DNA of 64,000 nt from Candidatus Amesbacteria bacterium GW2011_GWB1_47_19 (lineage in GTDB: Bacteria; Patescibacteriota; Microgenomatia; CAZETR01; Amesbacteraceae). Position 1 is the first letter of the stretch, and each line of letters starts with the position of its first letter. Location: the NCBI GenBank assembly GCA_001002325.1, contig LCNZ01000004.1, forward strand, positions 3,818 through 67,817, given 5' to 3'. Below the pieces are notes generated by a model. It did not search any database. It was not told where the DNA came from and saw nothing but the letters and a program-made list of their open reading frames with translations. The position numbers and the translations under genes are program-made. Positions 1 to 64,000 of this stretch are shown piece by piece.

Positions 1-1448
1 AAAATCGCCTGGTTAGGCTGGTAATCTTTTTTGCATGCCAGGCAAATCCGCCGAGTGACCCGCTGTCCGACAATCGCGGTGATCGTAGATGCCAAAAGAT
101 ACGACTCCGCCTGCATGTCTAAAAGCCGCGGCAGTGCCCCGGACGCGTTATTGGTATGCAGAGTGGAAAACACCAGATGTCCGGTCAGAGCCGCCTGGAT
201 TGCCAGCTCGGTTGTCTCTACATCCCGCACTTCTCCCACCATCATAATATTCGGGTCCTGGCGTAACAGCGACCTCATTCCTGACGCGAATGTCAGACCT
301 GCCTGGGGATTGATTTGTACCTGGTTCACCCCCGGAATCTGATATTCCACCGGATCTTCCAGAGTAATCACATTCACCTTTACCGTATTGATTCGGGAAA
401 GCACGGAATACAGAGTAGTGGTTTTCCCGGATCCCGTCGGCCCTGTTACCAGAATAATTCCGTGAGGTTTGAGCACCGCCTCTTCAAAATTCTTGAGCGC
501 CCTGCCTCTCAAACCCAACTCCGGCAGGGTCGGTACGGCTCCGGTTTTTTTCAAAAGCCGCATCACTATTTTCTCCCCAAACACCGTCGGCATCGAGGAC
601 ACCCGCAGATCCACCTCTTCCTGGTCTGTCTCAAAATTAAACCTGCCGTCCTGGGGCACCCGCTTTTCATCTATTTTCATTCCCGACAAAATTTTCACCC
701 GGGATACCAGGGCATCATGAATTTTCTTTGGTAATACCAGTTTCTCGTGCAGAATACCGTCAATCCGGTATCGGACCCGGGTTCTTTCCTGCAAGGGTTC
801 AATATGTACGTCCGATGCCCGGGATTTGATAGCAAATTCCAGTACCGTAGTCACAATCTTGGCAATAGGGGCTTCTTTGATAATTTCGTTCACTTTCCGG
901 ATATTTACTGTCCGTACTTCTCCCGGACCGGTTCCTCCGGCTTCTTTCAGCGCCGCTGTCACCTCCGTCGACAGGCTCTGTTGATAATTATTCTCAATCG
1001 CTGTCTTAACTTCGCTGGCTACCGCCGCAAAAGCCTTGACTTTGACACCTGTCTTTTTGCTCAGGAATTCTATCGCTGCCAGATCAACCGGATTGGCCAT
1101 CGCCAGATATAATTCCCCCGTCGCCGGCTTGTAATCAAAAGGTATGACCAGCAGTCTGTCTGCCAGTGTCCGGTCTATATACCCCATGGCAATGGGCGAC
1201 ATCGCCTTGTCAGTCAGAGTTACAAACGGTATTCCCCACACCTTGGCCCTGGCTTCAGCTACATCAACATCCTTCACCAGTCCCTGTTCCATTGCCCAGT
1301 TTTCCGGCACCACACCGCTGGTCACATAAGCCATCTGGGCCTTCTCCCGGTCACCCGGCTTAAGTTTTCCGGTCTTAACCAAATAATCCAGCACAGCCGT
1401 GGCTTTCGGCTCCTCACCGCCGCCGGCCGGCCTCTGGGCAGGAATCAT
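1..1448 (-). CDS. PilB/GspE-family secretion/pilus ATPase, second paralog; C-terminus cut by window edge
   Basis: Reverse translation gives ILVTGPTGSGKTTT (Walker A), VEYQIPGVNQ and GHLVFSTLHT boxes. DNA-level similarity to pilB at 53217-54902 (e.g. ggtatgcagagtgga...ccagatgtccggtca). Start codon is the reverse complement of cat at about 1446-1448. Not in the ORF track because there is no in-window stop. The forward ORFs at 31-1363 are its shadows. Confidence 0.65.
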   Translation of the reverse strand, partial: MIPAQRPAGGGEEPKATAVLDYLVKTGKLKPGDREKAQMAYVTSGVVPENWAMEQGLVKDVDVAEARAKVWGIPFVTLTDKAMSPIAMGYIDRTLADRLLVIPFDYKPATGELYLAMANPVDLAAIEFLSKKTGVKVKAFAAVASEVKTAIENNYQQSLSTEVTAALKEAGGTGPGEVRTVNIRKVNEIIKEAPIAKIVTTVLEFAIKSRASDVHIEPLQERTRVRYRIDGILHEKLVLPKKIHDALVSRVKILSGMKIDEKRVPQDGRFNFETDQEEVDLRVSSMPTVFGEKIVMRLLKKTGAVPTLPELGLRGRALKNFEEAVLKPHGIILVTGPTGSGKTTTLYSVLSRINTVKVNVITLEDPVEYQIPGVNQVQINPQAGLTFASGMRSLLRQDPNIMMVGEVRDVETTELAIQAALTGHLVFSTLHTNNASGALPRLLDMQAESYLLASTITAIVGQRVTRRICLACKKDYQPNQAI

Positions 1449-1489
1449 AAAATCATTTTGCCAGTTCGGCTGATAAAATACAATCAACC

Positions 1490-2104
1490 ATGCACGCCTT
1501 CCTGCTAACTTCCTCCGGAATTCTTCCCGCCTTTGCGCCGGGAGATCCCGATACTCTACAGATATTCCCCGGTACTTCCGTAAGTATTGAAGACATCCGC
1601 TCCGTCCGACATTTCCTATCCCGCAAACCCATGGGTTCCGGTGGTAATACCGTCATTATCCACTCAGCCGAAAAAATGACCTTGCCTGCCCAGCATGCAT
1701 TATTAAAAACTTTAGAGGAACCTCCTGCCGGCTCCTCTATCTATCTTGTCACCTCCCATCCCGACTCCCTTTTGCCCACCATCCTTTCTCGGGTTCAGAT
1801 TATCAATGCTTCTGAAACTTCTGCACCCGATTTATCTCGTATCACTGCCACCCGCAAAATCCTGGATCAGATCCTCCCGGCCGGGGCAGGGGAGAGGTTG
1901 TTGATTATGGAAAAACTAGTCTTTACCCGCGATTCCGCCCATGAATTTTTAAACGATCTGGAACACCTCCTGCATAATCAAATAATTTCTAAAACCTATA
2001 ACCTAAGGCCTAACACCTACAACCTAATTGTAGAAACCCGCAAATATCTCACTGCTAATGTCAACGTCAAGCTCGCCCTCTCCCACCTCTTTCTTGATCT
2101 TTAA
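1490..2104 (+). CDS. holB: DNA polymerase III delta' subunit-like (short clamp-loader subunit)
   Basis: ALLKTLEEPP motif typical of delta'/tau clamp-loader subunits. 204 aa, short form. Confidence 0.5.
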   Translation: MHAFLLTSSGILPAFAPGDPDTLQIFPGTSVSIEDIRSVRHFLSRKPMGSGGNTVIIHSAEKMTLPAQHALLKTLEEPPAGSSIYLVTSHPDSLLPTILSRVQIINASETSAPDLSRITATRKILDQILPAGAGERLLIMEKLVFTRDSAHEFLNDLEHLLHNQIISKTYNLRPNTYNLIVETRKYLTANVNVKLALSHLFLDL

Positions 2105-2115
2105 CAATCTTTAAC

Positions 2116-2144
2116 AGCCTCACAAGAGGTCCTCTTATGAGGCT
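2116..2144 (+). terminator. Stem-loop 12 nt after the holB-like stop
   Basis: AGCCTCAcaAGAGGtcCCTCTtaTGAGGCT nested inverted repeat. No U-tract, so it may be a structural or processing element rather than an intrinsic terminator. Confidence 0.25.
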
Positions 2145-2221
2145 ACCGATTCCTATAGTATTAAAGGGTTTATTCTCTCGAACTATTACCAATTATCCCG
2201 ACAAAACTCTTAGGAATTAGC

Positions 2222-4220
<1,999 letters not shown>

Positions 4221-4221
4221 C

Positions 4222-4251
4222 TTGACACCGACTACAGGCCATCTATATAAT
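4222..4251 (+). promoter_or_regulatory. Sigma70-like promoter, leaderless-type
   Basis: TTGACA(4222-4227)-N18-TATAAT(4246-4251). The ATG at 4259 lies 7 nt after the -10, so the transcript would start at or next to the start codon. Confidence 0.45.
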
Positions 4252-4258
4252 CCGCCCT

Positions 4259-4624
4259 ATGTCCGGTATTACTGAGATCGAGGATGGTTTGATTTCCATT
4301 GTCAAAGCGGGTGCCTTTGTCGCCCGATTCGCTGCCGGAGCAATTATTAAACCCGGTTCGTTTCCGGAACTTGGTTGGAACTTTCGCAGACGGGAAATCC
4401 CCGACACAAAGATAAACGCCAAATTGGCACTTGAAGGAGTTTATGCAAATTTTGTAAGAACTATGCTTCTTGTTAACACCGTTACGATAGAAAAGTTTAG
4501 CAATCCGGATGTGAGTCCCGATCCGATCAGTCTGGTGGCTGTAGGCTTGTTAGCCTACTACGGTTTGGATGCGGCTACTACTGCAGTTCGTCTCATTGGC
4601 AGGAAAACTCACAAAAACGCCTGA
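4259..4624 (+). CDS. Hypothetical protein (121 aa)
   Basis: ORF with its own near-consensus promoter. No recognisable motif. Confidence 0.4.
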   Translation: MSGITEIEDGLISIVKAGAFVARFAAGAIIKPGSFPELGWNFRRREIPDTKINAKLALEGVYANFVRTMLLVNTVTIEKFSNPDVSPDPISLVAVGLLAYYGLDAATTAVRLIGRKTHKNA

Positions 4625-4661
4625 TATTGCATCCCCTTTCTCCATAATTTATAATCCGCTT

Positions 4662-4687
4662 ACTGCACCTGAAACGTGCGGTTTTTC
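4662..4687 (+). terminator. Short hairpin plus T-run between the hypothetical gene and hppA
   Basis: ACTGCAC-ctgaaac-GTGCGGT followed by TTTT. Confidence 0.3.
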
Positions 4688-4701
4688 GTAACGTAACAGA
4701 T

Positions 4702-6732
4702 ATGGATATCCAGCTGATTGCTCTTTTTGCCGCTCCGGCGACAGCCCTAATAGCCCTGGTCTACGGGCTTTACCTGACCAAAAACATTCTTAAACAGGGT
4801 GAAGGGGAGGGGAGACTCTTACAGATCGCCACTGCCGTCCGCGAAGGCGCCATGGCCTACCTTCGCCGCCAGTTTTCCGTTGTTTTCCCCATTATGGGCA
4901 TCCTGGCAGTAATTATCGCCCTGGTACCTTCACTGGGATTGGGAATAGCCGTCACCTTTCTGGTGGGGGCGATTTTTTCGGCTGTGATTGGTTATTTCGG
5001 CATGTGGATCGCCGTTCGGGCCAATATCCGGACCGCAAAAAATGCCGTGGTCGGTCTCAATCCCGCCTTGAAAGTCGCTTTCAGCGCCGGGACCGTCAAC
5101 GGAATGCTCCTGGTCGGCCTGGGTTTGTTGGGTGTCTCCCTCATTTATATGTGGGCTTACTTCACCTACATTTCCCAGGGGGCTGCGTCTGTAGCCAAAC
5201 ATGCCACCGATGTCCTGGTGGGTTACGGATTCGGAGCTGCACTATTGGCATTGTTCATGAGGGTTGGTGGCGGCATTTTTACCAAGGCCGCGGATGTCGG
5301 TGCCGATCTGGTCGGCAAAGTCGAAGCCGGTATCCCAGAGGACGACCCCCGCAATCCTGCCACAATAGCCGACAATGTCGGGGACAATGTGGGTGACTGC
5401 GCCGGCATGTCCGCCGATGTCTTCGAGTCGTATGCCCTTACCATTGTCGCTGCCATGATTTTGGGCGGTACCATGTTTGGCCTCAAGGGAGTGGTCTTTC
5501 CGCTTTTAGCCCGTTCCGGAGCAATATTAACCTCCATACTGGGAACTTTCTTCGTCAAGGCCAGGGATGAAAAGGAAGATGCCATTAAACCTCTGATCCG
5601 GGGTTTTGTCGTCTCTGCGGTAGCTGCCATCATAATTTTTATGGGTTTGGCGGTTTTTCTCCTGGGTGAACCCCGGGCAGGTTACGCTGCTGTCTCCGGT
5701 ATTGTTTCCATGCTTGCTCTGCTGTACGTCACCAAGTACTACACCGGTCCAGGCGAAAAACCGGTGGTGGCCATCGCCAATGCCTCCAAAACCGGTGCCG
5801 GAACCAATATCATCGCCGGTATATCAATTGGTATGGAATCCACTTTCGTCTCCACCTTAATCATTGTTGCCACGATTCTCGCCGGTTACTACTTCCTGGG
5901 CTTTTACGGCATTTCACTGGCTGGTATGGGCATGTTGGCTACCACTGGCATCATTATGGCTTTAGATACTTTCGGTCCCATCGCCGATAACGCCCAGGGG
6001 ATGGTGGAAATGGCCGGACTCAAAGGCAAGGCTCCTGCAGTTACCGCCGGATTGGATGCCGTCGGTAATACCACCAAAGCCCTGACCAAAGGTTTTGCCG
6101 TGGGTAGTGCCGCTGTCGCCGCTTCCTCACTATTTGCCACATACTTCGAAGCCACCGGATTGACCGCCATCGATATCTCCCTCCCCAAAGTTTTTATCGG
6201 CCTGCTGGTTGGTTGTTCTCTGCCGTTCTTATTTTCTTCCCGTCTCATCGGCTCGGTCGGTCGGGCGGCATTCCAGGTGGTTGAAGAAGTCCGCCGTCAA
6301 TTCCGCACTATCAAAGGCATCATGGAAGGCAAAGCCTTGCCCGATTATTCCAAAGCTGTAGACATAGTGACTTCAGCCGCCCAAAAAGAGCTGATCATAC
6401 CCGCTGCCATCGTGGTCACCATGCCTTTATTGGTCGGGTTTTTGGGAGCTCAGACCCTAGGTGGATTTTTGGGGGGAGTTGTCGCCTCCGGTCTCATGCT
6501 GGCTCTGTTTATGTGCAATACCGGCGGTGCCTGGGACAATGCCAAGAAATATATAGAGGACGGTAATCTTGGCGGCAAAGGCAGTGATGCCCATAAAGCC
6601 TCGGTGGTAGGGGATACAGTAGGGGACCCTCTCAAAGATACCGCTGGACCGGCATTAAACCCTATGATGAAAATCGTCCAGATCGTCGCTCTCCTCATCG
6701 CCCCGTTAGTCATTAAATTTTTCGGTAAATAA
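4702..6732 (+). CDS. hppA: Membrane-bound H+/Na+-translocating pyrophosphatase
   Basis: GADLVGKVEAGIPEDDPRNPATIADNVGDNVGDCAGMSADVFESY V-PPase signature. 676 aa, polytopic. Confidence 0.9.
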   Translation: MDIQLIALFAAPATALIALVYGLYLTKNILKQGEGEGRLLQIATAVREGAMAYLRRQFSVVFPIMGILAVIIALVPSLGLGIAVTFLVGAIFSAVIGYFGMWIAVRANIRTAKNAVVGLNPALKVAFSAGTVNGMLLVGLGLLGVSLIYMWAYFTYISQGAASVAKHATDVLVGYGFGAALLALFMRVGGGIFTKAADVGADLVGKVEAGIPEDDPRNPATIADNVGDNVGDCAGMSADVFESYALTIVAAMILGGTMFGLKGVVFPLLARSGAILTSILGTFFVKARDEKEDAIKPLIRGFVVSAVAAIIIFMGLAVFLLGEPRAGYAAVSGIVSMLALLYVTKYYTGPGEKPVVAIANASKTGAGTNIIAGISIGMESTFVSTLIIVATILAGYYFLGFYGISLAGMGMLATTGIIMALDTFGPIADNAQGMVEMAGLKGKAPAVTAGLDAVGNTTKALTKGFAVGSAAVAASSLFATYFEATGLTAIDISLPKVFIGLLVGCSLPFLFSSRLIGSVGRAAFQVVEEVRRQFRTIKGIMEGKALPDYSKAVDIVTSAAQKELIIPAAIVVTMPLLVGFLGAQTLGGFLGGVVASGLMLALFMCNTGGAWDNAKKYIEDGNLGGKGSDAHKASVVGDTVGDPLKDTAGPALNPMMKIVQIVALLIAPLVIKFFGK

Positions 6733-6754
6733 TAAGCGATTAAATAATCTTGCT

Positions 6755-7012
6755 ATGACGGAACAAATCCCGGAAAAATTGCCTCAATTTTTCATTATCG
6801 AAGGCTGCCCGGCAAAATTAGTGTATTCTTCACAATCTTTTCCGAACGTGGGAGACCTGATTTTAACGGTATGTGAACTGGCAGACAGGCGTCCCCATTT
6901 AACTATTACTGCCGTCAGAAAAAAAGCTCTGTCGTCTTGTACCTGTAGATTGGCTGAATCAGGATTGTGTCCCTTATTGCAGCAAACACAACAAACAGCT
7001 GTAGAAAAATAA
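6755..7012 (+). CDS. Small Cys-containing hypothetical protein (85 aa)
   Basis: ORF only. Five Cys (CPAKL, VCEL, SCTC, LCPL). Confidence 0.3.
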   Translation: MTEQIPEKLPQFFIIEGCPAKLVYSSQSFPNVGDLILTVCELADRRPHLTITAVRKKALSSCTCRLAESGLCPLLQQTQQTAVEK

Positions 7013-7081
7013 CCCCCCCGTTAACCGCTTTTTTCCCTTGCTTTAGAATGCCGAAAACGGTAAGATAATTGGGTCAAAATT

Positions 7082-9601
7082 ATGCCTTCCGATCCCGAAC
7101 AACAAACCTCCCCGATTGGCACAGTCATTTCCGCGGAAATTACCACGGAAATGCAGAAAAACTTTCTGGACTATGCCATGTCGGTAATTGTCGCCCGGGC
7201 TTTACCGGATGTCCGGGACGGCCTAAAACCAGTCCACCGCCGTATTCTGTTTGCCTGTCATGATATGGGACTGCGTCCCGGTGGTAAGCACAGCAAGAGT
7301 GCCAAAATCGTCGGTGAAGTATTGGGTAAATACCACCCCCATGGCGATGTTCCTGTATACGACGCCCTGGTCCGATTAGCCCAGGATTTTTCCATGCGCT
7401 ACCCGCTGGTGGACGGCCAGGGAAACTTCGGCTCCATCGACGGGGATTCTCCCGCCGCCATGCGCTATACGGAAGCCAAACTGGCCCGGATTGCCGAGGA
7501 AATGCTGGTGGACATCGAAAAAGAAACCGTGGATACCGTGGAAAATTTTGACGGTACCCTCAAAGAGCCGGTTTTTCTGCCCGCAAAGCTCCCCAATCTC
7601 CTGCTGATGGGATCCGAGGGTATTGCCGTTGGTATGGCTACCAAAATTCCGCCTCATAATCTTTCCGAGGTCGTGGACGCGGTCTCGTACCTGGTAGATC
7701 ACCCCGAGGCCACCGTCGAAGAACTGATGCAGTTTATAAAAGGGCCTGATTTCCCCACCTATGGGGCAATTTATGATACCAAAGCCATCGCCGAAGTCTA
7801 TTCCACCGGCCGGGGCAGAATCGTCGTCCGGGGCAAAGCCGAAATTGAGGAAGGCAAATCCGGAAAAACTCAGATCATTATTTCCGAACTGCCGTATCAG
7901 GTAAACAAAGCCGAGCTGGTGGCCCGTATTGCCGATCTGGTCCATCAGAAAAAAGTGGATGGGATTTCCGATCTGCGGGATGAATCAGATCGGGACGGTA
8001 TCCGGGTAGCCATAGATCTCAAACGGGACGCCAAACCCAAGAGTATCCTCAATAACATTTACAAACACACCGCTCTTCAGACCACTTTCCCCGCCAATTT
8101 TGTCGCCCTGGTAGACGGTACCCCCCAGACCCTGGGTTTGGTCCAAATTCTCAGCGAGTATATCAAACACCGCCGTCTGGTCATCACCCGCCGGTCTGAA
8201 TATGATCTGCGCCAGGCAAAAGCCCGAGCTCACATTCTGGAAGGTTTAAAGATTGCCCTGGACCACCTGGACGCGGTCATAAAAACCATCCGGGAATCTC
8301 CCGATGCCGATGCAGCCAAATCCAGCCTCATGTCCCGGTTCGGTTTGTCCGAACTTCAGGCCACTGCCATCCTGGATATGCAGCTGCGGCGTTTGGCTGC
8401 CCTGGAACGCAAAAAAATCGAGGACGAATACAAAGCCGTTTTGGAATTGATTGACCGTCTGGAGGATCTTCTGGCTCATCCGGAAAAAATTCTGGCAGTG
8501 ATCAAAGACGAATCCGCAGCCCTCAAAGAAAAATTCGGTGACGAACGTCGTACCCGGGTTTACAAGCTGGGAATCGGCGAATTCTCCGAGGAAGACCTTA
8601 TTCCGTCGGAAGACACCGTAGTTACCGTTACCGCCACCGGCTACATCAAACGCCAGAATCCCACCGCTTTCCGCACCCAGCACCGCGGGGGTAAGGGAGT
8701 TACTGGCCAGACCGTCAAAGATGAAGACGAAATTTCCCACATCATTACAGCCAACACCCACGACGACATCCTCTTTTTTACCAATCTGGGTCGGGTATTC
8801 AAAATAAAGGCTTATGATTTGCCTGAAGGCAGCCGCCAGGCCAAAGGTCAGGCGGTGGTTAATCTCATCAACATCGGAGGCGAGGAAAAACTCCAGACAA
8901 TTTTAGCCATGGGTAAAAACGGTGCATCTAAATTCCTGCTCATGGCCACGAATAAAGGCACCATCAAGAAAAGCAAATTGTCCGACTTTGACCATATCCG
9001 GATATCCGGCATTATCGCCATCAAACTGGAGTCCGGTGATAATCTCAAATGGGTCAAGACTACCACCGGCTCCGATCAGATTTTACTGGTTTCCAGAAAC
9101 GGCAAATCCATCCGTTTCCGGGAAGAAGACGTCCGGCCTACCGCCCGGGATACCATGGGAGTCCGGGGAATAGAACTTAAAACCTCGGATTACGTTGTCG
9201 GTATGGAAATATTCCCCGGTAATAAACAGGCTCCCGCAGACCGCCGCCGGAAAACATTCGAAGACGTCCTGATAATAACTGAAAGGGGCTTGGGCAAGCG
9301 TACTTCCGTTCGCCTCTGGCCATTGCAGAAGCGCGGTGGTCAGGGCGTAAAAGCCGCCAGCCTGACAGACAAAACCGGGCTTTTGATTGCCTGTATCGGA
9401 GTTGACGAAAATGTGGACCAGATAGTGTTAACCAGTCGTTCAGCCCAGATTATCAAACTGCCTCTTAAGAACATCCCCAATCTGGGTCGCGATACCCAAG
9501 GGGTAATTCTCATGCGTTTTTCCCAGAAAGGTGATTTCGTCGCCGCCGTCACCTGCCTGGAAAAAGACACCGACGAAAAACCCGCTGAAAAATCAAAATA
9601 G
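7082..9601 (+). CDS. gyrA: DNA gyrase subunit A
   Basis: DGLKPVHRRILFACHDMGL and AAMRYTEAKL motifs. 839 aa. Confidence 0.92.
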   Translation: MPSDPEQQTSPIGTVISAEITTEMQKNFLDYAMSVIVARALPDVRDGLKPVHRRILFACHDMGLRPGGKHSKSAKIVGEVLGKYHPHGDVPVYDALVRLAQDFSMRYPLVDGQGNFGSIDGDSPAAMRYTEAKLARIAEEMLVDIEKETVDTVENFDGTLKEPVFLPAKLPNLLLMGSEGIAVGMATKIPPHNLSEVVDAVSYLVDHPEATVEELMQFIKGPDFPTYGAIYDTKAIAEVYSTGRGRIVVRGKAEIEEGKSGKTQIIISELPYQVNKAELVARIADLVHQKKVDGISDLRDESDRDGIRVAIDLKRDAKPKSILNNIYKHTALQTTFPANFVALVDGTPQTLGLVQILSEYIKHRRLVITRRSEYDLRQAKARAHILEGLKIALDHLDAVIKTIRESPDADAAKSSLMSRFGLSELQATAILDMQLRRLAALERKKIEDEYKAVLELIDRLEDLLAHPEKILAVIKDESAALKEKFGDERRTRVYKLGIGEFSEEDLIPSEDTVVTVTATGYIKRQNPTAFRTQHRGGKGVTGQTVKDEDEISHIITANTHDDILFFTNLGRVFKIKAYDLPEGSRQAKGQAVVNLINIGGEEKLQTILAMGKNGASKFLLMATNKGTIKKSKLSDFDHIRISGIIAIKLESGDNLKWVKTTTGSDQILLVSRNGKSIRFREEDVRPTARDTMGVRGIELKTSDYVVGMEIFPGNKQAPADRRRKTFEDVLIITERGLGKRTSVRLWPLQKRGGQGVKAASLTDKTGLLIACIGVDENVDQIVLTSRSAQIIKLPLKNIPNLGRDTQGVILMRFSQKGDFVAAVTCLEKDTDEKPAEKSK

Positions 9602-9643
9602 ATTCAACTTTCATTCAGAGTAGACCTATAGTATAATATAGCT

Positions 9644-11035
9644 ATGGGTCTTGAAGGTTCACGCCGCCGCGTATGGGAAAATATCCAGAATGCCCGATAT
9701 CCTGATATAAACTCAGCTTATTCTGTTAGTCTCTTTCACTGGCAACAGGGGAACTTGCCTTCACACGTATTTCTCCCCTTGGCTTATTACAAATTACTGG
9801 GCACACCGCATAGATTTGCCGGCAGTACCCTGGACCGTATCCCCCCGGCAGATATTCTGGCTGAAGTGAAAAGTTCAGAATCACTTAAAACAGCCTACGA
9901 TCTCGGGTTGAACGGACAAAATCCACGGCTAATAACCACTTATGATATACAGAAATTCACTTTTATAGATGAAATGCAGAATATATCTGCACGCAATGAC
10001 CTCTGGGGCACGGGTATCATTTCTCCCCTAAAGTCCAACCTCTTGTCCGATATTGATCCCCAGCTGACAAGTTCACTAGTTGGACATAGTTACCTTTCCG
10101 GGTTAAATCCGAAGGATTATAAAAATAAATGCGAAGCAGATCCGTATATCAATTATCAGAACATATTAAAAAGATACTGCCCGGATCAGAACTCGCGTCA
10201 GGTTATTATGCTCTGGTTGAAAACTCAAAGTGTACTGAGTCATATCCGGCACCTTCAGGTAGAATCCCTTGTTAAATTAAACGAAAGGAAACATAACGAA
10301 GAAAGAGAATTCACTATGAACTCTTTTCTCCAACGATTAGTGCCTCTGGAGTTTCTTAATGGCTGGTTGGATCGATTGTACAAAAGAGAAGGTGAGCTAA
10401 AGAATTCACTCCGTCCGCCTTTTAACACTCATGAATCGCAGGAACTTATTCTTGCCGCCTTCTTTCTTAAAAACTGCAAAAAGCGTTATATGATTTTTGG
10501 TGAAGTAATCAGCGCCCTGCAGACAAATAACCCGGAAAAAGCCAAAAATATTCTGCGGCAGCTTCACCGGGAAACAATTGACCTGGAAGGACGCAGTCCT
10601 CTTAAAATGTGGTATCAGGAAATGCTTGAAGTCCAGCCGGCTCCTGTCGAAAGTACAGATCCTTTCAATGTGAACGGGAAGTCTCCGTCCGAGGAGGCTG
10701 CAATTATTTGCGGACTCAGCAGATTCTTTACCGATCAGATAGCTGCCCGAATCGGCGTGGATCCCCGTCACGGAACAATCAGACTCAACGTCACTACTCT
10801 TTTGGCTGACCCCTCAATTCCCGCTTCTCAATTGGAATTTATTTGGCAACAGGGTATCCTTAACCATACCGCGGACACGGTTCCCGCGAACATCATGGCA
10901 TATCCTCAATCGTCCCCGGAAACATCACCCATATTACTGGACAAGGGGCAAACATACCGGGTTTTAGCCTCCGCTCTTTTGGGCTTGTACAACGAACCCG
11001 GCTGCTGGATACTTTCCCGTGCAATTAAATACTAA
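9644..11035 (+). CDS. Hypothetical soluble protein (463 aa), no recognisable domain
   Basis: Long uninterrupted ORF. The ATG is preceded by a TATAAT box. Confidence 0.5.
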   Translation: MGLEGSRRRVWENIQNARYPDINSAYSVSLFHWQQGNLPSHVFLPLAYYKLLGTPHRFAGSTLDRIPPADILAEVKSSESLKTAYDLGLNGQNPRLITTYDIQKFTFIDEMQNISARNDLWGTGIISPLKSNLLSDIDPQLTSSLVGHSYLSGLNPKDYKNKCEADPYINYQNILKRYCPDQNSRQVIMLWLKTQSVLSHIRHLQVESLVKLNERKHNEEREFTMNSFLQRLVPLEFLNGWLDRLYKREGELKNSLRPPFNTHESQELILAAFFLKNCKKRYMIFGEVISALQTNNPEKAKNILRQLHRETIDLEGRSPLKMWYQEMLEVQPAPVESTDPFNVNGKSPSEEAAIICGLSRFFTDQIAARIGVDPRHGTIRLNVTTLLADPSIPASQLEFIWQQGILNHTADTVPANIMAYPQSSPETSPILLDKGQTYRVLASALLGLYNEPGCWILSRAIKY

Positions 11036-11064
11036 CCCGAAAACAGAAGTATAATTATAACTAT

Positions 11065-11766
11065 ATGGATTATCGGGATTTGAGTTTTGTCCAGTACAAA
11101 ATCCTCTCCGGCTTCATCAGGTCACCCGGCCTGTCTTATTCCCATGCCCAACCCGAAAATATAGACAGGGACCTTTACAAATATCATCTCAAATTCCTGG
11201 TAGAAAAGGGAATACTTTCCAAATCCGGTTCAGTATACCGGCTGACGGATGCAGGTAAAAAATTGGTCCAGTATCTGGACGTGCACGGTGATACACATCC
11301 CACTTTCAAGATTTCGGTTCTTTGCTACGTTCTTCGCAATCATTCAGAGTTGTTAATGCAAAAGCGCTTGCGGCAGCCATTTTTTGGTGACATAGATGTC
11401 ATTTCCGGTAAAATTCAGCCCGGGGAAACTCCCGAAAATGCGGCCGTCCGCAAATTAGCGGAGGAGTCCGGACTTTCCGCCTCATTTTCCTTTCTGGGGG
11501 TCATCCGTAAGGTCCGCCGCTGGCCCAAGACAGAAATCTTTGAAGACACACTCTATCATATTTGTCTTGCCGAAAACCCGGCCGGAAATTTGGTAACCGT
11601 TAATGATTTCGGTGAAAATATGTGGGTATCACTAAACCGGGTCCCGGATCTGATTTCGGGCAATATGACTTATACTCCCAACTCCCTCCGGTTGCTGGAA
11701 TTAATATCTGCCCCTCCCAAAGAAACATTCTATATTCACGAAGACATCACCCTCAGCCGGATATAA
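11065..11766 (+). CDS. Winged-helix DNA-binding domain fused to a Nudix hydrolase domain
   Basis: N-term: FVQYKILSGF...YHLKFLVEKGILSKSGSVYRLTDAGKKL (wHTH). C-term: Nudix box GKIQPGETPENAAVRKLAEESGL (GX5EX7REUXEEXGU, first E changed to K). Confidence 0.6.
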   Translation: MDYRDLSFVQYKILSGFIRSPGLSYSHAQPENIDRDLYKYHLKFLVEKGILSKSGSVYRLTDAGKKLVQYLDVHGDTHPTFKISVLCYVLRNHSELLMQKRLRQPFFGDIDVISGKIQPGETPENAAVRKLAEESGLSASFSFLGVIRKVRRWPKTEIFEDTLYHICLAENPAGNLVTVNDFGENMWVSLNRVPDLISGNMTYTPNSLRLLELISAPPKETFYIHEDITLSRI

Positions 11767-11825
11767 TTTTATAAGGGAGGGCACCCTCCCTTACATATTT
11801 CCCTAAAAACCTATAATATTTGACA

Positions 11826-12260
11826 ATGGATATCATCGGGGAACTGATTGCATCTCTCAGGCAGGAAAAAACTCTTCTGGAGCGGAATGTCTCCCGGGCA
11901 AAATTTACCCGTGATCACGCCCCTTCGGCCATGGAATCCCATTCGGATACCACCCGTTCCGAATTTGAAAAACTGGTTTTCGCCCTGGAATCCCAAATCC
12001 GGGAAATTGACAACCGTCTCAAACTGCTTGCTTCCGTCCCGCAAATCTCCGATACGGGTAAGATCCGTATTTGGAGTCAGGTTACCCTGAAAAATCCCTC
12101 TTCCGTTCTTAAACTCATTCTCACCCCCACCGATCTGGGAGGCAGAAAAATCCGGGACACTCTACTGGTTTCCGAAAACTCTCAGCTCGGGGCTACGCTC
12201 CTGGGAAAATCCCCGGGAGATAAATTAACATTTAATAATCAGGTATATGTTATCTCCTGA
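11826..12260 (+). CDS. greA: GreA-like transcript cleavage factor
   Basis: C-terminal VSENSQLGATLLGKSPGDKL matches the GreA S-SP-G-ALLGK-GD motif. N-terminal coiled coil. TATAAT 8 nt before the ATG. Confidence 0.55.
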   Translation: MDIIGELIASLRQEKTLLERNVSRAKFTRDHAPSAMESHSDTTRSEFEKLVFALESQIREIDNRLKLLASVPQISDTGKIRIWSQVTLKNPSSVLKLILTPTDLGGRKIRDTLLVSENSQLGATLLGKSPGDKLTFNNQVYVIS

Positions 12261-12552
12261 CATTGATCCAATTCTCAGAGGACATGTTATCGACTCCCGT
12301 ACTGGTGAACGGTTTGTCCCTGCACTGCTACCGCCTGAGGTTGTTTTGTTTGTCAGCAAATTGCTGGGAAAAAAAGCAGTTTCCAAAAAAACCGCAGCTA
12401 TAATTCTCATTAGTTTGGACCCTGATGGACAATATCGCCGGGATAACCCCGAATTAAACCTCGAGAATAATCGCCTCCCATCGGTATTCCTTCATTGGAC
12501 ATAAAAAGAATCCGATTGACATACCGAATACTACCGGTGTTAATATCACCTC

Positions 12553-12876
12553 ATGCCCCGACTTACAATAAACGACCACATTAAAGTTCTCAGAGCAGAA
12601 TTCAGAGAAACAAAATTGGAAGTCTTGTCAAATTCCTCGCATCTTAAGATTCTTGATACCAGACTAAAATCCCTCCAAGTAGATTTTGAGGATTTTCAAA
12701 AAAATCTCGAATCATCCCTTTTTAAATGGAGAAGTGAAATACACGACCTCATTGACAAAGGTTTTTCTGCCAAGGCCAAAAAACTGGATGGGGAAGTGGG
12801 AGTTCTTAATAACCGGACCACTGAGCTTAGACAAAGAGTCGAAAAATTAGAAACATCAAGTTATACTGCAGGTTGA
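12553..12876 (+). CDS. Hypothetical coiled-coil protein (107 aa)
   Basis: ORF abuts the next gene with a 1-nt gap. Heptad-like sequence. Confidence 0.35.
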   Translation: MPRLTINDHIKVLRAEFRETKLEVLSNSSHLKILDTRLKSLQVDFEDFQKNLESSLFKWRSEIHDLIDKGFSAKAKKLDGEVGVLNNRTTELRQRVEKLETSSYTAG

Positions 12877-12877
12877 T

Positions 12878-13609
12878 ATGAATTCCTGGTGGGTGAAATT
12901 GATTGCAGTCTTTATTCTGGCATTTCTATTTTTGAAATTCACCCCGTCTTTACCTATCACCTCGGTTGTCACCCAGAAACAGGACCTGTTCACTATTTCC
13001 GGTGAGGGCAAGGTAACGGTTGTTCCCGACACCGGTATCGTTACATTGGGTGTCAATCTTACCCGTCCAACCGTCAAAGCCGCCCAGTCCGAAGTCAACG
13101 GAATCATTGACAAGGTTATATCCGGCTTAAAACAGCTCAATATCGACTCCAAGGACATAAAAACGGAGAACTATTCGGTCTATCCGGAATATGACTATAC
13201 CTCCGGCGCTCCCCGGGTTACCGGTTACCGGGTTTCCGCTGATTTGCGCATCACCGTCCGTGAACTGGACAAGTTAAACCAGGTTATCGACTCATCCACC
13301 TCCGCCGGAGCCAATACTGTTTCCGGAATTTCTCTGACGGTTGATGAAAAACGTTCTGATGAGCTGAAAAACCAGGCCCGTGAAGAAGCCGTCCGGCAGG
13401 CCAAAACCAAAGCGGAAAACCTCAGCCGGGCAGCCGGTATCAACCTGGGGAAAATCATTAATATCCGGGAAGACAACGGCACAGCTCCGGTACCTCTTTT
13501 ACTGGCTGCCGACAAAGTCGGCCGTGGTGGGGGAGGGGAGTCTACTCAAATCCAGCCGGGCTCAACTGATATAGTTTCCAACATCACCTTGACATACGAG
13601 ACTCGATGA
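12878..13609 (+). CDS. SIMPL-domain (DUF541, 26 kDa periplasmic immunogenic protein-like) protein
   Basis: N-terminal TM. ISGEGKVTVVPDTGIVTLGV...GYRVSADLRITVRELDKL pattern of the SIMPL family. Confidence 0.65.
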   Translation: MNSWWVKLIAVFILAFLFLKFTPSLPITSVVTQKQDLFTISGEGKVTVVPDTGIVTLGVNLTRPTVKAAQSEVNGIIDKVISGLKQLNIDSKDIKTENYSVYPEYDYTSGAPRVTGYRVSADLRITVRELDKLNQVIDSSTSAGANTVSGISLTVDEKRSDELKNQAREEAVRQAKTKAENLSRAAGINLGKIINIREDNGTAPVPLLLAADKVGRGGGGESTQIQPGSTDIVSNITLTYETR

Positions 13610-13693
13610 ATTTGTGAAACGGATATTATTCTTTCTTTGGACTTCCGTTATTCTTCTTATGTATTTTAACCATCTTCTCTGCCGCGCCGGTAT

Positions 13694-15220
13694 ATGTTTT
13701 CTTTAGCTCTTTTTATCGGTCTTTATTCATATGGGGTATTTTTCCTAGGAATAATAGGCTGGTTAACCCGCCCCGACATCTTCCTGTTCACCCTGATTTG
13801 GTTAATATTATTGATAATTTATATATTAAAAATTGATTTCAAACCTGCCCGTCCGGCAGGTGGGTTTCAAATTAACAATTTAAAATTAGATTCTCTTTCC
13901 CGGCTTTTTCTGCTGCTGATTTTTCTTCAGCTACTTATTAATCTTATAGGTGCTCTGGGGCCGGAATTGGGTTTCGATGCCCTCTGGTATCATCTGACAC
14001 TGCCTAAATTATGGCTTTCCGAAGGCTTTTTAAAATTCTATCCCGGGCCGATAAACAAATACTCCGTCATGCCCATGCTCACCGAACTGCTTTATATTCC
14101 CGCAGTTGCTCTCGGTAGTGCCGTCTGGGCAAAACTCATCCATTATTCCTTCGGTATTCTCACCCTATTCGTCACTTACCGGCTTTCCCGCAAATTTCTC
14201 ACCGTCCGCTACTCGTTATTGGCCGTATTGATTATGTCATCCAACCTGGTTTTCTCCTGGCAACAGGCTACCGCCTATATCGATCTGGCCAGAACTTTTT
14301 TTGAATCTCTGGCATTATTACTCTTCCTGGAAAATAAATTTTACAAAAGTGCCGTGTCCCTGGGTTTGGCCGCCTGTACGAAATTATTAGCTTTAGGCTC
14401 ACTACCAATATATTGGATTCTGCTATGGTACCAAAAACGGTCTGTAAAATATGCGATTTACTATTTACTAATAACGGTTATCTTGATTTCCCCCTGGCTT
14501 CTTCGTTCATATCTGGCCACCGGTAATCCCGTTTATCCGTTCTTCTCGCCCATGCTTGACGAAACTTCAATCTCACTGAATCCACTCGACATCTGGCGTC
14601 TGTTTATCTCCTCATCCGACCCCGTCAACCCGATACACTTAATAGTACTGCCTTTGGTGTTCCCCCAATTTCTTAGGCTTAAACTTAAACTTAGGCTAGT
14701 ATCTGTTTATTGTCTCCTGTCATTACTGGTCTGGTGGCTCACCCCCCGCACCGGCGGCGGCCGGTTTATCCTGCCGTATCTTCCCGCCTTTTCCGTTCTG
14801 ACCGCTATCATAATTTTCGAACTCCGGGATAAATTTATAAGAAATTTCCTGATTTATTTATCCCTGATATTATCCATCATCTCCATTTCATATCGCTTTG
14901 CCGCCAATACAAAATACCTACCCGTAATTTTCGGCCTTCAATCCCGGCAGGATTTTCTGTCAAAAAATCTGAATTTTTCTTTCGGCGATTACACCGACAC
15001 AGATAATTACCTGACTGCCATCCTTCATCCCTCCGACAAAATTGCCGTGCTGGGCATTAATAATCTGTTTTATATTCCCATAGCTCATATCACAGACGAC
15101 GTTTCCGGCGCCGATTATCTGCTTATCCGCTATACCGATTCGGATTTCGCTCCTGATTCTTCCTGGATGTTATTACACGAAAATCCGCTCACCCACACCC
15201 GCCTTTATCGCCATCCCTGA
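13694..15220 (+). CDS. Polytopic membrane protein, GT-C/PMT_2(ArnT)-like putative glycosyltransferase
   Basis: More than 10 TM segments. Loop GFDALWYHLTLPKLW resembles the DExxY-type loop of GT-C transferases. Weak. Confidence 0.4.
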   Translation: MFSLALFIGLYSYGVFFLGIIGWLTRPDIFLFTLIWLILLIIYILKIDFKPARPAGGFQINNLKLDSLSRLFLLLIFLQLLINLIGALGPELGFDALWYHLTLPKLWLSEGFLKFYPGPINKYSVMPMLTELLYIPAVALGSAVWAKLIHYSFGILTLFVTYRLSRKFLTVRYSLLAVLIMSSNLVFSWQQATAYIDLARTFFESLALLLFLENKFYKSAVSLGLAACTKLLALGSLPIYWILLWYQKRSVKYAIYYLLITVILISPWLLRSYLATGNPVYPFFSPMLDETSISLNPLDIWRLFISSSDPVNPIHLIVLPLVFPQFLRLKLKLRLVSVYCLLSLLVWWLTPRTGGGRFILPYLPAFSVLTAIIIFELRDKFIRNFLIYLSLILSIISISYRFAANTKYLPVIFGLQSRQDFLSKNLNFSFGDYTDTDNYLTAILHPSDKIAVLGINNLFYIPIAHITDDVSGADYLLIRYTDSDFAPDSSWMLLHENPLTHTRLYRHP

Positions 15221-15283
15221 AATTTCGCTATATATTCGGTGCTTCTTCCCATCTTTACCCTGCCGGGTTAAAATGGGTCACCT

Positions 15284-15856
15284 ATGGGCAGAAACAAAGC
15301 TAAAACATACTCCCAACCCGATGAAACCACCTGCGGACCGGCCGCTCTCAAGACCGCCCTGGAAATTCTGGGAATACGCAAATCCCTGCCTGGACTGGTA
15401 AAGCTCTGCGGTACCAACAAAAATGGCACTTCGGTAAAGAAACTTATCCGCGCGGCAAACCAGCTGGACTTGGCAGTACTGACGGTTGAATGGGCCACCC
15501 TGCGCCATCTGCATGCCGCTCTCAGGCACAATTCCCAAAAACCTTTAGCCGTCATTGTTGACTACCTCTATGATCTAGACCGGGATTATTCCCCGGACGA
15601 AGAATCAGGCCATTATGCAACTGTTGCCTCTTTTTCCGGCCGTCAGGGAAAAATCGTCCTTTTCGATTCCTCCAGCGGCGGACGTAAATCATATCTCTGG
15701 AGCGAATTTCTCGACCGCTGGTACGACTATGATTACCGCCGTATCAAAAACCGCCGTTCAAAAAAATGGCACAATCGGCTGATGCTTATACTGGCCAGGG
15801 ATGCCAGTCATCTTCCCCGGTTTACTACCTCCACCGCCAAACTCCACCTGCCTTAA
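15284..15856 (+). CDS. Cytoplasmic papain-like cysteine peptidase, C39-like domain
   Basis: QPDETTCGPAALKTAL (Gln oxyanion plus catalytic Cys) and GHYATVASF (His). No signal peptide. Confidence 0.55.
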   Translation: MGRNKAKTYSQPDETTCGPAALKTALEILGIRKSLPGLVKLCGTNKNGTSVKKLIRAANQLDLAVLTVEWATLRHLHAALRHNSQKPLAVIVDYLYDLDRDYSPDEESGHYATVASFSGRQGKIVLFDSSSGGRKSYLWSEFLDRWYDYDYRRIKNRRSKKWHNRLMLILARDASHLPRFTTSTAKLHLP

Positions 15857-16236
15857 TTTCTCTCAATCAGCCGTTTTTCGGCCCTTTTAGCCCCGAACCA
15901 CTTCTTACAGAACTCAACCGTTTTGTCTGCATCAAACCACTTACACGAAAAGATATTCAGGTATACGGACAGTTTATATTCGGAAAAATGTCCTGTCACC
16001 GAGCTGGTCTCGATCAACTGCACCAGGGAATAGCCTGACGTAACAGGATTTTCATGGCCGAAGTGGGGTATTAACGGCTCACCGTATCTTTTCATTTTTA
16101 TTACATCACGGCACAGTTTGATCACAAACTGCCTGATACCTTCCCCGTCTGAAATTTTCTTCAGATCGCACTCATACAAATCCAGGATCAGCTCCTGGCC
16201 GAATTGGTCATCGGTAATTCCGTTTTTGGTAATCAT
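15853..16236 (-). CDS. Pyruvoyl-dependent decarboxylase of the SpeH/AdoMetDC (PF02675-like) family with non-canonical cleavage site
   Basis: GQELILDLYECD...LIETSSVTGHFSEYKLSVYLNIFSC aligns with SpeH ...YECD...[25 protein letters not shown]. The ES cleavage dipeptide is replaced by TS(S). Confidence 0.6.
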   Translation of the reverse strand: MITKNGITDDQFGQELILDLYECDLKKISDGEGIRQFVIKLCRDVIKMKRYGEPLIPHFGHENPVTSGYSLVQLIETSSVTGHFSEYKLSVYLNIFSCKWFDADKTVEFCKKWFGAKRAEKRLIERN

Positions 16237-17291
16237 ATTCCCGGTGCGGCCAACAAAAAGTGCCTCTCCCGGATCCGGTCCGGTAAGCGGCCGTATACTC
16301 TTTTATAAGCGATCGCTACCAAAGATTCAATAAATTCCTCATAAGACCAACCCAAAGCCTGCACTGATTTCAAGGTAGCGTCCTGATCGTCAAACCTGTT
16401 CAGGCTGGGGCTCATATTTAAATCCACCACGTACGCCCGGCCCCGATCGTCGATCCGGATATCCAATCTGGCAATATCCCTGCACCCGAACGCCTTGTAC
16501 GCCCTTATCGCCAGCTTTTCCAGTTTTGAGGACAACCTATGGCTAACATTGGCAGGAGCCGTCACCCTGGCCCCCCAGTATTCCCAGGATGCCTTTTCCC
16601 ACTTGGCATCATAAGTATAGACATTCCAGTTATCAGCAAACTCGCCTGTAAACTCCAGCTCGCAATACGGCAGTGCCACTACATGCCTGCCGTTACCCAT
16701 GACAGTCACATGTATTTCCCGTCCGTCTATATATTCTTCCGCAATTACTTCCCCGGGGAATTTTTGAAAAACATATTTCACTCTTTCTTCAAGTTCCTGC
16801 TTGTCAATCACCACCGAATCTTGGGAAATTCCGATACCTGCGTGTTGCCCCGAAGGTTTGACTATCAGAGGATAATTTACCCCTCTTATATCATGGACTC
16901 TGGTCCGCCGATTAAAAATCCTGAAATCCGGTGTCGATATACCCAGCTGTTTCATCCTCCTTTTTATCCTGGCTTTCTTGGTGGCGTATTTGAAACACTT
17001 CATATCATGACCCACCTGGGCTCTGTCCAATTCTTCCAGTCTCCGCCCGACCCGCACATACAATTGCCACTCCTCATCTTCCACCAGGTTAAATACCACT
17101 TCCCCCGGAATCCTGACAGCCCTTCGCCAATTTTTTTTGTTCACTTCCTGCACCCGCACCATATGACCTCTGTCTTCCAGAGCCTTGGAAATACCGTCAA
17201 CCGCCTCCATGGTATCCTGCATATCTCCGGCCTCACCGGCGTAGAAAAGTATTGCAGCTGAAATCGGGTAATCAAACAGTAACGGTGTCAT
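16233..17291 (-). CDS. ATP-grasp ligase, D-Ala-D-Ala ligase (Ddl)-like, paralog A
   Basis: NYPLIVKPSGQHAGIGIS, EYIDGREIHVTVMG, YTYDAKWE and GCRDIARLDIRIDDRGRAYVVDLNMSPSL match the Ddl_C pattern. Its stop overlaps the decarboxylase start by 4 nt. Confidence 0.7.
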   Translation of the reverse strand: MTPLLFDYPISAAILFYAGEAGDMQDTMEAVDGISKALEDRGHMVRVQEVNKKNWRRAVRIPGEVVFNLVEDEEWQLYVRVGRRLEELDRAQVGHDMKCFKYATKKARIKRRMKQLGISTPDFRIFNRRTRVHDIRGVNYPLIVKPSGQHAGIGISQDSVVIDKQELEERVKYVFQKFPGEVIAEEYIDGREIHVTVMGNGRHVVALPYCELEFTGEFADNWNVYTYDAKWEKASWEYWGARVTAPANVSHRLSSKLEKLAIRAYKAFGCRDIARLDIRIDDRGRAYVVDLNMSPSLNRFDDQDATLKSVQALGWSYEEFIESLVAIAYKRVYGRLPDRIRERHFLLAAPGI

Positions 17292-18273
17292 ATTTGTTTA
17301 CGAACCTTAACCTGGCATTTTCGACGATGTGGACCAGCAAAGCCGGGAAAGTAAAACCGGCAGCTCTGGCCGATGCCCCGATCCCGCTATCTGGCTCAAA
17401 GTCTATTCCGGGATTATTGTTTATTTCCAATACATACACCGTTCCGTCGCGCACCCGCATATCCAACCGCGGGTAGTCACGACCGCCTAGCTTTATATAA
17501 CTGACTTTAGCCAGATGGTCGACCTGTCGGCTAATTTCCTCCGGCAATTCCGGAATCAACATGTATCCGGCCATACTGTATTCAGGCGAATCCTCCCGCC
17601 ACTTCATGTCGTAAGTCAGAATCGGCAGAAACCCTTTTTTCATCCTGAAACTGACCTCCGCAGGTGGCAAAATCCACGGTCTCCCGTTTTTCTCCAATAC
17701 GGTCACGTGCAATTCCCGACCTTCGATATATTCTTCTACCAATACCGGTTGATTGTATGTCTTCCCCAGCTTTTCCGCTTTTAATTCCGCTTCCCGAACA
17801 TCTCCGGCTACGCTATCCTGAGTAATCCCCTCGCCGCAATGACTATGTACTAGTTTCACAATCACTGGATATTTCAGTCCCTGCAAGTTGATCCCCCGAT
17901 GTGGGTACCATATTCTCCAACCGGGAGTGGGAATGCCATTTTTTTTCATTTCCGCTTTCATCAGCATTTTGTCCGCTGACAATTTATAACCCCGGGGATT
18001 GGACCCGGAGTAGGGGACACCTATTCTTTCCAGGGATTTAATCGTCTCCACCCCCAGAGGGTATTTATCCCCGTCCCACTCCACGAGGTTAAAAACAAAA
18101 TCGCTCCCGGTTATTTTGTGCAGGTCATGGACCTCATCCGGATGGATCCCTACGGCCTTGGTGGCATACCCCGCACCTGCTAATTGTGCGGTTACTGCTT
18201 CTGCCGAAATTTCTGTGTCCTGATCGGATTCACGATCCGACTCGGGCAGATTATATAAAACCGTTACTATCAT
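17272..18273 (-). CDS. ATP-grasp ligase, Ddl-like, paralog B
   Basis: KYPVIVKLVHSHCGEGIT, EYIEGRELHVTVL, LTYDMKWRE and GGRDYPRLDMRVRDGTVYVLEINNNPG. Overlaps paralog A by 20 nt. Confidence 0.7.
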   Translation of the reverse strand: MIVTVLYNLPESDRESDQDTEISAEAVTAQLAGAGYATKAVGIHPDEVHDLHKITGSDFVFNLVEWDGDKYPLGVETIKSLERIGVPYSGSNPRGYKLSADKMLMKAEMKKNGIPTPGWRIWYPHRGINLQGLKYPVIVKLVHSHCGEGITQDSVAGDVREAELKAEKLGKTYNQPVLVEEYIEGRELHVTVLEKNGRPWILPPAEVSFRMKKGFLPILTYDMKWREDSPEYSMAGYMLIPELPEEISRQVDHLAKVSYIKLGGRDYPRLDMRVRDGTVYVLEINNNPGIDFEPDSGIGASARAAGFTFPALLVHIVENARLRFVNKYDTVTV

Positions 18274-18440
18274 AGAACTTAAACATCAAAACTAATCAAT
18301 ATTAAGTGTGAAAAATATTTAAATCGCTGTCAAGTTTTTTTACAACGATATATAGTCGCATTTTGCCGGTTTTATATTCATAAAAACACTTTATCAAAAA
18401 CTATTGCGTTTAGAATATTAATTATTTATAATATTTAATA

Positions 18441-19094
18441 ATGACACCGACAAAAAGCCGTATTACCGCCATATCAATACCACAGGAAACACAAAAACTC
18501 CTTAAACAACTCCAGATCAAGTCCGGCAAAAGCCGGTCATTATTGTTGAGAGAAATGATAAATTATTATGTCTCGTCCGCGCGGCGGGAATCCCGTATCG
18601 CCAAAGCTGACTCACCGGTGACTTTTATTAACGATTCTGATGCCAATCTAATTCTGAAACTTTATCATCGTCTTTTATCTGAAAACCGGCCCAAACCCGT
18701 GGTTGTTGTAGGTATCGCAATTATTAATAAAAAAAATCGGGTACTTATCGGATTGCGTAAATCTACCGACCAATTAATCCGGGATTTGCATTGGACATTT
18801 CCCTCAGGTAAATTTTCCTCACTTAATTTCGAATCGGAACTTGTCAGAACTATCAGCCGTGAAACGGGAATTGACACCAATCCCGGTAATCTTATCCATG
18901 CCCGGCTCATACCTGATTCGCCAAAGAAAAAGGTCCGTATTATCGGTCTTTACTATCATTGCCGGGTTGCTTCCGGACGTCAGAAGCCCGGCGGAGATTT
19001 CAAAGAGCTCAAATGGGTGGATGCCGTAACTGTCAACCGCTTTTTCACCACAAGCGTCGCCGACGAAGTTATGAATTTCCTGGGTAATTTGTAA
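18441..19094 (+). CDS. Ribbon-helix-helix DNA-binding domain fused to a degenerate Nudix-like domain
   Basis: N-term ITAISIPQETQKLLKQL...SRSLLLREMINYY (CopG/Arc RHH). C-term GKFSSLNFESELVRTISRETGI resembles a Nudix box with the catalytic Glu positions partly lost. Confidence 0.55.
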   Translation: MTPTKSRITAISIPQETQKLLKQLQIKSGKSRSLLLREMINYYVSSARRESRIAKADSPVTFINDSDANLILKLYHRLLSENRPKPVVVVGIAIINKKNRVLIGLRKSTDQLIRDLHWTFPSGKFSSLNFESELVRTISRETGIDTNPGNLIHARLIPDSPKKKVRIIGLYYHCRVASGRQKPGGDFKELKWVDAVTVNRFFTTSVADEVMNFLGNL

Positions 19095-19113
19095 TAAATG
19101 ATATAATACCATC

Positions 19114-19362
19114 ATGGCTCCATCCCTCGATGAAATTGCGCGACTGGTATACCCTTCTGACGGAGATGCTGAAGACATGAGATTTTCAATACTGACGCTG
19201 AAGTCAAATTTTGAAGTAGCCTTACCTGCCGGAACCGAAGTTGTTATAGGTCCGGTAAATATGGATAAGGGTGAACATGTCTTTGATGCAACAACCCAAT
19301 TTGGATCTATGAGGAGAATTGTCAGAAACGACGCAGATATATATAAATATCCCGATAATTAG
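19114..19362 (+). CDS. Small hypothetical protein (82 aa)
   Basis: ORF 20 nt after the RHH-Nudix gene. TATAAT 6 nt before the ATG. Confidence 0.3.
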   Translation: MAPSLDEIARLVYPSDGDAEDMRFSILTLKSNFEVALPAGTEVVIGPVNMDKGEHVFDATTQFGSMRRIVRNDADIYKYPDN

Positions 19363-19415
19363 GACTATTTTCACTATTTAAAGTTTTCACGGACGGGTGG
19401 AGTAGGGGAGACCGA

Positions 19416-20384
19416 CTATTTCACCGGGTGATATTTCCGGTGCGTTTCCTCGGCAAATTTATCGGATGCATGCACGTATCTGGTGGTAGTATCCAGACTT
19501 TCATGGCCTAAAAGCACCTGTATCGCTGCCGGATTAGCTCCGGATTCCGCCAGATATGTGGCAAATCCGTGCCTTAAACTGTGCGCTGAAGTGGGGACGT
19601 TAATCCTTAGTTTTTCCCTGTATTCCTTGATTTTCGCCTGCAGGTAATTGGTGGAAATCCGGGACGAACTTTTTCTAGCCACCCGGCTGCCGCGCAAGGG
19701 TACAAACATTGCCGGTGCCTGATCCCGTCTTCGGGTTATGTATTGGTTGACCCAAAATGTCGCTCTGGCTGTCAAATATACAAATCTTTCTTTTTTTCCT
19801 TTGCCTTTTATAAACAACCTGCCTGTACCGTCAAGTTGGTTTTTATTCAGCGAAACCAGTTCCGAGATCCGCATACCCGAAGACAGCAATACTTCAAGCA
19901 TTGCCCGGTTTCTGATTCCTACAAGTTCATCTTTTTCCAGTCTTACCGGCGACTCTATCAGCTTCACTAGTTCACTAAGTTCCGCCACCTGCGGATGTTT
20001 CTTATCCGTCTTTACCATTTTAATTGCATCCGGCGGAACCGGTACCGGCTTGTCAATGTCTATCAGGTAACGCAGGTAGGTCCTGAGAGCTGATAAAATC
20101 CGGTTAATGGAGCGCGGTGCGAGAGTATGATCCGCTGTAAGCCCCGTAAACGGCTGTTTCCGGTCCCGGCTGACTATCCATGCCTTAAACTGGTTAATCG
20201 TTTGCTTGTTTAACCCCTTGAAGACGACATTTTCCTCACTAAAGAAATTTAGCAGGTATTTCAAATCCCGCTCATAATTATAAACAGTTTCTTCGGAATA
20301 GTTTTGGGTCTTCAGGTACAATAGGAAGTCATCAAAATAGGGTAATAAGGGTTTAGGTTTGGCTGCAGGTGCAGGGGAGTCCAT
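19416..20384 (-). CDS. Tyrosine site-specific recombinase, XerC/XerD family
   Basis: C-terminal LRHGFATYLAESGANPAAIQVLLGHESLDTTTRYVH (R-H-R-Y catalytic box II). Confidence 0.85.
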   Translation of the reverse strand: MDSPAPAAKPKPLLPYFDDFLLYLKTQNYSEETVYNYERDLKYLLNFFSEENVVFKGLNKQTINQFKAWIVSRDRKQPFTGLTADHTLAPRSINRILSALRTYLRYLIDIDKPVPVPPDAIKMVKTDKKHPQVAELSELVKLIESPVRLEKDELVGIRNRAMLEVLLSSGMRISELVSLNKNQLDGTGRLFIKGKGKKERFVYLTARATFWVNQYITRRRDQAPAMFVPLRGSRVARKSSSRISTNYLQAKIKEYREKLRINVPTSAHSLRHGFATYLAESGANPAAIQVLLGHESLDTTTRYVHASDKFAEETHRKYHPVK

Positions 20385-20768
20385 GCTTTTTAGAAAAATA
20401 CTTGCTCTTAGCCTATGTATTCCCTCTCCGAAGGAAACAGAGGCTAAGAGATATTATACTCCGTTTATATCATATTCAATTATACCTGTCAAGGTCCGGC
20501 AGGGAGTGGTTCCCTCCCTATCCCTTAATTCCGATGCTTAAATATATTTTTGATCCTATTAATTTTCTTATTTGTAATATCTAATTTCTCATATCTGCTA
20601 TCTCTACTCCGATGGGGGTTGGCACTTATCCACAGCGAATGTTAGATAAGTGTAATCTTTCCAGTATCAAACTATATCACTTAAAGCTAAAAAGGCCCTA
20701 TGTATAGCCCTATAGTATTACAATAATCGTGAAAACTCCCCTATTCCCCAGTGAAAACCATATTAAAA

Positions 20769-21053
20769 TTAACTATTTTCCATTTCACAATCTCTTCCGC
20801 CGCAACGGGTTAAAATTCCGTACTCATCCTGACCACAACCGCACGCCAGACTCCAGCGTTCCAATTGTCTTCGTCTCCCCCGCCTTCTTGAAGGACTGGT
20901 TGCTTTTTCCGGTGGAAAAGCCTCAGATGTACCAACACTCTTTCGCCTTTTATCATCCCCGTTTCTGGCATTTATTCCCAACTGTTCCAATCTGTTCCTC
21001 CTGTCCGCAATTTCTTCGAGATGTCTTTCAAATATTTTTTCTCCGAATGACAT
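20769..21053 (-). CDS. Small Arg-rich hypothetical protein (94 aa)
   Basis: ATG 2 nt after the TGA of the upstream membrane-protein gene (TGA-AT-ATG). Preferred over the overlapping plus-strand ORF at 20729-21082. Confidence 0.3.
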   Translation of the reverse strand: MSFGEKIFERHLEEIADRRNRLEQLGINARNGDDKRRKSVGTSEAFPPEKATSPSRRRGRRRQLERWSLACGCGQDEYGILTRCGGRDCEMENS

Positions 21054-21055
21054 AT

Positions 21056-21841
21056 TCAGACCCCCCAACCTGCCGTAATTAACACTGTAGCAACAACCAC
21101 TCCTCCTATTGTAACGTATTCCCACAACATTCTGGGAAACAGCCGGTCAGCGAAGTAATGCTGGGTGATACCCAGCAGAATATACAACATCGTACACAAA
21201 AATAGGGAGGAAACAGTTATTGTGATCGGCCAAAAAGCTATTCCCATAGCCAACACTCCTACCAGGACGGCCTGCCAAAATGAGTACATTAATACCCCGC
21301 GATTTATTCGTTTCTCCAGTTTAACCGACCACAGTGCCGGCAACAATAACGCCCAACTGGCAGCCCAGACAAACACTCCCACTTCCCAAAATGGTAGCCT
21401 GAAAGACCAGATAGTGTCATACAGAAAAAAAGCTGTCACTAAAGTCATTACAAATCCTACTGCTGATGCCGCCCGCAGCAATGCGATAGTTCTTATCGCT
21501 GCCACCGAAAAAATGTTTGCTGACAGCAACAAAGCGTACTGCCCGACTCCGAAAAAGAGCATCACCGCTCCCCTCGCCCACCAGGACTGCGGCAGCAGAA
21601 TATAAAACAATCCCATCGACGCGGTAAACAAAACCGAAGGCAATGTCACCGTTATCCATTCAATTCCTGAGATGCCGTCTCTCAGACTCCATGCCGCCAG
21701 TACCCACGTTGCAGCGGAGAAAAGACCTATCAGCGGATATCTCCATTCCAGTGGTGCACTCTGGGCCAGCAACAAACCCACCCCCAAACCGGCGGCTGTC
21801 AACACCATTTTTTGCCGTTTACGCATAATTGGTCCAAACAT
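21056..21841 (-). CDS. Integral membrane protein (about 8 TM), unknown family
   Basis: Hydrophobic segments throughout. Overlaps yebC by 23 nt. Confidence 0.5.
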   Translation of the reverse strand: MFGPIMRKRQKMVLTAAGLGVGLLLAQSAPLEWRYPLIGLFSAATWVLAAWSLRDGISGIEWITVTLPSVLFTASMGLFYILLPQSWWARGAVMLFFGVGQYALLLSANIFSVAAIRTIALLRAASAVGFVMTLVTAFFLYDTIWSFRLPFWEVGVFVWAASWALLLPALWSVKLEKRINRGVLMYSFWQAVLVGVLAMGIAFWPITITVSSLFLCTMLYILLGITQHYFADRLFPRMLWEYVTIGGVVVATVLITAGWGV

Positions 21842-22562
21842 TGGTTACGTCGTCAAGTTCTGCTAACTGCTCGGCCAGTTTTTCTGCTTTTAACCGGGAA
21901 TCCGGTGGCAATTCCACAGGACTTTCAGGCTTCATCACCAACTCTGCCGAGTTGACCACATAGCCGCTGGAAGTCAATTTTTCCTTGACATTATACGTCT
22001 TATCCCTGTCACAGAAGATAAGATATCCTCCCTCGCCGTCTTCCTCAATTTCCAGTGCTCCCAAATCGATCAGTTCCAACTCCTGTGCCTCGTGAGTCTT
22101 TGGCGTCCTGTCCGCCCACCTGCAACTTATCATCCCCTTATGGTCAAATAAATATCCCACCGCTCCGCTGCTACCCAAACTTCCCCCGCCTTTATCCAGA
22201 GTCGTCCGTATTTGTTGTGAGGTCCGTAATTTATTATTTGTCAGGGTTTCTACCACCACCGCCGCTCCGCCAGGTAAAAACCCCTCAAAAACGGCTTCAA
22301 CCGGCTGTTCCCCTCCTCCGGTTCCCAACCCCTTGTCAATCGCCCTCTGAATATTATCTTTTGGCATATTGAACTGTTTGGCTCTGTCTACCGCCAGTCG
22401 CAGCCTAAAATTCTGATTTATATCCCCTATTCCGCCGCCGCTTTTAACTGCAATGGAAATTGCACCCGCCAGTTTGGTAAATATCGCACCTCTTTTAGCG
22501 TCTTTGACCCCCTTTTGGCGATGTATTGTTGCCCACTTTGAGTGCCCGGACATAGCACCCAA
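21819..22562 (-). CDS. yebC: YebC/PmpR-family transcriptional regulator
   Basis: N-terminal MSGHSKWATIHRQKGVKDAKRGAIFTKL. Confidence 0.85.
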   Translation of the reverse strand: MGAMSGHSKWATIHRQKGVKDAKRGAIFTKLAGAISIAVKSGGGIGDINQNFRLRLAVDRAKQFNMPKDNIQRAIDKGLGTGGGEQPVEAVFEGFLPGGAAVVVETLTNNKLRTSQQIRTTLDKGGGSLGSSGAVGYLFDHKGMISCRWADRTPKTHEAQELELIDLGALEIEEDGEGGYLIFCDRDKTYNVKEKLTSSGYVVNSAELVMKPESPVELPPDSRLKAEKLAEQLAELDDVTNVWTNYA

Positions 22563-22623
22563 TTATACCCCAACTGCCGGTTGACTTCCCATCAGTTCAC
22601 CGTATACTTTTCGGGTAAGCCTA

Positions 22624-23393
22624 TGGACGATACCGTACTCACCAACACCGCTGTCGGTGCAGCCATCAATCACGAATGGAAACTAGCCATCAAACTCAAT
22701 CTCCAACTAGTCAAACAAAACCCGAAAGACATCGAAGCTTTCAACCGTCTGGGTCGGGCGTATTTGGAAACCGGCCAAAAAACCAAGGCGGTCACATCCT
22801 ACAGACAGGTCCTTAAAACCGACCGCTTCAACCCCATCGCCATCCGCGGTCTGGATCAGGCTAAATCCCGTACCATCCATCTGTCGCCCTCTCCAAGATC
22901 CGACTCTCCGCTGCCGATGTTTTTGGAGGAACCGGGAGTGACCAAAATCTTAAATCTTGCCCGTCTGGGAGATCCGAAGACCCTTTCCACACTCCGTCCC
23001 GGGGACCGGGTATTCATCGTAGCCCGGGAACACTGTGTATCCGTCCTGTCACAAAACCGGGAGTACCTCGGTCGGCTACCCGATGACCTGGCTTCCCGGA
23101 TGCGGATATTCCTCAAATCCGGCAATACTTATTCTGCCTGGATCAAATCACTGGATTTACACAGCATCCACTCATCACAAACTTCTCTTAAAATATTCAT
23201 CAAGGAGACCCACCGTTCAACCAAATTTGCCACCACTCCCTCATTCCCGGTTACTGAAAAGCTGACTTATGCCGCTTTCACCCCCCCTGAGCTGGTTCAT
23301 GAAGAAAAACCTGACACCGCGGGTACCGGAGAGGAATCACCGGAATCGGAACCCCAGGCGAGGGTAGATACTGAATTTGAAGCCATGCCCTAG
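22624..23393 (+). CDS. TPR-repeat protein
   Basis: AINHEWKLAIKLNLQLVKQNPKDIEAFNRLGRAYLETGQKTKAVTSYRQVLK (TPR-like). ATG at 22624 preferred over the track start. Confidence 0.45.
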
Positions 23394-24226
23394 TCCCCTC
23401 CCAACCACCACCTTCGGTAGTCTTCTCCCAGTACCAGTTTGATTTCCCTTTTTTCCAGCGTATCGTTTTGACTGAATTTGCAGGCAAACATTCTCTGCAC
23501 CCAACCGGCCGTTATAGATTCCCTAGTTTCTGCGTCAGTCTCCACCCGGCAGCTGTCTGTCTTGTCCGCCTCACCATTGATCATCTCCACCTTCCCTCCT
23601 CCGCTTTCCAGCCACCGGGTAGCGTGTGCTCCCAAACCCGTCACTTCTGTCGCATTCACAACCGATATTTCCATAGCTTCTTCGATAATCTTCACCGCAC
23701 TGAACCTGTCCTTGAGTTGGGCAAACCAGTTCTCGTTTAACTCTCTGGTTTTTACCCCGTCTGCCGACTCTTTATTCCTCAGCCATCCCCCCTGACCCAA
23801 ATCTAACTCTTTCCATTCAGTCCCCTTTGACAAAACTCTCCACTGCCCTTCATCCCAACGGCTCCCTCTCTCGAATCTTCCGTTCCAGAAATATGCGGTA
23901 TAACCCACCCCCAAAGTATCGCTTACTGAATCCGCAGCCCATTTATGACCGTACTTGTCTCCCATTATCTGCATCACCTCCGCCCTCCACCGTCCCCTGC
24001 CGCCCACAGTATCTATTTCCACGTCACCCGGAATTGTTAACTTAATCCCGCTCTTCAGTCGGGCATCCAGACTCATCAACTCGATCAATCCGGATTCAAA
24101 ATTCAGGATAGTAAACCTTTCACCGCCCATCCATGTCCGGTTTCGGTATACATTTATGACGCTGACTGTTACCCATCCGACCACCATCACCACTCCCAAT
24201 CCGGTGATCAGAGGTCTGACCTTCAT
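23390..24226 (-). CDS. Membrane-anchored protein with LytR_C-like C-terminal domain
   Basis: N-terminal TM. ISVVNATEVTGLGAHATRWLESGGGKV resembles the LytR C-terminal domain. Confidence 0.45.
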   Translation of the reverse strand: MKVRPLITGLGVVMVVGWVTVSVINVYRNRTWMGGERFTILNFESGLIELMSLDARLKSGIKLTIPGDVEIDTVGGRGRWRAEVMQIMGDKYGHKWAADSVSDTLGVGYTAYFWNGRFERGSRWDEGQWRVLSKGTEWKELDLGQGGWLRNKESADGVKTRELNENWFAQLKDRFSAVKIIEEAMEISVVNATEVTGLGAHATRWLESGGGKVEMINGEADKTDSCRVETDAETRESITAGWVQRMFACKFSQNDTLEKREIKLVLGEDYRRWWLGGD

Positions 24227-25917
24227 GCCACTCCCAGTTTTTGTCGCTGCCTTGCGCCGTATCTGTCGATATAACCCGGGTCATGAATTTGTTGTTCCAG
24301 CATTTGTGCCAGGAATTCTCCCCCGATAGCATGCGGGACCAGTACGTAGTTAGCACCGGCTTTATACAATTTCCTGGCTTCCCCCGCTTCCCCGGCAGTT
24401 AGTATTACCAGTTGCTTCCGCCGGTTGTGCATTCTCCTCAATTCAGCCAGCATCTGCATTTCATCCCGAACATCCGGTACTGTGGACACGACAGCACTCG
24501 CCTGAGACAGGTTTAATATATCGTACAACTCATGATCTGTCATGTCACCATACACTACTCTGATCCCTTCCTCTTCTAGTTTCTCTACCACTGCCGGATT
24601 AAAATCCACTACCAGCACTGTCTGTCCTGATTTTTCCAGCACCGGCCTTATCAGGCCGCCGACCCGGTTATGACCGAACATCACTACATGCCCCGTAAGT
24701 TTATCCTCCCGTTCCTCCGGTAGTTTCTGTTTTCGTTCAAACCACCCGGCTATAAAACCGAATTTTTTGTATATCTTATTTGCGTGCATGATGAAATACG
24801 AGGATACGGTCATGGTAATCACCGCTACCAAAGTCAAAGTGCTCAAAACCTCTGCTCCCACTAGACCGGTTCGTACTGCCCGGGATAAAAGTATCAATGA
24901 AAATTCCGACACCTGGGCTACTGCCAGACTGGCAAAAAATACCGTCCGTTTACGGTAACCCAACCAGCCTAAGATTGCCATCAATATCAGCGGGCCGACT
25001 ATCAGCACATAACCGGAAAACAGAATTGTAGACAGGCCCAATCCGGTCAGTCTGCCGATGTCAATATTTGCTCCCAATGCTACAAAAAACCAGGTCAGGA
25101 AAAAATCCCGAAGCGGTCTCACCCGTGAAATAATCTGCGCCTGCTCCATGGCCGAAGCCAGAGTCAGTCCGGCCAAAAATCCCCCTATTTCCACGGAAAA
25201 ACCCACCGCACTTGAAGCTACTATCGCTGCCACCCCCAGACACCAGCTAATGGATCCGATAAACAACAATTCCGTGGATCCGGCTAAAAAGTCCACCGCC
25301 TTATGTACGACATTTTCCGACAGCCATACTGCCAAACCGATCATTACCACTGCTTTAACCAGCATTGCCGCCATCCGGCCCCAATCCACACCCGTCTCCC
25401 CCACCACGGACAATACCACCAGCAATCCGATTGCCACAAAATCCTGAACTAATAAATACCCTATGGTAATTTTTCCGTGTAAACTTTTTAAATCGCCTTT
25501 TTCCGACAGCAGCTTAACCACCACAATCGTACTTCCGAAAGTCAAACCGATACCTAGAAATACCGAGGCCAGAACCGAAAATCCCAAAGCGTATGCCAGA
25601 CCGAATCCCAGACCCATGGTAATTACAATCTGGCCCACTCCGGTCACCAGGGCCGCGCGGCCGATCTTCTTCAATTCCGCTATCGGTAATTCCAGGCCTA
25701 CCAGAAACAACAGCAGTGTTACCCCCACCTGCCCCATCAAATCTACCATTGCTTTGATGGACTGGGGGTGTCCGGTTATCCCGGACCACACCACCGAAAT
25801 CCCCAATCCTACCACCAGATACCCCAGCATTACCGGCTGTTTTAAAAGTTTTGCCGCTACTCCGCCTAACGCCGCCAATACCAGAATCGCGGCCATCCCG
25901 CCAAATGTTTCAGTCAT
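24223..25917 (-). CDS. Monovalent cation:proton antiporter (CPA2, Kef-type) with TrkA-N (RCK) domain
   Basis: About 12 TM, then VVMFGHNRVGG...VVDFNPAVVEKLEEEGIRVVYGD Rossmann RCK domain. Confidence 0.8.
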   Translation of the reverse strand: MTETFGGMAAILVLAALGGVAAKLLKQPVMLGYLVVGLGISVVWSGITGHPQSIKAMVDLMGQVGVTLLLFLVGLELPIAELKKIGRAALVTGVGQIVITMGLGFGLAYALGFSVLASVFLGIGLTFGSTIVVVKLLSEKGDLKSLHGKITIGYLLVQDFVAIGLLVVLSVVGETGVDWGRMAAMLVKAVVMIGLAVWLSENVVHKAVDFLAGSTELLFIGSISWCLGVAAIVASSAVGFSVEIGGFLAGLTLASAMEQAQIISRVRPLRDFFLTWFFVALGANIDIGRLTGLGLSTILFSGYVLIVGPLILMAILGWLGYRKRTVFFASLAVAQVSEFSLILLSRAVRTGLVGAEVLSTLTLVAVITMTVSSYFIMHANKIYKKFGFIAGWFERKQKLPEEREDKLTGHVVMFGHNRVGGLIRPVLEKSGQTVLVVDFNPAVVEKLEEEGIRVVYGDMTDHELYDILNLSQASAVVSTVPDVRDEMQMLAELRRMHNRRKQLVILTAGEAGEARKLYKAGANYVLVPHAIGGEFLAQMLEQQIHDPGYIDRYGARQRQKLGVA

Positions 25918-26642
25918 CAGCTAAGTGTAGCAAAAATTCCTTTCTCAATCACTGCCTTCAGCTCCGCCGGCAATTCGGCTTCAAACTTCATTATCTGCCC
26001 CGAGACCGGATGAGTAATCACCAGTGTACCGGCATGCAAAAACAACCGCGGGCACCACTCTTTAGTTTGGATTGCTCTTTTCCGGTGGTCATACAAACTG
26101 TCGCCTACTATCGGGAACCCCAGATATGCCAGGTGCACCCGCAACTGATGAGTTCTGCCGGTTACCGGTGTCAGCTCCACCAGCGAATACCGGTCTTTTG
26201 CAAATCGCCTGATAGTCCTCCACTCGGTAATTGCCGTCCTTGACTTGTCCTCCCCCACTGTAAACTTGGTCTTGTTGCGAGGATTTCTCACCACCGGCAA
26301 AGACGCCACCCCTGCTGCGGGCTGCATTTTCCCGTTAACCAGGGCAATATAAGTCTTCTGGGTCCGTCTGTTCAAAAACTGATCTTTTAATTTCTCATAT
26401 GTTTCCGGGGTTTTGGCTAATATCAGTATTCCACTGGTATCCTTATCCAACCGATGCACCACCCCCCCTTTCTGAACAAACTCCTCATCAGATTTGAGTT
26501 TTGAATTTTGAGATTTGAGTTTAGGCGCAAACCACTCCTGGACAGTCACATCTTTTACGCTTTGCGCCTTGTTGACCACCATCCCTGCCGGTTTGTCCAC
26601 CACCACCAAACTCTCATCTTCAAAAATAATTTTAGGTTCCAT
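25917..26642 (-). CDS. RluA-family pseudouridine synthase
   Basis: HRLDKDTSGILILAKT catalytic-Asp motif. Confidence 0.8.
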   Translation of the reverse strand: MEPKIIFEDESLVVVDKPAGMVVNKAQSVKDVTVQEWFAPKLKSQNSKLKSDEEFVQKGGVVHRLDKDTSGILILAKTPETYEKLKDQFLNRRTQKTYIALVNGKMQPAAGVASLPVVRNPRNKTKFTVGEDKSRTAITEWRTIRRFAKDRYSLVELTPVTGRTHQLRVHLAYLGFPIVGDSLYDHRKRAIQTKEWCPRLFLHAGTLVITHPVSGQIMKFEAELPAELKAVIEKGIFATLS

Positions 26643-26645
26643 GGA

Positions 26646-27050
26646 CTATTTTTCTCTTTTCTTCTCGCAGTCCACACACCAGGTCGTTTCCGGCATAATC
26701 ATCAGCCTGTCGGTATCAATCATCTTGCCGCAACTCTCGCAGACACCGTAACGTCCGATCTTGATTTGAGTCAGGGCTTTTCTAATTTGGATCATACTTC
26801 TGTCCAGGGTCTGCTTTACCGCTGATACACGCATATGACCTACCCGCTCCGCTGCATCCGCATCTATAGCCGCATTGTCATTCAACCTGGACACATCGGC
26901 AAAAGGATCTTCACTGGAAAATTGTTTCTTCCTTTTTTCCAGTCCGAACAACCGGGATGACAGGTACTGTTTCACCGGCCGTAGCACCTCCTCCGGGTAT
27001 CGGATCATAGCCGGTTTTTGCTTATTTATTTTCTTATTCTTCTTAGCCAT
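26646..27050 (-). CDS. DksA/TraR-family C4 zinc-finger protein
   Basis: CESCGKMIDTDRLMIMPETTWCVDCE. Start chosen at MAKKNKK. Confidence 0.65.
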   Translation of the reverse strand: MAKKNKKINKQKPAMIRYPEEVLRPVKQYLSSRLFGLEKRKKQFSSEDPFADVSRLNDNAAIDADAAERVGHMRVSAVKQTLDRSMIQIRKALTQIKIGRYGVCESCGKMIDTDRLMIMPETTWCVDCEKKREK

Positions 27051-27688
27051 ATACCCGTCCTGATGCCAAACTCCCGTCCGGCTCTGGCGTAAACTGCTCC
27101 TGCCCCGGCGGCTGTCAGCCAAGCGGCCAGCCATTGTTCTGGCTTCAACCCGACCCAGTATATATTACCCTCTGTCGGGAATGCAACCACCAGCCCTCCC
27201 AGCCATCCCCACATCCAGCAGAATAATCCTACCAGACCCGGTTTACCGCTTTTGTACCATCTGAAAGTGCGGTACTTACTTTTAACCCATTGCGAAATAA
27301 CCCAGCCGATCCCGAATATAATCGCATTAGGCCATCTTTGACCGGCATCGGTCAGACTGATACCCGTCCCCGCTGCCAGTACCCATGGTCCGATCGCATC
27401 CGCCCATTCCCAAAAGTCCCATTCCCTCCTCCGGCATAACCACCACCACATCCCGGTTGCCGTTGCCGCACCGCCCTCCCACCACCAACCCCAATGTCCC
27501 CAAACCAATCTTGCCCCGGCCAATGCCCCGACTGCAAACCCCACTGTCAATCGAAGACTCATCCCCAATATCTTTTCCGATTCGTACTCCGAACGCATCT
27601 TTCTCCACACGCCGAATACCGCCCACATTACGACCAAAAACACTATTCCTCCCCTGATATATTCCGCCCACCTGTCTACCGGAAACAT
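27026..27688 (-). CDS. Trp-rich polytopic membrane protein, possibly Lgt-like
   Basis: About 12% Trp (GHWGWWWEGG, GMWWWL). Loose resemblance to the Lgt N-terminus and the DxxxP...G segment. The Lgt signature GRxGNFxNxE is not found. Confidence 0.35.
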   Translation of the reverse strand: MFPVDRWAEYIRGGIVFLVVMWAVFGVWRKMRSEYESEKILGMSLRLTVGFAVGALAGARLVWGHWGWWWEGGAATATGMWWWLCRRREWDFWEWADAIGPWVLAAGTGISLTDAGQRWPNAIIFGIGWVISQWVKSKYRTFRWYKSGKPGLVGLFCWMWGWLGGLVVAFPTEGNIYWVGLKPEQWLAAWLTAAGAGAVYARAGREFGIRTGIWLRRIRK

Positions 27689-27704
27689 TTACAAATCATA
27701 CCAC

Positions 27705-28271
27705 TTATTTAGCTCTCTCCACGTAACTTCCGTCCCGGGTATCCACCACTACGCCATCCCCCTCTTTGATAAACAGTGGTACTTTCACATTCAACCCGTT
27801 TTCCAACACTGCTTGCTTAAACATATTGGAAACACTGTTCCCCTTCACTCCGGGATCAGTCTGGCTGACTGTAAACTGCATTTTCGGCGGTAGCTCAATC
27901 CATAACGGCCGTTGATCCCAAAACAAAACAATGACCTGAACCTCTTCCGTCAGATACGGTGCGCTCTCCCCTACTACATCACCCGGCAACGTCACCTGTT
28001 CATAAGTTTTAGGGTCCATAAACACAAAGTCTTTTCCGTCCTGATATAGGTACTGCATTGGTCGGCGTATGGTATCAATTTCTTCCACCTTGGCGGAATT
28101 GATAAAACTTTTATCCAATATTGTTCCCGTCAACAGATTCTTCACTCTCACCCGGATGGTCGCAGATCCCCGGCCCATTTTGATGTGTTCATACTTTTGG
28201 ACCATAAACGGCTGTCCGTCCAGAACGAATGTCGTCCCCGCCCTCAATTCCTGCACTGCAATATTGGCCAT
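27705..28271 (-). CDS. efp: Elongation factor P
   Basis: MANIAVQELRAGTTFVLDGQPFMVQKYEHIKMGRGSATIRVRVKNLLTG. Confidence 0.9.
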   Translation of the reverse strand: MANIAVQELRAGTTFVLDGQPFMVQKYEHIKMGRGSATIRVRVKNLLTGTILDKSFINSAKVEEIDTIRRPMQYLYQDGKDFVFMDPKTYEQVTLPGDVVGESAPYLTEEVQVIVLFWDQRPLWIELPPKMQFTVSQTDPGVKGNSVSNMFKQAVLENGLNVKVPLFIKEGDGVVVDTRDGSYVERAK

Positions 28272-28278
28272 ATCCCGC

Positions 28279-29289
28279 TTATTTTACCAAATATATTGAG
28301 GCTTTACGGCCTGAAATCAGCACGTCCCGGCGCATTTCAATTTCCAATTGCCCTGTTGTGGCCGCTGCTCCCTCAAGTACGTCTCTGGCCGCTGTCAGAA
28401 TCACCATTTTCCCCCCGTCAGCCAAAACCCGGACAAATTCTTTCATCATTCCCGGATACAATCGGCTGATGTTAATTCCCCTGTCAAAATTACCCCAGGG
28501 CGGATCGGTAATAATTTTGTCCACTGTACCTTTTTCTAAATCCGTCAGGTTTGTGGCATCCGACTGCCTGATAATTATCCTCTTGTCCTTTCCGAACCTC
28601 TTTCTCAATAAGCGGATTTTTTCCGGGTCCGTATCCATAGACCACATCTGCCTGAATTTTCCCCGCCCTTGGGCTGCGGCCGCAATCGCTCCGTATCCGG
28701 CAAAAGCATCCAAAATTATTTCATCGTCCGTCAAGTCGGCCAGTCTCACCAGTATTTCCGCTACTTCCGGCCTTAATTCTCCCGCATGAAATATTTCTTT
28801 CGATTCGGGGTGTTTATTTAGCTTCAATCCCAAATAACCTATGCCTTCACTCCTGTAAAAACCGGAAATTTCCACCTCCGGTGAGGTTCTGTCTACCAAC
28901 TCCCTGTTTGATATCCACTTCTCCATTGCAGTCAACAGTTGTTTTTCGACGTGAGCAGGGTGATTGCGGTCGTACAACATAATCCTGTATGTCAGCTTGG
29001 ACCGGGAAATGTGTCTTAATTCGTCCCATACCTGCTTTCCATTACTACGCAAATAACCCGTTACTTTTCGGACGAATTCATCAAAATTCCGGCAGTTCAA
29101 TACAGCCAGTTTTTTATAAGAATTATTAAAGTATTTCAGTTGCCTGATCTCGTCCGGTGTTTTCTGCGCCTCATATACAATCAAACCGTCCAGCAGCTTC
29201 AAAACCCCGGCTCCCGTATCCTGCCGCAAGAACTTTTCCACCAACTCCCCTCCCCCGGCAATATATGTAGAGAAATAAATACCCTTCAT
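28279..29289 (-). CDS. THUMP-domain RNA methyltransferase (putative m2G-type)
   Basis: LDAFAGYGAIAAAAQG (SAM motif I) and ITDPPWG (motif IV), with an N-terminal THUMP-like region. Confidence 0.6.
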   Translation of the reverse strand: MKGIYFSTYIAGGGELVEKFLRQDTGAGVLKLLDGLIVYEAQKTPDEIRQLKYFNNSYKKLAVLNCRNFDEFVRKVTGYLRSNGKQVWDELRHISRSKLTYRIMLYDRNHPAHVEKQLLTAMEKWISNRELVDRTSPEVEISGFYRSEGIGYLGLKLNKHPESKEIFHAGELRPEVAEILVRLADLTDDEIILDAFAGYGAIAAAAQGRGKFRQMWSMDTDPEKIRLLRKRFGKDKRIIIRQSDATNLTDLEKGTVDKIITDPPWGNFDRGINISRLYPGMMKEFVRVLADGGKMVILTAARDVLEGAAATTGQLEIEMRRDVLISGRKASIYLVK

Positions 29290-29313
29290 AGACTATAATT
29301 ATATTCCAATCCG

Positions 29314-29398
29314 GCCGGGGTGCTGAAATGGTAAACAGGCTGGTCTCAAAAACCAGTGGGCCTAAAAGCCTATGTGGGTTCGACTCCCTCCCCCGGCA
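29314..29398 (+). tRNA. tRNA-Leu, anticodon CAA
   Basis: Acceptor stem GCCGGGG/CCCCGGC. Anticodon stem CTGGT/ACCAG with loop CTCAAAA. Long variable arm (type II). T-loop TTCGACT. Discriminator A. CCA not encoded. Confidence 0.8.
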
Positions 29399-29605
29399 CT
29401 CACCCTATTACTTTTTACCAACCCGGGGATGATACTCTGTCTGTTTCCGGCCGAACATTTCCCTCACAAAATTCACGTACAACCACCAGACATATCTTAA
29501 ATCATTCCAAAGATTTTCTCGCTCCCCCAACCTCTCTGCTTTGGAAATATCTTCTGCCATGTTTTCCCACATTTGATTTCGTTCCATAACATAAATTATA
29601 CTCTC

Positions 29606-30928
29606 TTAACTCGCTTTTCTTTTTCCCTCCACCCCATAAAACTTGATCCTGTCGCCTTTGAAACGCAGCTTTATTGATCTTAATGGACCGTTTCTGTGTT
29701 TGGCTATATCCAGGGTCATATTCTCCATATCCTCCTCGTTTTCCCGCCACATAAACATCACCACATCCGCATCCTGCTCAATCGCTCCGGATTCCCGCAG
29801 ATCGGCCAGCTGGGGCTTCTTTATCCCCCTGGCTTCTACTTGCCGCGACAATTGGGACAGAGCCAGTACCGGTATTTTCAGTTCCCGCGCCAGATTTTTC
29901 AGCCCTTGGGAAATTTCGGACACCTCGGCCACCCGGTTATCCAGATTGCGTACCGGCCTCGCCAGCTGCAAATAATCCACTATAATCAGCCGCAGACCGT
30001 GCTCCGCCTGTAGTCTCCTCGCTTTGGTCCGCATTTCCAGAATTGACATCCCCGGAGTATCATCAATATACAGCGGCGTCTCATACAATTCCCCCATGGC
30101 ATCGGAAAGTTTGGAAAATTCTTCCTCGTCCAGCCGGCCGGTTTTCATTTTCCAGGCATCGATTTCCGCCTGTGACACAAGCAATCTGTCCATCAATTCC
30201 TCCCGGCTCATTTCCAGTGAGAAAAACCCCACCGGAAGCCGGTATTTAAAAGCTGTATGCTGTGCAATATTCAAAGCCAGTGCTGTTTTTCCGACCCCGG
30301 GTCTGGCCGCCAATATCAACAGGTTCGAGTCCTGCATCCCTGCCAGCGTGTCATCCAAATCGGAATAACCGGTAGGTACCCCCCTTAGGCTTCCTGCAGT
30401 CTTGTGCAATTCATCCAGCCGGTCAAATGATTCAGTCAGAATATTTTTCACCGGTACGAACACTTGTTTGAGGTGTTGTTGAGCCAGCGAAAATACGCTC
30501 TGTTCAGCCGCATCCAATATCTGCCTCACATCTCCGCCCTGATCAAATGCCATATCCGATATTTTGGCTGCTGTGGAAATCAGCATCCGTTTGGTGTAAT
30601 TATCTTTTACCAGACGGCCGTAATGCTCGGCATGGGCTGCAGTCGGCACTCTGTTTAATAATCCCACCAAATATGCCGAACCCCCCACCTCGGTCAGAAC
30701 CTTTTTTTTCTTCAGTCTCTCTGTCACTGACACCACGTCTATAGGCTCCCGCTCCTGATACAGGTCTACTACCGCTGAAAAAATTTCTTGATGCTTGTTT
30801 TCATAAAAATGCTCAGGCTGTAAAAACTCCACCACCGCTATGACCGCATCCCGGTCCAAAAGCAACGCCCCGATAACCGATTGTTCAGCTTCCGGAGAAT
30901 GTGGTGGAACCTTCATTCCCGACGTCAT
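29606..30928 (-). CDS. dnaB: Replicative DNA helicase
   Basis: N-terminal PHSPEAEQSVIGALLLD and Walker/RecA-like C-terminal domain. 440 aa. Confidence 0.9.
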   Translation of the reverse strand: MTSGMKVPPHSPEAEQSVIGALLLDRDAVIAVVEFLQPEHFYENKHQEIFSAVVDLYQEREPIDVVSVTERLKKKKVLTEVGGSAYLVGLLNRVPTAAHAEHYGRLVKDNYTKRMLISTAAKISDMAFDQGGDVRQILDAAEQSVFSLAQQHLKQVFVPVKNILTESFDRLDELHKTAGSLRGVPTGYSDLDDTLAGMQDSNLLILAARPGVGKTALALNIAQHTAFKYRLPVGFFSLEMSREELMDRLLVSQAEIDAWKMKTGRLDEEEFSKLSDAMGELYETPLYIDDTPGMSILEMRTKARRLQAEHGLRLIIVDYLQLARPVRNLDNRVAEVSEISQGLKNLARELKIPVLALSQLSRQVEARGIKKPQLADLRESGAIEQDADVVMFMWRENEEDMENMTLDIAKHRNGPLRSIKLRFKGDRIKFYGVEGKRKAS

Positions 30929-30943
30929 AATGCCCCCAATATA

Positions 30944-31600
30944 CTATTTTCTCTCCAATACCACCACCTGCATTTCTCCCGGCAGTCGGTCGGAAGATAT
31001 TGTCAGCTTTGGTATGGGTTGAATTCCTGGTTTCCCCATTTCCTTTAGGAATTCCTCCACTCCTGTCAGCTGCCCGAATATGCCTGAGTCCAGCCCCGGC
31101 TGCTGATAGTGCATCGGAATTACCACCCAGGGATCCGGCTGTTTCACCACCTCCGCCGCTGTTTTGGCGTCCAGAGTATATACTCCGCCGATTGGCACCA
31201 GCAATACATCTACCTGCCCCATATCTTCCAGCTGTTCCCTGGTCAGTTTATGCCCCAAATCCCCAGCATGCGCTATCCGTAACCCGTCTATCTCGATTAC
31301 GAAAATCGTATTTATTCCCCGCTCCTTACCCTCCTGATCATCATGCCAGGTAGGAATTCCCACTACCGACACTCCGCCCACTTCATACTCTCCCGGCCCG
31401 TCTATCACAAATCCCGCTTTTACCAGACCGGCCTGATTATGGTCAGAATGGTTATGTGATATTGTCAGGAGATTTGCAGTCTGATCTTTGGGAAATTTAC
31501 CGGCTTTTTCGTCATACGGATCCGTAATCACTACCGAGGACTTGCCTTTTATCCTGAAAGCCGAATGACCCAAATAATATATTTCCACAAACCCAAACAT
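30944..31600 (-). CDS. MBL-fold metal-dependent hydrolase
   Basis: SHNHSDHNQ (HxHxDH) and AHAGDLGH motifs. Confidence 0.7.
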   Translation of the reverse strand: MFGFVEIYYLGHSAFRIKGKSSVVITDPYDEKAGKFPKDQTANLLTISHNHSDHNQAGLVKAGFVIDGPGEYEVGGVSVVGIPTWHDDQEGKERGINTIFVIEIDGLRIAHAGDLGHKLTREQLEDMGQVDVLLVPIGGVYTLDAKTAAEVVKQPDPWVVIPMHYQQPGLDSGIFGQLTGVEEFLKEMGKPGIQPIPKLTISSDRLPGEMQVVVLERK

Positions 31601-31665
31601 ACACTACCCTGTCCAACTTGACAATACCGGACCCGTCGGTTAATCTTCACCTGAATAAAAAGCCC

Positions 31666-32127
31666 ATGAAAAAGGAAGTTTTTGCGGCTGTCACTATTGG
31701 TTTTGTTCTGGGACTTCTCATAACTTTTGGTATTTGGACCGCTAATAAAAGTCTCAAACAATCACCCCCTAAACTTACGGGTGATATTATTACCCCCTCT
31801 CCGGTTTCCGCAGTCGGTACTTCCACCCCTACCCCTTCATCTCCCCAGACCGAGTCCGGCCCTATCCTGACCGTCACGGCTCCTGTGGATGAACAGCTCT
31901 CCCCTGCTTCAACTGTCACCGTCACCGGCACTACCGGTTCCAAAATGACGGTTGTCATTACCGCCGAGGACAACCAGCAGATAGTTGCCGCCGATTCAAC
32001 CGGTGTCTTCTCGGCTATAGTCCCCCTTGAAGGCGGTTACAATCTCGTCACTGTTACAGCCGTGGACGCTTCCGGCAAACAAACTTCCCGTGAATTAACT
32101 ATCGGTTACACCACTGCCAAACTATGA
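31666..32127 (+). CDS. Secreted/membrane-anchored protein with Ig-like beta domain
   Basis: MKKEVFAAVTIGFVLGLLITFGIW signal anchor. TTGACA-N17-TAATCT promoter upstream. Thr/Val-rich beta sequence. Confidence 0.45.
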   Translation: MKKEVFAAVTIGFVLGLLITFGIWTANKSLKQSPPKLTGDIITPSPVSAVGTSTPTPSSPQTESGPILTVTAPVDEQLSPASTVTVTGTTGSKMTVVITAEDNQQIVAADSTGVFSAIVPLEGGYNLVTVTAVDASGKQTSRELTIGYTTAKL

Positions 32128-32723
32128 TGTTAATAAAATTACTTATTACTTCCACTCTTATACTCTTCTACTCTTATACTCTTACTTCCGCCCAGACTCC
32201 CACCACTTCCATCCGCGACCAGGTGAAACAACAGGTGGCTGATGAGTTATCTCAAATCAAAAATACCATTTCCAAAAAAGCGTACGTGGGCAGTATCGCC
32301 TCCAAAGTAGATGCTACCATTACCATTACCAATCTCAAAAATCAGACCCGTACAGCCACCGTCACTACTGATACCGCCATCAAACTCTCCGGAGGTAAAG
32401 ACGGCACTCCCGCAGATCTCAAAGTCGGTGACTTTGTTATAGCTATGGGAGACGCCGACAATACCGGCCAACTGACCGCCAAGCGTTTACTGGTAGTAAG
32501 CAAGCCTGCGGAAGATAAACGCCGGGTTCTCTCTGGTACGGTCACCAAAATTTCCTCCTCATCCCTCACCCTGGAAACCTCCGACAAGAAATCCGAAACC
32601 TTAAAGATCTCCTCCGTCTCCAAATACACCGCCAAATCAAAACTGTCCGATATCAAAGTCGGTACCAAACTAGTCCTGGTCGCCTCCGATACCACTCTCC
32701 TTTTGGCTCACCTTCTTCCCTAA
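32124..32723 (+). CDS. Secreted hypothetical protein
   Basis: Signal peptide MMLIKLLITSTLILFYSYTLTSAQ. 4-nt overlap with the upstream gene. Confidence 0.45.
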   Translation: MMLIKLLITSTLILFYSYTLTSAQTPTTSIRDQVKQQVADELSQIKNTISKKAYVGSIASKVDATITITNLKNQTRTATVTTDTAIKLSGGKDGTPADLKVGDFVIAMGDADNTGQLTAKRLLVVSKPAEDKRRVLSGTVTKISSSSLTLETSDKKSETLKISSVSKYTAKSKLSDIKVGTKLVLVASDTTLLLAHLLP

Positions 32724-32941
32724 TCATTACCGTTTTTATCCTTAAACCATCTCCATGCACCATATACACCTACCGGTATTGCTCCCAAGGCTATCCACTC
32801 GCTGGCATCTACTAATTCACTTCTCCACCACATGGCGTTCGCTACACTCAACCCAAAATACACCGCTTCCACACCCAACATCGCCAATGCCAACCCCCTC
32901 CACTTTTTCCATCCTCCGGGCTTATTCTCCTTTTCTGTCAT
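32720..32941 (-). CDS. Small 2-TM membrane protein (73 aa)
   Basis: ORF only. Two hydrophobic helices. Confidence 0.25.
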   Translation of the reverse strand: MTEKENKPGGWKKWRGLALAMLGVEAVYFGLSVANAMWWRSELVDASEWIALGAIPVGVYGAWRWFKDKNGND

Positions 32942-32982
32942 AAGCCCTATAATACATCATCTGTCAACAAAATTTCTTCCTT

Positions 32983-34266
32983 TTGTGGTTAAATAGAAAT
33001 ATGTCTGATAAATCGCTATCCCAACCTATCCGCGGGGCCAGAGATTTTTATCCGGAGGATTTGGCCGTGCGTAACTGGTTATTTGATAAATGGCGGGATG
33101 TGGCAAAAAGTTTCGGATACGAAGAAATCGACGGTCCGGTATTGGAAAGTTTCGATCTTTTTGCCGCCAAGTCCGGAGACGAATTAGTCAACCAGCAAAT
33201 GTATATGCTGGAGGACAAAGACGGTCGAAAATTAGGCGTTCGTCCGGAACTAACCCCCACCTACTCCCGTATGGTTGCGAAGCGTCAAAATGAATTAATT
33301 TACCCGCTGCGTTGGACGATGTTCGGCAATACCTGGCGTTACGAAAAGCCCCAGACCGGCCGCAGCCGGGATTTCTGGCAGTGGGAATTAAATCTCGTTG
33401 GCGGGGAGGAAAGCACCGCAGATGCCGAGGTGTTGGTGATTGCCGCCAAAGCCATGGAAGCCATCGGCCTTACTCCCGAAGATGTCGTTTTTCGCATTAA
33501 CGACCGCCGCTTTATGCAGGAATCGCTCACCGAAATAGGCATCTCCGGACTGCTGTATGACCAAACCACGAAATTAATCGACCGCCGGGAAAAAATCTCT
33601 CAGGATGAATTTAATTCCGGACTTCAAAATATTTCACTGACCAATGACCAAATCGGTCAGTTGAATTCATTTTTACAGGCATCCGACCTAGAAAAATCTC
33701 CCAAACTGAAAGAGTTGTTTCTTCTGCTCGACCGGTACGGAATTCTTCCCTACTGCAGATTTGACCCTCTCATTATCCGCGGCATCACCTACTATACCGG
33801 CACGGTCTTCGAATGTTTTGATAAAAATCAAGGCCTGCGTTCGGTGTTTGGCGGCGGCCGTTTTGACGATCTGGTAAAGACCTTCGGAGGAGGTAAAATC
33901 CCAGCTGTTGGGTTCGCTGCCGGAGATGTAGTTATTATTGAACTTTTACGCCGTTTGGATAAACTCCCGAAACTCACTCCCCTCCCCACCCGAGTACTGG
34001 CCACCGTCTTCTCCCCCGATTTATTCTCTGATTCCCTATCTCTGTCTCTATCTCTCCGCTCACAAGGCATCCCTACCGAGCTATATCCCGAACTCTCTGC
34101 CAAACTGGACAAACAACTTAAGTATGCCAGCCGCAAGGGCATTCCCTACGTCGCTATTCTCGGCCCGGAGGAAGTTGAGAAAAAACTGGTTACTATAAAA
34201 AATATGCAGACAGGGGAACAAAAACAAACCACAATGGAAGGACTGAAAGCCCTCATTGAAAATTGA
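32983..34266 (+). CDS. hisS: Histidine--tRNA ligase
   Basis: Class II aaRS motifs: WRYEKPQTGRSRDFWQWELNLVG (motif 2 region) and FRINDRRF. Confidence 0.9.
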   Translation: MWLNRNMSDKSLSQPIRGARDFYPEDLAVRNWLFDKWRDVAKSFGYEEIDGPVLESFDLFAAKSGDELVNQQMYMLEDKDGRKLGVRPELTPTYSRMVAKRQNELIYPLRWTMFGNTWRYEKPQTGRSRDFWQWELNLVGGEESTADAEVLVIAAKAMEAIGLTPEDVVFRINDRRFMQESLTEIGISGLLYDQTTKLIDRREKISQDEFNSGLQNISLTNDQIGQLNSFLQASDLEKSPKLKELFLLLDRYGILPYCRFDPLIIRGITYYTGTVFECFDKNQGLRSVFGGGRFDDLVKTFGGGKIPAVGFAAGDVVIIELLRRLDKLPKLTPLPTRVLATVFSPDLFSDSLSLSLSLRSQGIPTELYPELSAKLDKQLKYASRKGIPYVAILGPEEVEKKLVTIKNMQTGEQKQTTMEGLKALIEN

Positions 34267-34276
34267 AAAATGAAAA

Positions 34277-35224
34277 TTGATAATTGAATACGTGTCCGCC
34301 CGCGTCCGTTCCTATTTAATGCTGCTGGTGGTAGCTGTTATCTGGGGATTTGCCGGACCAATCATCAAATATACCCTGAACTTCTTCGATCCGGTTACGT
34401 TCCTGACTTACCGGTTCCTCCAAACCTGCCTGATCCTCATCCCGCTGCTTCTCATTCTGGAACCGCGCATTTGGCAGCATCTATCCCGTTTTACCCCCTC
34501 CGAATGGACTGCCCTTATAATAAGCGGCCTACTGGGTTCAACCGTCAATCTGGGTCTGCTTTTCTGGGGATATAGTCTGACAACGGCCATCGATGCAACT
34601 CTGATAAACGACTCTCTCTCACCCATCCTGGTCGCCCTGGCCGGTCATTTTATTCTCCGCGAGCATATCACTGAACGGGAGCGTCTGGGATTATTTATCG
34701 CCCTTACAGGGTCCGTGATCATTATTGTTCAGCCCTGGCTCGAGTCGGGAAAATTATTTTCCGGTTCGCTGTCCGGAAACCTCATCATATTTTTTGCCGC
34801 GCTCAGTTGGGCGGGGTATTCCGTTATTACTAAAAAAAGTCTCAAAAATCAGACCTCCCCTCTGCTTTTAACCGCCTCTTCATTCTTGTTCGGTTTTATC
34901 TCCATGTCCGTTATCGCCCTGATTTTCCACCGGCCATTTGAAATGTATCACCGGCTGTTGTCTGTTCCCGTCGGAGGCCACTTGGGTGTTCTGTATATGA
35001 GCGTCCTGTCAGGCGCATTGGCGTACTTTCTGTTTCAACGCGCCCAGAAAACTATTGAAACCTCCGAAGCCAATGTTTTTTTATATCTGCCTCCCATTTT
35101 CGCTACCCCGCTGGCTTACTTCTGGCTGGGTGAATCTGTAACTTTCACTTTCCTTACCGGAGCTCTGGTCATCGCCGCCGGAGTCTATGTTGCCGAAACA
35201 AAGAAACGTTCAGTCGGCAAATAG
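34277..35224 (+). CDS. EamA/DMT-family transporter
   Basis: Ten TM segments in two EamA-like repeats. Confidence 0.7.
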   Translation: MIIEYVSARVRSYLMLLVVAVIWGFAGPIIKYTLNFFDPVTFLTYRFLQTCLILIPLLLILEPRIWQHLSRFTPSEWTALIISGLLGSTVNLGLLFWGYSLTTAIDATLINDSLSPILVALAGHFILREHITERERLGLFIALTGSVIIIVQPWLESGKLFSGSLSGNLIIFFAALSWAGYSVITKKSLKNQTSPLLLTASSFLFGFISMSVIALIFHRPFEMYHRLLSVPVGGHLGVLYMSVLSGALAYFLFQRAQKTIETSEANVFLYLPPIFATPLAYFWLGESVTFTFLTGALVIAAGVYVAETKKRSVGK

Positions 35225-36190
35225 CTGGGTGATCATTAACCCGCACTCACCTCCGCTGACTACTCCTATACCTACCCGCCCGAATCGTTTTTCCAGAATA
35301 TTTTTTTTGTGGCCTTCACTTTCCATCAATCCCTGATGGGCTGTCTGCACATCCGGAGCAAAAGCCAGATTCTCCCCCATCAGTCTGTATTTCACACCTG
35401 CCGCTTGTAATCTGTCCTCAGCATCTTCACCTTCCGGTGAATAATGCGAGAAATATTTTCTTTCCATCATATCCCGGCCATACAACCTGGCCGCTGTCAC
35501 CATCCGGGAGTCTATGGTCAGCTTTTTGGCGCCGGTTTTTGCCCTTTCTCCGTTTATCAATTCCAAAATCCTCCATTCTGCCCCCTCGTCCACTTTCAGC
35601 CCGCAATCACCCACCAATCCTTCCAGAGATATCCGTTCGCCCGATTCAGGTTTGACTGTCAGAAACCTGACTGCTTGTTTGGCCGCTTCATCCACAGACA
35701 GTTTTACCCCTCCCGCATATTTCTGAACGGAAAACATCAGCGCCGATCCCAATTTGGAATCACCGATATCAGACTTTATGCTTCCTTTTACTGGCAGCGC
35801 GGTAATTACCAGAAGTCCGATCGTTACTGTCGCCATAGCTTTCAGTACTGACAGTGTTCCTCCCGCAAAGCGGTTGATTTTGGACTCCTTCACTCCGCGC
35901 GGCAATCGGAAAACCAAATGTCTGATTATCTCTCCTACGGCCAACTCCCCCGCGGTGGCGATGATCAGATACCCCAGGACATTCGACCATAATTTTCCGA
36001 TACCGAATTTTGCCACCAGAAACCCGCCCGTATTTGTGCCGAATTTTACAGCCAGCCATAAAGCCGCCAAAAAGCTTACCAGTCCGGATGCCAGTTTCAC
36101 TCCCCCTTCTTCCCATCCGTCCAGGACTAAATATATTACCACCACCAATATCACCCCATCTATCCAGTTAAACATAAGCCAAAGATTCAA
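35210..36190 (-). CDS. CvpA-like membrane domain fused to CAP/SCP (YkwD-like) domain
   Basis: N-terminal 4-TM CvpA-like. C-terminal ELINGERAKTGAKKL...YFSHYSPEG...HQGLMESEGHKKNIL CAP-domain motifs. Confidence 0.6.
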   Translation of the reverse strand: MNLWLMFNWIDGVILVVVIYLVLDGWEEGGVKLASGLVSFLAALWLAVKFGTNTGGFLVAKFGIGKLWSNVLGYLIIATAGELAVGEIIRHLVFRLPRGVKESKINRFAGGTLSVLKAMATVTIGLLVITALPVKGSIKSDIGDSKLGSALMFSVQKYAGGVKLSVDEAAKQAVRFLTVKPESGERISLEGLVGDCGLKVDEGAEWRILELINGERAKTGAKKLTIDSRMVTAARLYGRDMMERKYFSHYSPEGEDAEDRLQAAGVKYRLMGENLAFAPDVQTAHQGLMESEGHKKNILEKRFGRVGIGVVSGGECGLMITQLFAD

Positions 36191-37058
36191 TTACGGCTCC
36201 TAAATCCCCTTCAATAATCCTGTCCAGTTTGTGCCAATTCTTTCCGATCCGGTGGTCGGTCACCCGGTTCTGAGGATAATTGTATGTCCGGATTTTTTCG
36301 GCCCTCATGCTCCGCCCGATCGCCTTCCTGCTCTCCTGTTTTTCCACTCTTCTGCTCTCCCGCTCATTCTCCCACATCTGAGCCCGCAACAAGGCCAGGG
36401 CAATTTTTCTGTTTTGTTCCTGCGATCTTTCCTGCCGGCACCGCACGACCATCCCGCTGGGTTTATGCGTCAGCCGTACTGCCGTAGCTACTTTATTCAC
36501 ATTCTGACCGCCATGCCCGCCGGCCCGGGAAAATTCCCAGGACAGATCATCCTCTTTAATTTCTATTTCTTTTTCGGTTACCTCCGGCAACACCACCACC
36601 GAAGCCGTGGACGTATGTATCCTCCCGGAAGCTTCAGTCTTCGGCACGCGCTGTACCCGGTGAACACCCGTCTCCCACTTGAGAGTTGAGAAAGCATTTT
36701 TACCTCTGATACTTAGTACTCCCTCATCCAGCAGCTCTGTTTTCCATCCCCGGCTTTCTGCAAATCTCAGGTACATTCTTTCCAGGTCTCCCGCCCAAAT
36801 TTTCGCCTCATCTCCCCCCACCCCGGGCCGTATCTCCAAAATAATGTTGCTGAAATTCTCCTCACTTCCGGTTTTATTCACTTCACCTCTTCCGTTCTCG
36901 TTTAAAACTTTCTCCAGCTCGTCCTTCTGTCTTTCCAACTGAGCTAACTCTTGCCTTGCTTCCTTATCTACATCCGACCCCAATAGCCCTTTTACTGTCT
37001 CTATCTCTATCTCTATCTTCTCCTTCTCCTGTTCAAGATATTTTTTAGCTTCGTCCAT
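36168..37058 (-). CDS. prfA: Peptide chain release factor 1 (short N-domain)
   Basis: HRVQRVPKTEASGRIHTSTASV (PxT tripeptide means RF1) and GGHGGQNVNKV (GGQ). 296 aa. No programmed frameshift. Confidence 0.75.
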   Translation of the reverse strand: MDEAKKYLEQEKEKIEIEIETVKGLLGSDVDKEARQELAQLERQKDELEKVLNENGRGEVNKTGSEENFSNIILEIRPGVGGDEAKIWAGDLERMYLRFAESRGWKTELLDEGVLSIRGKNAFSTLKWETGVHRVQRVPKTEASGRIHTSTASVVVLPEVTEKEIEIKEDDLSWEFSRAGGHGGQNVNKVATAVRLTHKPSGMVVRCRQERSQEQNRKIALALLRAQMWENERESRRVEKQESRKAIGRSMRAEKIRTYNYPQNRVTDHRIGKNWHKLDRIIEGDLGAVIESLAYV

Positions 37059-37066
37059 GCCGCTTT

Positions 37067-37390
37067 TTAAATCTTTTCTTTCACCCTGTCAAACATTTCC
37101 TTCAGGCTTTTCGGCCTCGCTGCATCCTCGGCTTCTTCCTGTTTTCTTTTTAATAATTGCTTTTGTTTCTTGGAAATATACATCTTACCCTGGGTTTTGT
37201 TCAAAGTCTGCTGGAACCGCTCCACCCTGCCCATAGTATCCACAAACCTCATTTCTCCGGTAAAGAAAGGGTGACATTTTGCGCAAATCTCGACATGGAT
37301 TTCCGGCTTAGTAGATCCGACGGTAAAAGCATTCCCGCAGGCACACTTGACCACCGCCTGATAATATTTTGGGTGTATAGCTAACTTCAT
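37067..37390 (-). CDS. rpmE: Ribosomal protein L31 with about 35-aa basic C-terminal extension
   Basis: [45 protein letters not shown]. Confidence 0.8.
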
Positions 37391-37428
37391 GGGTCGATTT
37401 TATCTTAACTTTGGATTAAAATCCATCC

Positions 37429-37743
37429 ATGGCTCCTTTGGCTGAAGTTACCGTTCGAAAATGGAGTGGTTTTGACTACTATCCCCCTTCGAAAATCAGA
37501 CTTATATGGCAGGATAAATCCCAAGACCCTAAAATTACTGCAGAAAGATGTGACAACAATCACAAAATAGACATGGGGTTTAACGCTTATAAAATCTCAG
37601 ACGGGGGTTTGTACCCGATAGCAATAGTCATGTGCGCGTCTTGTTACAATAGACAACTTACCATCGATAAACTTCATTACTTGGTTAAAAAAGGTTTTCT
37701 GATGATAATCCACCATGAAAAGGGATATCCGCTACCCTTCTGA
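37429..37743 (+). CDS. Hypothetical protein (104 aa), possible Zn-binding (CxxxH...CxxC)
   Basis: ORF only. Confidence 0.3.
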   Translation: MAPLAEVTVRKWSGFDYYPPSKIRLIWQDKSQDPKITAERCDNNHKIDMGFNAYKISDGGLYPIAIVMCASCYNRQLTIDKLHYLVKKGFLMIIHHEKGYPLPF

Positions 37744-37745
37744 AA

Positions 37746-38918
37746 TTATTTCGCTTCTTCCAGCGTCACCATTATTTTCTTGGTCTCTTCATTTCTCCAC
37801 AACTCAACCTCCACTTTATCGCCGATTTTATATCCGGCAATTGCCTTGGCCAAACTATTCTCGTCACTGCCGTCAATCTTTTTACCCCCGATTTTGGTAA
37901 TTATATCCTCCACGGCTATTCCTGCTTCTTCGGCTGGCGAATCCGCAATCACTTCCTGGACGTAAGCTCCCGCCGGCACCTCATACTGCAGGGCCGTCTT
38001 CATATCCAGAATCCTGTACCGTACTCCCAGATAAGGCCGGTTAAACTGACCGGTTTTATTGAAATTATCTATCGCTTCTTTTACTATATTTATGGGTATT
38101 GCAAATCCTATATTCTGCCCCTGCTGAGATACGGCGGTATTTACGCCGATCACCTGTCCCGCCGAATCCAAAAGCGGTCCACCGGAATTACCGGGATTTA
38201 TAGCCGCATCGGTTTGGATAACATTATCCAGTTTTTCCACTGCGCCTTCGTATGGGCTTCCGGCAGTAATTCCTCTTCCCAGACCTGAAACTACCCCGGT
38301 GGTTACCGTATGCCTGAACTCTCCCAATGCCGTGCCTATGGCAATTACAAACTGACCCACTTTCAGTCTGGATGAATCACCCATTTCCACCGTTTGCAGG
38401 TCCTTTGCATCAATTTTCAATATTGCCAAATCATTAGTCGGATCCCGATAGATTTTCTGGACTTCATATGTTTTATCATCCTTAGTTACCACCCGGTAAG
38501 CGGCTTCTGTATCGTCCACTACATGTTTGTTGGTAACTATCAAACCGTCCTTACCGATGACAAATCCTGACCCGATGTCCTGCTCAATCTTCCGCTCCTG
38601 TGTCTGATTACCGGGTTGCTGCCGGAACATTCCGAACGGATCAGAAAAAAAGTCAAAATTGGGTGTTCTGAGTACTTGTGTTTTTTTAATTCCGACCGTA
38701 ACCACCGACGGACTGACTTTTTCCGCCACATCAATTACAACCGATTCTTCTTTGAGTATCTTTTGCGTCTCCGTTGCAGTACCGCCCGAAAACTCTCCCC
38801 TCGATGGCAGCCATTTATCCAATACCTTATACCCGAATAGCCGGTCCGAAACGGCCCCGCCGGTCACTGCCCCGGCCAGCACTAGCGCTCCCGCAATAAA
38901 CAAAAATAATCTGCGCAT
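37746..38918 (-). CDS. htrA: HtrA/DegP-family serine protease with PDZ domain
   Basis: GSGFVIGKDGLIVTNKHVV (His), GNSGGPLLD (Ser), C-terminal PDZ. Confidence 0.85.
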   Translation of the reverse strand: MRRLFLFIAGALVLAGAVTGGAVSDRLFGYKVLDKWLPSRGEFSGGTATETQKILKEESVVIDVAEKVSPSVVTVGIKKTQVLRTPNFDFFSDPFGMFRQQPGNQTQERKIEQDIGSGFVIGKDGLIVTNKHVVDDTEAAYRVVTKDDKTYEVQKIYRDPTNDLAILKIDAKDLQTVEMGDSSRLKVGQFVIAIGTALGEFRHTVTTGVVSGLGRGITAGSPYEGAVEKLDNVIQTDAAINPGNSGGPLLDSAGQVIGVNTAVSQQGQNIGFAIPINIVKEAIDNFNKTGQFNRPYLGVRYRILDMKTALQYEVPAGAYVQEVIADSPAEEAGIAVEDIITKIGGKKIDGSDENSLAKAIAGYKIGDKVEVELWRNEETKKIMVTLEEAK

Positions 38919-38929
38919 TACAATTTATT

Positions 38930-40219
38930 TTATTTTAACAATTCTAACGCTTTATCCAATTGCGGATCAGCCGTATCGTCCTGGCTGTCAGTCGGCATTT
39001 TTATCTCTGTGTCCGGCATGACTCCTTTCTTATCAATCCACTCTCCCGACGGTCTCAACCACTTGGCTACCGTCACATGCAGGCCTGACCCATCGGAAAA
39101 ATCTTCCGGCTGTTGAACACTGCCTTTCCCGAATGATTTCACCCCCACCACTTTCCCCCTTTTATAGTCCTGCAACGCCCCCGCCAGAATCTCCGCTGCA
39201 GATGCACTGCCTTCATTTACCAGTATCACCAGAGGGTTGTTCAGCAGTCTGCCGTTTCTTTCTACTACACTTTCCAGCTTCTTGCCGTCACCGTATTGTT
39301 GGGTAACGACATTCTTATCCGGCTTCAGGAACTCTCCGGCCACAAATACCGATGTCTCCAGATACCCGCCCGGATTATTGCGTACATCCAGAATTACCGG
39401 ACAATTACGACTACTCACACCCGCGCATTTATCACCGATATCCGTTACCACAGTATTCCACTCCTCCTTTGTCTTGTCTCCGAACCGGTTAAGTTTTATC
39501 CAGGCCACGCTCCGGTCACCGGATTCTTTATATTCCACCGTCACGCTTTTAACATTAATCGTCTCCCTGACCAATTCCACTTCAAACGGTTCCTCACGGT
39601 CTGCCCTGGCAATCATCAACTTCACCTTCGTTCCCCCCTCGCCCCGAATCAGTTTCACCGCCTCGGGCAGGGCCATCCCCCCGGTATCCTGGTCCACACC
39701 TTTCTTATCATCTTTGATATGCAATATCAGGTCACCTGATCTTACCCCCGCTCTGAAAGCCGGCGTGCCTTCCAGCGGTGCCACTACTGCCAATTGGTGA
39801 TCTTTAAAACCCAGCTGTATTCCCACTCCTTCAAATTTACCTCCCAGATCCGCTTTTGATTCTTCATTCTGCACCACCGGCAGAAATGCGGTATATGGGT
39901 CTCCGATCGCGGCCACCATACCGGAAATCGCTCCGTCAACCATCTTTTTTGCGTCCAGATCTGTTTTATCCACATACGATTCGTTAACTTTATCCCACAC
40001 CTGCCAGAACAGTGAGAAATCGACTTCCCCCGGTTTACCGGACAGTGTTGCCGACCTGTTGATCACCACTGCCGGTTTCCAATTCTCAAATTCAAATACC
40101 AGCCGCTGCTTACCCAACAAAAAACCGGCATACCCGCAGGCAATCATTAATGTTCCTACAACCAGCAGTTTTCTCGGATTCACGTACACCATAGTACCAA
40201 AGTTAAAGTCCTGACACAA
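38930..40219 (-). CDS. ctpA: S41-family C-terminal processing peptidase
   Basis: PDZ segment plus [21 protein letters not shown]...SFGKGSVQ (Ser/Lys dyad region). Confidence 0.8.
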
Positions 40220-40433
40220 ACGGTAGCAAGGCCAGGTGACGCGCTCTTTTTATCTCCCGCGCCAGCCTTCGCTGGTGTTTGGCGCACACCCCGGATCGGT
40301 CCCGTCCGATTATTCTTCCCCTCTCGGAAACATATTTCGACAATGTCGCCACATCCTTAAAATCCGGTGAATTATTTTCCTTACAAAACAGGCAATTCTT
40401 GGGTACTTTATATTTTCTCTTCGGCTGAATCAT
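40203..40433 (-). CDS. rpsR: Ribosomal protein S18
   Basis: [58 protein letters not shown]. Confidence 0.8.
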
Positions 40434-40447
40434 ATGTCTTATCAGTG

Positions 40448-40990
40448 TCAGAAGGGAATATCCTCCGCTACTTCCTCGGCGGTCGGTTCTTTAGCCTTAG
40501 CCGTCTTTTCTTTACCGGCTTTTGTTGCTTTAGGTTTCACTGATTCCTCAATTACCGGTGCAACCGGTACTTCGGCTGGTACTTCTGCCGGCACTTCAGG
40601 TGAAGCAGCCGGCCCCTCCGGTACAGCTTCATATGTAGTTTCCTCTCCCTGACGTCGTGAATCCAGTACCAGCATGTCCTCGATTACAATCTCCGTCGCT
40701 TGCCTGGTAGTCCCGTCCGGAGCCGTCCATTGCCGGGTTTGCAATCTGCCTTCAACAAATATCCTCCGGCCTTTAAACAACAGCTGTGAACACAACTCTG
40801 CCAATTTATTCCAGGCCACAATCCGATGAAACTCGGTCTCCTCTTTTTTGTCTCCCCCGTCTGTAATCCATGTCCTGTTGGTCGCCAATCCCATGGTACA
40901 AACAGCAGTACCCTGAGGGGTGTATCTCAATTCCGGATCCCGGGTCAAATTCCCTATCAGCATTACCTTATTCAACGAACGCGTGGACAT
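40448..40990 (-). CDS. ssb: Single-stranded DNA-binding protein
   Basis: OB-fold N-term [21 protein letters not shown]. Acidic tail ending EDIPF. Confidence 0.85.
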
Positions 40991-40994
40991 TATG

Positions 40995-41279
40995 TTAGTC
41001 TTCCTTAACGAGTAGGTGTCTTACAATCTCCTTATCGACACTCAACTTCTTCGCCAATTGTACCACGGCTTTCCCGGGTAATTCAAGCTTAAAATTCGTA
41101 TACACAGCTTCCGTCATATTATTAATTTTGTAGGCCAATTGCTTCCGTCCCATCAGGGCAGTTTTTTCTACCCTGCCTTCCAGGGCTTTGATAGTTTTTC
41201 CAATTTTTTCCGCCAGTTTTTCCGGATCTTCCGCTGCCGAAATAGCTTTGGTTAAAATAGTCAGGTCAAACTTACTCAT
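40995..41279 (-). CDS. rpsF: Ribosomal protein S6
   Basis: Position and size in the rpsF-ssb-rpsR cluster. MSKFDLTILTK...LAYKINNMTEAVYTNFKLE. Confidence 0.7.
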   Translation of the reverse strand: MSKFDLTILTKAISAAEDPEKLAEKIGKTIKALEGRVEKTALMGRKQLAYKINNMTEAVYTNFKLELPGKAVVQLAKKLSVDKEIVRHLLVKED

Positions 41280-41292
41280 GGCGCGTAGTATA

Positions 41293-42267
41293 TCAAACTC
41301 CGACTTTAAACTCTACCACGTCTCCGTCTCGCATCACATAATCCCGGCCTTCCGTCCGGACTTTCCCCGCCTCCCGGGCTTTAGTCCAACCACCCAGACT
41401 GACAAAATCTTCCCAATATATAACATCAGCTTTTATAAAATGCTTTTCAAAATCGGTGTGTATTACCCCCGCTGCCTGCGGCGCTTTGGTCCCTTTTTTA
41501 ATAGTCCAGGCTCTCGCCTCTTTTTCACCCGCAGTCAGGAATGTCGATAAACCCAATAGCTCAAATGCTCTGACTATCAACTTTTCCAACCCGCTTTTTT
41601 CCACTCCCAGCTGGAGTAAATACTCCGTTGCCTCCTCATCCGGCAGGCCGGCTAGTTCACTCTCCGTCTTAGCACAAATAATTATCACCTGATTCCGGTC
41701 CAGCCCCATCTCCTGTGCGTGGTTCTTCTCCATTTCCGACCCGTCTTTCAGATCTTTTTCATCCGCATTCAGCACCACTAGCATCGGCTTTTTAGACAAA
41801 AGTTGGAGTTCCTCGGAAACTTGTGCCCTTTTTTGACCCCGTCTTTCAATGGATTCCAGATCTGCCAGTTCCAGTTCGGTCTTAATAATCTCAAAATCAT
41901 TTCTCGGGTCCACTGACCCTTCCCTGATGATGTTTTCATCAGTAAAAGCCCTGATCACATGGGCTACCGCATCCACTTCCCGGATCTGGGCCAGGAATTT
42001 ATTTCCCAAACCTGCACCAGTTGAAGCTCCCTTAACCAACCCGGCGATATCAACAAATTTGACTGTAGCAGGAATAATTTTATCCGTCTTTACCACATCC
42101 GCCAATAACGCCAGACGGCTGTCACGTACTGGTACCACCCCTATATTTGGCTCAATCGTAGCAAACGGATAATTAGCCACCAGCGCCGCCTGCTTTTTCA
42201 ACAGCGCATTAAACAAGGTGCTTTTCCCGACATTAGGCAACCCGATAATCCCGATTTCTAACCCCAT
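41293..42267 (-). CDS. ychF: Ribosome-binding ATPase YchF (Obg-like)
   Basis: GIIGLPNVGKSTLFNALL...NYPFATIEPN...DIAGLVKGAS. Confidence 0.85.
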   Translation of the reverse strand: MGLEIGIIGLPNVGKSTLFNALLKKQAALVANYPFATIEPNIGVVPVRDSRLALLADVVKTDKIIPATVKFVDIAGLVKGASTGAGLGNKFLAQIREVDAVAHVIRAFTDENIIREGSVDPRNDFEIIKTELELADLESIERRGQKRAQVSEELQLLSKKPMLVVLNADEKDLKDGSEMEKNHAQEMGLDRNQVIIICAKTESELAGLPDEEATEYLLQLGVEKSGLEKLIVRAFELLGLSTFLTAGEKEARAWTIKKGTKAPQAAGVIHTDFEKHFIKADVIYWEDFVSLGGWTKAREAGKVRTEGRDYVMRDGDVVEFKVGV

Positions 42268-42271
42268 CCTC

Positions 42272-42475
42272 CTATTTTAATGCATCCTTGGCATTTTTGA
42301 TCCTTTTATTTAACAAAATACTAATTAGCCCAAGGGTAAAACTTTCCGGTTTCTCTTTTATTCCCCTAGTTAATTCGTCAAAATTAAACCACTTTATTTT
42401 TTCCACCTCTTCTTTTTGCAAAATAAAATCTCCGAAATATTTACTCTGAGAATATATCGTTGTGCTAGAATGCAA
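42272..42475 (-). pseudogene. Possible 3' fragment of an Idi/Nudix-type gene (67 aa)
   Basis: EEVEKIKWFNFDEL...PESFTLG resembles the C-terminus of type-1 IPP isomerase/Nudix. AT-rich. Sits at the edge of the AT-rich block. Confidence 0.3.
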
Positions 42476-42484
42476 GGTTAGTAA

Positions 42485-43402
42485 GTGGAAAAAGAGATTG
42501 TTCTTAATATTAGCAAAGATCTAAATGGTAATTCTCAACCCGGTGAAATCATTCTTAGGGGGAGAAAGATAGCTACTACACCCTTCACGCGCAGCACGAT
42601 AATTTTCGCTACAAGTGAAGCTGGTAAACCGGTTGTGATTAAGTTCCCCACTAAGAAGAGTAAGGCGGAAAGAGAATGGACTGGATTTTGTAAGGCTTAC
42701 ACAGCAGATGTGCCGACACCTATGCCCATTGCCCTGGTAACAAGCAAGGGAGGTCGCGTTGGAGTAATGCAAGAAGAGGTTGGCGGCCAGAGTCTATATA
42801 AATGTCCGGGGGGACAAGCCAGAATACGATTCGGTGAAATTGTGAAAGATATGCACCTTAAAGTGCCAACTGCGGGAATTGAATGGCAGGAAAAAGGGAA
42901 AGCAGACTATACATATTATGACAAACGCATTCAATGTTGGTCAGAAGGACAGGTTGAATTGTTATCAGCCGGCAGCACAACTCAAGCCATGCTTGGTCTA
43001 CTTTCTCCCACTATGAACAGATCTTGCAGATCTGCACCGCCAATGTTTAATCATAATGACCTATATGACAGTCAAGCGATTGTTGGAGATCAAAAAATTT
43101 ATCTTATCGACTTTGAGGAGTGGGTTGAGGAAAATCCTCTAAACGATATCGCCTATTATCTTTTTCATACTATCAGGTCAAATATGCCAGAAGTTAACTT
43201 CGGTTCATTTCTTTCCGGATATTTAGGAAATGAAGTTTTATCAGAACCAGAAAAACAAACCTTAATGTTTTACCTTTTATTTATATCTGCAAGAGCTTTA
43301 AACTATTTCCATGCATCTAAAAGCAAGTATTTCGAAATAGCGGAAAAATCCCACCGTGCTGTGACAAACTATATTGATAATGAGAACGTCTGGAAAAGCT
43401 AA
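42485..43402 (+). CDS. Phosphotransferase (APH/choline-kinase-like, protein-kinase fold) family protein
   Basis: HNDLYDSQAIV (Brenner-like HxDxxxxN variant) and YLIDFEEW (DFE/DFG-like). GTG start. Confidence 0.5.
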   Translation: MEKEIVLNISKDLNGNSQPGEIILRGRKIATTPFTRSTIIFATSEAGKPVVIKFPTKKSKAEREWTGFCKAYTADVPTPMPIALVTSKGGRVGVMQEEVGGQSLYKCPGGQARIRFGEIVKDMHLKVPTAGIEWQEKGKADYTYYDKRIQCWSEGQVELLSAGSTTQAMLGLLSPTMNRSCRSAPPMFNHNDLYDSQAIVGDQKIYLIDFEEWVEENPLNDIAYYLFHTIRSNMPEVNFGSFLSGYLGNEVLSEPEKQTLMFYLLFISARALNYFHASKSKYFEIAEKSHRAVTNYIDNENVWKS

Positions 43403-43411
43403 CAAATTTTT

Positions 43412-44059
43412 CTATTTGAGAGAATTTACAAAACCCAAGTGTGAATAATCATTTAAATACCATAGTTTCCAAACTTTAGCTTCTTCACGATATATCAATA
43501 GGGATATCCCTGTGGGCTCGATTACCAGAGATCTAAAAAATCGTCTATAGTGATCAGCCTGTGAGTTTTCTCCAAACAGGCAAGTTGATATAAACAACCT
43601 GATAAATCCCTCGTGAGAAAAAATCAGAAGATTTTTTTGAAGATAGTTGTTTATCAAGTAGTCCCTGAACTCTACTGAACGTTTTACCATCTCGGTAAAA
43701 GACTCTTCTTCCAAATCCCATTTCCAGTCCCAATTATTTCCGTTCTGCTGGGCCTCTTTTAAGTATTGCCTGGAAAGGTCTTCGTTACGCGACAGGCCAT
43801 AAACTTTTGAGGATTGGTAGCGTTCTTCTATACCATTAACCATTTCAACTTGCTTATTTAAATTTTCTGCGGCAATCCCGGCTGTCTCAACGGTTCTTAT
43901 CCAATTACTAGAAATAATTTTGTCTACTACTTTAAACCTTGGTAGCTTTCCCAACACTTCGGCTTGCTTCTTCCCTTTTTCACTTAAATGAGTCTCAGGA
44001 GATTGCCACCTTTCCCCTACATTTTCCCCCTCAGCATGTCTGACTAAAAACAGTTTCAT
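43412..44059 (-). CDS. Histidine phosphatase superfamily (phosphoglycerate-mutase-like) protein
   Basis: MKLFLVRHAEGE (RHG/RHA catalytic-His motif). Start chosen at MKLFLV. Confidence 0.65.
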   Translation of the reverse strand: MKLFLVRHAEGENVGERWQSPETHLSEKGKKQAEVLGKLPRFKVVDKIISSNWIRTVETAGIAAENLNKQVEMVNGIEERYQSSKVYGLSRNEDLSRQYLKEAQQNGNNWDWKWDLEEESFTEMVKRSVEFRDYLINNYLQKNLLIFSHEGFIRLFISTCLFGENSQADHYRRFFRSLVIEPTGISLLIYREEAKVWKLWYLNDYSHLGFVNSLK

Positions 44060-44078
44060 CGTTTTGATTGTGTACAGG

Positions 44079-44849
44079 TTACTGTTTCTTGCTACCGATT
44101 GCAATCAACCCAACTATGCTTTCCGTTCTCCCATCTAGGTCCAAAATTTTATTGAACCCTTCATCTATAAACCCTCCAATTGAACAGACTCCTAAACCCA
44201 ATGCCGTGCCAATCAGATAAACGTTTTGGGCAATATGGCCATATTCTGTCATGGTGTGACGGTAACCTCTGTCTTTGTACTTCACTTCAGTCCGGTCAAA
44301 TACTGCTGTTGGTATAATAAAAAATCCTGATTCTTTCAGCCATTCTTGATTTACCTGCTTCAGAGCCTGACTTTTCATATTTTCGGAAGGAATTAACTCC
44401 AAGGAATGAGTTTTTAAATGGTAGTGATAGACTCCATTTTCCAGATTTTGAACGTTAAATATAAATAAATAAATTTCCAAGGGATATCTGGCTCCCGCTG
44501 AGGGGTACATTCGACTTTCAGATTCGGTTTTAACCAAAATTCGTTTCAATCCAACCGAATAGTAGAGAAGGTTACTTAGCTGTTTTAAGCTAACCGGCTT
44601 ACAGGAAAAATTTCTAATGGAGATTCTTGATGAAAGAGCTTGAAATAGGTCGAATCTCTTACTTGAAGGCAACGGAAGTATTATTTGGTCGAACCTGGGA
44701 TAAGCTTTGTAGTAAACCGTTTTCCACTCCTGAGGCCAAGTATTGGACGGAGTTTGCGATTCAAAGTGATTAATCATAGTATAGTTATTGAACTTCCTCG
44801 CAGGGGATAACTTTGTCAACATTTTATAGGCTTTTGAAAGCTTGGTCAT
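44079..44849 (-). CDS. SagB-type dehydrogenase (nitroreductase superfamily; TOMM-class FMN dehydrogenase)
   Basis: SSRISIRNF, RMYPSAGARYPLEIYLF, GVYHYHLKTHSLELI and KYKDRGYRHTMTEYGHIAQNVYLIGTALGLGVCSIGGF match the SagB/ThcOx-type dehydrogenase signature. Confidence 0.75.
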   Translation of the reverse strand: MTKLSKAYKMLTKLSPARKFNNYTMINHFESQTPSNTWPQEWKTVYYKAYPRFDQIILPLPSSKRFDLFQALSSRISIRNFSCKPVSLKQLSNLLYYSVGLKRILVKTESESRMYPSAGARYPLEIYLFIFNVQNLENGVYHYHLKTHSLELIPSENMKSQALKQVNQEWLKESGFFIIPTAVFDRTEVKYKDRGYRHTMTEYGHIAQNVYLIGTALGLGVCSIGGFIDEGFNKILDLDGRTESIVGLIAIGSKKQ

Positions 44850-44862
44850 AAGTTTTACAAAC

Positions 44863-45456
44863 TCATAAAAATGGGTGGGGGAAATTGTTTAATTTTCTTC
44901 TTTCGTTCTTATTAAATCCAATTTTTTGAGACACTTGGTAAAGCCTTTCGCCTCCAAGCAGTTTTCTAGCTTCATTAAGATAAAACGGCTGAGCTTTAGG
45001 AATTATTACTTTAACCACAAAATAATTCATTTTTCTAAAAACTTGGATAGTTATGTCCTTATATAGGATATCAAGTCCAAGTTTTTTAAAAATGTTAATT
45101 AAGATTTCTAACTGTTCCCCTGAAGACCGGCTACTAATACTCTTTGGAATATTAGGCGACGTCTTTTGGGAATTCAGCAAAAAGTTTAGTTTTCCAATTG
45201 CACTTCTTGAATACCACAAGAACCCACGCGTTTTAATGTCGGATCTTTTCATCAGCGTTTCGCGTGTTACTTTCCTATAATGGTTTTCGTATTCAGTTCT
45301 CAGCCAAGTTCGGGTAGTGAAGGTTTCTTCTATCGAACCTACCAATGCTGCAATGGGATCCAGGCTGCATTTCATCCCGACAGATACTGCTTTACCTATT
45401 CCCGTCCGGTTAATTACAACTGTTAAATATGTGGGAACGGGAATATCTGTGGTCAT
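44863..45456 (-). pseudogene. YcaO-domain protein, C-terminal two-thirds only (N-terminal ATP-binding part missing)
   Basis: DIPVPTYLTVVINRTG...VGMKCSLDPIAALVGSIEE resembles the YcaO central DxPVV...GxGxHxDPxxAxxxAxxE segment. DITIQVF...VVKVIIP resembles the YcaO beta-hairpin. Ends NFPHPFL (Pro-rich YcaO-type C-terminus). The ATG overlaps the stop of the kinase fragment. Confidence 0.45.
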
Positions 45457-45469
45457 CTCATAACAGTAA

Positions 45470-45888
45470 TCGGGGTTCTCAGCTGATGTGATGCCATAGC
45501 AATAAATTCCGTTTTCAGTTTATCTGCGATTTTAATTTCCGTCATGTCCTGCTCATTGCCTACAAACCCCACCAATTGACCATCTCCGACAATCGGAGCA
45601 ATTTTTTACCGCAGAGTAATATTCCTGGCCGTTTTTGCGCCGGTTCAGAATTTCTCCCGTAAATACCTTTTTCTCTGTTTTTATTGCCCGCCATAAATCA
45701 TCGTAATATCCCCTGTCCATTAAACCACCCCACAACCGGGGGGTTTTACCCAGCATTTCCTCCAGGCTGTACCCGGTAATTTTCTGTGCCGCCTCATTAG
45801 CATACAAAATCCGCCCGTCCGCATCGGTTATTATCATGTGCTCGGCCGAATTGCTGACCGCCAGCTTGAATTTTTCCAGCTCGTCCAT
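45470..45888 (-). pseudogene. PAS-domain sensor histidine kinase, frameshifted and truncated after the H-box
   Basis: The PAS ORF (ITDADGRILYANEAAQKITGYS...NGQEYY) runs into an A6 homopolymer. The -1 frame continues IAPIVGDGQLVGFVGNEQDMTEIKIADKLKTEFIAMASHQLRTPITVMR (HisKA H-box) and then stops. No HATPase domain follows. Confidence 0.6.
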
Positions 45889-45957
45889 CTGTTCCCATTA
45901 TATGAACCTTGAAAGCCGTTGTCACCCCTTTGGAGTAAAATATGACTGTTTCTGTTT

Positions 45958-46227
45958 ATGACCAAACGATATCAGGTCCGGGTGAAAAAACGCGACGGAA
46001 CCACCGAAGTCTTTCATCCCGAAAAAATTATCCGCGTTTTACTAGCTGCCGGGTTATCCGAGTCGGACGCTCTCCAAACCGCCCAAACTATCTCTCAATA
46101 TCTGCATTCCCTGCACAAAAAAACCGTCGCCTCACTGCTCATCCGTGACCGGGTTCAACTGGAACTGGACGCCCGTTTCCCCTATACCGCCGGCCTCTAC
46201 CGCTGGTATCAGAAAACCAAAGTCTGA
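45958..46227 (+). CDS. Stand-alone ATP-cone domain protein (89 aa)
   Basis: MTKRYQVRVKKRDGTTEVFHPEKIIRVLLAAGLSE...RDRVQLEL matches the ATP-cone (NrdR/RNR N-terminal) pattern. No zinc ribbon. Confidence 0.5.
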   Translation: MTKRYQVRVKKRDGTTEVFHPEKIIRVLLAAGLSESDALQTAQTISQYLHSLHKKTVASLLIRDRVQLELDARFPYTAGLYRWYQKTKV

Positions 46228-46235
46228 CCTATTTT

Positions 46236-46748
46236 TTACTTAATATACAGATATATTCCGTCCTTTTTTGTTTCAGGTATCCAATCGGAAAACTTGAAAT
46301 CCTTGGATACCACTCGGGATCCGGGTTTCAGCTCACGCAGTAATTTCTTCTCCAGATCCCGCATAATACTAGGAAACCCGTAAACCGTCACTATATCGAA
46401 TCCCCCGAAATCCGGTTTCCACATGTTCCCCCAAACCACCTTCGCAACTCTGGACAAACCCATCTTCCGGATTTTATATCGGGAATATAAAACTAAAAAC
46501 GGATTTATTTCGATTCCCAGCGCCTGACAGCCTCTTTTTCCCATCTCGACTACCAGCCGGCCGTCACCCGAACCCAAGTCCAATCCCCTCTCACCTGTTT
46601 TCGGTTTCGTCAGATCTATCATTGTTTCTACACTTTTTCTGTCTGTCGGAACATACGGCGCCCCCCTGATAACCGCCACCACCATGAACAGCACATAACA
46701 AAACGCTACCCCGGATATTAAAAGTCCCAACACCGCAAATACCATCAT
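46236..46748 (-). CDS. Class I SAM-dependent methyltransferase with N-terminal TM helix
   Basis: GLDLGSGDGRLVVEMGKRGCQALGIEINP (motif I and post-I). ATG ATG start at about 46748 preferred over the track TTG. Confidence 0.65.
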   Translation of the reverse strand: MMVFAVLGLLISGVAFCYVLFMVVAVIRGAPYVPTDRKSVETMIDLTKPKTGERGLDLGSGDGRLVVEMGKRGCQALGIEINPFLVLYSRYKIRKMGLSRVAKVVWGNMWKPDFGGFDIVTVYGFPSIMRDLEKKLLRELKPGSRVVSKDFKFSDWIPETKKDGIYLYIK

Positions 46749-46949
46749 GTCTTCAATTATATCCGTATTCAATCAAAAAAAGAGCGGAGTATTTGCCCGT
46801 GCTCCGCCCTCTTTCTGCTTATGGAAAATATTGGAAATAGTTCGCTTTTTACCGCCAAACTCCAATCCTCCTTAACCCCCTAAAATTACCACCCCGGTCC
46901 GAAAAATGCTGTATCTTATTTCACAAAAAAAATGTAAGATCTGCCACAT

Positions 46950-47588
46950 ATGCCATCCTCCTCCCAGAATCTGCTGCTCAAATACTTTCAGCAACACCCG
47001 TCCCTCTCATACCGTAAAAAAGAAAACGTATTGCGCAGCGAAGATACACCCCAGGGAATATTTTTTATCCTCAACGGGTATGTCAAAATGAACGTGACGT
47101 ACCCCAGCGGCCGAGAATTGACAGTCAACATCTTCAAACCCTCAACCTACTTCCCCATGATGTGGGCTCTAGGAGACATCCCCAACAACTACGATTTTCA
47201 AGCTATGACCCCAGTACTCATTCATCGCTCCCCAAAAAACGAATTCCTTAATTTCTTGGGTCATAATCCCAACTTGCTCGCAGATCTTACCCGCCGGGCA
47301 TATATCGGGCTCGACGGTCTGATTACGCACATTAGCCGCCTGTTGACTGAAGATGCCTACCACCGGATCATAGCCGCCCTCGTGATGTGTTCAAAACGAT
47401 TCGGCCGGAAATATTCCCGGAACAGGATCTTTATTGATTTACCCCTGACCCACCAGGATTTGGCGGATTTAGCCGGAGTCACCAGGGAAACCGCCAGTCT
47501 GACTTTAGAAAAGCTGAAACAGCAAAAGTTAATCAACCAGGAATCCCGTCATTACATCATCCTCAAGCCCGGCTTACTTTTCCCATAA
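46950..47588 (+). CDS. Crp/Fnr-family transcriptional regulator
   Basis: cNMP-binding beta-roll plus C-terminal HTH LTHQDLADLAGVTRETASLTLEKLKQQKLI. Confidence 0.75.
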   Translation: MPSSSQNLLLKYFQQHPSLSYRKKENVLRSEDTPQGIFFILNGYVKMNVTYPSGRELTVNIFKPSTYFPMMWALGDIPNNYDFQAMTPVLIHRSPKNEFLNFLGHNPNLLADLTRRAYIGLDGLITHISRLLTEDAYHRIIAALVMCSKRFGRKYSRNRIFIDLPLTHQDLADLAGVTRETASLTLEKLKQQKLINQESRHYIILKPGLLFP

Positions 47589-47590
47589 CC

Positions 47591-48589
47591 TCACAAACCT
47601 TCCCCGCCCAATATTACCCGGACATGCACTTCCGTTAATTCCGGGTCTGCTTCCGGAGTTGCCGTCTGATATTCCTCCAGAACTATTTCGTGGATTTCCC
47701 GGGCTTGAGATTCGTACCCCGGCAAATACTTAATCAGTGTTTTACCTGAGTTTTTTGTTTGGTAATTTGCAGTCTCGGTAAGTATGTATCCGGATTGTAT
47801 GAGCCTCTCTCCTACCCCCGCAGCCAAACCCTGGACATTAGTGCCGTTCAACACCATTACCCCGACTTCTGCCCGTTCTATATCCGCACTAGGGGTAATA
47901 GTAGGTGTTGGTATCACTTCCGTCGGTACCGGAGCAGTCGTGGCTCTTGCCGGTACGGGGTAGGAATTGACTCTCAGCTTCACGGTCGCTACTGCAGCCA
48001 CTACCCCCAAAACCACCAACAGCGCGAATATCCCTCCGACTAGCCACAATTTACCCCCAACCCCAGTATCGCCTTCGTCTGTTTCCTCCAGATTCCAATG
48101 CGGCTCAATCTTTATTTTAACCAGCCTCTCCGCCGCATCCCAATTCCACAACCCCGGACCTCCGGTAAATAAACACCGGTCAGGTACCACTGCTTCAACT
48201 GTTCCGCCCTTAAATGTTCTTACCATATATCTGTACAAATCTTTGTTAACCGCCGCTGCGATCCGCTTACCGTTTATAGATATTACTTTCTTTACCAGTA
48301 AATCAGGACTGATCGGCAATTCAGACCAGAATCCTTCCGCTTCGGCATCATTTTGTATAGTTTTTTGAAAACAGACTGAATCGTCCATCACTATCAGTAT
48401 TTTTCCTCTCCTCAATTCAAATTTCTTTTTAACTGCCTTCCACCATAAAATCAGGTTCGACCTGTCTTTGATCTCCAGATTGCTTATCACTCCCGCGGGA
48501 TAATCCACTTCATATGCTTTTTTATCTGCCAACGAAAAAATCATCAACCCGCTGGATTTGATGACCAGTACCAACCACTTTCTCCCCAT
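47591..48589 (-). CDS. Pilus-assembly-like membrane protein: PilM-like N-domain, TM, LytR_C-like C-domain
   Basis: N-term LVLVIKSSGLMIFSL (actin-fold PilM/FtsA-like start). Central TM. C-term VMVLNGTNVQGLAAGVGERLIQSGY (LytR_C-like). Last gene of the pilus operon. Confidence 0.45.
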   Translation of the reverse strand: MGRKWLVLVIKSSGLMIFSLADKKAYEVDYPAGVISNLEIKDRSNLILWWKAVKKKFELRRGKILIVMDDSVCFQKTIQNDAEAEGFWSELPISPDLLVKKVISINGKRIAAAVNKDLYRYMVRTFKGGTVEAVVPDRCLFTGGPGLWNWDAAERLVKIKIEPHWNLEETDEGDTGVGGKLWLVGGIFALLVVLGVVAAVATVKLRVNSYPVPARATTAPVPTEVIPTPTITPSADIERAEVGVMVLNGTNVQGLAAGVGERLIQSGYILTETANYQTKNSGKTLIKYLPGYESQAREIHEIVLEEYQTATPEADPELTEVHVRVILGGEGL

Positions 48590-48629
48590 TACTATTTATT
48601 ATAAAAGAAATTCCAAGCTTTTTCCCAAA

Positions 48630-49121
48630 CTATCTGGAAGCGTAGACCGTTGTTCCCTCCGCGCCGCAAGCTCTCACCGTCACAATCCCGTTGGTATCCA
48701 CAACCACACTATACCCGCTCATATTGGATGCTACCGTACCATCCGGATCCAGCGGCAACTCTTTTAAATACTTGGTCAAATTCCTGGCGTCGGTTGCGAG
48801 CATCAAATCCACACAGGCAGTGGCCGCGACTGCACACCCCCCTGTAGCTATGGCACATCCAGCTACCGCCGTCCCCAATTGGACTTCGGTCCCTGCTGCG
48901 GGCATTTTAGTCGGGTAATTACCCTTGTTATCGATTATCGATTGGTGAATAGCCGACAAAATCGTGTCCACATCACTCGTCCTCCGGGCGTTCTTGGTAT
49001 CTTTCAGTCTTTGTGCCGGATTAAGGGCCACGAACACCGCCACCGCCAACAGCGAAATTATTGTCACCACCAACAAAAGCTCTATCAGAGTAAAACCTCT
49101 CCTCTTATTCCCAAGCATCAC
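48630..49121 (-). CDS. Type IV major pilin (prepilin with class III signal)
   Basis: MMLGNKRRG/FTLIELLLVVTIISLLAVAV cleavage/methylation motif with Glu+5. C-terminal Cys pair. Confidence 0.85.
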   Translation of the reverse strand: MMLGNKRRGFTLIELLLVVTIISLLAVAVFVALNPAQRLKDTKNARRTSDVDTILSAIHQSIIDNKGNYPTKMPAAGTEVQLGTAVAGCAIATGGCAVAATACVDLMLATDARNLTKYLKELPLDPDGTVASNMSGYSVVVDTNGIVTVRACGAEGTTVYASR

Positions 49122-49158
49122 ATCCAGAATAGCTTTGCTCTCAACTGTTTGTCAAGTA

Positions 49159-49533
49159 CTATATCTCCTGCCAACTGGATAGCGTGATTGTCTGCCCCCT
49201 GGTAAACACCACCCGCACCTTGCGACCGAAAGCCGTCCCCGTCTCGGATACAGTTAAATCCCAATTTACCGGCCCCGGCAGGCTATAACTTACCCCACAG
49301 GTCCCCTCCGGCAGGCTGATCGTCGTCTGGTTGTAGGCAGCATCGTCATGGATTTCTTGCAGGACATCTTCCGCACACCCGTCAACCAGATACCCGTCCC
49401 CACCTCCCAATTCCACCGTCAGCGCCGCCTGCCCTTCACCGATAGCCAGCAGAGTGACTGTCGTCGTTACCGCCATTACCACCGCTGCGATAATCAATAC
49501 CGCCGATAATGCCGCAAATCCTTTATGTTTCAT
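49159..49533 (-). CDS. Minor pilin/pseudopilin-like protein (non-canonical, Ser at +5)
   Basis: MKHKGFAALSAVLIIAAVV prepilin-like N-terminus lacking Glu+5. Two Cys. Confidence 0.55.
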   Translation of the reverse strand: MKHKGFAALSAVLIIAAVVMAVTTTVTLLAIGEGQAALTVELGGGDGYLVDGCAEDVLQEIHDDAAYNQTTISLPEGTCGVSYSLPGPVNWDLTVSETGTAFGRKVRVVFTRGQTITLSSWQEI

Positions 49534-50015
49534 ATACCCCTCAATTCCGTCGTCGTCTGTAATGTCATGGTTTCCTGGAATTCCTGTCGTCCGGCTGCCG
49601 AAAAATTTGCACTCAGTGTCAGCACCACCTGCACATTCTTGGTTTTTCCGTCACCCGAAGAATAATCAGTGAAAATTAAGTCCGTTACTGTAGTGTCATC
49701 TGAATTCAACGATATTGCACCCGCACCCTGGTTGATTCGCACCCTACCGGTATTCAAATCAATCGTGGTGTCAGGGCCGGAATAATTGGTCAGTACCAGG
49801 GAATTTGCTGCCACATTGGTAATATTTTTAGCATTTCGGATTTCATATTTAATTCGCTCCAGAATATTTCTACCCGTGGCTGCCACTTCCTGATCTGTCA
49901 TACTCCTGCTTCCCCCGCCCACCACTTCCCAAGTCACGGGTAGCATCGCACTCATCACTATTCCGATAATGGCCACATACAAAATCAGTTCCACCAAGGT
50001 AAAACCTTTCTTCAT
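49530..50015 (-). CDS. Minor pilin (prepilin-type N-terminus)
   Basis: MKKG/FTLVELILYVAIIGIVMSA. Start taken at MKKGF (track ORF starts further upstream). Confidence 0.7.
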   Translation of the reverse strand: MKKGFTLVELILYVAIIGIVMSAMLPVTWEVVGGGSRSMTDQEVAATGRNILERIKYEIRNAKNITNVAANSLVLTNYSGPDTTIDLNTGRVRINQGAGAISLNSDDTTVTDLIFTDYSSGDGKTKNVQVVLTLSANFSAAGRQEFQETMTLQTTTELRGI

Positions 50016-50016
50016 A

Positions 50017-59252: not shown

Positions 59253-60380
59253 CTACTTAAAATATTTTTTGTTACTTAGCTTCTCCGGCAGCAATGATTC
59301 CCGGGTATATTTCTGATAACCCTTACCATATCCCAATTCCCCCATCAATTTGGTCACCGGATTTCTGATTTTCAGCGGTATCGGCAGATTACCGAATTCC
59401 TTGATGTCTTTCAGGGCTGCCATATAAGCGTCATACGCCCGTCTGTCCTTTTTCGCCTGAGCCAGATACACAGTTCCGGCCGCCAGATTTTCCTGACATT
59501 CGGGTAACCCCACGGTCTCACACGCCCTGAAAACGGCATCCGCTACCACCAACGCAGTCGGAGATGCCACATCCTCGCTGGCAAACACCACCATCCTCCT
59601 GGCAATAAACAACGGGTCCTCTCCGGCGTCAACCAGCCTAGCCAGATAATAAAGCGCGGCATCTGTATCGGAGGCTCTCATGGATTTGATAAATGCGGAA
59701 ATGGTGTTGTAGTGTTCCTCTCCCAGCTTGTCATACCTCAAATGTCTGGACTGCAGTGCCCGGTTTACTTTCTCCTTCGTAACATCTCCATACAGCTGAC
59801 AGGTTGCTTCAATCAAGTTGATAAACTGTCTGGCATCTCCGTTTGCCAAATCGGCTACATATTTCAACACGTCATCTGAAATCTTCATTCCCGAATCCTG
59901 GATCTTTTTCCCGATTATCAGCAAATCATCGGCTCTCATTTCTTTCAAAATGAACACCCGGCATCGGGATAAAAGCGGTGCTATCACCTCAAAACTGGGA
60001 TTTTCCGTCGTCGCCCCCACCAGAATAATCGTTCCGTCCTCCACATATGGCAGTAAATAATCCTGCTGGGCTTTATTAAACCGATGGATCTCATCCAGAA
60101 AAAGCACAACTGATTTTTTGGAATTTATGATTTTCCTAATATCTTCTTTCCCCGCAGCCACTGCCGACAGATTTACAAACTCCGCTTCCAGACCGGATGC
60201 ATAAATTCTTGCCAGTGTCGTCTTTCCGCACCCCGGCGGTCCCCACAAAATGAACGAAAATTTATGTTTCTTCTCAATTGCCGTCCTCAGTGGCGCTCCG
60301 GGTCCTGTCAGGTGCTCCTGACCTACAAATTCATCCAGTAATTTCGGTCTCAACTTTTCCGCCAGCGGCACATCTTTCAT
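59253..60380 (-). CDS. rarA: Replication-associated recombination protein A (AAA+)
   Basis: ILWGPPGCGKTTLARIYA Walker A. VLFLDEIHRFNKAQQD (box B/sensor). MgsA C-terminal domain. Confidence 0.85.
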   Translation of the reverse strand: MKDVPLAEKLRPKLLDEFVGQEHLTGPGAPLRTAIEKKHKFSFILWGPPGCGKTTLARIYASGLEAEFVNLSAVAAGKEDIRKIINSKKSVVLFLDEIHRFNKAQQDYLLPYVEDGTIILVGATTENPSFEVIAPLLSRCRVFILKEMRADDLLIIGKKIQDSGMKISDDVLKYVADLANGDARQFINLIEATCQLYGDVTKEKVNRALQSRHLRYDKLGEEHYNTISAFIKSMRASDTDAALYYLARLVDAGEDPLFIARRMVVFASEDVASPTALVVADAVFRACETVGLPECQENLAAGTVYLAQAKKDRRAYDAYMAALKDIKEFGNLPIPLKIRNPVTKLMGELGYGKGYQKYTRESLLPEKLSNKKYFK

Positions 60381-60417
60381 TTACATCTTATGTACGATCG
60401 TACAAACGGGGTAACTT

Positions 60418-60621
60418 TTACCCCACTATTTTATAACCGTTCTTTTGAATTGCCTGTATAACAATATCTTCAGAAATAATCTTCGGGTCATAATCAACTT
60501 CAACATTTTGTTTCACCCAATTGCACTTCGCATCCGCTCCGATATCTTCCAACTCCCCCTCTATCAACATTGCACAGCTGGTACAATGTAATCCGGATAA
60601 TTTATAAGTTTTTTTAATCAT
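60418..60621 (-). CDS. copZ: Heavy-metal-associated (HMA) domain metallochaperone, CopZ-like
   Basis: YKLSGLHCTSCAMLIE (GxxCxxC-type site). Confidence 0.8.
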   Translation of the reverse strand: MIKKTYKLSGLHCTSCAMLIEGELEDIGADAKCNWVKQNVEVDYDPKIISEDIVIQAIQKNGYKIVG

Positions 60622-60635
60622 AAATTTATATTTGA

Positions 60636-61658
60636 TCAGTTAATGACAGTCAACTGACCGGTATACATCCCCATCCCGCAGGAAAATGCCAGTCCGCCGG
60701 TCCCCGAAGGTATATCCACATCAAAGCTTTTACTTTCTCCCGGCGGCACCACCTGGGATATTCCTAATTTGGGAAACTCGAATGCCTGGATACATCCGTA
60801 GCCTTCTTTATTGACCAGATTCAACTTTATCTGGCTTCCGGCTCTGACCACCGGATTATCCACCAGATACTTATTTCTGGCAAAAGTTATTGTCACCTGG
60901 TCGGCTGCCGCAACCGCATCCCCCGCCACTGTATCCCGACACAAACTGATAGCACATTCAGCTTGTTTTAATATTTTTTGGGCACTTACAGGACTCCCGG
61001 CCAATACCAAAGCGGAATTAAAACTGAATATTGCCATTCCTGCCACCAACCAGGCAGCTGCCTTGCGGAACTTTTCTTTAAACATCTCACCCAGTTTTTC
61101 CATCACCAGCCCCAATCCCGCAAACATCGGGCTGGTACCCAGCACAAATACCGCCATCACCACCGCCCCACCCCAGGGATTTCCGGTGGCCATTGCCAGA
61201 GCCATCATAGCCTGCGTTGTCCCGCAGGGAATAAATACCGTCATCAATCCCAATGTTACCGGTCCGAACATCGCCGCTGTCTTCGATTTAAACTTGGACC
61301 TAGACTGATTTCTGATCATCCGTGTCAGAAACCTGGGGGTTTGGATCACAAACCGCCTGAAAAAAGGGTGTACGTCCAACAGTGCCAATCCCACCCCCAG
61401 CATGTATAACGCCACAGCTCCCTGAAACACAGCTTTCATTATTCCCGTCAATTGAAAAGCCGCCCCCAATATCCCCAGCAAGAAACCCAATAGTGTATAT
61501 ATAACTAATTTTCCCGCCAGAAAACCCGCTGTAGCCGCAAACTTGCTCCGATTCTCGCTCTGGGTAATAGCTGTAGCCAACAGCCCCCCCTGCACCGCCA
61601 TACATGTCACCCCGCCGGCAACTAGACCCGTGGTAAAAACCAGCCACAAATTAGGCAT
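60636..61658 (-). CDS. Polytopic membrane protein (DsbD/CcdA-like Cys-in-TM pair?) with C-terminal cupredoxin-like domain
   Basis: TM Cys at GGVTCMAV and FIPCGTT. C-terminal beta domain ending GGLAFSCGMGMYTGQLTVIN (Cys/Met-rich, cupredoxin-like). Adjacent to the CopZ-like gene. Confidence 0.4.
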   Translation of the reverse strand: MPNLWLVFTTGLVAGGVTCMAVQGGLLATAITQSENRSKFAATAGFLAGKLVIYTLLGFLLGILGAAFQLTGIMKAVFQGAVALYMLGVGLALLDVHPFFRRFVIQTPRFLTRMIRNQSRSKFKSKTAAMFGPVTLGLMTVFIPCGTTQAMMALAMATGNPWGGAVVMAVFVLGTSPMFAGLGLVMEKLGEMFKEKFRKAAAWLVAGMAIFSFNSALVLAGSPVSAQKILKQAECAISLCRDTVAGDAVAAADQVTITFARNKYLVDNPVVRAGSQIKLNLVNKEGYGCIQAFEFPKLGISQVVPPGESKSFDVDIPSGTGGLAFSCGMGMYTGQLTVIN

Positions 61659-61676
61659 CGCGAATATTATACTACT

Positions 61677-64000
61677 TCAGGGTACCACCAATTCCTGCAC
61701 CATCTTCCGCCTCAATCCTACCAGATTCATAGTAACCGTCAGATCCGGCCGGAAATTAAAGTACTCAGCCGGGTAATCTCCCGCCGCATTTCGCTGAAGG
61801 TCGACTCCGCCAATCCCTATCACTGTTCCGTCGACCCGTAACTGCCGGTCCACGCCGGCTCCTCCGATAGTCCCCGTATCAAACATCCCCTGGGCAAAGA
61901 ATATACCTTCCAGGTGCGGCGTGCTGTAAACCAAAGGCGAAATATCCCTGTAAACTGTCTCGCCCACCGACGAATTAACGACAATATTTCCGCTGGCAAA
62001 TATTGCCAAAAACCCGGATCCGTTAGTCAGATTCAGATTGCCGTTCAGGTAAACATTCCCGTCAACCAGGATAATTACCTTCCGGCTACCAATATCGATA
62101 TTTCCCGACAAATTCAGATCTCCCGTCCGCTTCATCACCCCTACCAGAACAACCGGTCCGCCCGGACCGGGTGTGGGTGTCGCGGTCGGAGGTATCGGAG
62201 TGGAAGTAGCCGCGGGAACCGGAGTATTCGTCGCCGTAGGCGCCGGGGTATTAGTCGGAGCAGCCGTGGGAAATTGAATCACAAACCAGTAAACTTTCCA
62301 TGCTACCGATGTTGCTCCCCTGGTAATTTGCAGGTTTGTAGAAGAAGTTAATGCAAATCTCCAGCTGTTAGTACCAATATTACCGGTTTGGGTTGCCAGA
62401 TCGTCTTCAAATGCACCATGATTAATCCAGCCCGCCGATGCAGGTAATACCCTGTTATTTGCATAATCAACCGCCGAAATAGTCTGGGCAATAGTTGCTG
62501 TCCCGTTAGCAATTGAAGCTTCCCCCTTTTGTACAGTAGTTCCCGATGGAAACTGTACCAGATACCAGGTGACATTTTCCAGGCGGCAAGTGGATATACA
62601 GAATCTTTTAATGGCCAAGTGGGTTGAATCTGTAATTTGACCAGCAATCAACTCACCGGCTTTGATATTTCCGGAATTGGCATAGTCTTGCGACAACATC
62701 AGCCATGTCCGCGTCGTGTCTATAGCGGTTCCCAAAGTCACAGTCTTTATTAAATCTGAAGTGGATGTTGTAAATGCCACATCACCCGTATACACGGTCG
62801 CATCATTTACTTCCACAACTTGCCAATCCACAAAAATATTGGCACTGGCTATTGTTGAGTACAATTGAAGATTTGTGCTGCTGGTAATTTTCGCCTTTAC
62901 GGCATCTTTTCCTTGATAGGCGGCAACCATAGCGGTATCCCTAACAGAAATTATGGGAAATGCCTTGGAGGTATTTATGGCAGTAGGCAGCGTGACATTC
63001 ATTGTTGTCGAGGTCATATTTACCTCCGATGTTGCTCTTTGAACTGTCACACCTGAAGTAAATTCCGTCACATACCAGGTAATTGTTAAATCTTCACCGG
63101 CTGCGCAAACACCCCCTTTGGTAAATTGGATCGTGGTCGTATTAACTATCTTCGCTGTTACTTCACCACAACTGGGATAAATACTGGAAAAGCTCGATCC
63201 AAAGGTGATAAATGCTTTATTTATATCTAAAAGCGGTGTGGCCAGTGTCCGTGTTTGCGGTGTGATGCCTGTCGCATAAGATATTGTAAACGTTCCTGAC
63301 TGCACCATTCTCACCGCCAATCCTCCACCCCCTGGTACAGGGGTGGGTGTGGACGTCGGAACCGGAGTATTTGTGGGAGTCGGGGAACTTGTCGGTACCG
63401 GTGTATTGGTCGGCGCCGCACCACCTGCCGGGAACTGAATAACCCACCAAGACACAGCCACTGCCGCTGATCCGGTTATCCCCCTGGTCAATTGCAGATT
63501 AGTAGCCGAGGTTATGTCCATTTTTACACTTCCCACACCCGGATTGTCATCTGACGTATACGCCACGCTCCCCATATGGTTCTGCCATCCTGAAGCCGCC
63601 GCCATAACTCTTTTGTTCGTCAAATCAACCGATGAAATCGTTACCGGGGCAGTTGTCAGTGTCGACCCTATGGTCGCTGTTCCCTTCTGTACTGAAGTTC
63701 CAGCTGGGAACTGAATCACATAATAAGTAATATCCGCCACTACTCCGCTGGCTGCTCGGGAAAACGTCAGTTGTGTACTGGTCATTTCCCCACGGATTAA
63801 TTTTTGTCCGATATCAGCCGTTGTGCCGAAATCAGACGTATAAGAAAAAAGCAGCCAGGACCGGGTAGTATCAATATTTGATATTGCCGCTGTCTTGGTC
63901 AAATCGCCTGCCGCGAAAGATACCGGGGCACTATTGCTCTGCACATTTGCATCGGTCATCTGCACCACCTGCCATTCCACCGTAGCATCTCCGGCTGCGG
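61677..64000 (-). CDS. Large secreted/surface repeat protein with Pro/Thr-rich linkers; N-terminus lies beyond the window
   Basis: Internal repeats of about 180 aa (WQVVQMTDANV.../DWQVVEVNDATV...; VIQFPAGTSVQKGTATIGS.../LVQFPSGTTVQKGEASIANG...). PTNTPVPTSSPTPTNTPVPTSTPTP and PTNTPAPTATNTPVPAATSTPIPPTATPTP linkers. The frame is open to the window end; the track Met is a GTG. Confidence 0.5.
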   Translation of the reverse strand, partial: AAGDATVEWQVVQMTDANVQSNSAPVSFAAGDLTKTAAISNIDTTRSWLLFSYTSDFGTTADIGQKLIRGEMTSTQLTFSRAASGVVADITYYVIQFPAGTSVQKGTATIGSTLTTAPVTISSVDLTNKRVMAAASGWQNHMGSVAYTSDDNPGVGSVKMDITSATNLQLTRGITGSAAVAVSWWVIQFPAGGAAPTNTPVPTSSPTPTNTPVPTSTPTPVPGGGGLAVRMVQSGTFTISYATGITPQTRTLATPLLDINKAFITFGSSFSSIYPSCGEVTAKIVNTTTIQFTKGGVCAAGEDLTITWYVTEFTSGVTVQRATSEVNMTSTTMNVTLPTAINTSKAFPIISVRDTAMVAAYQGKDAVKAKITSSTNLQLYSTIASANIFVDWQVVEVNDATVYTGDVAFTTSTSDLIKTVTLGTAIDTTRTWLMLSQDYANSGNIKAGELIAGQITDSTHLAIKRFCISTCRLENVTWYLVQFPSGTTVQKGEASIANGTATIAQTISAVDYANNRVLPASAGWINHGAFEDDLATQTGNIGTNSWRFALTSSTNLQITRGATSVAWKVYWFVIQFPTAAPTNTPAPTATNTPVPAATSTPIPPTATPTPGPGGPVVLVGVMKRTGDLNLSGNIDIGSRKVIILVDGNVYLNGNLNLTNGSGFLAIFASGNIVVNSSVGETVYRDISPLVYSTPHLEGIFFAQGMFDTGTIGGAGVDRQLRVDGTVIGIGGVDLQRNAAGDYPAEYFNFRPDLTVTMNLVGLRRKMVQELVVP

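Follow-up and report, generated by a model that had tools for sequence, protein, structure and literature searches.

What would a bacterium make with two ATP-grasp ligases and a pyruvoyl-dependent decarboxylase encoded side by side? This question is raised by a locus from Candidatus Amesbacteria, a tiny, uncultured, groundwater bacterium. The locus lies in a 64-kb stretch of DNA that was analyzed as a whole and is referred to here as the window (Table 1).

Five genes surround an AT-rich divergent promoter region

Open reading frame calls and Pfam searches reproduce the five genes, gene overlaps, domains and AT-rich divergent spacer of the original prediction. The last 20 nt of ligA are also the first of ligB, and the last 4 nt of ligB are also the first of speDC, which implies co-translation of the three genes. 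The convergent C39-like gene also overlaps speDC by 4 nt. Each assigned domain type was recovered in the profile searches: Dala_Dala_lig_C in LigB (4.6e-29) and LigA (1.2e-20), AdoMet_dc (3.6e-15), Peptidase_C39 (2.6e-11), RHH_1 (4.3e-5) and NUDIX (1.5e-4).

Table 1 Features of the locus, with positions counted from the first nucleotide of the window
Feature	Position	Strand	Size	Description
C39-like	15284-15856	+	190 aa	stand-alone cytoplasmic cysteine peptidase, convergent on speDC
speDC	15853-16236	-	127 aa	operon gene 3; predicted pyruvoyl-dependent L-ornithine decarboxylase, AdoMetDC fold
ligB	16233-17291	-	352 aa	operon gene 2; well-conserved ATP-grasp amide ligase, Ddl fold
ligA	17272-18273	-	333 aa	operon gene 1; fast-evolving ATP-grasp amide ligase, Ddl fold
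divergent promoter region	18274-18440	.	167 bp	AT-rich; two copies of a 25-nt element
RHH-Nudix fusion	18441-19094	+	217 aa	divergent from ligA

LigA and LigB are predicted to have rebuilt D-alanine pockets

LigA and LigB are paralogs (32% identity, E 6e-42), as had been proposed, and the ATP-grasp fold and catalytic residues are present in each. When aligned to E. coli DdlB, the catalytic set is intact in both families, and LigA keeps the equivalents of K97, K144, E180, E187, K215, R255, D257, E270 and N272. The determinants of D-Ala binding are changed consistently in both families (H63 to E, S150 to C or A, Y216 to W and L282 to G or A). LigA individually has Glu, Cys, Trp and Gly at these four positions, and LigB has an additional S281 to D change. 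From the alignment, acidic residues are predicted to substitute for His63 in both ligases and for Ser281 in LigB. The E15-S150-Y216 triad is likewise replaced, with low alignment certainty around E15. Identity to Ddl and VanA is 17–26%, and the best NCBIfam Ddl scores (112 bits for LigB and 118 for LigA) are less than half of the 243-bit cut-off. On the basis of these scores and the replaced D-Ala-binding residues, a canonical D-Ala-D-Ala ligase was rejected for both proteins, in keeping with the earlier view of them as non-canonical. Instead, LigA and LigB are predicted to be ATP-grasp ligases that belong to the Ddl structural subfamily and retain an intact catalytic set. Orthologs of LigA share only 28–40% identity.

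Tandem-fused double Ddl-like proteins occur in the wider ligase family, and arrays of two to four paralogs are common there, which suggests that two ligases act together. The wider family also includes fusions to L-amino-acid-ligase and GNAT domains.

These ligases could alternatively be peptidoglycan enzymes, either as divergent substitutes for Ddl or as enzymes that decorate the stem peptide with a residue or a diamine, such as putrescine at the D-Glu alpha-carboxyl. Ddl/Van enzymes are by far the closest structures, and both ligases are kept across the reduced genomes of Microgenomates. In addition, covalent diamines are carried by peptidoglycan D-Glu in Selenomonas and Veillonella and LdcA is induced by putrescine limitation in Fusobacterium, as reported in a paper that names no ligase gene for the diamine modification (PMC12826042). 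This role is nevertheless unlikely: the residues that bind D-Ala are replaced, neither the window nor the surroundings of the ligases at any locus examined have mur or dcw genes, and the family extends to Acidobacteria, Bradymonadaceae and Wallbacteria as well as to the GNAT fusions.

The decarboxylase has the diagnostic residues of SpeDC

The decarboxylase had been assigned to the SpeH/AdoMetDC family; its diagnostic residues point instead to the SpeDC type of ornithine decarboxylase (ODC). S78, H83 and C98 align to the pyruvoyl Ser63, His68 and Cys83 of T. maritima AdoMetDC and are invariant in 25 homologs. The protein has the fold and the processing/catalytic Ser, His and Cys in common with the published SpeDC enzymes (Li et al., J Biol Chem 2023, PMC10407285). 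Thr77 stands in place of T. maritima Glu62, the residue before the cleaved Ser, and Ser85 in place of the WPE proline. With both this Glu and the HTWPE proline replaced, a bona fide AdoMetDC (SpeD/SpeH class 1b) was rejected, as it was by the NCBIfam AdoMetDC model (26 bits versus a cut-off of 75.65). In contrast, Q73, T77, F84 and Y92, at the SpeDC-diagnostic Gln/Thr/Phe/Tyr positions (assigned from the text and Fig. S5 of PMC10407285 and not from its logo), are invariant among the 25 homologs and match the QLIETS...GHF...Y.D.FSC pattern of ODC-type SpeD2 domains in that figure. Identity is 46% (E 2e-25) to a biochemically validated ODC-type domain, SpeD2 of the fusion protein KXK35843 from Ca. 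Omnitrophica, with the reference taken from machine-read supplementary text in which a few letters may be wrong.

Homologs with 55–61% identity are found in speD-speE-speDC clusters of Omnitrophota, Clostridia and Deltaproteobacteria, and SpeDC enzymes are already known among candidate phyla radiation (CPR) bacteria, for example one with measured ODC kinetics (Ca. Kaiserbacteria OGG79367, PMC10407285). Based on these residues and relatives, the decarboxylase should be a self-processing pyruvoyl enzyme of the ODC branch of the AdoMetDC fold that is predicted to convert L-ornithine to putrescine, so that putrescine would be the amine. Nothing in the 64-kb window encodes a source of ornithine. 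Published SpeDC genes have speD/speE, CASDH/CASDC or hss as their cluster partners, whereas the gene here clusters with two ATP-grasp ligases, an operon that is not described in PMC10407285.

The ligase–SpeDC adjacency is lineage restricted and recurs once elsewhere

The ligases and SpeDC are adjacent in an Amesbacteria-like clade, in the window and in 9 further species-level loci, a recurrence that is more than chance. All three genes adjoin one another in the window, L003, L007, L011, L012, L014, L019, L024 and L029, with the order shuffled to ligB-speDC-ligA in L007; in L077, ligA adjoins speDC. Approximately 22 further metagenomic contigs, many of them shorter than 5 kb, appear to hold both genes, as the longest contigs recorded for each gene have identical lengths. 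The only other lineage with this adjacency is represented by L001, in which members of another clade within this ligase family flank SpeDC and both the paralog pair and the gene order differ. The SpeE-like genes of L001 and the related L089 lack the aminopropyltransferase DSxDP motif.

The ligA-ligB pair is also widespread by itself in Microgenomates, and so is SpeDC. For SpeDC, no ligase lies within 10 kb in about 65 of 80 species, where its neighbors are unrelated genes such as a GDSL-like lipase. In L087, neither SpeDC nor C39 accompanies the ligA-ligB pair, which occupies the same syntenic slot, and L086 and L088 have a ligB singleton in housekeeping surroundings, also without SpeDC or C39. 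The five genes, which had been described as one module, thus are not conserved as such, with C39 and RHH-Nudix being variable neighbors. The ligase–decarboxylase operon, on the other hand, is kept in related genomes and recurs independently in L001. Canonical ligases in a cluster found in no related genome, the outcome that the original prediction had set against itself, is therefore the opposite of what was found.

This distribution bears on a second alternative, in which the product or substrate of the ligase pair is a short peptide or dipeptide unrelated to putrescine and SpeDC is a housekeeping gene that was captured in one clade. Consistent with such a capture, SpeDC and the pair usually occur apart, the pair is without SpeDC in L087, and SpeDC (65–80% identity) is far more conserved than its neighborhoods, as expected of a general ODC. 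A peptide product would also fit the L-amino-acid-ligase and GNAT fusions and the wider ligase family, which has tandem ligase arrays and peptidase partners, with no polyamine genes near the ligases in 80 metagenome loci. However, the adjacency outlasts the changed gene order in L007 and arises again in L001 with a different paralog pair, and the stop/start overlaps point to selection for co-expression. This second alternative is considered rather unlikely, although it deserves serious weight.

The C39-like peptidase is a variable neighbor of the operon

The Peptidase_C39 match (43.9 bits versus a cut-off of 22) is accompanied by the catalytic residues Q11, C17, H110 and D128, which are invariant in 9 orthologs, and no hydrophobic segment is present at the N-terminus. 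These features agree with the signal-less C39-type peptidase with a Q/C/H triad that had been described. In 8 of 10 loci (the window, L003, L007, L012, L014, L024, L029 and L077), the gene lies directly next to the operon's decarboxylase end; it is absent from L011 and L019 as well as from L087. It is also co-directional with an upstream membrane-protein gene (13694-15220) that lies 63 nt away and with which it may belong. Peptidases of unrelated folds repeatedly accompany ligases of the wider family: distant ligases have a C39-like gene close by in L093 and L133, the L001 ligases have an S66 peptidase, and Peptidase_Mx is the partner in 14 of 80 loci. The C39-like protein is a tentative candidate for the hydrolase of the ligase product.

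C39 domains classically cleave double-glycine leaders, and microviridin clusters have two ATP-grasp enzymes. Both points would suit a RiPP-type system in which, as in graspetides, the ligases modify a ribosomal precursor peptide and C39 removes the leader. However, no conserved small open reading frame is found nearby (no related locus has a homolog of the 82-aa frame at 19114-19362) and there is no ABC exporter, making a RiPP origin highly improbable. A microviridin-type graspetide system was rejected, as a precursor gene with a RimK/MdnC-type macrocyclase was not found. The N-terminal C39 domain of an ABC exporter was likewise rejected, since the protein is a stand-alone 190-aa peptidase with no transporter or precursor gene nearby.

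The RHH-Nudix fusion is probably a local transcription factor

The divergent gene encodes, as had been described, a ribbon-helix-helix (RHH) domain fused to a Nudix-like domain with degraded Glu positions. The RHH_1 match covers residues 11-44 (23.8 bits versus a cut-off of 20.5), and the NUDIX match is marginal, at 22.2 bits just over the gathering score of 21.1. The Nudix box consensus is GX5EX7REUXEEXGU, with catalytic glutamates. In the window, the box (G123-I144) reads GKFSSLNFESELVRTISRETGI; it is one residue short upstream, and its REUxEExGU part is RTISRETGI. All five RHH-Nudix orthologs lack the RE and the first Glu of EE and keep only one Glu. Because the box is degenerate and the catalytic glutamates are mostly lost, a catalytic Nudix hydrolase was rejected. 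Orthologs adjoin the ligases in L003, L007, L029 and L077 and are not found beside them in L011, L012, L019 or L024. The protein probably acts as a local transcription factor whose Nudix domain binds a ligand and is non-catalytic. The nucleotide-metabolite-sensing repressor that had been suggested is a speculative version of this role.

In the divergent spacer, a 25-nt element, AATATT-N10-AATATT, is positioned beside each gene start (18298-18322 and 18414-18438). This pattern occurs three times in 64 kb, versus 0.01 expected, and two of the three copies are in the spacer. Orthologous spacers lack the exact motif and have only related ATTATTAAT-type repeats, and the paired elements are a weak candidate for an operator. 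The single sigma-70-like match at 18327-18356 is no more than shuffled sequences give.

A putrescine amide conjugate is tentatively proposed as the product

The idea of a ligase and an amidase acting on an amine conjugate is still the best hypothesis, as peptidase partners recur; its amine source is revised from AdoMetDC to SpeDC. It is tentatively proposed, as a possibility held with less than even confidence, that ligA-ligB-speDC is a lineage-restricted operon that makes a putrescine amide conjugate, with the ligases adding amino acids in turn and C39 as the hydrolytic counterpart. SpeDC would convert L-ornithine to putrescine. Each ligase would phosphorylate a carboxylate, most likely that of an amino acid, and then couple it to an amine; one ligase would acylate putrescine, and the other would extend this product or acylate the second amine. 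The resulting aminoacyl- or dipeptidyl-putrescine, or a related peptide, could then be hydrolyzed by the convergent C39-like peptidase. With a small ligand as its signal, the RHH-Nudix protein may act on the paired elements to repress the divergent promoters.

The logic of this pathway would resemble that of phevamine, in which two ATP-grasp enzymes (HsvC, then HsvB) put Val and then Phe on modified spermidine (PMC6187163). The phevamine A hsv operon (HsvA, HsvC, HsvB) likewise consists of three genes for one polyamine-side enzyme and two ligases that act in turn. The likeness is one of operon logic, as HsvA is an amidinotransferase rather than a decarboxylase and the phevamine host is a plant pathogen rather than a CPR bacterium. 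In glutathionylspermidine and trypanothione metabolism, as described in PMC2427367, an ATP-dependent carboxylate-amine ligase makes a peptide–polyamine amide and a papain-like cysteine amidase reverses the reaction. Glutathionylspermidine synthetase/amidase combines both activities in one protein, a GspS-type synthetase with a CHAP amidase, whereas the Ddl-type ligases and the C39-type peptidase are separate here. No Pfam match to the GspS-type synthetase or CHAP domains was obtained in any of the five proteins, and the resemblance is functional only.

A possible link to the cell wall comes from the second lineage, where the related cluster of L001 and L089 has an LdcA-like S66 peptidase (muramoyltetrapeptide carboxypeptidase, E 2e-32) and a 449–456-aa protein with a weak, position-matched hit to MurL (E 1e-5 and 1e-6; 24–27 bits versus a cut-off of 700). 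MurL is an ATP-dependent epimerase of C-terminal L-Glu. No MurD2 partner was seen in this cluster, and neither the LdcA-like nor the MurL-like gene is in the window. It is quite improbable, although conceivable, that Microgenomates, and a much wider clade of Ddl-fold ligases, couple a diamine or polyamine to peptides that contain a D-residue, in the most far-reaching case putrescine to the stem-peptide D-Glu alpha-carboxyl. Such a reaction would suit the LdcA-like and MurL-like genes, along with a Nudix-like sensor that might bind a nucleotide-linked precursor. If true, the D-Glu reading would supply a gene for the diamine modification of peptidoglycan that was described biochemically in Negativicutes, for which, to our knowledge, no ligase gene has been named. 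Under the preferred reading of a putrescine amide conjugate, the operon suggests an undescribed polyamine–amino-acid conjugate pathway.

Organization of the operon and its surroundings

The five open reading frames of the original prediction, with their strands and overlaps, were confirmed. ligA and ligB overlap by 20 nt, ligB and the decarboxylase gene speDC by 4 nt, and the convergent C39 and speDC genes by a further 4 nt, while the divergent spacer upstream of ligA measures 167 bp. Profile searches upheld the Pfam assignments of all five proteins. The stop/start overlaps within the operon imply co-translation. The remainder of the window is housekeeping in character (GyrB, H+-pyrophosphatase, GyrA, SIMPL, Xer, YebC, DnaB, HisRS, a release factor and type IV pilus genes).

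Several other features of the window were observed. Nearly its entire length has a markedly negative GC skew (−0.2 to −0.3), and beyond 21 kb the minus strand carries most genes; an unusual disparity in strand composition is on record for another Microgenomates genome (PMC7143001). A low-GC segment (0.40 versus about 0.49) resembles gene debris, perhaps what is left of a peptide-modification pair of the azoline type. Finally, three separate proteins share a C-terminal LytR_C domain.

Features of the window and of related loci
Locus	Coordinates	Strand	Feature
Window	1-64000		Negative GC skew over nearly all of the region
Window	11065-11766	+	Winged-helix HTH_45 plus NUDIX fusion (6e-15)
Window	13694-15220	+	508-aa polytopic membrane protein, no Pfam/NCBIfam match
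Window	15284-15856	+	C39, C39-like cysteine peptidase
Window	15853-16236	−	speDC, decarboxylase of the AdoMetDC fold
Window	16233-17291	−	ligB, Ddl-fold ATP-grasp
Window	17272-18273	−	ligA, Ddl-fold ATP-grasp
Window	18274-18440		Spacer between ligA and RHH-Nudix
Window	18441-19094	+	RHH-Nudix
Window	23390-24226	−	LytR_C protein
Window	42485-45888		APH-like kinase, histidine phosphatase, nitroreductase-family protein, YcaO cyclodehydratase (C-terminal half only), then PAS/HisKA fragments
Window	47591-48589	−	LytR_C protein
Window	58395-59198	−	LytR_C protein
L001	2983-8377		Ddl-like ligase, 449-456-aa protein, second Ddl-like ligase, short divergent SpeE-like protein; beyond the genes of L089, also LdcA-like S66 peptidase and SpeDC
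L089	7001-11056		Ddl-like ligase, 449-456-aa protein, second Ddl-like ligase, short divergent SpeE-like protein
L087	5195-9520		APC-family amino-acid permease upstream of ligase pair, SET-domain protein downstream
L003/L006	5021-5945 and 7985-9601		ligA and membrane-protein gene, both in fragments

The decarboxylase belongs to the ornithine decarboxylase group

The window decarboxylase shares 100% identity with a protein from Candidatus Amesbacteria bacterium GW2011_GWB1_47_19, which belongs to the Microgenomates of the candidate phyla radiation (CPR). Many AdoMetDC homologs have turned into L-arginine or L-ornithine decarboxylases (Li et al., PMC10407285). Bona fide AdoMetDCs have retained a conserved proline, and Gln, Thr, Phe and Tyr residues are diagnostic for the ornithine decarboxylase (ODC) group, SpeDC (PMC10407285). 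In an alignment to Thermotoga maritima AdoMetDC, the window decarboxylase retains the pyruvoyl Ser (S78), the His (H83) and the Cys (C98); the Glu before the cleavage site is replaced by Thr and the proline of the WPE motif by Ser. Across 25 homologs, no substitution occurs at Q73, T77, F84 or Y92. Its core, YSLVQLIETSSVTGHF...YLNIFSC, is almost the same as FSLVQLIETSLVSGHF...YIDIFSC of an ODC-type SpeD2 domain (Figure S5 of PMC10407285), to which the protein is 46% identical (E 2e-25). In addition, a bona fide speD (ESHISVHTWPE) and speE immediately precede the genes of homologs of 55-61% identity in Omnitrophota, Clostridia and Deltaproteobacteria, the context given for speDC in PMC10407285. 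The diagnostic residues, the lost proline and the identity to the ODC domain replace the SpeH/AdoMetDC assignment originally made with that of an ODC-type SpeDC. For the SpeDC of Ca. Kaiserbacteria, another CPR member, ODC activity was measured, with none on Arg or Lys (PMC10407285). Based on homology to ODC-type SpeDC, the predicted product of the window enzyme should be putrescine.

LigA and LigB lack the D-Ala determinants of Ddl

LigA and LigB are paralogs with 32% identity. Their closest PDB and NCBIfam matches are Ddl/Van enzymes, with scores of 112-118 bits where the cut-off is 243. Both families were aligned to Escherichia coli DdlB, the sequence of which had been checked against 2dln. 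The ATP/Mg and acyl-phosphate residues are all kept in both, and the D-Ala determinants are replaced throughout: H63 by E, S150 by C or A, Y216 by W and L282 by G or A, with S281 additionally changed to D in LigB. LigA and LigB are thus predicted, from sequence, to be active ATP-grasps of the Ddl subfamily that are not D-Ala-D-Ala ligases. The new acidic residues of the pocket, in a loop of uncertain alignment, might suit a cationic substrate. A search for a canonical Ddl in 1.38 Mb of related loci centered on the genes of interest returned a best score of ≤89 bits.

The ligase pair is a stable unit with variable neighbors

The proteins of the window were searched against 80 species-level loci around SpeDC homologs. 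Ligases lie beside SpeDC in an Amesbacteria-like group (L003/L006, L007, L011, L012, L014, L019, L024 and L029, and L077 with one ligase), and outside this group the adjacency is found only in L001/L002/L008. SpeDC stands alone in about 65 of the 80 loci. The gene that usually follows SpeDC in Gottesmanbacteria encodes a secreted GDSL-like lipase; among the Gottesmanbacteria-type loci (L004, L013-L070), this lipase/acylhydrolase is found after SpeDC in 45 and a 171-aa protein without a family match in 38. In L003/L006, the fragmented ligA was considered as a pseudogene, and assembly frameshifts are preferred over real gene decay because the adjacent membrane-protein gene is broken in the same record.

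Away from SpeDC, LigB homologs (52-56% identity) occur widely across the Microgenomates. One genome has a singleton adjoining a ribosomal operon (L086) and a lone SpeDC elsewhere (L066), and in L088 the ligase pair is separated by 3 kb. In L087, the ligA-ligB pair is intact in the same YebC-Xer...SIMPL-GyrA slot as in the window. There, the permease and SET-domain genes replace RHH-Nudix and SpeDC/C39, and the permease may import a substrate instead of its being synthesized. Based on these loci and those with a lone SpeDC, the stable unit is the ligase pair, with SpeDC, C39 and RHH-Nudix as variable neighbors. The gene cluster is conserved in part: the ligase-SpeDC adjacency recurs in relatives, but the five genes are not one fixed module.

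Independence of SpeDC from the ligases is opposed by the co-translation overlaps, by the recurrence of the association in L001 and by L007, in which the order is ligB-speDC-ligA and the adjacency has thus outlived a rearrangement. Furthermore, 22 SpeDC clusters and LigB clusters share longest contigs of identical size, many under 5 kb, from which we infer further co-located pairs.

A possible route to D-residue peptides in a second lineage

A neighbor-joining tree groups the ligA and ligB clades as sisters; the pair of L001 ligases branches as a third clade, with 31-35% identity to each of them. The L001 ligases flank a SpeDC that is encoded on the opposite strand, and a further gene is inserted. 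In L089, a close relative, the ligases occur without SpeDC, in favor of independence. The Spermine_synth genes of both loci were downgraded as polyamine evidence because this short, divergent subfamily lacks GGGDG and DSxDP.

In both loci, the protein between the ligases carries an SFGKDS PP-loop-like motif and matches MurL weakly (E 1e-5 and 1e-6) but at corresponding positions, the match covering residues 270-348 of the 447 in the model. MurL epimerizes a C-terminal L-Glu through adenylation (PMC8788868). Together with the S66 protein of L001 (LdcA-like, E 2e-32), this match suggests a ligate-epimerize-ligate route to a D-residue peptide. A peptide product unrelated to putrescine is rated somewhat unlikely for the operon. 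The same lead suggests that a peptidoglycan-type substrate is still in play, and peptidoglycan D-Glu with bound diamines is known in Negativicutes. MurL-like and LdcA-like genes are both absent from the window, and no mur/dcw genes, further polyamine genes or ornithine-forming genes were found within its 64 kb; a peptidoglycan-related role is considered improbable.

The wider family pairs ligases with peptidases

At a threshold of E below 1e-30, an exhaustive search returned 242 cluster representatives, a number that rises to 3,759 below 1e-10, with members from Wallbacteria, Acidobacteria and Bradymonadaceae and fusions that include two tandem Ddl-like domains, ATP-grasp-GNAT and L-amino-acid-ligase. 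Arrays of 2-4 tandem paralogs are common in 80 metagenome loci (L092-L171). A peptidase partner of unrelated folds recurs beside family ligases: a Peptidase_Mx zinc-metallopeptidase gene immediately upstream in 14 of the 80 loci, C39-like genes in L093 and L133, and S66 in L001. This ligase-hydrolase pairing fits the proposed synthesis and turnover in general terms, but does not pin down the substrate. No SpeDC, SpeD or SpeE was found near the ligases of these 80 loci; the link to polyamines thus does not extend to the whole family, which also counts toward independence of SpeDC and the ligases.

The C39-like peptidase and the RHH-Nudix protein

C39 has an intact catalytic set (Q11/C17/H110/D128) and no signal sequence. 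In eight of ten loci of the clade, window included, it adjoins the operon at the decarboxylase end; L011 and L019 lack it. That C39 belongs to the pathway is plausible but unproven. An AlphaFold2 single-sequence model (pLDDT 50) was too poor for a fold search. C39 is co-directional with the 508-aa membrane-protein gene and begins 63 nt after its end. In several Amesbacteria genomes, that gene is syntenic with SIMPL and directly upstream of C39.

The Nudix box of RHH-Nudix is degenerate in every ortholog, as had been noted for the window, and ligand binding would consequently fit this protein better than hydrolysis. By comparison, the second DNA-binding Nudix fusion of the window has a near-intact box (GKIQPGE-x7-RKLAEESGL); the two putative Nudix-linked regulators lie less than 8 kb apart. 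The spacer contains two AATATT-N10-AATATT elements, one beside each gene start, and the window three versus 0.01 expected. Despite this strong enrichment, the motif is a weak operator candidate because its conservation was not found in orthologous spacers.

Discussion

The original observation is confirmed and its interpretation is supported in part. The identities of the operon components are secure. In the best-supported mechanism, to which we give somewhat less than an even chance, SpeDC would form putrescine, LigA and LigB would acylate it in turn, and C39 would reverse the acylation. The operon would represent an ATP-grasp amide-ligase pathway, independent of NRPS, that acts on an amine formed by decarboxylation, a gene combination for which no description was found in the literature. 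No paper was found that brings AdoMetDC/pyruvoyl decarboxylases together with ATP-grasp ligases and polyamines, or that links Ddl-like ligases to putrescine; the amidoligase survey of Iyer et al. 2009 may already describe the family.

SpeDC-type ODCs were recognized only in 2023, until now solely as feeders of spermidine/homospermidine synthesis. The physiology of CPR bacteria is almost unknown, and the translational coupling of SpeDC to two amide ligases suggests that they make a polyamine conjugate, which could serve as a cofactor for redox or stress functions, as part of the envelope or as a signal. To our knowledge, this Ddl-fold family has no characterized member. Mis-annotation as D-Ala-D-Ala ligase is routine: the database names of distant relatives all stem from automatic labeling as "D-alanine-D-alanine ligase" and are uninformative, and we suspect that members are sometimes tallied as Van-type resistance genes. 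The ligA-ligB-speDC operon is one of the few family contexts that point to a concrete substrate and is therefore a practical entry point to the function of these ligases.

Follow-up and report, generated by a model that had tools for sequence, protein, structure and literature searches.

The window analysed here is a stretch of 64,000 nucleotides from a Candidatus Amesbacteria genome, and between ychF and a gene for an ATP-cone protein it holds an AT-rich block. The features of the block and its flanks are the following.

41293..42267, minus strand: ychF, 324 aa, Pfam MMR_HSR1 and YchF-GTPase_C; native left anchor
42272..42475, minus strand: 3' fragment of a Nudix hydrolase gene, a 67-aa ORF with 30% G+C and GC3 0.324
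42476..42484, no strand: putative internal deletion joint, with the 5' end of the Nudix fragment ~10 nt from the divergent APH start codon
42485..43402, plus strand: APH/CotS-fold phosphotransferase, 305 aa, intact ORF; PF01636, 29.7 bits
43412..44104, minus strand: histidine phosphatase, branch 1, 215-230 aa depending on start choice, intact ORF; PF00300, E=2.7e-25
44079..44849, minus strand: SagB-family FMN dehydrogenase, 256 aa, intact ORF; TIGR03605, 158.5 bits (cut-off 78.4)
44863..45456, minus strand: C-terminal 197 aa of a SagD-family YcaO cyclodehydratase; Pfam YcaO positions 182-324 of 325, TIGR03604 positions 181-376 of 377
45453..45888, minus strand: PAS-HisKA sensor kinase pseudogene; PAS Pfam matches, H-box SHQLRTP
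45454..45471, no strand: putative kinase::YcaO recombination joint, where the two homologies overlap by ~13-18 nt (TTACT... microhomology)
45958..46227, plus strand: ATP-cone protein, PF03477; native right flank

Composition and gene content of the block

The block, from 42270 to 45460, has a G+C content of 38.1%, against 47.8% across the whole window, and the lowest-GC stretch of its length in the 64 kb starts at 42251 (sliding 3190-nt windows, SD 2.6%). The tetranucleotide distance peaks at 34.8 inside the block, compared with ~18 elsewhere. A maximum-likelihood fit of two change points to the region 36-52 kb places the left edge at 42270 (support 42190-42300) and the right edge at 45539 (support 45199-45729), with a gain of 54.7 in lnL for both edges together. 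Codon usage tells the same story, since GC3 of the block ORFs, at 0.32-0.40, lies under that of every one of 56 background genes (0.531 +/- 0.039, minimum 0.436). The sequence-only reading had described an AT-rich block here and had named a uniform G+C and tetranucleotide profile as what would speak against it; the sliding G+C, GC3, tetranucleotide and change-point profiles all show a step. Its figures need some correction. The flanks, which it had put at 50-57% G+C, measure 46-52%, and its samples of 27-33% within the block, though rightly low, are local extremes, since 300-nt windows there span 31-47% and the APH gene comes close to the native G+C over its 5' half.

The genes named by that reading agree with the profile searches throughout: an APH-fold kinase (PF01636), a histidine phosphatase (His_Phos_1), a nitroreductase of the SagB type (TIGR03605) and a YcaO protein of which the C-terminal half alone is present. 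The YcaO fragment scores 126.9 bits against TIGR03604, below the cut-off of 219, and aligns by tblastn to residues 248-447 of an intact 447-aa homologue on a metagenomic contig, L097. The missing N-terminal ~247 residues take in the YcaO domain model up to position ~180, and no trace of that half occurs anywhere in the window, which rules out a split YcaO with its other half elsewhere in it. SagB lies 13 nt downstream of the fragment. What an azole-peptide (LAP/TOMM-type) cluster would need in addition to this adjacency is absent: besides a full-length YcaO, there is no precursor peptide with a Cys/Ser/Thr-rich core (the intergenic gaps are 10-13 nt, and the 75-aa candidate of L097 has no match in the window), no E1-like or other YcaO partner was found among the block ORFs by profile search, and the 540-aa Asn-synthase-like gene of L097 has no counterpart in the window. 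The PADLOC models of anti-phage defence matched none of the block proteins, and a PDB sequence search with the APH kinase gave no match.

The ORF at the left edge stops 4 nt short of the ychF ATG. It had been taken for a possible Nudix/Idi 3' gene fragment, and its HMMER homologues bear out Nudix: in an exhaustive search the non-repetitive matches were NUDIX-domain proteins, aligned at their residues ~110-165, with weaker support from NCBIfam Nudix (E=0.0067, positions 123-154 of 170) and YfcD (E=1.2). About 110 codons at the start of the gene are gone, and the Nudix box with them; the aligned part lies downstream of the site of the box, and Pfam reports no NUDIX domain in the 67 aa. To judge from the sequence and the ORF map, there is no room for a promoter ahead of the divergent APH gene, whose homologue on a second metagenomic contig, L098, has an upstream spacer of 176 nt and a different neighbour. 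We therefore treat positions 42476-42484 as a likely internal deletion joint.

The kinase and its joint with YcaO

The right edge of the block coincides with the point where the PAS-HisKA kinase is cut, as the sequence-only reading had proposed and as the reading frames and the limits of the two homologies confirm. Homology to kinases is certain through the P of SHQLRTP (45471), and alignments to the H-boxes of WalK and PhoR run as far as 45456; homology to the L097 YcaO begins at 45468-45469 (blastn from 45469, tblastn from 45468). The kinase stop TGA (45453-45455) does overlap the ATG of the YcaO fragment (45454-45456) in a 4-nt ATGA, both codons sitting in YcaO-derived sequence. It falls 10 residues past the phospho-acceptor His, rather than 12 after the H-box as first counted.

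The kinase lacks the last part of HisKA and all of HATPase_c, and a +1 frameshift at an A6 tract (45602-45607) divides what is left into a 111-aa PAS ORF and a 40-aa HisKA piece, so that PAS, full HisKA and HATPase_c do not stand together in one frame. Judged by these lesions, the sensor kinase is a dead gene. No 3' remainder of it was found in the window by tblastn with the C-terminal halves of WalK and PhoR; the sole HATPase_c matched there belongs to an intact paralogue (56102-57430, 31% identical). Nor did a shallow word-index search for an intact orthologue yield more than 12 candidates, all PAS-only or cut and on contigs of ≤1.4 kb (P0004, P0005).

The native-like GC3 of the PAS part, 0.579, is the sole indication that the kinase is a resident gene. 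Its last 49 codons have a GC3 of 0.35, a small sample, from which the kinase could itself be a mosaic. The frameshift, which the earlier reading did not mention, lies close to this change; as a second composition boundary, at ~45604, it would rest on those 49 codons and fall within the wide change-point support of 45199-45729.

Homologous modules and the variable locus upstream of ychF

The order YcaO, SagB, histidine phosphatase and, on the opposite strand, APH kinase recurs on L097, on L098 and in part on a third metagenomic contig, L087, all with 35-38% G+C. Judged by this shared order, the block is one conserved module of YcaO, SagB dehydrogenase, histidine phosphatase and APH-fold kinase. 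Amino-acid identities between the window and the other contigs are 55-68%, with SagB at 65% to L097 and 58% to L098 and the phosphatase at 60% and 56%, respectively. The APH kinase is lower, at 41-47%: 41% to the L098 kinase, which is placed and oriented alike, and 47% to the part of its L097 counterpart, the 3' end, that the contig covers. It is a conserved accessory of the module, as is the phosphatase; both are kept in L098 and, as far as the contig reaches, in L097.

L097 carries an intact cluster, consisting of a small protein, an Asn-synthase/PP-loop-like protein (540 aa), a Cys/Ser-rich precursor candidate of 75 aa just upstream of YcaO, the YcaO, SagB and histidine phosphatase genes, and the divergent APH-fold kinase. 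Its full-length YcaO passes TIGR03604 (269 bits against 219) and the SagB genes pass the TIGR03605 cut-off. A SagC/McbB (E1-like) partner was not recognised even in this cluster, and no viral contig carrying the module was found in the YcaO alignment and SagB searches. By relative-rate comparison the window copies, the YcaO fragment included, have not evolved faster; they are as far from L098 as the intact copies on L097 are. Since the remaining ORFs are moreover all open, the truncation must be recent relative to the divergence from L097.

The other side of the comparison is the host lineage. In seven relatives (L090-L096; YchF 67-77% identical) homology with the window begins exactly at the ychF start codon. 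The downstream order ychF-S6-SSB-S18-S41-HtrA-L31-RF1 is kept, and nothing upstream is conserved: all seven differ completely there, with 32-40% G+C in the last 1-2 kb before ychF, and none has the block genes at this locus. The DNA directly upstream of ychF is thus a variable locus, where each of the relatives examined has genes of its own, for the most part AT-rich. In one of them, L095, an element with a large serine recombinase and Prim-Pol abuts ychF, and no att-like motif is conserved upstream of ychF across the 7 genomes. An apparent 1.1-kb strain-level indel between L090 and L091 in this region turned out to be a scaffold gap of 100 Ns and is not evidence. A YchF scan of genome contigs added matches that, among those listed, were all at ≤55% identity, with upstream regions that were not informative. 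A kinase orthologue is likewise absent from the seven relatives, including at this position in the nearest one (L090/L091), where an ATP-cone orthologue (44% identical) adjoins Dus. Among the sequences searched there was no intact allele of the kinase, and no intact cluster in any Amesbacteria genome.

The edges of the block carry no marks of mobility, and the window contains no mobility gene. Direct and inverted repeats and target-site duplications amount to short chance matches at both edges, so that the direct repeats that the sequence-only reading had suggested looking for at the junctions were not found at a significant level; no tRNA lies at either edge (the sole tRNA in the window is at 29314), and tblastn found no remnant of an integrase or recombinase.

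Origin of the block

There is good support for the block as foreign DNA: its composition, the restriction of its close relatives to contigs of 35-38% G+C and its absence from the same locus in relatives all point this way. More specifically, our analysis suggests, with a probability of roughly 70%, that it is what remains, in broken form, of an azole-peptide (YcaO/SagB) cluster gained by horizontal transfer, lodged at a variable spot by ychF and joined to a dead kinase, and that the remnant can no longer make a peptide. In a population of Candidatus Amesbacteria (Microgenomates, CPR) in the Rifle aquifer, the locus upstream of ychF would have taken in DNA from a donor of ~36-38% G+C. This DNA would have carried a linear azol(in)e peptide cluster, intact in the form seen on L097, in which, going by the protein families, an ATP-dependent YcaO would turn Cys, Ser and Thr of a precursor into azolines and SagB would oxidise these to azoles. 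Only the distal half of such a cluster survives in the window. An illegitimate-recombination or deletion joint, with microhomology of a few bases, would then have fused kinase codon ~142 to the co-oriented YcaO codon 248, at the cost of the catalytic domain of the kinase, the ATP-binding half of YcaO, and the precursor and upstream genes of the cluster. A second joint would have cost the Nudix gene beside the APH gene its 5' two-thirds, and the kinase would have gained its frameshift besides.

How does this compare with the proposal of the sequence-only reading, that foreign DNA landed in, and destroyed, a sensor gene? Foreign origin and the coincidence with the truncation stand. A simple insertion, however, would have left the rest of HisKA and the HATPase_c domain on the far side of the insert; none is present in the window, and simple insertion as stated is not supported. 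We regard the joint rather as a scar of deletion or illegitimate recombination, left between sequences that either were neighbours already or recombined at the same time, because there is no kinase remainder, YcaO is cut in mid-gene, the Nudix gene is truncated, the kinase is frameshifted and the edges are unmarked.

A version closer to that proposal is a single step, in which a linear foreign fragment that already started within YcaO took the place of the 3' part of a kinase gene still functional at the time, together with the DNA up to ychF, by illegitimate or homology-facilitated illegitimate recombination, its landing killing the kinase. The coincidence of the right G+C boundary with the truncation point, the short microhomology, and the scant amelioration and unaccelerated divergence of the block are consistent with this, and a type IV pilus operon 3 kb away could perhaps have served DNA uptake. 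But the far end of the block does not look resident, its truncated Nudix fragment at 30% G+C implying at least one further deletion joint; moreover, the frameshift in the kinase is unrelated to such an event, and the missing kinase remainder counts against it too. While nothing tells a single step apart from a later deletion directly, erosion by deletion after acquisition fits better than landing in the kinase, since several truncations favour later erosion, and we consider the single step unlikely.

Could the remnant instead be partly functional, with SagB, the phosphatase, the APH kinase and perhaps the 197-aa YcaO protein selected for a role other than azole formation? All four ORFs are open, they have diverged from L098 no more than the intact L097 copies have, and the YcaO fragment has gained an ATG in its 4-nt overlap with the upstream stop. 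Recent truncation explains open frames equally well, however, and with half of the YcaO domain gone, no precursor, and no promoter room before APH, such a role for the set is improbable, though the three intact ORFs may still serve another use. That the genes are native, vertically inherited and AT-rich for functional reasons would draw on the AT-richness of ychF-upstream DNA in all relatives, which could be a local property; it is very hard to reconcile with a content that differs in every relative and never includes these genes, with homologous modules known only from uniformly AT-rich contigs, and with GC3 values outside the range of all 56 background genes. Finally, the source genome is metagenome-assembled, and in one assembly (L006) a scaffold gap filled with Ns lies 70-100 nt away from the joint, but an artefact of assembly or binning, as the sequence-only reading had wished to see excluded, is next to impossible. 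Independent assemblies, from at least 7 samples and by 4 pipelines (ENA, NCBI, Logan, JGI), all show an identical joint, with 99.98-100% identity along 8-10 kb, contigs as long as 152 kb and the 111-aa and 40-aa kinase pieces called alike; several GenBank MAGs have it too, and no repeat lies there that could mislead an assembler.

LAP clusters with YcaO next to a nitroreductase have been described in 93 CPR genomes, 31 of them Microgenomates (Sharrar et al. 2020, mBio, PMC7298704). The block resembles these in the SagD-type YcaO directly beside a SagB-type nitroreductase in a Microgenomates-group genome, and its intact L097 homologue does so in the Cys/Ser-rich small ORF just upstream of YcaO; it differs in its truncated YcaO, in having neither precursor nor peptidase, and in the histidine phosphatase and APH-fold kinase as conserved accessories. 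The genes also match the models (TIGR03604 SagD, TIGR03605 SagB) of the streptolysin S SagBCD and microcin B17 McbBCD systems, from which they differ in the lack of a recognised SagC/McbB partner, and in that the window copy is non-functional. In those systems cyclodehydration is followed by FMN-dependent oxidation. Like genomic islands, and like islands eroding in reduced genomes, the block shows a sharp step in composition and codon usage, absence from sisters at a conserved anchor with homologues elsewhere, and truncated edge genes, whereas the window copy has no tRNA target, direct repeats or integrase, a serine-recombinase element being found at that position in one relative only.

We see here genes gained and decaying in the ordinary way rather than a system of a new kind. 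The locus gives a base-by-base record of how a secondary-metabolite cluster would be gained and then lost in a CPR bacterium whose genome is very small, and of how the erosion of a cluster can take an adjoining regulatory gene along; as a practical caution, a YcaO or nitroreductase annotation in these Amesbacteria MAGs is no sign of a working azole-peptide pathway. More useful by-products are the intact L097 cluster, whose phosphatase and kinase accessories are unusual, and the variability that recurs at the 5' end of ychF, though neither alters current understanding. One might go further and take the ychF 5' end as a lineage-wide landing site for serine-recombinase elements with AT-rich, eroding cargo, and the four-gene module as an undescribed azole-peptide subclass with a phosphorylation and a dephosphorylation step, the window being a fossil of both, a combination that we hold to be doubtful. 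Class V lanthipeptide clusters, another RiPP type, encode an APH-fold kinase of the LxmK type. By this parallel in fold, the module's kinase, whose partner is a histidine phosphatase rather than a HopA1-like lyase, may phosphorylate the peptide.

Composition and genes of the AT-rich block

Our analysis confirms that the stretch 42270-45460 is AT-rich far beyond chance. Its G+C content is 38.1% against 47.8% for the window, the lowest-G+C of all 3190-nt windows (SD 2.6%) starts at 42251, and the tetranucleotide distance from the window average doubles there. A two-change-point likelihood fit over 36-52 kb places the boundaries at 42270 (support 42190-42300) and 45539 (support 45199-45729) with a gain in lnL of 54.7, and GC3 is 0.32-0.40 in the five block ORFs against 0.531 +/- 0.039 in 56 background genes (minimum 0.436). 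The sequence-only reading was right about the AT-richness itself, although the samples of 27-33% G+C it quoted mark local minima, and the values it gave for the flanks were slightly too high. Mild low-GC spots also occur at 18441-19094, whose ORF supplies the background GC3 minimum, and at 37350-37950, where a 104-aa hypothetical gene lies between L31 and HtrA in a stretch of 38-42% G+C; relatives carry another small ORF at that position. Exact matches to the window proteins come from GW2011_GWB1_47_19, RIFOXYB1_FULL_47_13 and GCA_003488165.1, of the Candidatus Amesbacteria population in the Rifle aquifer.

Genes of the block and its edges
41293-42267, minus: ychF, left neighbour, with the Nudix fragment immediately upstream
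42272-42475, minus: Nudix 3' fragment, 67-aa ORF
42485-43402, plus (divergent): intact APH/CotS-fold kinase, starting ten bases beyond the Nudix fragment
43412-44104, minus: intact histidine phosphatase, branch 1
44079-44849, minus: intact SagB-family dehydrogenase (TIGR03605, 158 bits against a cut-off of 78)
44863-45456, minus: YcaO fragment, 197-aa ORF, matching the 377-position SagD/YcaO model at positions 181-376 only
45888 down to 45453, minus: PAS-HisKA kinase fragment with PAS domain and H-box SHQLRTP

Family matches bear out the phosphotransferase-fold kinase, histidine phosphatase, SagB dehydrogenase and YcaO fragment that had been claimed, and the suspected Nudix/Idi 3' fragment at the left edge is substantiated as well. 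In an exhaustive HMMER search, all non-repetitive homologues of the 67-aa ORF are NUDIX-domain proteins aligned at residues about 110-165, so that the ORF represents the last (3') third of a Nudix gene. At 30% G+C it is richer in AT than any other part of the block, and its junction with the start of the APH gene spans about 10 nt. Two proteins from other metagenomes, P0152 and P0155 (67 and 53 aa), are 46-47% identical to it and may be comparable Nudix C-terminal pieces, present as separate ORFs or contig-end fragments.

The kinase fragment and its joint to YcaO

The kinase gene does stop at the right edge of the block; its frame ends 10 residues past the H-box histidine, not 12 as first read, and a +1 frameshift in an A6 run (45602-45607) had gone unnoticed. 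Independent gene calls in other assemblies give identical kinase pieces of 111 aa and 40 aa. GC3 of the 49 kinase codons past the frameshift (45457-45603), a small sample, is 0.35 against 0.58 in the preceding PAS part; going by these 49 codons, the site of the frameshift may mark another mosaic boundary instead of a simple indel.

Kinase homology is certain through the proline codon of SHQLRTP (45471), and homology to the intact YcaO of the metagenomic contig L097 begins, by nucleotide and protein, at 45468-45469, in register (window Y-C-Y-E-M-T-T-D against Y-S/T-F-D-L/I-T-T-D in L097 and a second contig, L098). Since the next five kinase-frame codons (I-T-V-M-R) are also compatible with the usual H-box continuation, the stretch common to both homologies measures about 13-18 nt and contains a TTACT that is identical in L097. 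The crossover falls within 45454-45471, and the stop codon of the kinase and the fragment's ATG are most simply YcaO sequence in two reading frames. A repeat search found none at the joint, which has the appearance of illegitimate recombination, possibly microhomology-aided, rather than of site-specific insertion.

The far end of the block is itself a second truncated gene, the Nudix fragment, and no flanking repeats, tRNA or recombinase were found at the block edges; the region therefore has two or more deletion-type joints as well as a frameshift. We read it as the erosion of an acquired island, in which one deletion would have run from mid-cluster into the neighbouring co-oriented kinase gene. 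Set against these joints, a one-step replacement by a fragment truncated beforehand seems to us the less likely course. The account first proposed, that foreign DNA landed in a two-component sensor gene and destroyed it, is upheld in part. Simple insertion predicts the 3' part of the kinase past the other block end, and tblastn of WalK/PhoR HisKA-HATPase halves against the window recovers just the truncated H-box and, at 56102-57430, an intact paralogue of 31% identity; direct repeats, sought at the junctions, were not found. Composition and truncation uphold foreign DNA ending at a dead kinase, but the joint, a two-sided truncation scar within a hypervariable locus, does not show that the kinase was destroyed by the landing.

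An assembly chimera is ruled out for practical purposes, because the identical joint, without a repeat, recurs in independent assemblies: contigs from 38 collection blocks carry the YcaO fragment exactly (the 23 with the longest contigs were examined), and six loci assembled from different samples (ENA, NCBI, Logan and JGI) match the window at 99.98-100% identity across 8-10 kb spanning the joint, on contigs of up to 152 kb. One independent assembly, L006, shows a scaffold gap of 10 Ns between scrambled flanks at 7724-7767 (window ~45525-45558), inside the kinase fragment and 70-100 nt from the joint; this is probably a local assembly failure, but could instead reflect strain heterogeneity at that spot.

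The azole-peptide module and its metagenomic relatives

L097 and L098 came from JGI metagenomes scanned with a degenerate pattern, the query being the YcaO fragment aligned with its one database relative. L097 (37.7% G+C) carries an intact cluster.

Genes of the L097 cluster
89-aa ORF
540-aa Asn-synthase/PP-loop-like protein
8954-9181: 75-aa ORF located 67 nt upstream of the full-length YcaO, with a good ribosome-binding site (GGGGGTG); Cys/Ser-rich C-terminus, ending CDDPVGDCAVSCSDCISDSAASCGTCEDGRSPR
Full-length YcaO, 447 aa, passing the SagD cut-off (269 against 219 bits)
SagB and histidine phosphatase, then, on the other strand, the kinase (3' end)

No family match was found for the 75-aa ORF, whose terminus makes it a plausible azole-peptide precursor candidate. 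L098 (36% G+C) has YcaO-SagB-phosphatase-kinase in the order and orientation of the window, and a third contig, L087 (35% G+C), has YcaO-SagB. The block is therefore a single conserved module from a linear azol(in)e peptide (LAP/TOMM-type) cluster. The L097 and L098 proteins are identical to those of the window at 68 and 55% for the YcaO part, 65 and 58% for SagB, 60 and 56% for the phosphatase, and 41-47% for the kinase, and the composition of the block equals that of the genomes housing its relatives. Published work (PMC7298704) reports YcaO-nitroreductase clusters from another 93 CPR genomes, including 31 Microgenomates, so the kind of system is already known, and the window system is a decayed member of these CPR LAP clusters. 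Its YcaO begins at residue 248 of the 447 in L097, and the whole 64 kb holds no trace of the YcaO N-terminal half, the candidate precursor or the two upstream L097 genes; the window cluster cannot work as a peptide maturase. The remaining block ORFs are all open, and with L098 as outgroup the window copies have diverged no more than the intact L097 copies (identity 54.8 against 55.6% for the YcaO part, 58.0 against 55.7% for SagB, 56.4 against 50.9% for the phosphatase), which points either to a truncation that is recent compared with the L097 divergence or to continuing constraint on the genes.

Two features have some interest: the phosphatase and kinase, which are conserved accessories in the intact module, and the hotspot adjacent to ychF. 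Upstream of the YcaO cluster, L097 1-6600 holds a run of nucleotide-metabolism-like genes: Pfam matches identify a nucleoside 2-deoxyribosyltransferase, a HAD hydrolase and a second histidine phosphatase, and translations read as thymidylate-synthase-like, QueC/PP-loop-like, dCTP-deaminase-like, P-loop kinase, ITPase/HAM1-like and PLP decarboxylase. The run resembles a nucleotide/DNA-modification or nucleoside-type metabolite pathway, raising the question of whether the phosphatase and kinase could belong to it instead of to the peptide cluster.

Gene turnover upstream of ychF

Seven loci of relatives (L090-L096; YchF 67-77% identical), named Amesbacteria among them, all keep the order ychF-S6-SSB-S18-S41 protease-HtrA-L31-RF1, and from ychF to the next conserved marker none has a gene in common with the window. 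Similarity of the aligned ychF upstream regions starts exactly at the start codon, and the last 1-2 kb before ychF in the relatives are also AT-rich (32-40%). At one locus (L095 1-10029; YchF 70% identical) an element of 31-43% G+C adjoins ychF. It carries Prim-Pol/PriCT, an FtsK_gamma protein, numerous unknown ORFs and a large serine recombinase (532 aa), whose gene shares 29 nt with the start of ychF. The region 5' of ychF thus behaves as a recurrent gene-turnover site in this group, which fits a foreign origin of the block and hints at a possible route by which such DNA arrives.

The nearest relative (L090/L091) has MgsA, LytR_C, Dus, ATP-cone, about 5.7 kb of unrelated genes and ychF. Its ATP-cone gene lies beside Dus, which marks the ATP-cone flank of the window as native, and it has no positional orthologue of the kinase fragment. 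Dus and ATP-cone are directly adjacent there; in the window about 11 kb (46236-57430) lie between them, so the whole Dus-to-ychF interval is variable, beyond the AT-rich block. The genes of this 11-kb stretch are all native in composition.

Genes between Dus and ATP-cone in the window
56102-57430: intact PAS-HisKA-HATPase kinase
54899-56077: three receiver-only response regulators
53217-54902 (PilB), 52133-53215 (PilC), 48630-50162 (pilins): type IV pilus operon
LytR_C protein, Crp-family regulator and methyltransferase

Among the response regulators, two receiver-domain ORFs, 55300-55701 and 55652-56077, have 50 nt in common as listed; the downstream one probably has its true start at an internal codon.

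What the first reader, a model, noticed from the sequence alone, without database searches (positions are those of the whole stretch)
44079..45456. SagB-type dehydrogenase adjacent to an N-terminally truncated YcaO: remnant azoline-RiPP (TOMM-like) machinery
ORF 44079-44849 carries the SagB-class signatures: RSIRNF, RMYPSAGARYPLEIY, YHYHL, KYKDRGYR and QNVYL-GTALGLGVCSIGGF. The gene immediately upstream, 14 nt away on the same strand, reads like the central and C-terminal parts of a YcaO domain (DIPVPTYL...VGMKCSLDPIAALVGSIEE; C-terminus NFPHPFL). It is only 197 aa and lacks the N-terminal ATP-binding ExxER region. A YcaO plus SagB-dehydrogenase pairing is the established core of thiazole/oxazole-forming RiPP clusters. 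Here there is no E1-like/Ocin-ThiF partner, no obvious Cys/Ser/Thr-rich precursor ORF, and the YcaO is cut. The cluster is therefore probably decayed, or its other parts lie outside the block. Either would be unusual for this kind of small genome.
Basis: partly seen in the sequence, partly recalled or inferred. Interest (0 to 1): 0.72.

Follow-up and report, generated by a model that had tools for sequence, protein, structure and literature searches.

The report
Broken remnant of an azole-peptide cassette
A small groundwater bacterium (Candidatus Amesbacteria) carries a horizontally acquired copy of a peptide-antibiotic-type gene cassette whose front end is missing: the peptide gene and the catalytic half of the key enzyme are gone, so it is a genomic scar and not a working pathway.

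Summary
ORF 44079-44849(-) is a genuine SagB-family dehydrogenase. ORF 44863-45456(-) is the C-terminal 197 residues of a TOMM/SagD-type YcaO, by HMM, by 68% identity to a full-length relative, and by fold.

Eight other Patescibacteria species carry a compact cassette with unrelated flanks: a Cys/Ser-rich precursor, YcaO (435-464 aa), SagB, a histidine-phosphatase-family protein, and an APH-like kinase on the opposite strand. None has an E1/ThiF partner.

The window keeps only the 3' 3.2 kb of this cassette. This remnant has 38.7% GC against 48.4% for the rest of the window. The YcaO remnant is fused within about 14 nt to a frameshifted, truncated PAS histidine-kinase gene.

The precursor gene and both nearly invariant YcaO E-x-x-E-R motifs are missing. 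Neither is found anywhere in the 64 kb. Every independently assembled contig examined has the same junction, so it is not an assembly chimera.

The remaining genes keep intact reading frames and conserved residues and show no accelerated evolution, so the truncation looks recent.

[quoted passage not shown] This is a decayed member of a known kind. The kinase/phosphatase pair is the only mildly new element.

The parts
45897..45925 (-). Best promoter-like site (GTGACA-17-TATAAT, 11 of 12) just upstream of the PAS ORF. It could drive read-through into the remnant genes. This is inferred only.
   Evidence: sequence
45553..45888 (-). PAS-domain ORF: the 5' part of a native histidine-kinase gene, now a pseudogene. 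The frame is lost in the A6 run at 45602-45607.
   Evidence: Pfam PAS E 8e-13. Three-frame translation. Homologue P0273 shows that the PAS domain continues across the frameshift.
45453..45575 (-). Out-of-frame continuation of the kinase, ending 7 residues after the H-box (…ASHQLRTPITVMR*). Its TGA stop overlaps the ATG of the YcaO stump (ATGA).
   Evidence: HisKA profile positions 2-21 of 66; PnpS/PhoR/WalK hits
45456..45470 (.). Recombination junction. Kinase homology runs to 45456. YcaO homology (YCYEMTTD against YSFDLTTD in L012) starts at about 45469. About 14 nt could be read either way, so microhomology is possible.
44863..45456 (-). C-terminal 197 aa of a SagD-type YcaO. It corresponds to residues ~251-447 of the L012 homologue. 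It lacks both E-x-x-E-R motifs and keeps the C-terminal FPHPFL.
44079..44849 (-). SagB-family FMN dehydrogenase, 256 aa. The reading frame is intact and all 40 invariant family positions are present.
43412..44059 (-). Histidine-phosphatase-superfamily protein, 215 aa from the ATG. The RHA and SHE catalytic motifs are present. It is a conserved member of the cassette.
42485..43402 (+). APH-like kinase, 305 aa, on the opposite strand. It is a conserved member of the cassette. The FNHND and IDF motifs are kept, but it has H194Y and G196S in a loop that is otherwise invariant.
42272..42475 (-). AT-rich (30.5% GC) 67-aa ORF with weak similarity to Nudix C-termini. It is probably another gene fragment at the far edge of the foreign DNA. 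It abuts the AGGAGG ribosome-binding site of ychF.
   Evidence: NCBIfam E 0.0067 and 0.016 only. No Pfam hit. GC. Sequence.

Best explanation
Window 42.27-45.47 kb is a 3.2-kb piece of foreign, lower-GC Patescibacterial DNA. It holds the 3' portion of a self-contained five-gene linear azole-peptide (LAP/TOMM) cassette.

In the intact cassette, the YcaO would ATP-dependently cyclodehydrate Cys/Ser residues of the small precursor to azolines. SagB would oxidise them to azoles. This is inferred from established knowledge of the families. The roles of the kinase and phosphatase are unknown.

In this genome an illegitimate recombination or deletion removed the precursor gene and roughly the first 250 codons of ycaO. 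It joined the stump to a native PAS histidine-kinase gene cut just after its H-box. That kinase gene also carries a frameshift.

The 197-aa YcaO stump lacks both E-x-x-E-R motifs, and the locus has no substrate, so it cannot make azolines. SagB, the phosphatase and the kinase are still intact ORFs, most simply because the event is recent. Shown here: the homology, the truncation point, the junction, the GC step, the fixation in the population, and the conserved cassette in relatives. Inferred: the enzyme chemistry, the direction of transfer, the inactivity, and the recency.
For: HMM and fold identity of the two ORFs.

Full-length relatives pass the TIGR03604 cutoff, at 269 and 259 bits against 219.

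The precursor-YcaO-SagB-HisPhos-APH module is conserved in 8 species loci with unrelated flanks.

The precursors are 65-78 aa with Cys/Ser-rich cores and lie directly upstream of ycaO.

The window has no precursor-like ORF and no YcaO N-half.

Of 594 library representatives with E<1e-30, the 150 best are listed. Nearly all are 400-460 aa, and this 197-aa protein is the only one whose match begins at its first residue in mid-profile (position 100 of 297).

Both E-x-x-E-R motifs lie in the missing part.

The junction with the HisKA H-box is resolved to within about 14 nt.

GC is 0.387 in the remnant against 0.484 in the rest of the window. The intact cassettes sit in 30-40% GC contexts.

The identical junction is present in all 23 and 24 contigs read in two look-ups, from ENA, JGI, NCBI and Logan assemblies of several samples.

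The window lineage shows no rate acceleration relative to L012 in any of the four genes.
Against: No island-free close relative was found, so the ancestral kinase…ychF locus and the order of events (truncated on arrival, or deleted later) are not established.

Only 64 kb of the genome was seen, so an intact second cassette elsewhere cannot be excluded.

The intact frames and conserved residues of SagB, HisPhos and APH are equally compatible with retained function.

The low GC of the remnant is indirect evidence for transfer.

Inactivity of the stump is inferred from the missing motifs and was not tested.
Confidence: 0.8

Rival explanations
1. The remnant is partly functional. SagB, the phosphatase and/or the kinase are retained under selection for another role. 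Examples would be immunity or detoxification against azole peptides made by neighbours, or tailoring in trans for an intact cluster elsewhere in the genome. Transcription would come from the old kinase promoter.
For: All three ORFs are intact over 2.4 kb, with catalytic motifs and every family-invariant residue present. There is no rate acceleration. A near-consensus promoter lies upstream of the PAS ORF on the same strand. The arrangement is fixed in the population.
Against: In the 80 genome loci examined, HisPhos and APH never flank SagB without a full-length YcaO. The kinase has two substitutions (H194Y, G196S) in a loop invariant in the nine other cassette sequences. No Shine-Dalgarno-like sequence precedes any remnant gene. 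The population is clonal, so selection cannot be measured. A recent event explains the intactness equally well.
Confidence: 0.15
2. This is a naturally split YcaO. The N-terminal half is encoded elsewhere and the two halves reassemble into an active cyclodehydratase.
For: The stump has its own ATG and is predicted with high confidence (pLDDT 87) to adopt the native C-terminal YcaO fold.
Against: No N-half exists in the 64 kb. The listed relatives are nearly all single chains of 400-460 aa. The one apparent split, in L056, is an N-run artefact. The break coincides with a truncated, frameshifted kinase gene and a GC step, which are the marks of a recombination scar. The precursor is also missing.
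Confidence: 0.03
3. This is an assembly chimera or mis-join between two organisms of different GC content.
For: There is a sharp GC change at a junction between two gene fragments.
Against: The identical junction appears in all 23 and 24 contigs read in two look-ups. They come from independent assemblies and assemblers (ENA, JGI, NCBI UBA, Logan) and several samples, at 99.5-100% identity over up to 20 kb on both sides. The far end of the insert is also contiguous with ychF-rpsF-ssb-rpsR.
Confidence: 0.02

Closest known systems
CPR/Patescibacteria linear azole(ine)-containing peptide (LAP) clusters (Sharrar et al. 2020, mBio, PMC7298704)
   Same: A YcaO next to a nitroreductase-type (SagB) dehydrogenase, with a Ser/Cys-rich precursor beside the YcaO, in Microgenomates and Parcubacteria. 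The relatives of this locus (L012, L015, L017 and others) fit that description.
   Different: The window copy lacks the precursor and the catalytic half of the YcaO. The subfamily here carries a histidine-phosphatase-family gene and an APH-like kinase instead of the peptidase shown in that paper's example. No paper mentioning this pair was found.
Microcin B17 synthetase McbBCD and streptolysin S SagBCD (classical TOMM systems)
   Same: The SagB/McbC-type FMN dehydrogenase matches McbC 6gos at E 2e-14. The SagD/McbD-type YcaO fold matches 6gri_D. The intact relatives have a Cys/Ser/Gly-rich core peptide.
   Different: No E1-like SagC/McbB partner is present, either here or in the intact relatives. 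There are no export or immunity genes. The YcaO here is truncated.
Cyanobactin heterocyclases LynD, TruD and MusD, and the oxidase CyaGox
   Same: These are the best solved sequence and structure matches. For the YcaO part: 4v1t, 4bs9 and 7u58, with TMq 0.55-0.62 for the stump and E 8e-18 for full-length L012. For SagB: 5lq4 and 8pz5, E 7e-19.
   Different: The cyanobactin enzymes are ~750-780 aa fusions with an N-terminal E1-like/RRE domain. The cassette YcaOs are 435-464 aa with only a ~70-residue N-terminal extension. Sequence identity is about 20%.
Class V lanthipeptide kinase LxmK (an APH-fold RiPP kinase)
   Same: The cassette kinase belongs to the APH fold (Pfam PF01636, E 6.7e-7) and gives a faint hit to NF038156 LxmK (E 0.029). 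Its core peptide is Ser-rich.
   Different: The hit is far below the cutoff (13.5 against 315 bits). No HopA1-type lyase or cyclase is present. A role in Ser phosphorylation is only a lead.

Membership tests
SagB/ThcOx-type azoline dehydrogenase (TIGR03605) | Score above the curated cutoff of the family HMM | tested here: met
   158.5 bits against a cutoff of 78.4, E 1.1e-46
SagB/ThcOx-type azoline dehydrogenase (TIGR03605) | Closer to characterised azoline oxidases than to generic nitroreductases | tested here: met
   CyaGox and 8pz5 at E 7e-19 and McbC at 2e-14, against generic nitroreductases at 1e-5 or weaker. The oxygen-insensitive NADPH nitroreductase family scores E 0.1.
SagB/ThcOx-type azoline dehydrogenase (TIGR03605) | Conserved Lys-Tyr active-site pair (described for BcerB; from my own knowledge of the family) | tested here: met
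   K190 and Y191 are invariant in the 36-sequence alignment, which includes the window protein
TOMM cyclodehydratase, SagD/YcaO family (TIGR03604 / PF02624) | Homology to the family over the whole domain, above the cutoff | tested here: not met
   Only model positions 181-376 of 377 are present, scoring 126.9 bits against a cutoff of 219. Full-length relatives L012 and L015 pass at 269 and 259 bits.
TOMM cyclodehydratase, SagD/YcaO family (TIGR03604 / PF02624) | ATP/Mg-binding E-x-x-E-R motifs (assigned as ATP/Mg ligands from my own knowledge of the E. coli YcaO and LynD structures) | tested here: not met
   Both motifs (A3 columns 126-130 and 253-258; L012 EAIERY at residues 86-91 and EIIERD within residues ~208-218) lie upstream of the truncation at about residue 251
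TOMM cyclodehydratase, SagD/YcaO family (TIGR03604 / PF02624) | Proline-rich C-terminal motif of azoline-forming YcaOs (PxPxP) | tested here: inconclusive
   The C-terminus is …NNFPHPFL, that is P-x-P-x-L. The same variant occurs in the intact relatives of this subclade. More distant relatives end in PHPFP.
TOMM cyclodehydratase, SagD/YcaO family (TIGR03604 / PF02624) | YcaO fold | tested here: met
   For the C-terminal half only: the top 38 Foldseek PDB hits are all YcaO structures, TMq 0.55-0.62
Functional LAP/TOMM biosynthetic gene cluster | Precursor peptide gene with a Cys/Ser/Thr-rich core next to the enzymes | tested here: not met
   No such ORF in 64 kb, and no similarity to the six relatives' precursors beyond chance. 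It is present in all eight intact relatives.
Functional LAP/TOMM biosynthetic gene cluster | E1-like (SagC/McbB) or Ocin-ThiF-like partner for the YcaO | tested here: not met
   Absent from the window. No conserved additional family lies within ±6-8 kb of the eight intact cassettes. This may therefore be a partner-independent subfamily.
Functional LAP/TOMM biosynthetic gene cluster | Production of an azole-modified peptide | not testable with these tools
   Needs expression and mass spectrometry

The most novel reading that the evidence does not exclude
Two things could be novel.

First, the parent cassette (precursor-YcaO-SagB-histidine phosphatase-APH kinase, with no E1/ThiF partner) may be an undescribed LAP subclass in Patescibacteria. 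Phosphorylation and dephosphorylation could be part of maturation or of producer self-protection.

Second, in this Amesbacterium the surviving SagB/phosphatase/kinase genes may be kept as an orphan resistance or tailoring module after loss of production, a 'cheater' genotype.
Probability: 0.15. Interest if true: 0.55.

Novelty: new member of a known kind. Interest (0 to 1): 0.3.

Why it matters
As a biosynthetic locus it does not matter much. It is a dead copy of a cluster type already catalogued in CPR bacteria. It has three modest uses.

1. It is a cleanly resolved example of gene-fragment acquisition or decay by illegitimate recombination in an ultra-small, streamlined genome. The junction is defined to about 14 nt.

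2. It warns annotation and BGC-mining pipelines that a YcaO Pfam hit next to a SagB hit does not imply a working cluster.

3. Tracing it exposed a compact five-gene cassette with a conserved kinase/phosphatase pair and a conserved Cys-rich precursor family. That cassette would be a tractable target for heterologous expression.

Tried and rejected
1. Reconstructing the ancestral locus failed.
- The repaired PAS+HisKA sequence found only three short hits and no full-length orthologue.
- A ychF-anchored scan of metagenome contigs was swamped by the universal NYPFATIE motif. The best relatives were 62-65% identical with different neighbours.
- An exact-match look-up of ribosomal protein S18 returned only the same genome.

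2. Population genetics (pN/pS) was not possible. Ten loci are 99.5-100% identical to the window, and most differences are N-runs or scaffold gaps.

3. A candidate second 'split YcaO', in L056, turned out to be an N-run inside the gene.

4. The closest word-search hit, P0002 (297 aa), looked N-terminally short. Its contig starts with an Illumina adapter tail and the ORF is open to the contig end, so it is not a second truncation.

5. A phage origin found no support. There is no SagB relative in IMG/VR.

6. No direct repeats or shared microhomology of 6 nt or more were found between the two ends of the insert.

7. PDB sequence searches for the kinase and the phosphatase gave nothing.

8. Those lie further upstream in the missing part.

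Full report
**What is at the coordinates**

The two minus-strand ORFs exist as described.

ORF 44079-44849 (256 aa) scores 158.5 bits on TIGR03605, the SagB family peptide dehydrogenase model, against a curated cutoff of 78.4. Pfam places it in Nitroreductase at E 5e-26. Its nearest solved relatives are azoline oxidases: CyaGox 5lq4, a SagB-type dehydrogenase 8pz5, and McbC 6gos. Generic nitroreductases are many orders of magnitude weaker.

ORF 44863-45456 (197 aa) aligns to positions 181-376 of the 377-position TIGR03604 model (TOMM cyclodehydratase, SagD family) with E 8.6e-37. It aligns to positions 182-324 of 325 in Pfam YcaO. An AlphaFold2 model built on a 50-sequence alignment has mean pLDDT 87. 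All of its 38 best Foldseek matches in the PDB are YcaO enzymes: LynD, MusD, TruD, M. jannaschii and M. kandleri YcaO, E. coli YcaO and McbD.

The protein is identical to 'hypothetical protein A2379_05450' of Candidatus Amesbacteria bacterium RIFOXYB1_FULL_47_13.

**What the neighbourhood shows**

Upstream on the same strand lies a PAS-domain ORF (45553-45888). It is followed, in another frame, by 40 codons ending in the HisKA H-box (…ASHQLRTPITVMR*).

The frame is lost in an A6 run at 45602-45607. A homologue, P0273, shows that the PAS domain originally continued across this point.

The TGA of this kinase fragment overlaps the ATG of the YcaO stump. Kinase homology reaches 45456. DNA and protein homology to a full-length YcaO (L012: YSFDLTTDI against YCYEMTTDI in the window) begins at about 45469. 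The two gene fragments are therefore joined within about 14 nt.

Downstream of SagB are three further features:
- a histidine-phosphatase-superfamily gene (43412-44059);
- an APH-like kinase on the opposite strand (42485-43402);
- a 30% GC ORF with only weak Nudix C-terminal similarity (42272-42475), which abuts the AGGAGG ribosome-binding site of ychF.

The segment 42485-45456 is 38.7% GC against 48.4% for the rest of the window. The kinase fragment (46%) and ychF (48%) are host-like.

**What the relatives show**

SagB homologues of about 256 aa are abundant: 1338 hits, many labelled Patescibacteria or Woesebacteria.

Genome contexts of the closest ones reveal one invariant module:
- a 65-78 aa ORF with a leader motif R(D/E)L.DA.P and a Cys/Ser-rich core (for example …SCGSCNSCACGDNSCGSCSSCADCGCNC);
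- YcaO of 435-464 aa;
- SagB;
- His_Phos_1;
- an APH-like kinase on the opposite strand.

It occurs in eight species-level loci (L012, L015, L017, L018, L020, L021, L022, L024) and partly in L014. Their flanks share no other gene family. The module is therefore self-contained and has been inserted in different places. None of them has an E1-like or ThiF-like partner nearby.

The full-length YcaOs pass the TIGR03604 cutoff at 269 and 259 bits. These cassettes have 30-40% GC, like their flanks.

More distant YcaO-SagB pairs (SagB below about 48% identity) are widespread in Patescibacteria and in archaeal MAGs, but they lack the phosphatase/kinase pair.

**What is missing here**

Aligned to L012, the window's YcaO begins at about residue 251 of 447.

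A 50-sequence family alignment and the alignment to TruD and MusD place both nearly invariant E-x-x-E-R motifs upstream of that point. In L012 these are EAIERY at residues 86-91 and EIIERD within residues ~208-218. From my own knowledge of the E. coli YcaO and LynD structures, these motifs provide the ATP/Mg ligands.

Neither a YcaO N-half nor any precursor-like or Cys-rich small ORF occurs anywhere in the 64 kb.

An exhaustive HMM search of 1.84 billion representatives found 594 relatives below E 1e-30. Of the 150 best that are listed, nearly all are 400-460 aa. The window protein is the only one whose match begins at its first residue in mid-profile (position 100 of 297). One apparent split, in L056, is an N-run. 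The short hit P0002 is cut by a contig end that begins with adapter sequence.

**Is it real?**

The same kinase'-YcaO'-SagB-HisPhos-APH-ychF arrangement is present in every contig read. That is 23 contigs in one look-up and 24 in another, from ENA, JGI, NCBI and Logan assemblies of several samples. Identity is 99.5-100% over up to 20 kb. An assembly chimera is excluded for practical purposes.

**State of the surviving genes**

SagB keeps all 40 positions that are invariant in a 36-sequence family alignment, including the K190-Y191 pair. The phosphatase keeps its RHA and SHE motifs. The kinase keeps FNHND and IDF, but has H194Y and G196S in a loop that is invariant in the other nine cassette sequences.

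Relative-rate counts against seven outgroups show no acceleration on the window lineage compared with the intact L012 cassette, for any of the four genes. For the YcaO C-half the counts are 10-14 window-unique changes against 10-15 L012-unique changes.

The population is clonal, so selection cannot be measured directly.

The simplest reading is a recent truncation. Retained function of the three intact genes cannot be excluded. A near-consensus promoter upstream of the PAS ORF could transcribe them, although none has a recognisable Shine-Dalgarno sequence.

**Mechanism**

In the intact cassette the YcaO would phosphorylate backbone amides to cyclise Cys/Ser to azolines, and SagB would oxidise them to azoles. 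This is established chemistry of the two families, applied here by homology. The kinase and phosphatase have no assigned role. A faint LxmK-like hit (E 0.029) is only a lead.

In this genome the locus has no substrate gene and no catalytic YcaO half, so it should be inert for azoline formation.

How it arose is inferred. One route is that a fragment of lower-GC donor DNA, cut inside ycaO and inside a Nudix-like gene, replaced the 3' part of the kinase gene and whatever lay before ychF. The other is that a whole cassette was integrated and a later deletion removed the kinase 3' end, the precursor and the ycaO 5' half. I could not recover an island-free relative to decide between them. No phage link was found.

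**Comparison with what is known**

LAP clusters made of a YcaO, an adjacent nitroreductase-type gene and a Ser/Cys-rich precursor were reported for CPR bacteria in 2020. That study found 110 clusters in 93 genomes, 89 of them with the nitroreductase next to the YcaO (PMC7298704). Presence of such genes in a small genome is therefore not unusual.

The window locus is a decayed member of that known kind. It fails the membership tests for a functional cluster (no precursor, no ATP-binding half) and passes those for SagB.

I found no paper describing the phosphatase/kinase accessory pair. The library searched is limited, so this is a lead and not a claim of novelty.

**Verdict**

This is an ordinary genomic scar of a known cluster type. 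Interest is 0.3. The most novel reading not excluded is an orphan resistance or tailoring module, or a new phospho-dependent LAP subclass. I give that about 0.15 probability.

Noticed in passing
L012 4090-6148: Directly upstream of the intact LAP cassette lie a 54-aa ORF, an 89-aa ORF and a 540-aa asparagine-synthase-like protein. The last has a weak hit to lasso-peptide cyclase (NF033535, E 1.5e-5). This may be a second RiPP system adjacent to the first.
   Followed up: partly
L015 3355-4431: A phage-type integrase gene lies 2 kb upstream of the intact cassette in an 810-kb Patescibacteria chromosome. This fits the cassette sitting on a mobile island.
   Followed up: no
L001 1-20 and 937-1709: The contig begins with the tail of an Illumina adapter (ACACGACGCTCTTCCGATCT). 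Its SagB gene is split into two ORFs by a frameshift.
   Followed up: partly
L015 / L016 / L023: The same 810,692-bp sequence is deposited as 'uncultured Gammaproteobacteria bacterium' (OZ246419.1) and as 'Patescibacteria group bacterium' (DASZQR010000010.1). Many 'uncultured Gammaproteobacteria' titles among the SagB loci are probably mislabelled.
   Followed up: no
window 42485-43402: The APH-like kinase is as distant from the L012 and L014 kinases (p-distance 0.58-0.60) as from the outgroups. YcaO, SagB and the phosphatase group clearly with L012 and L014 (0.30-0.41). The kinase either evolves faster or the cassette is mosaic.
   Followed up: partly
window 45888-45925: The ATG of the PAS ORF lies only 9 nt after a near-consensus -10 box (GTGACA-17-TATAAT), which suggests a leaderless or near-leaderless transcript.
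   Followed up: no
window 48630-54902: A set of T2SSE/T2SSF and N-methyl pilin-like genes (type IV pilus-like) lies a few kb from the insert. Coordinates were mapped from the Pfam calls on L002.
   Followed up: no
L056 4103-5649: A Saccharibacteria-labelled YcaO appears split at almost the same residue as the window truncation. The break is a run of N in the scaffold. A Gly/Ser/Cys-rich 120-aa ORF follows the YcaO at 5655-6017.
   Followed up: yes
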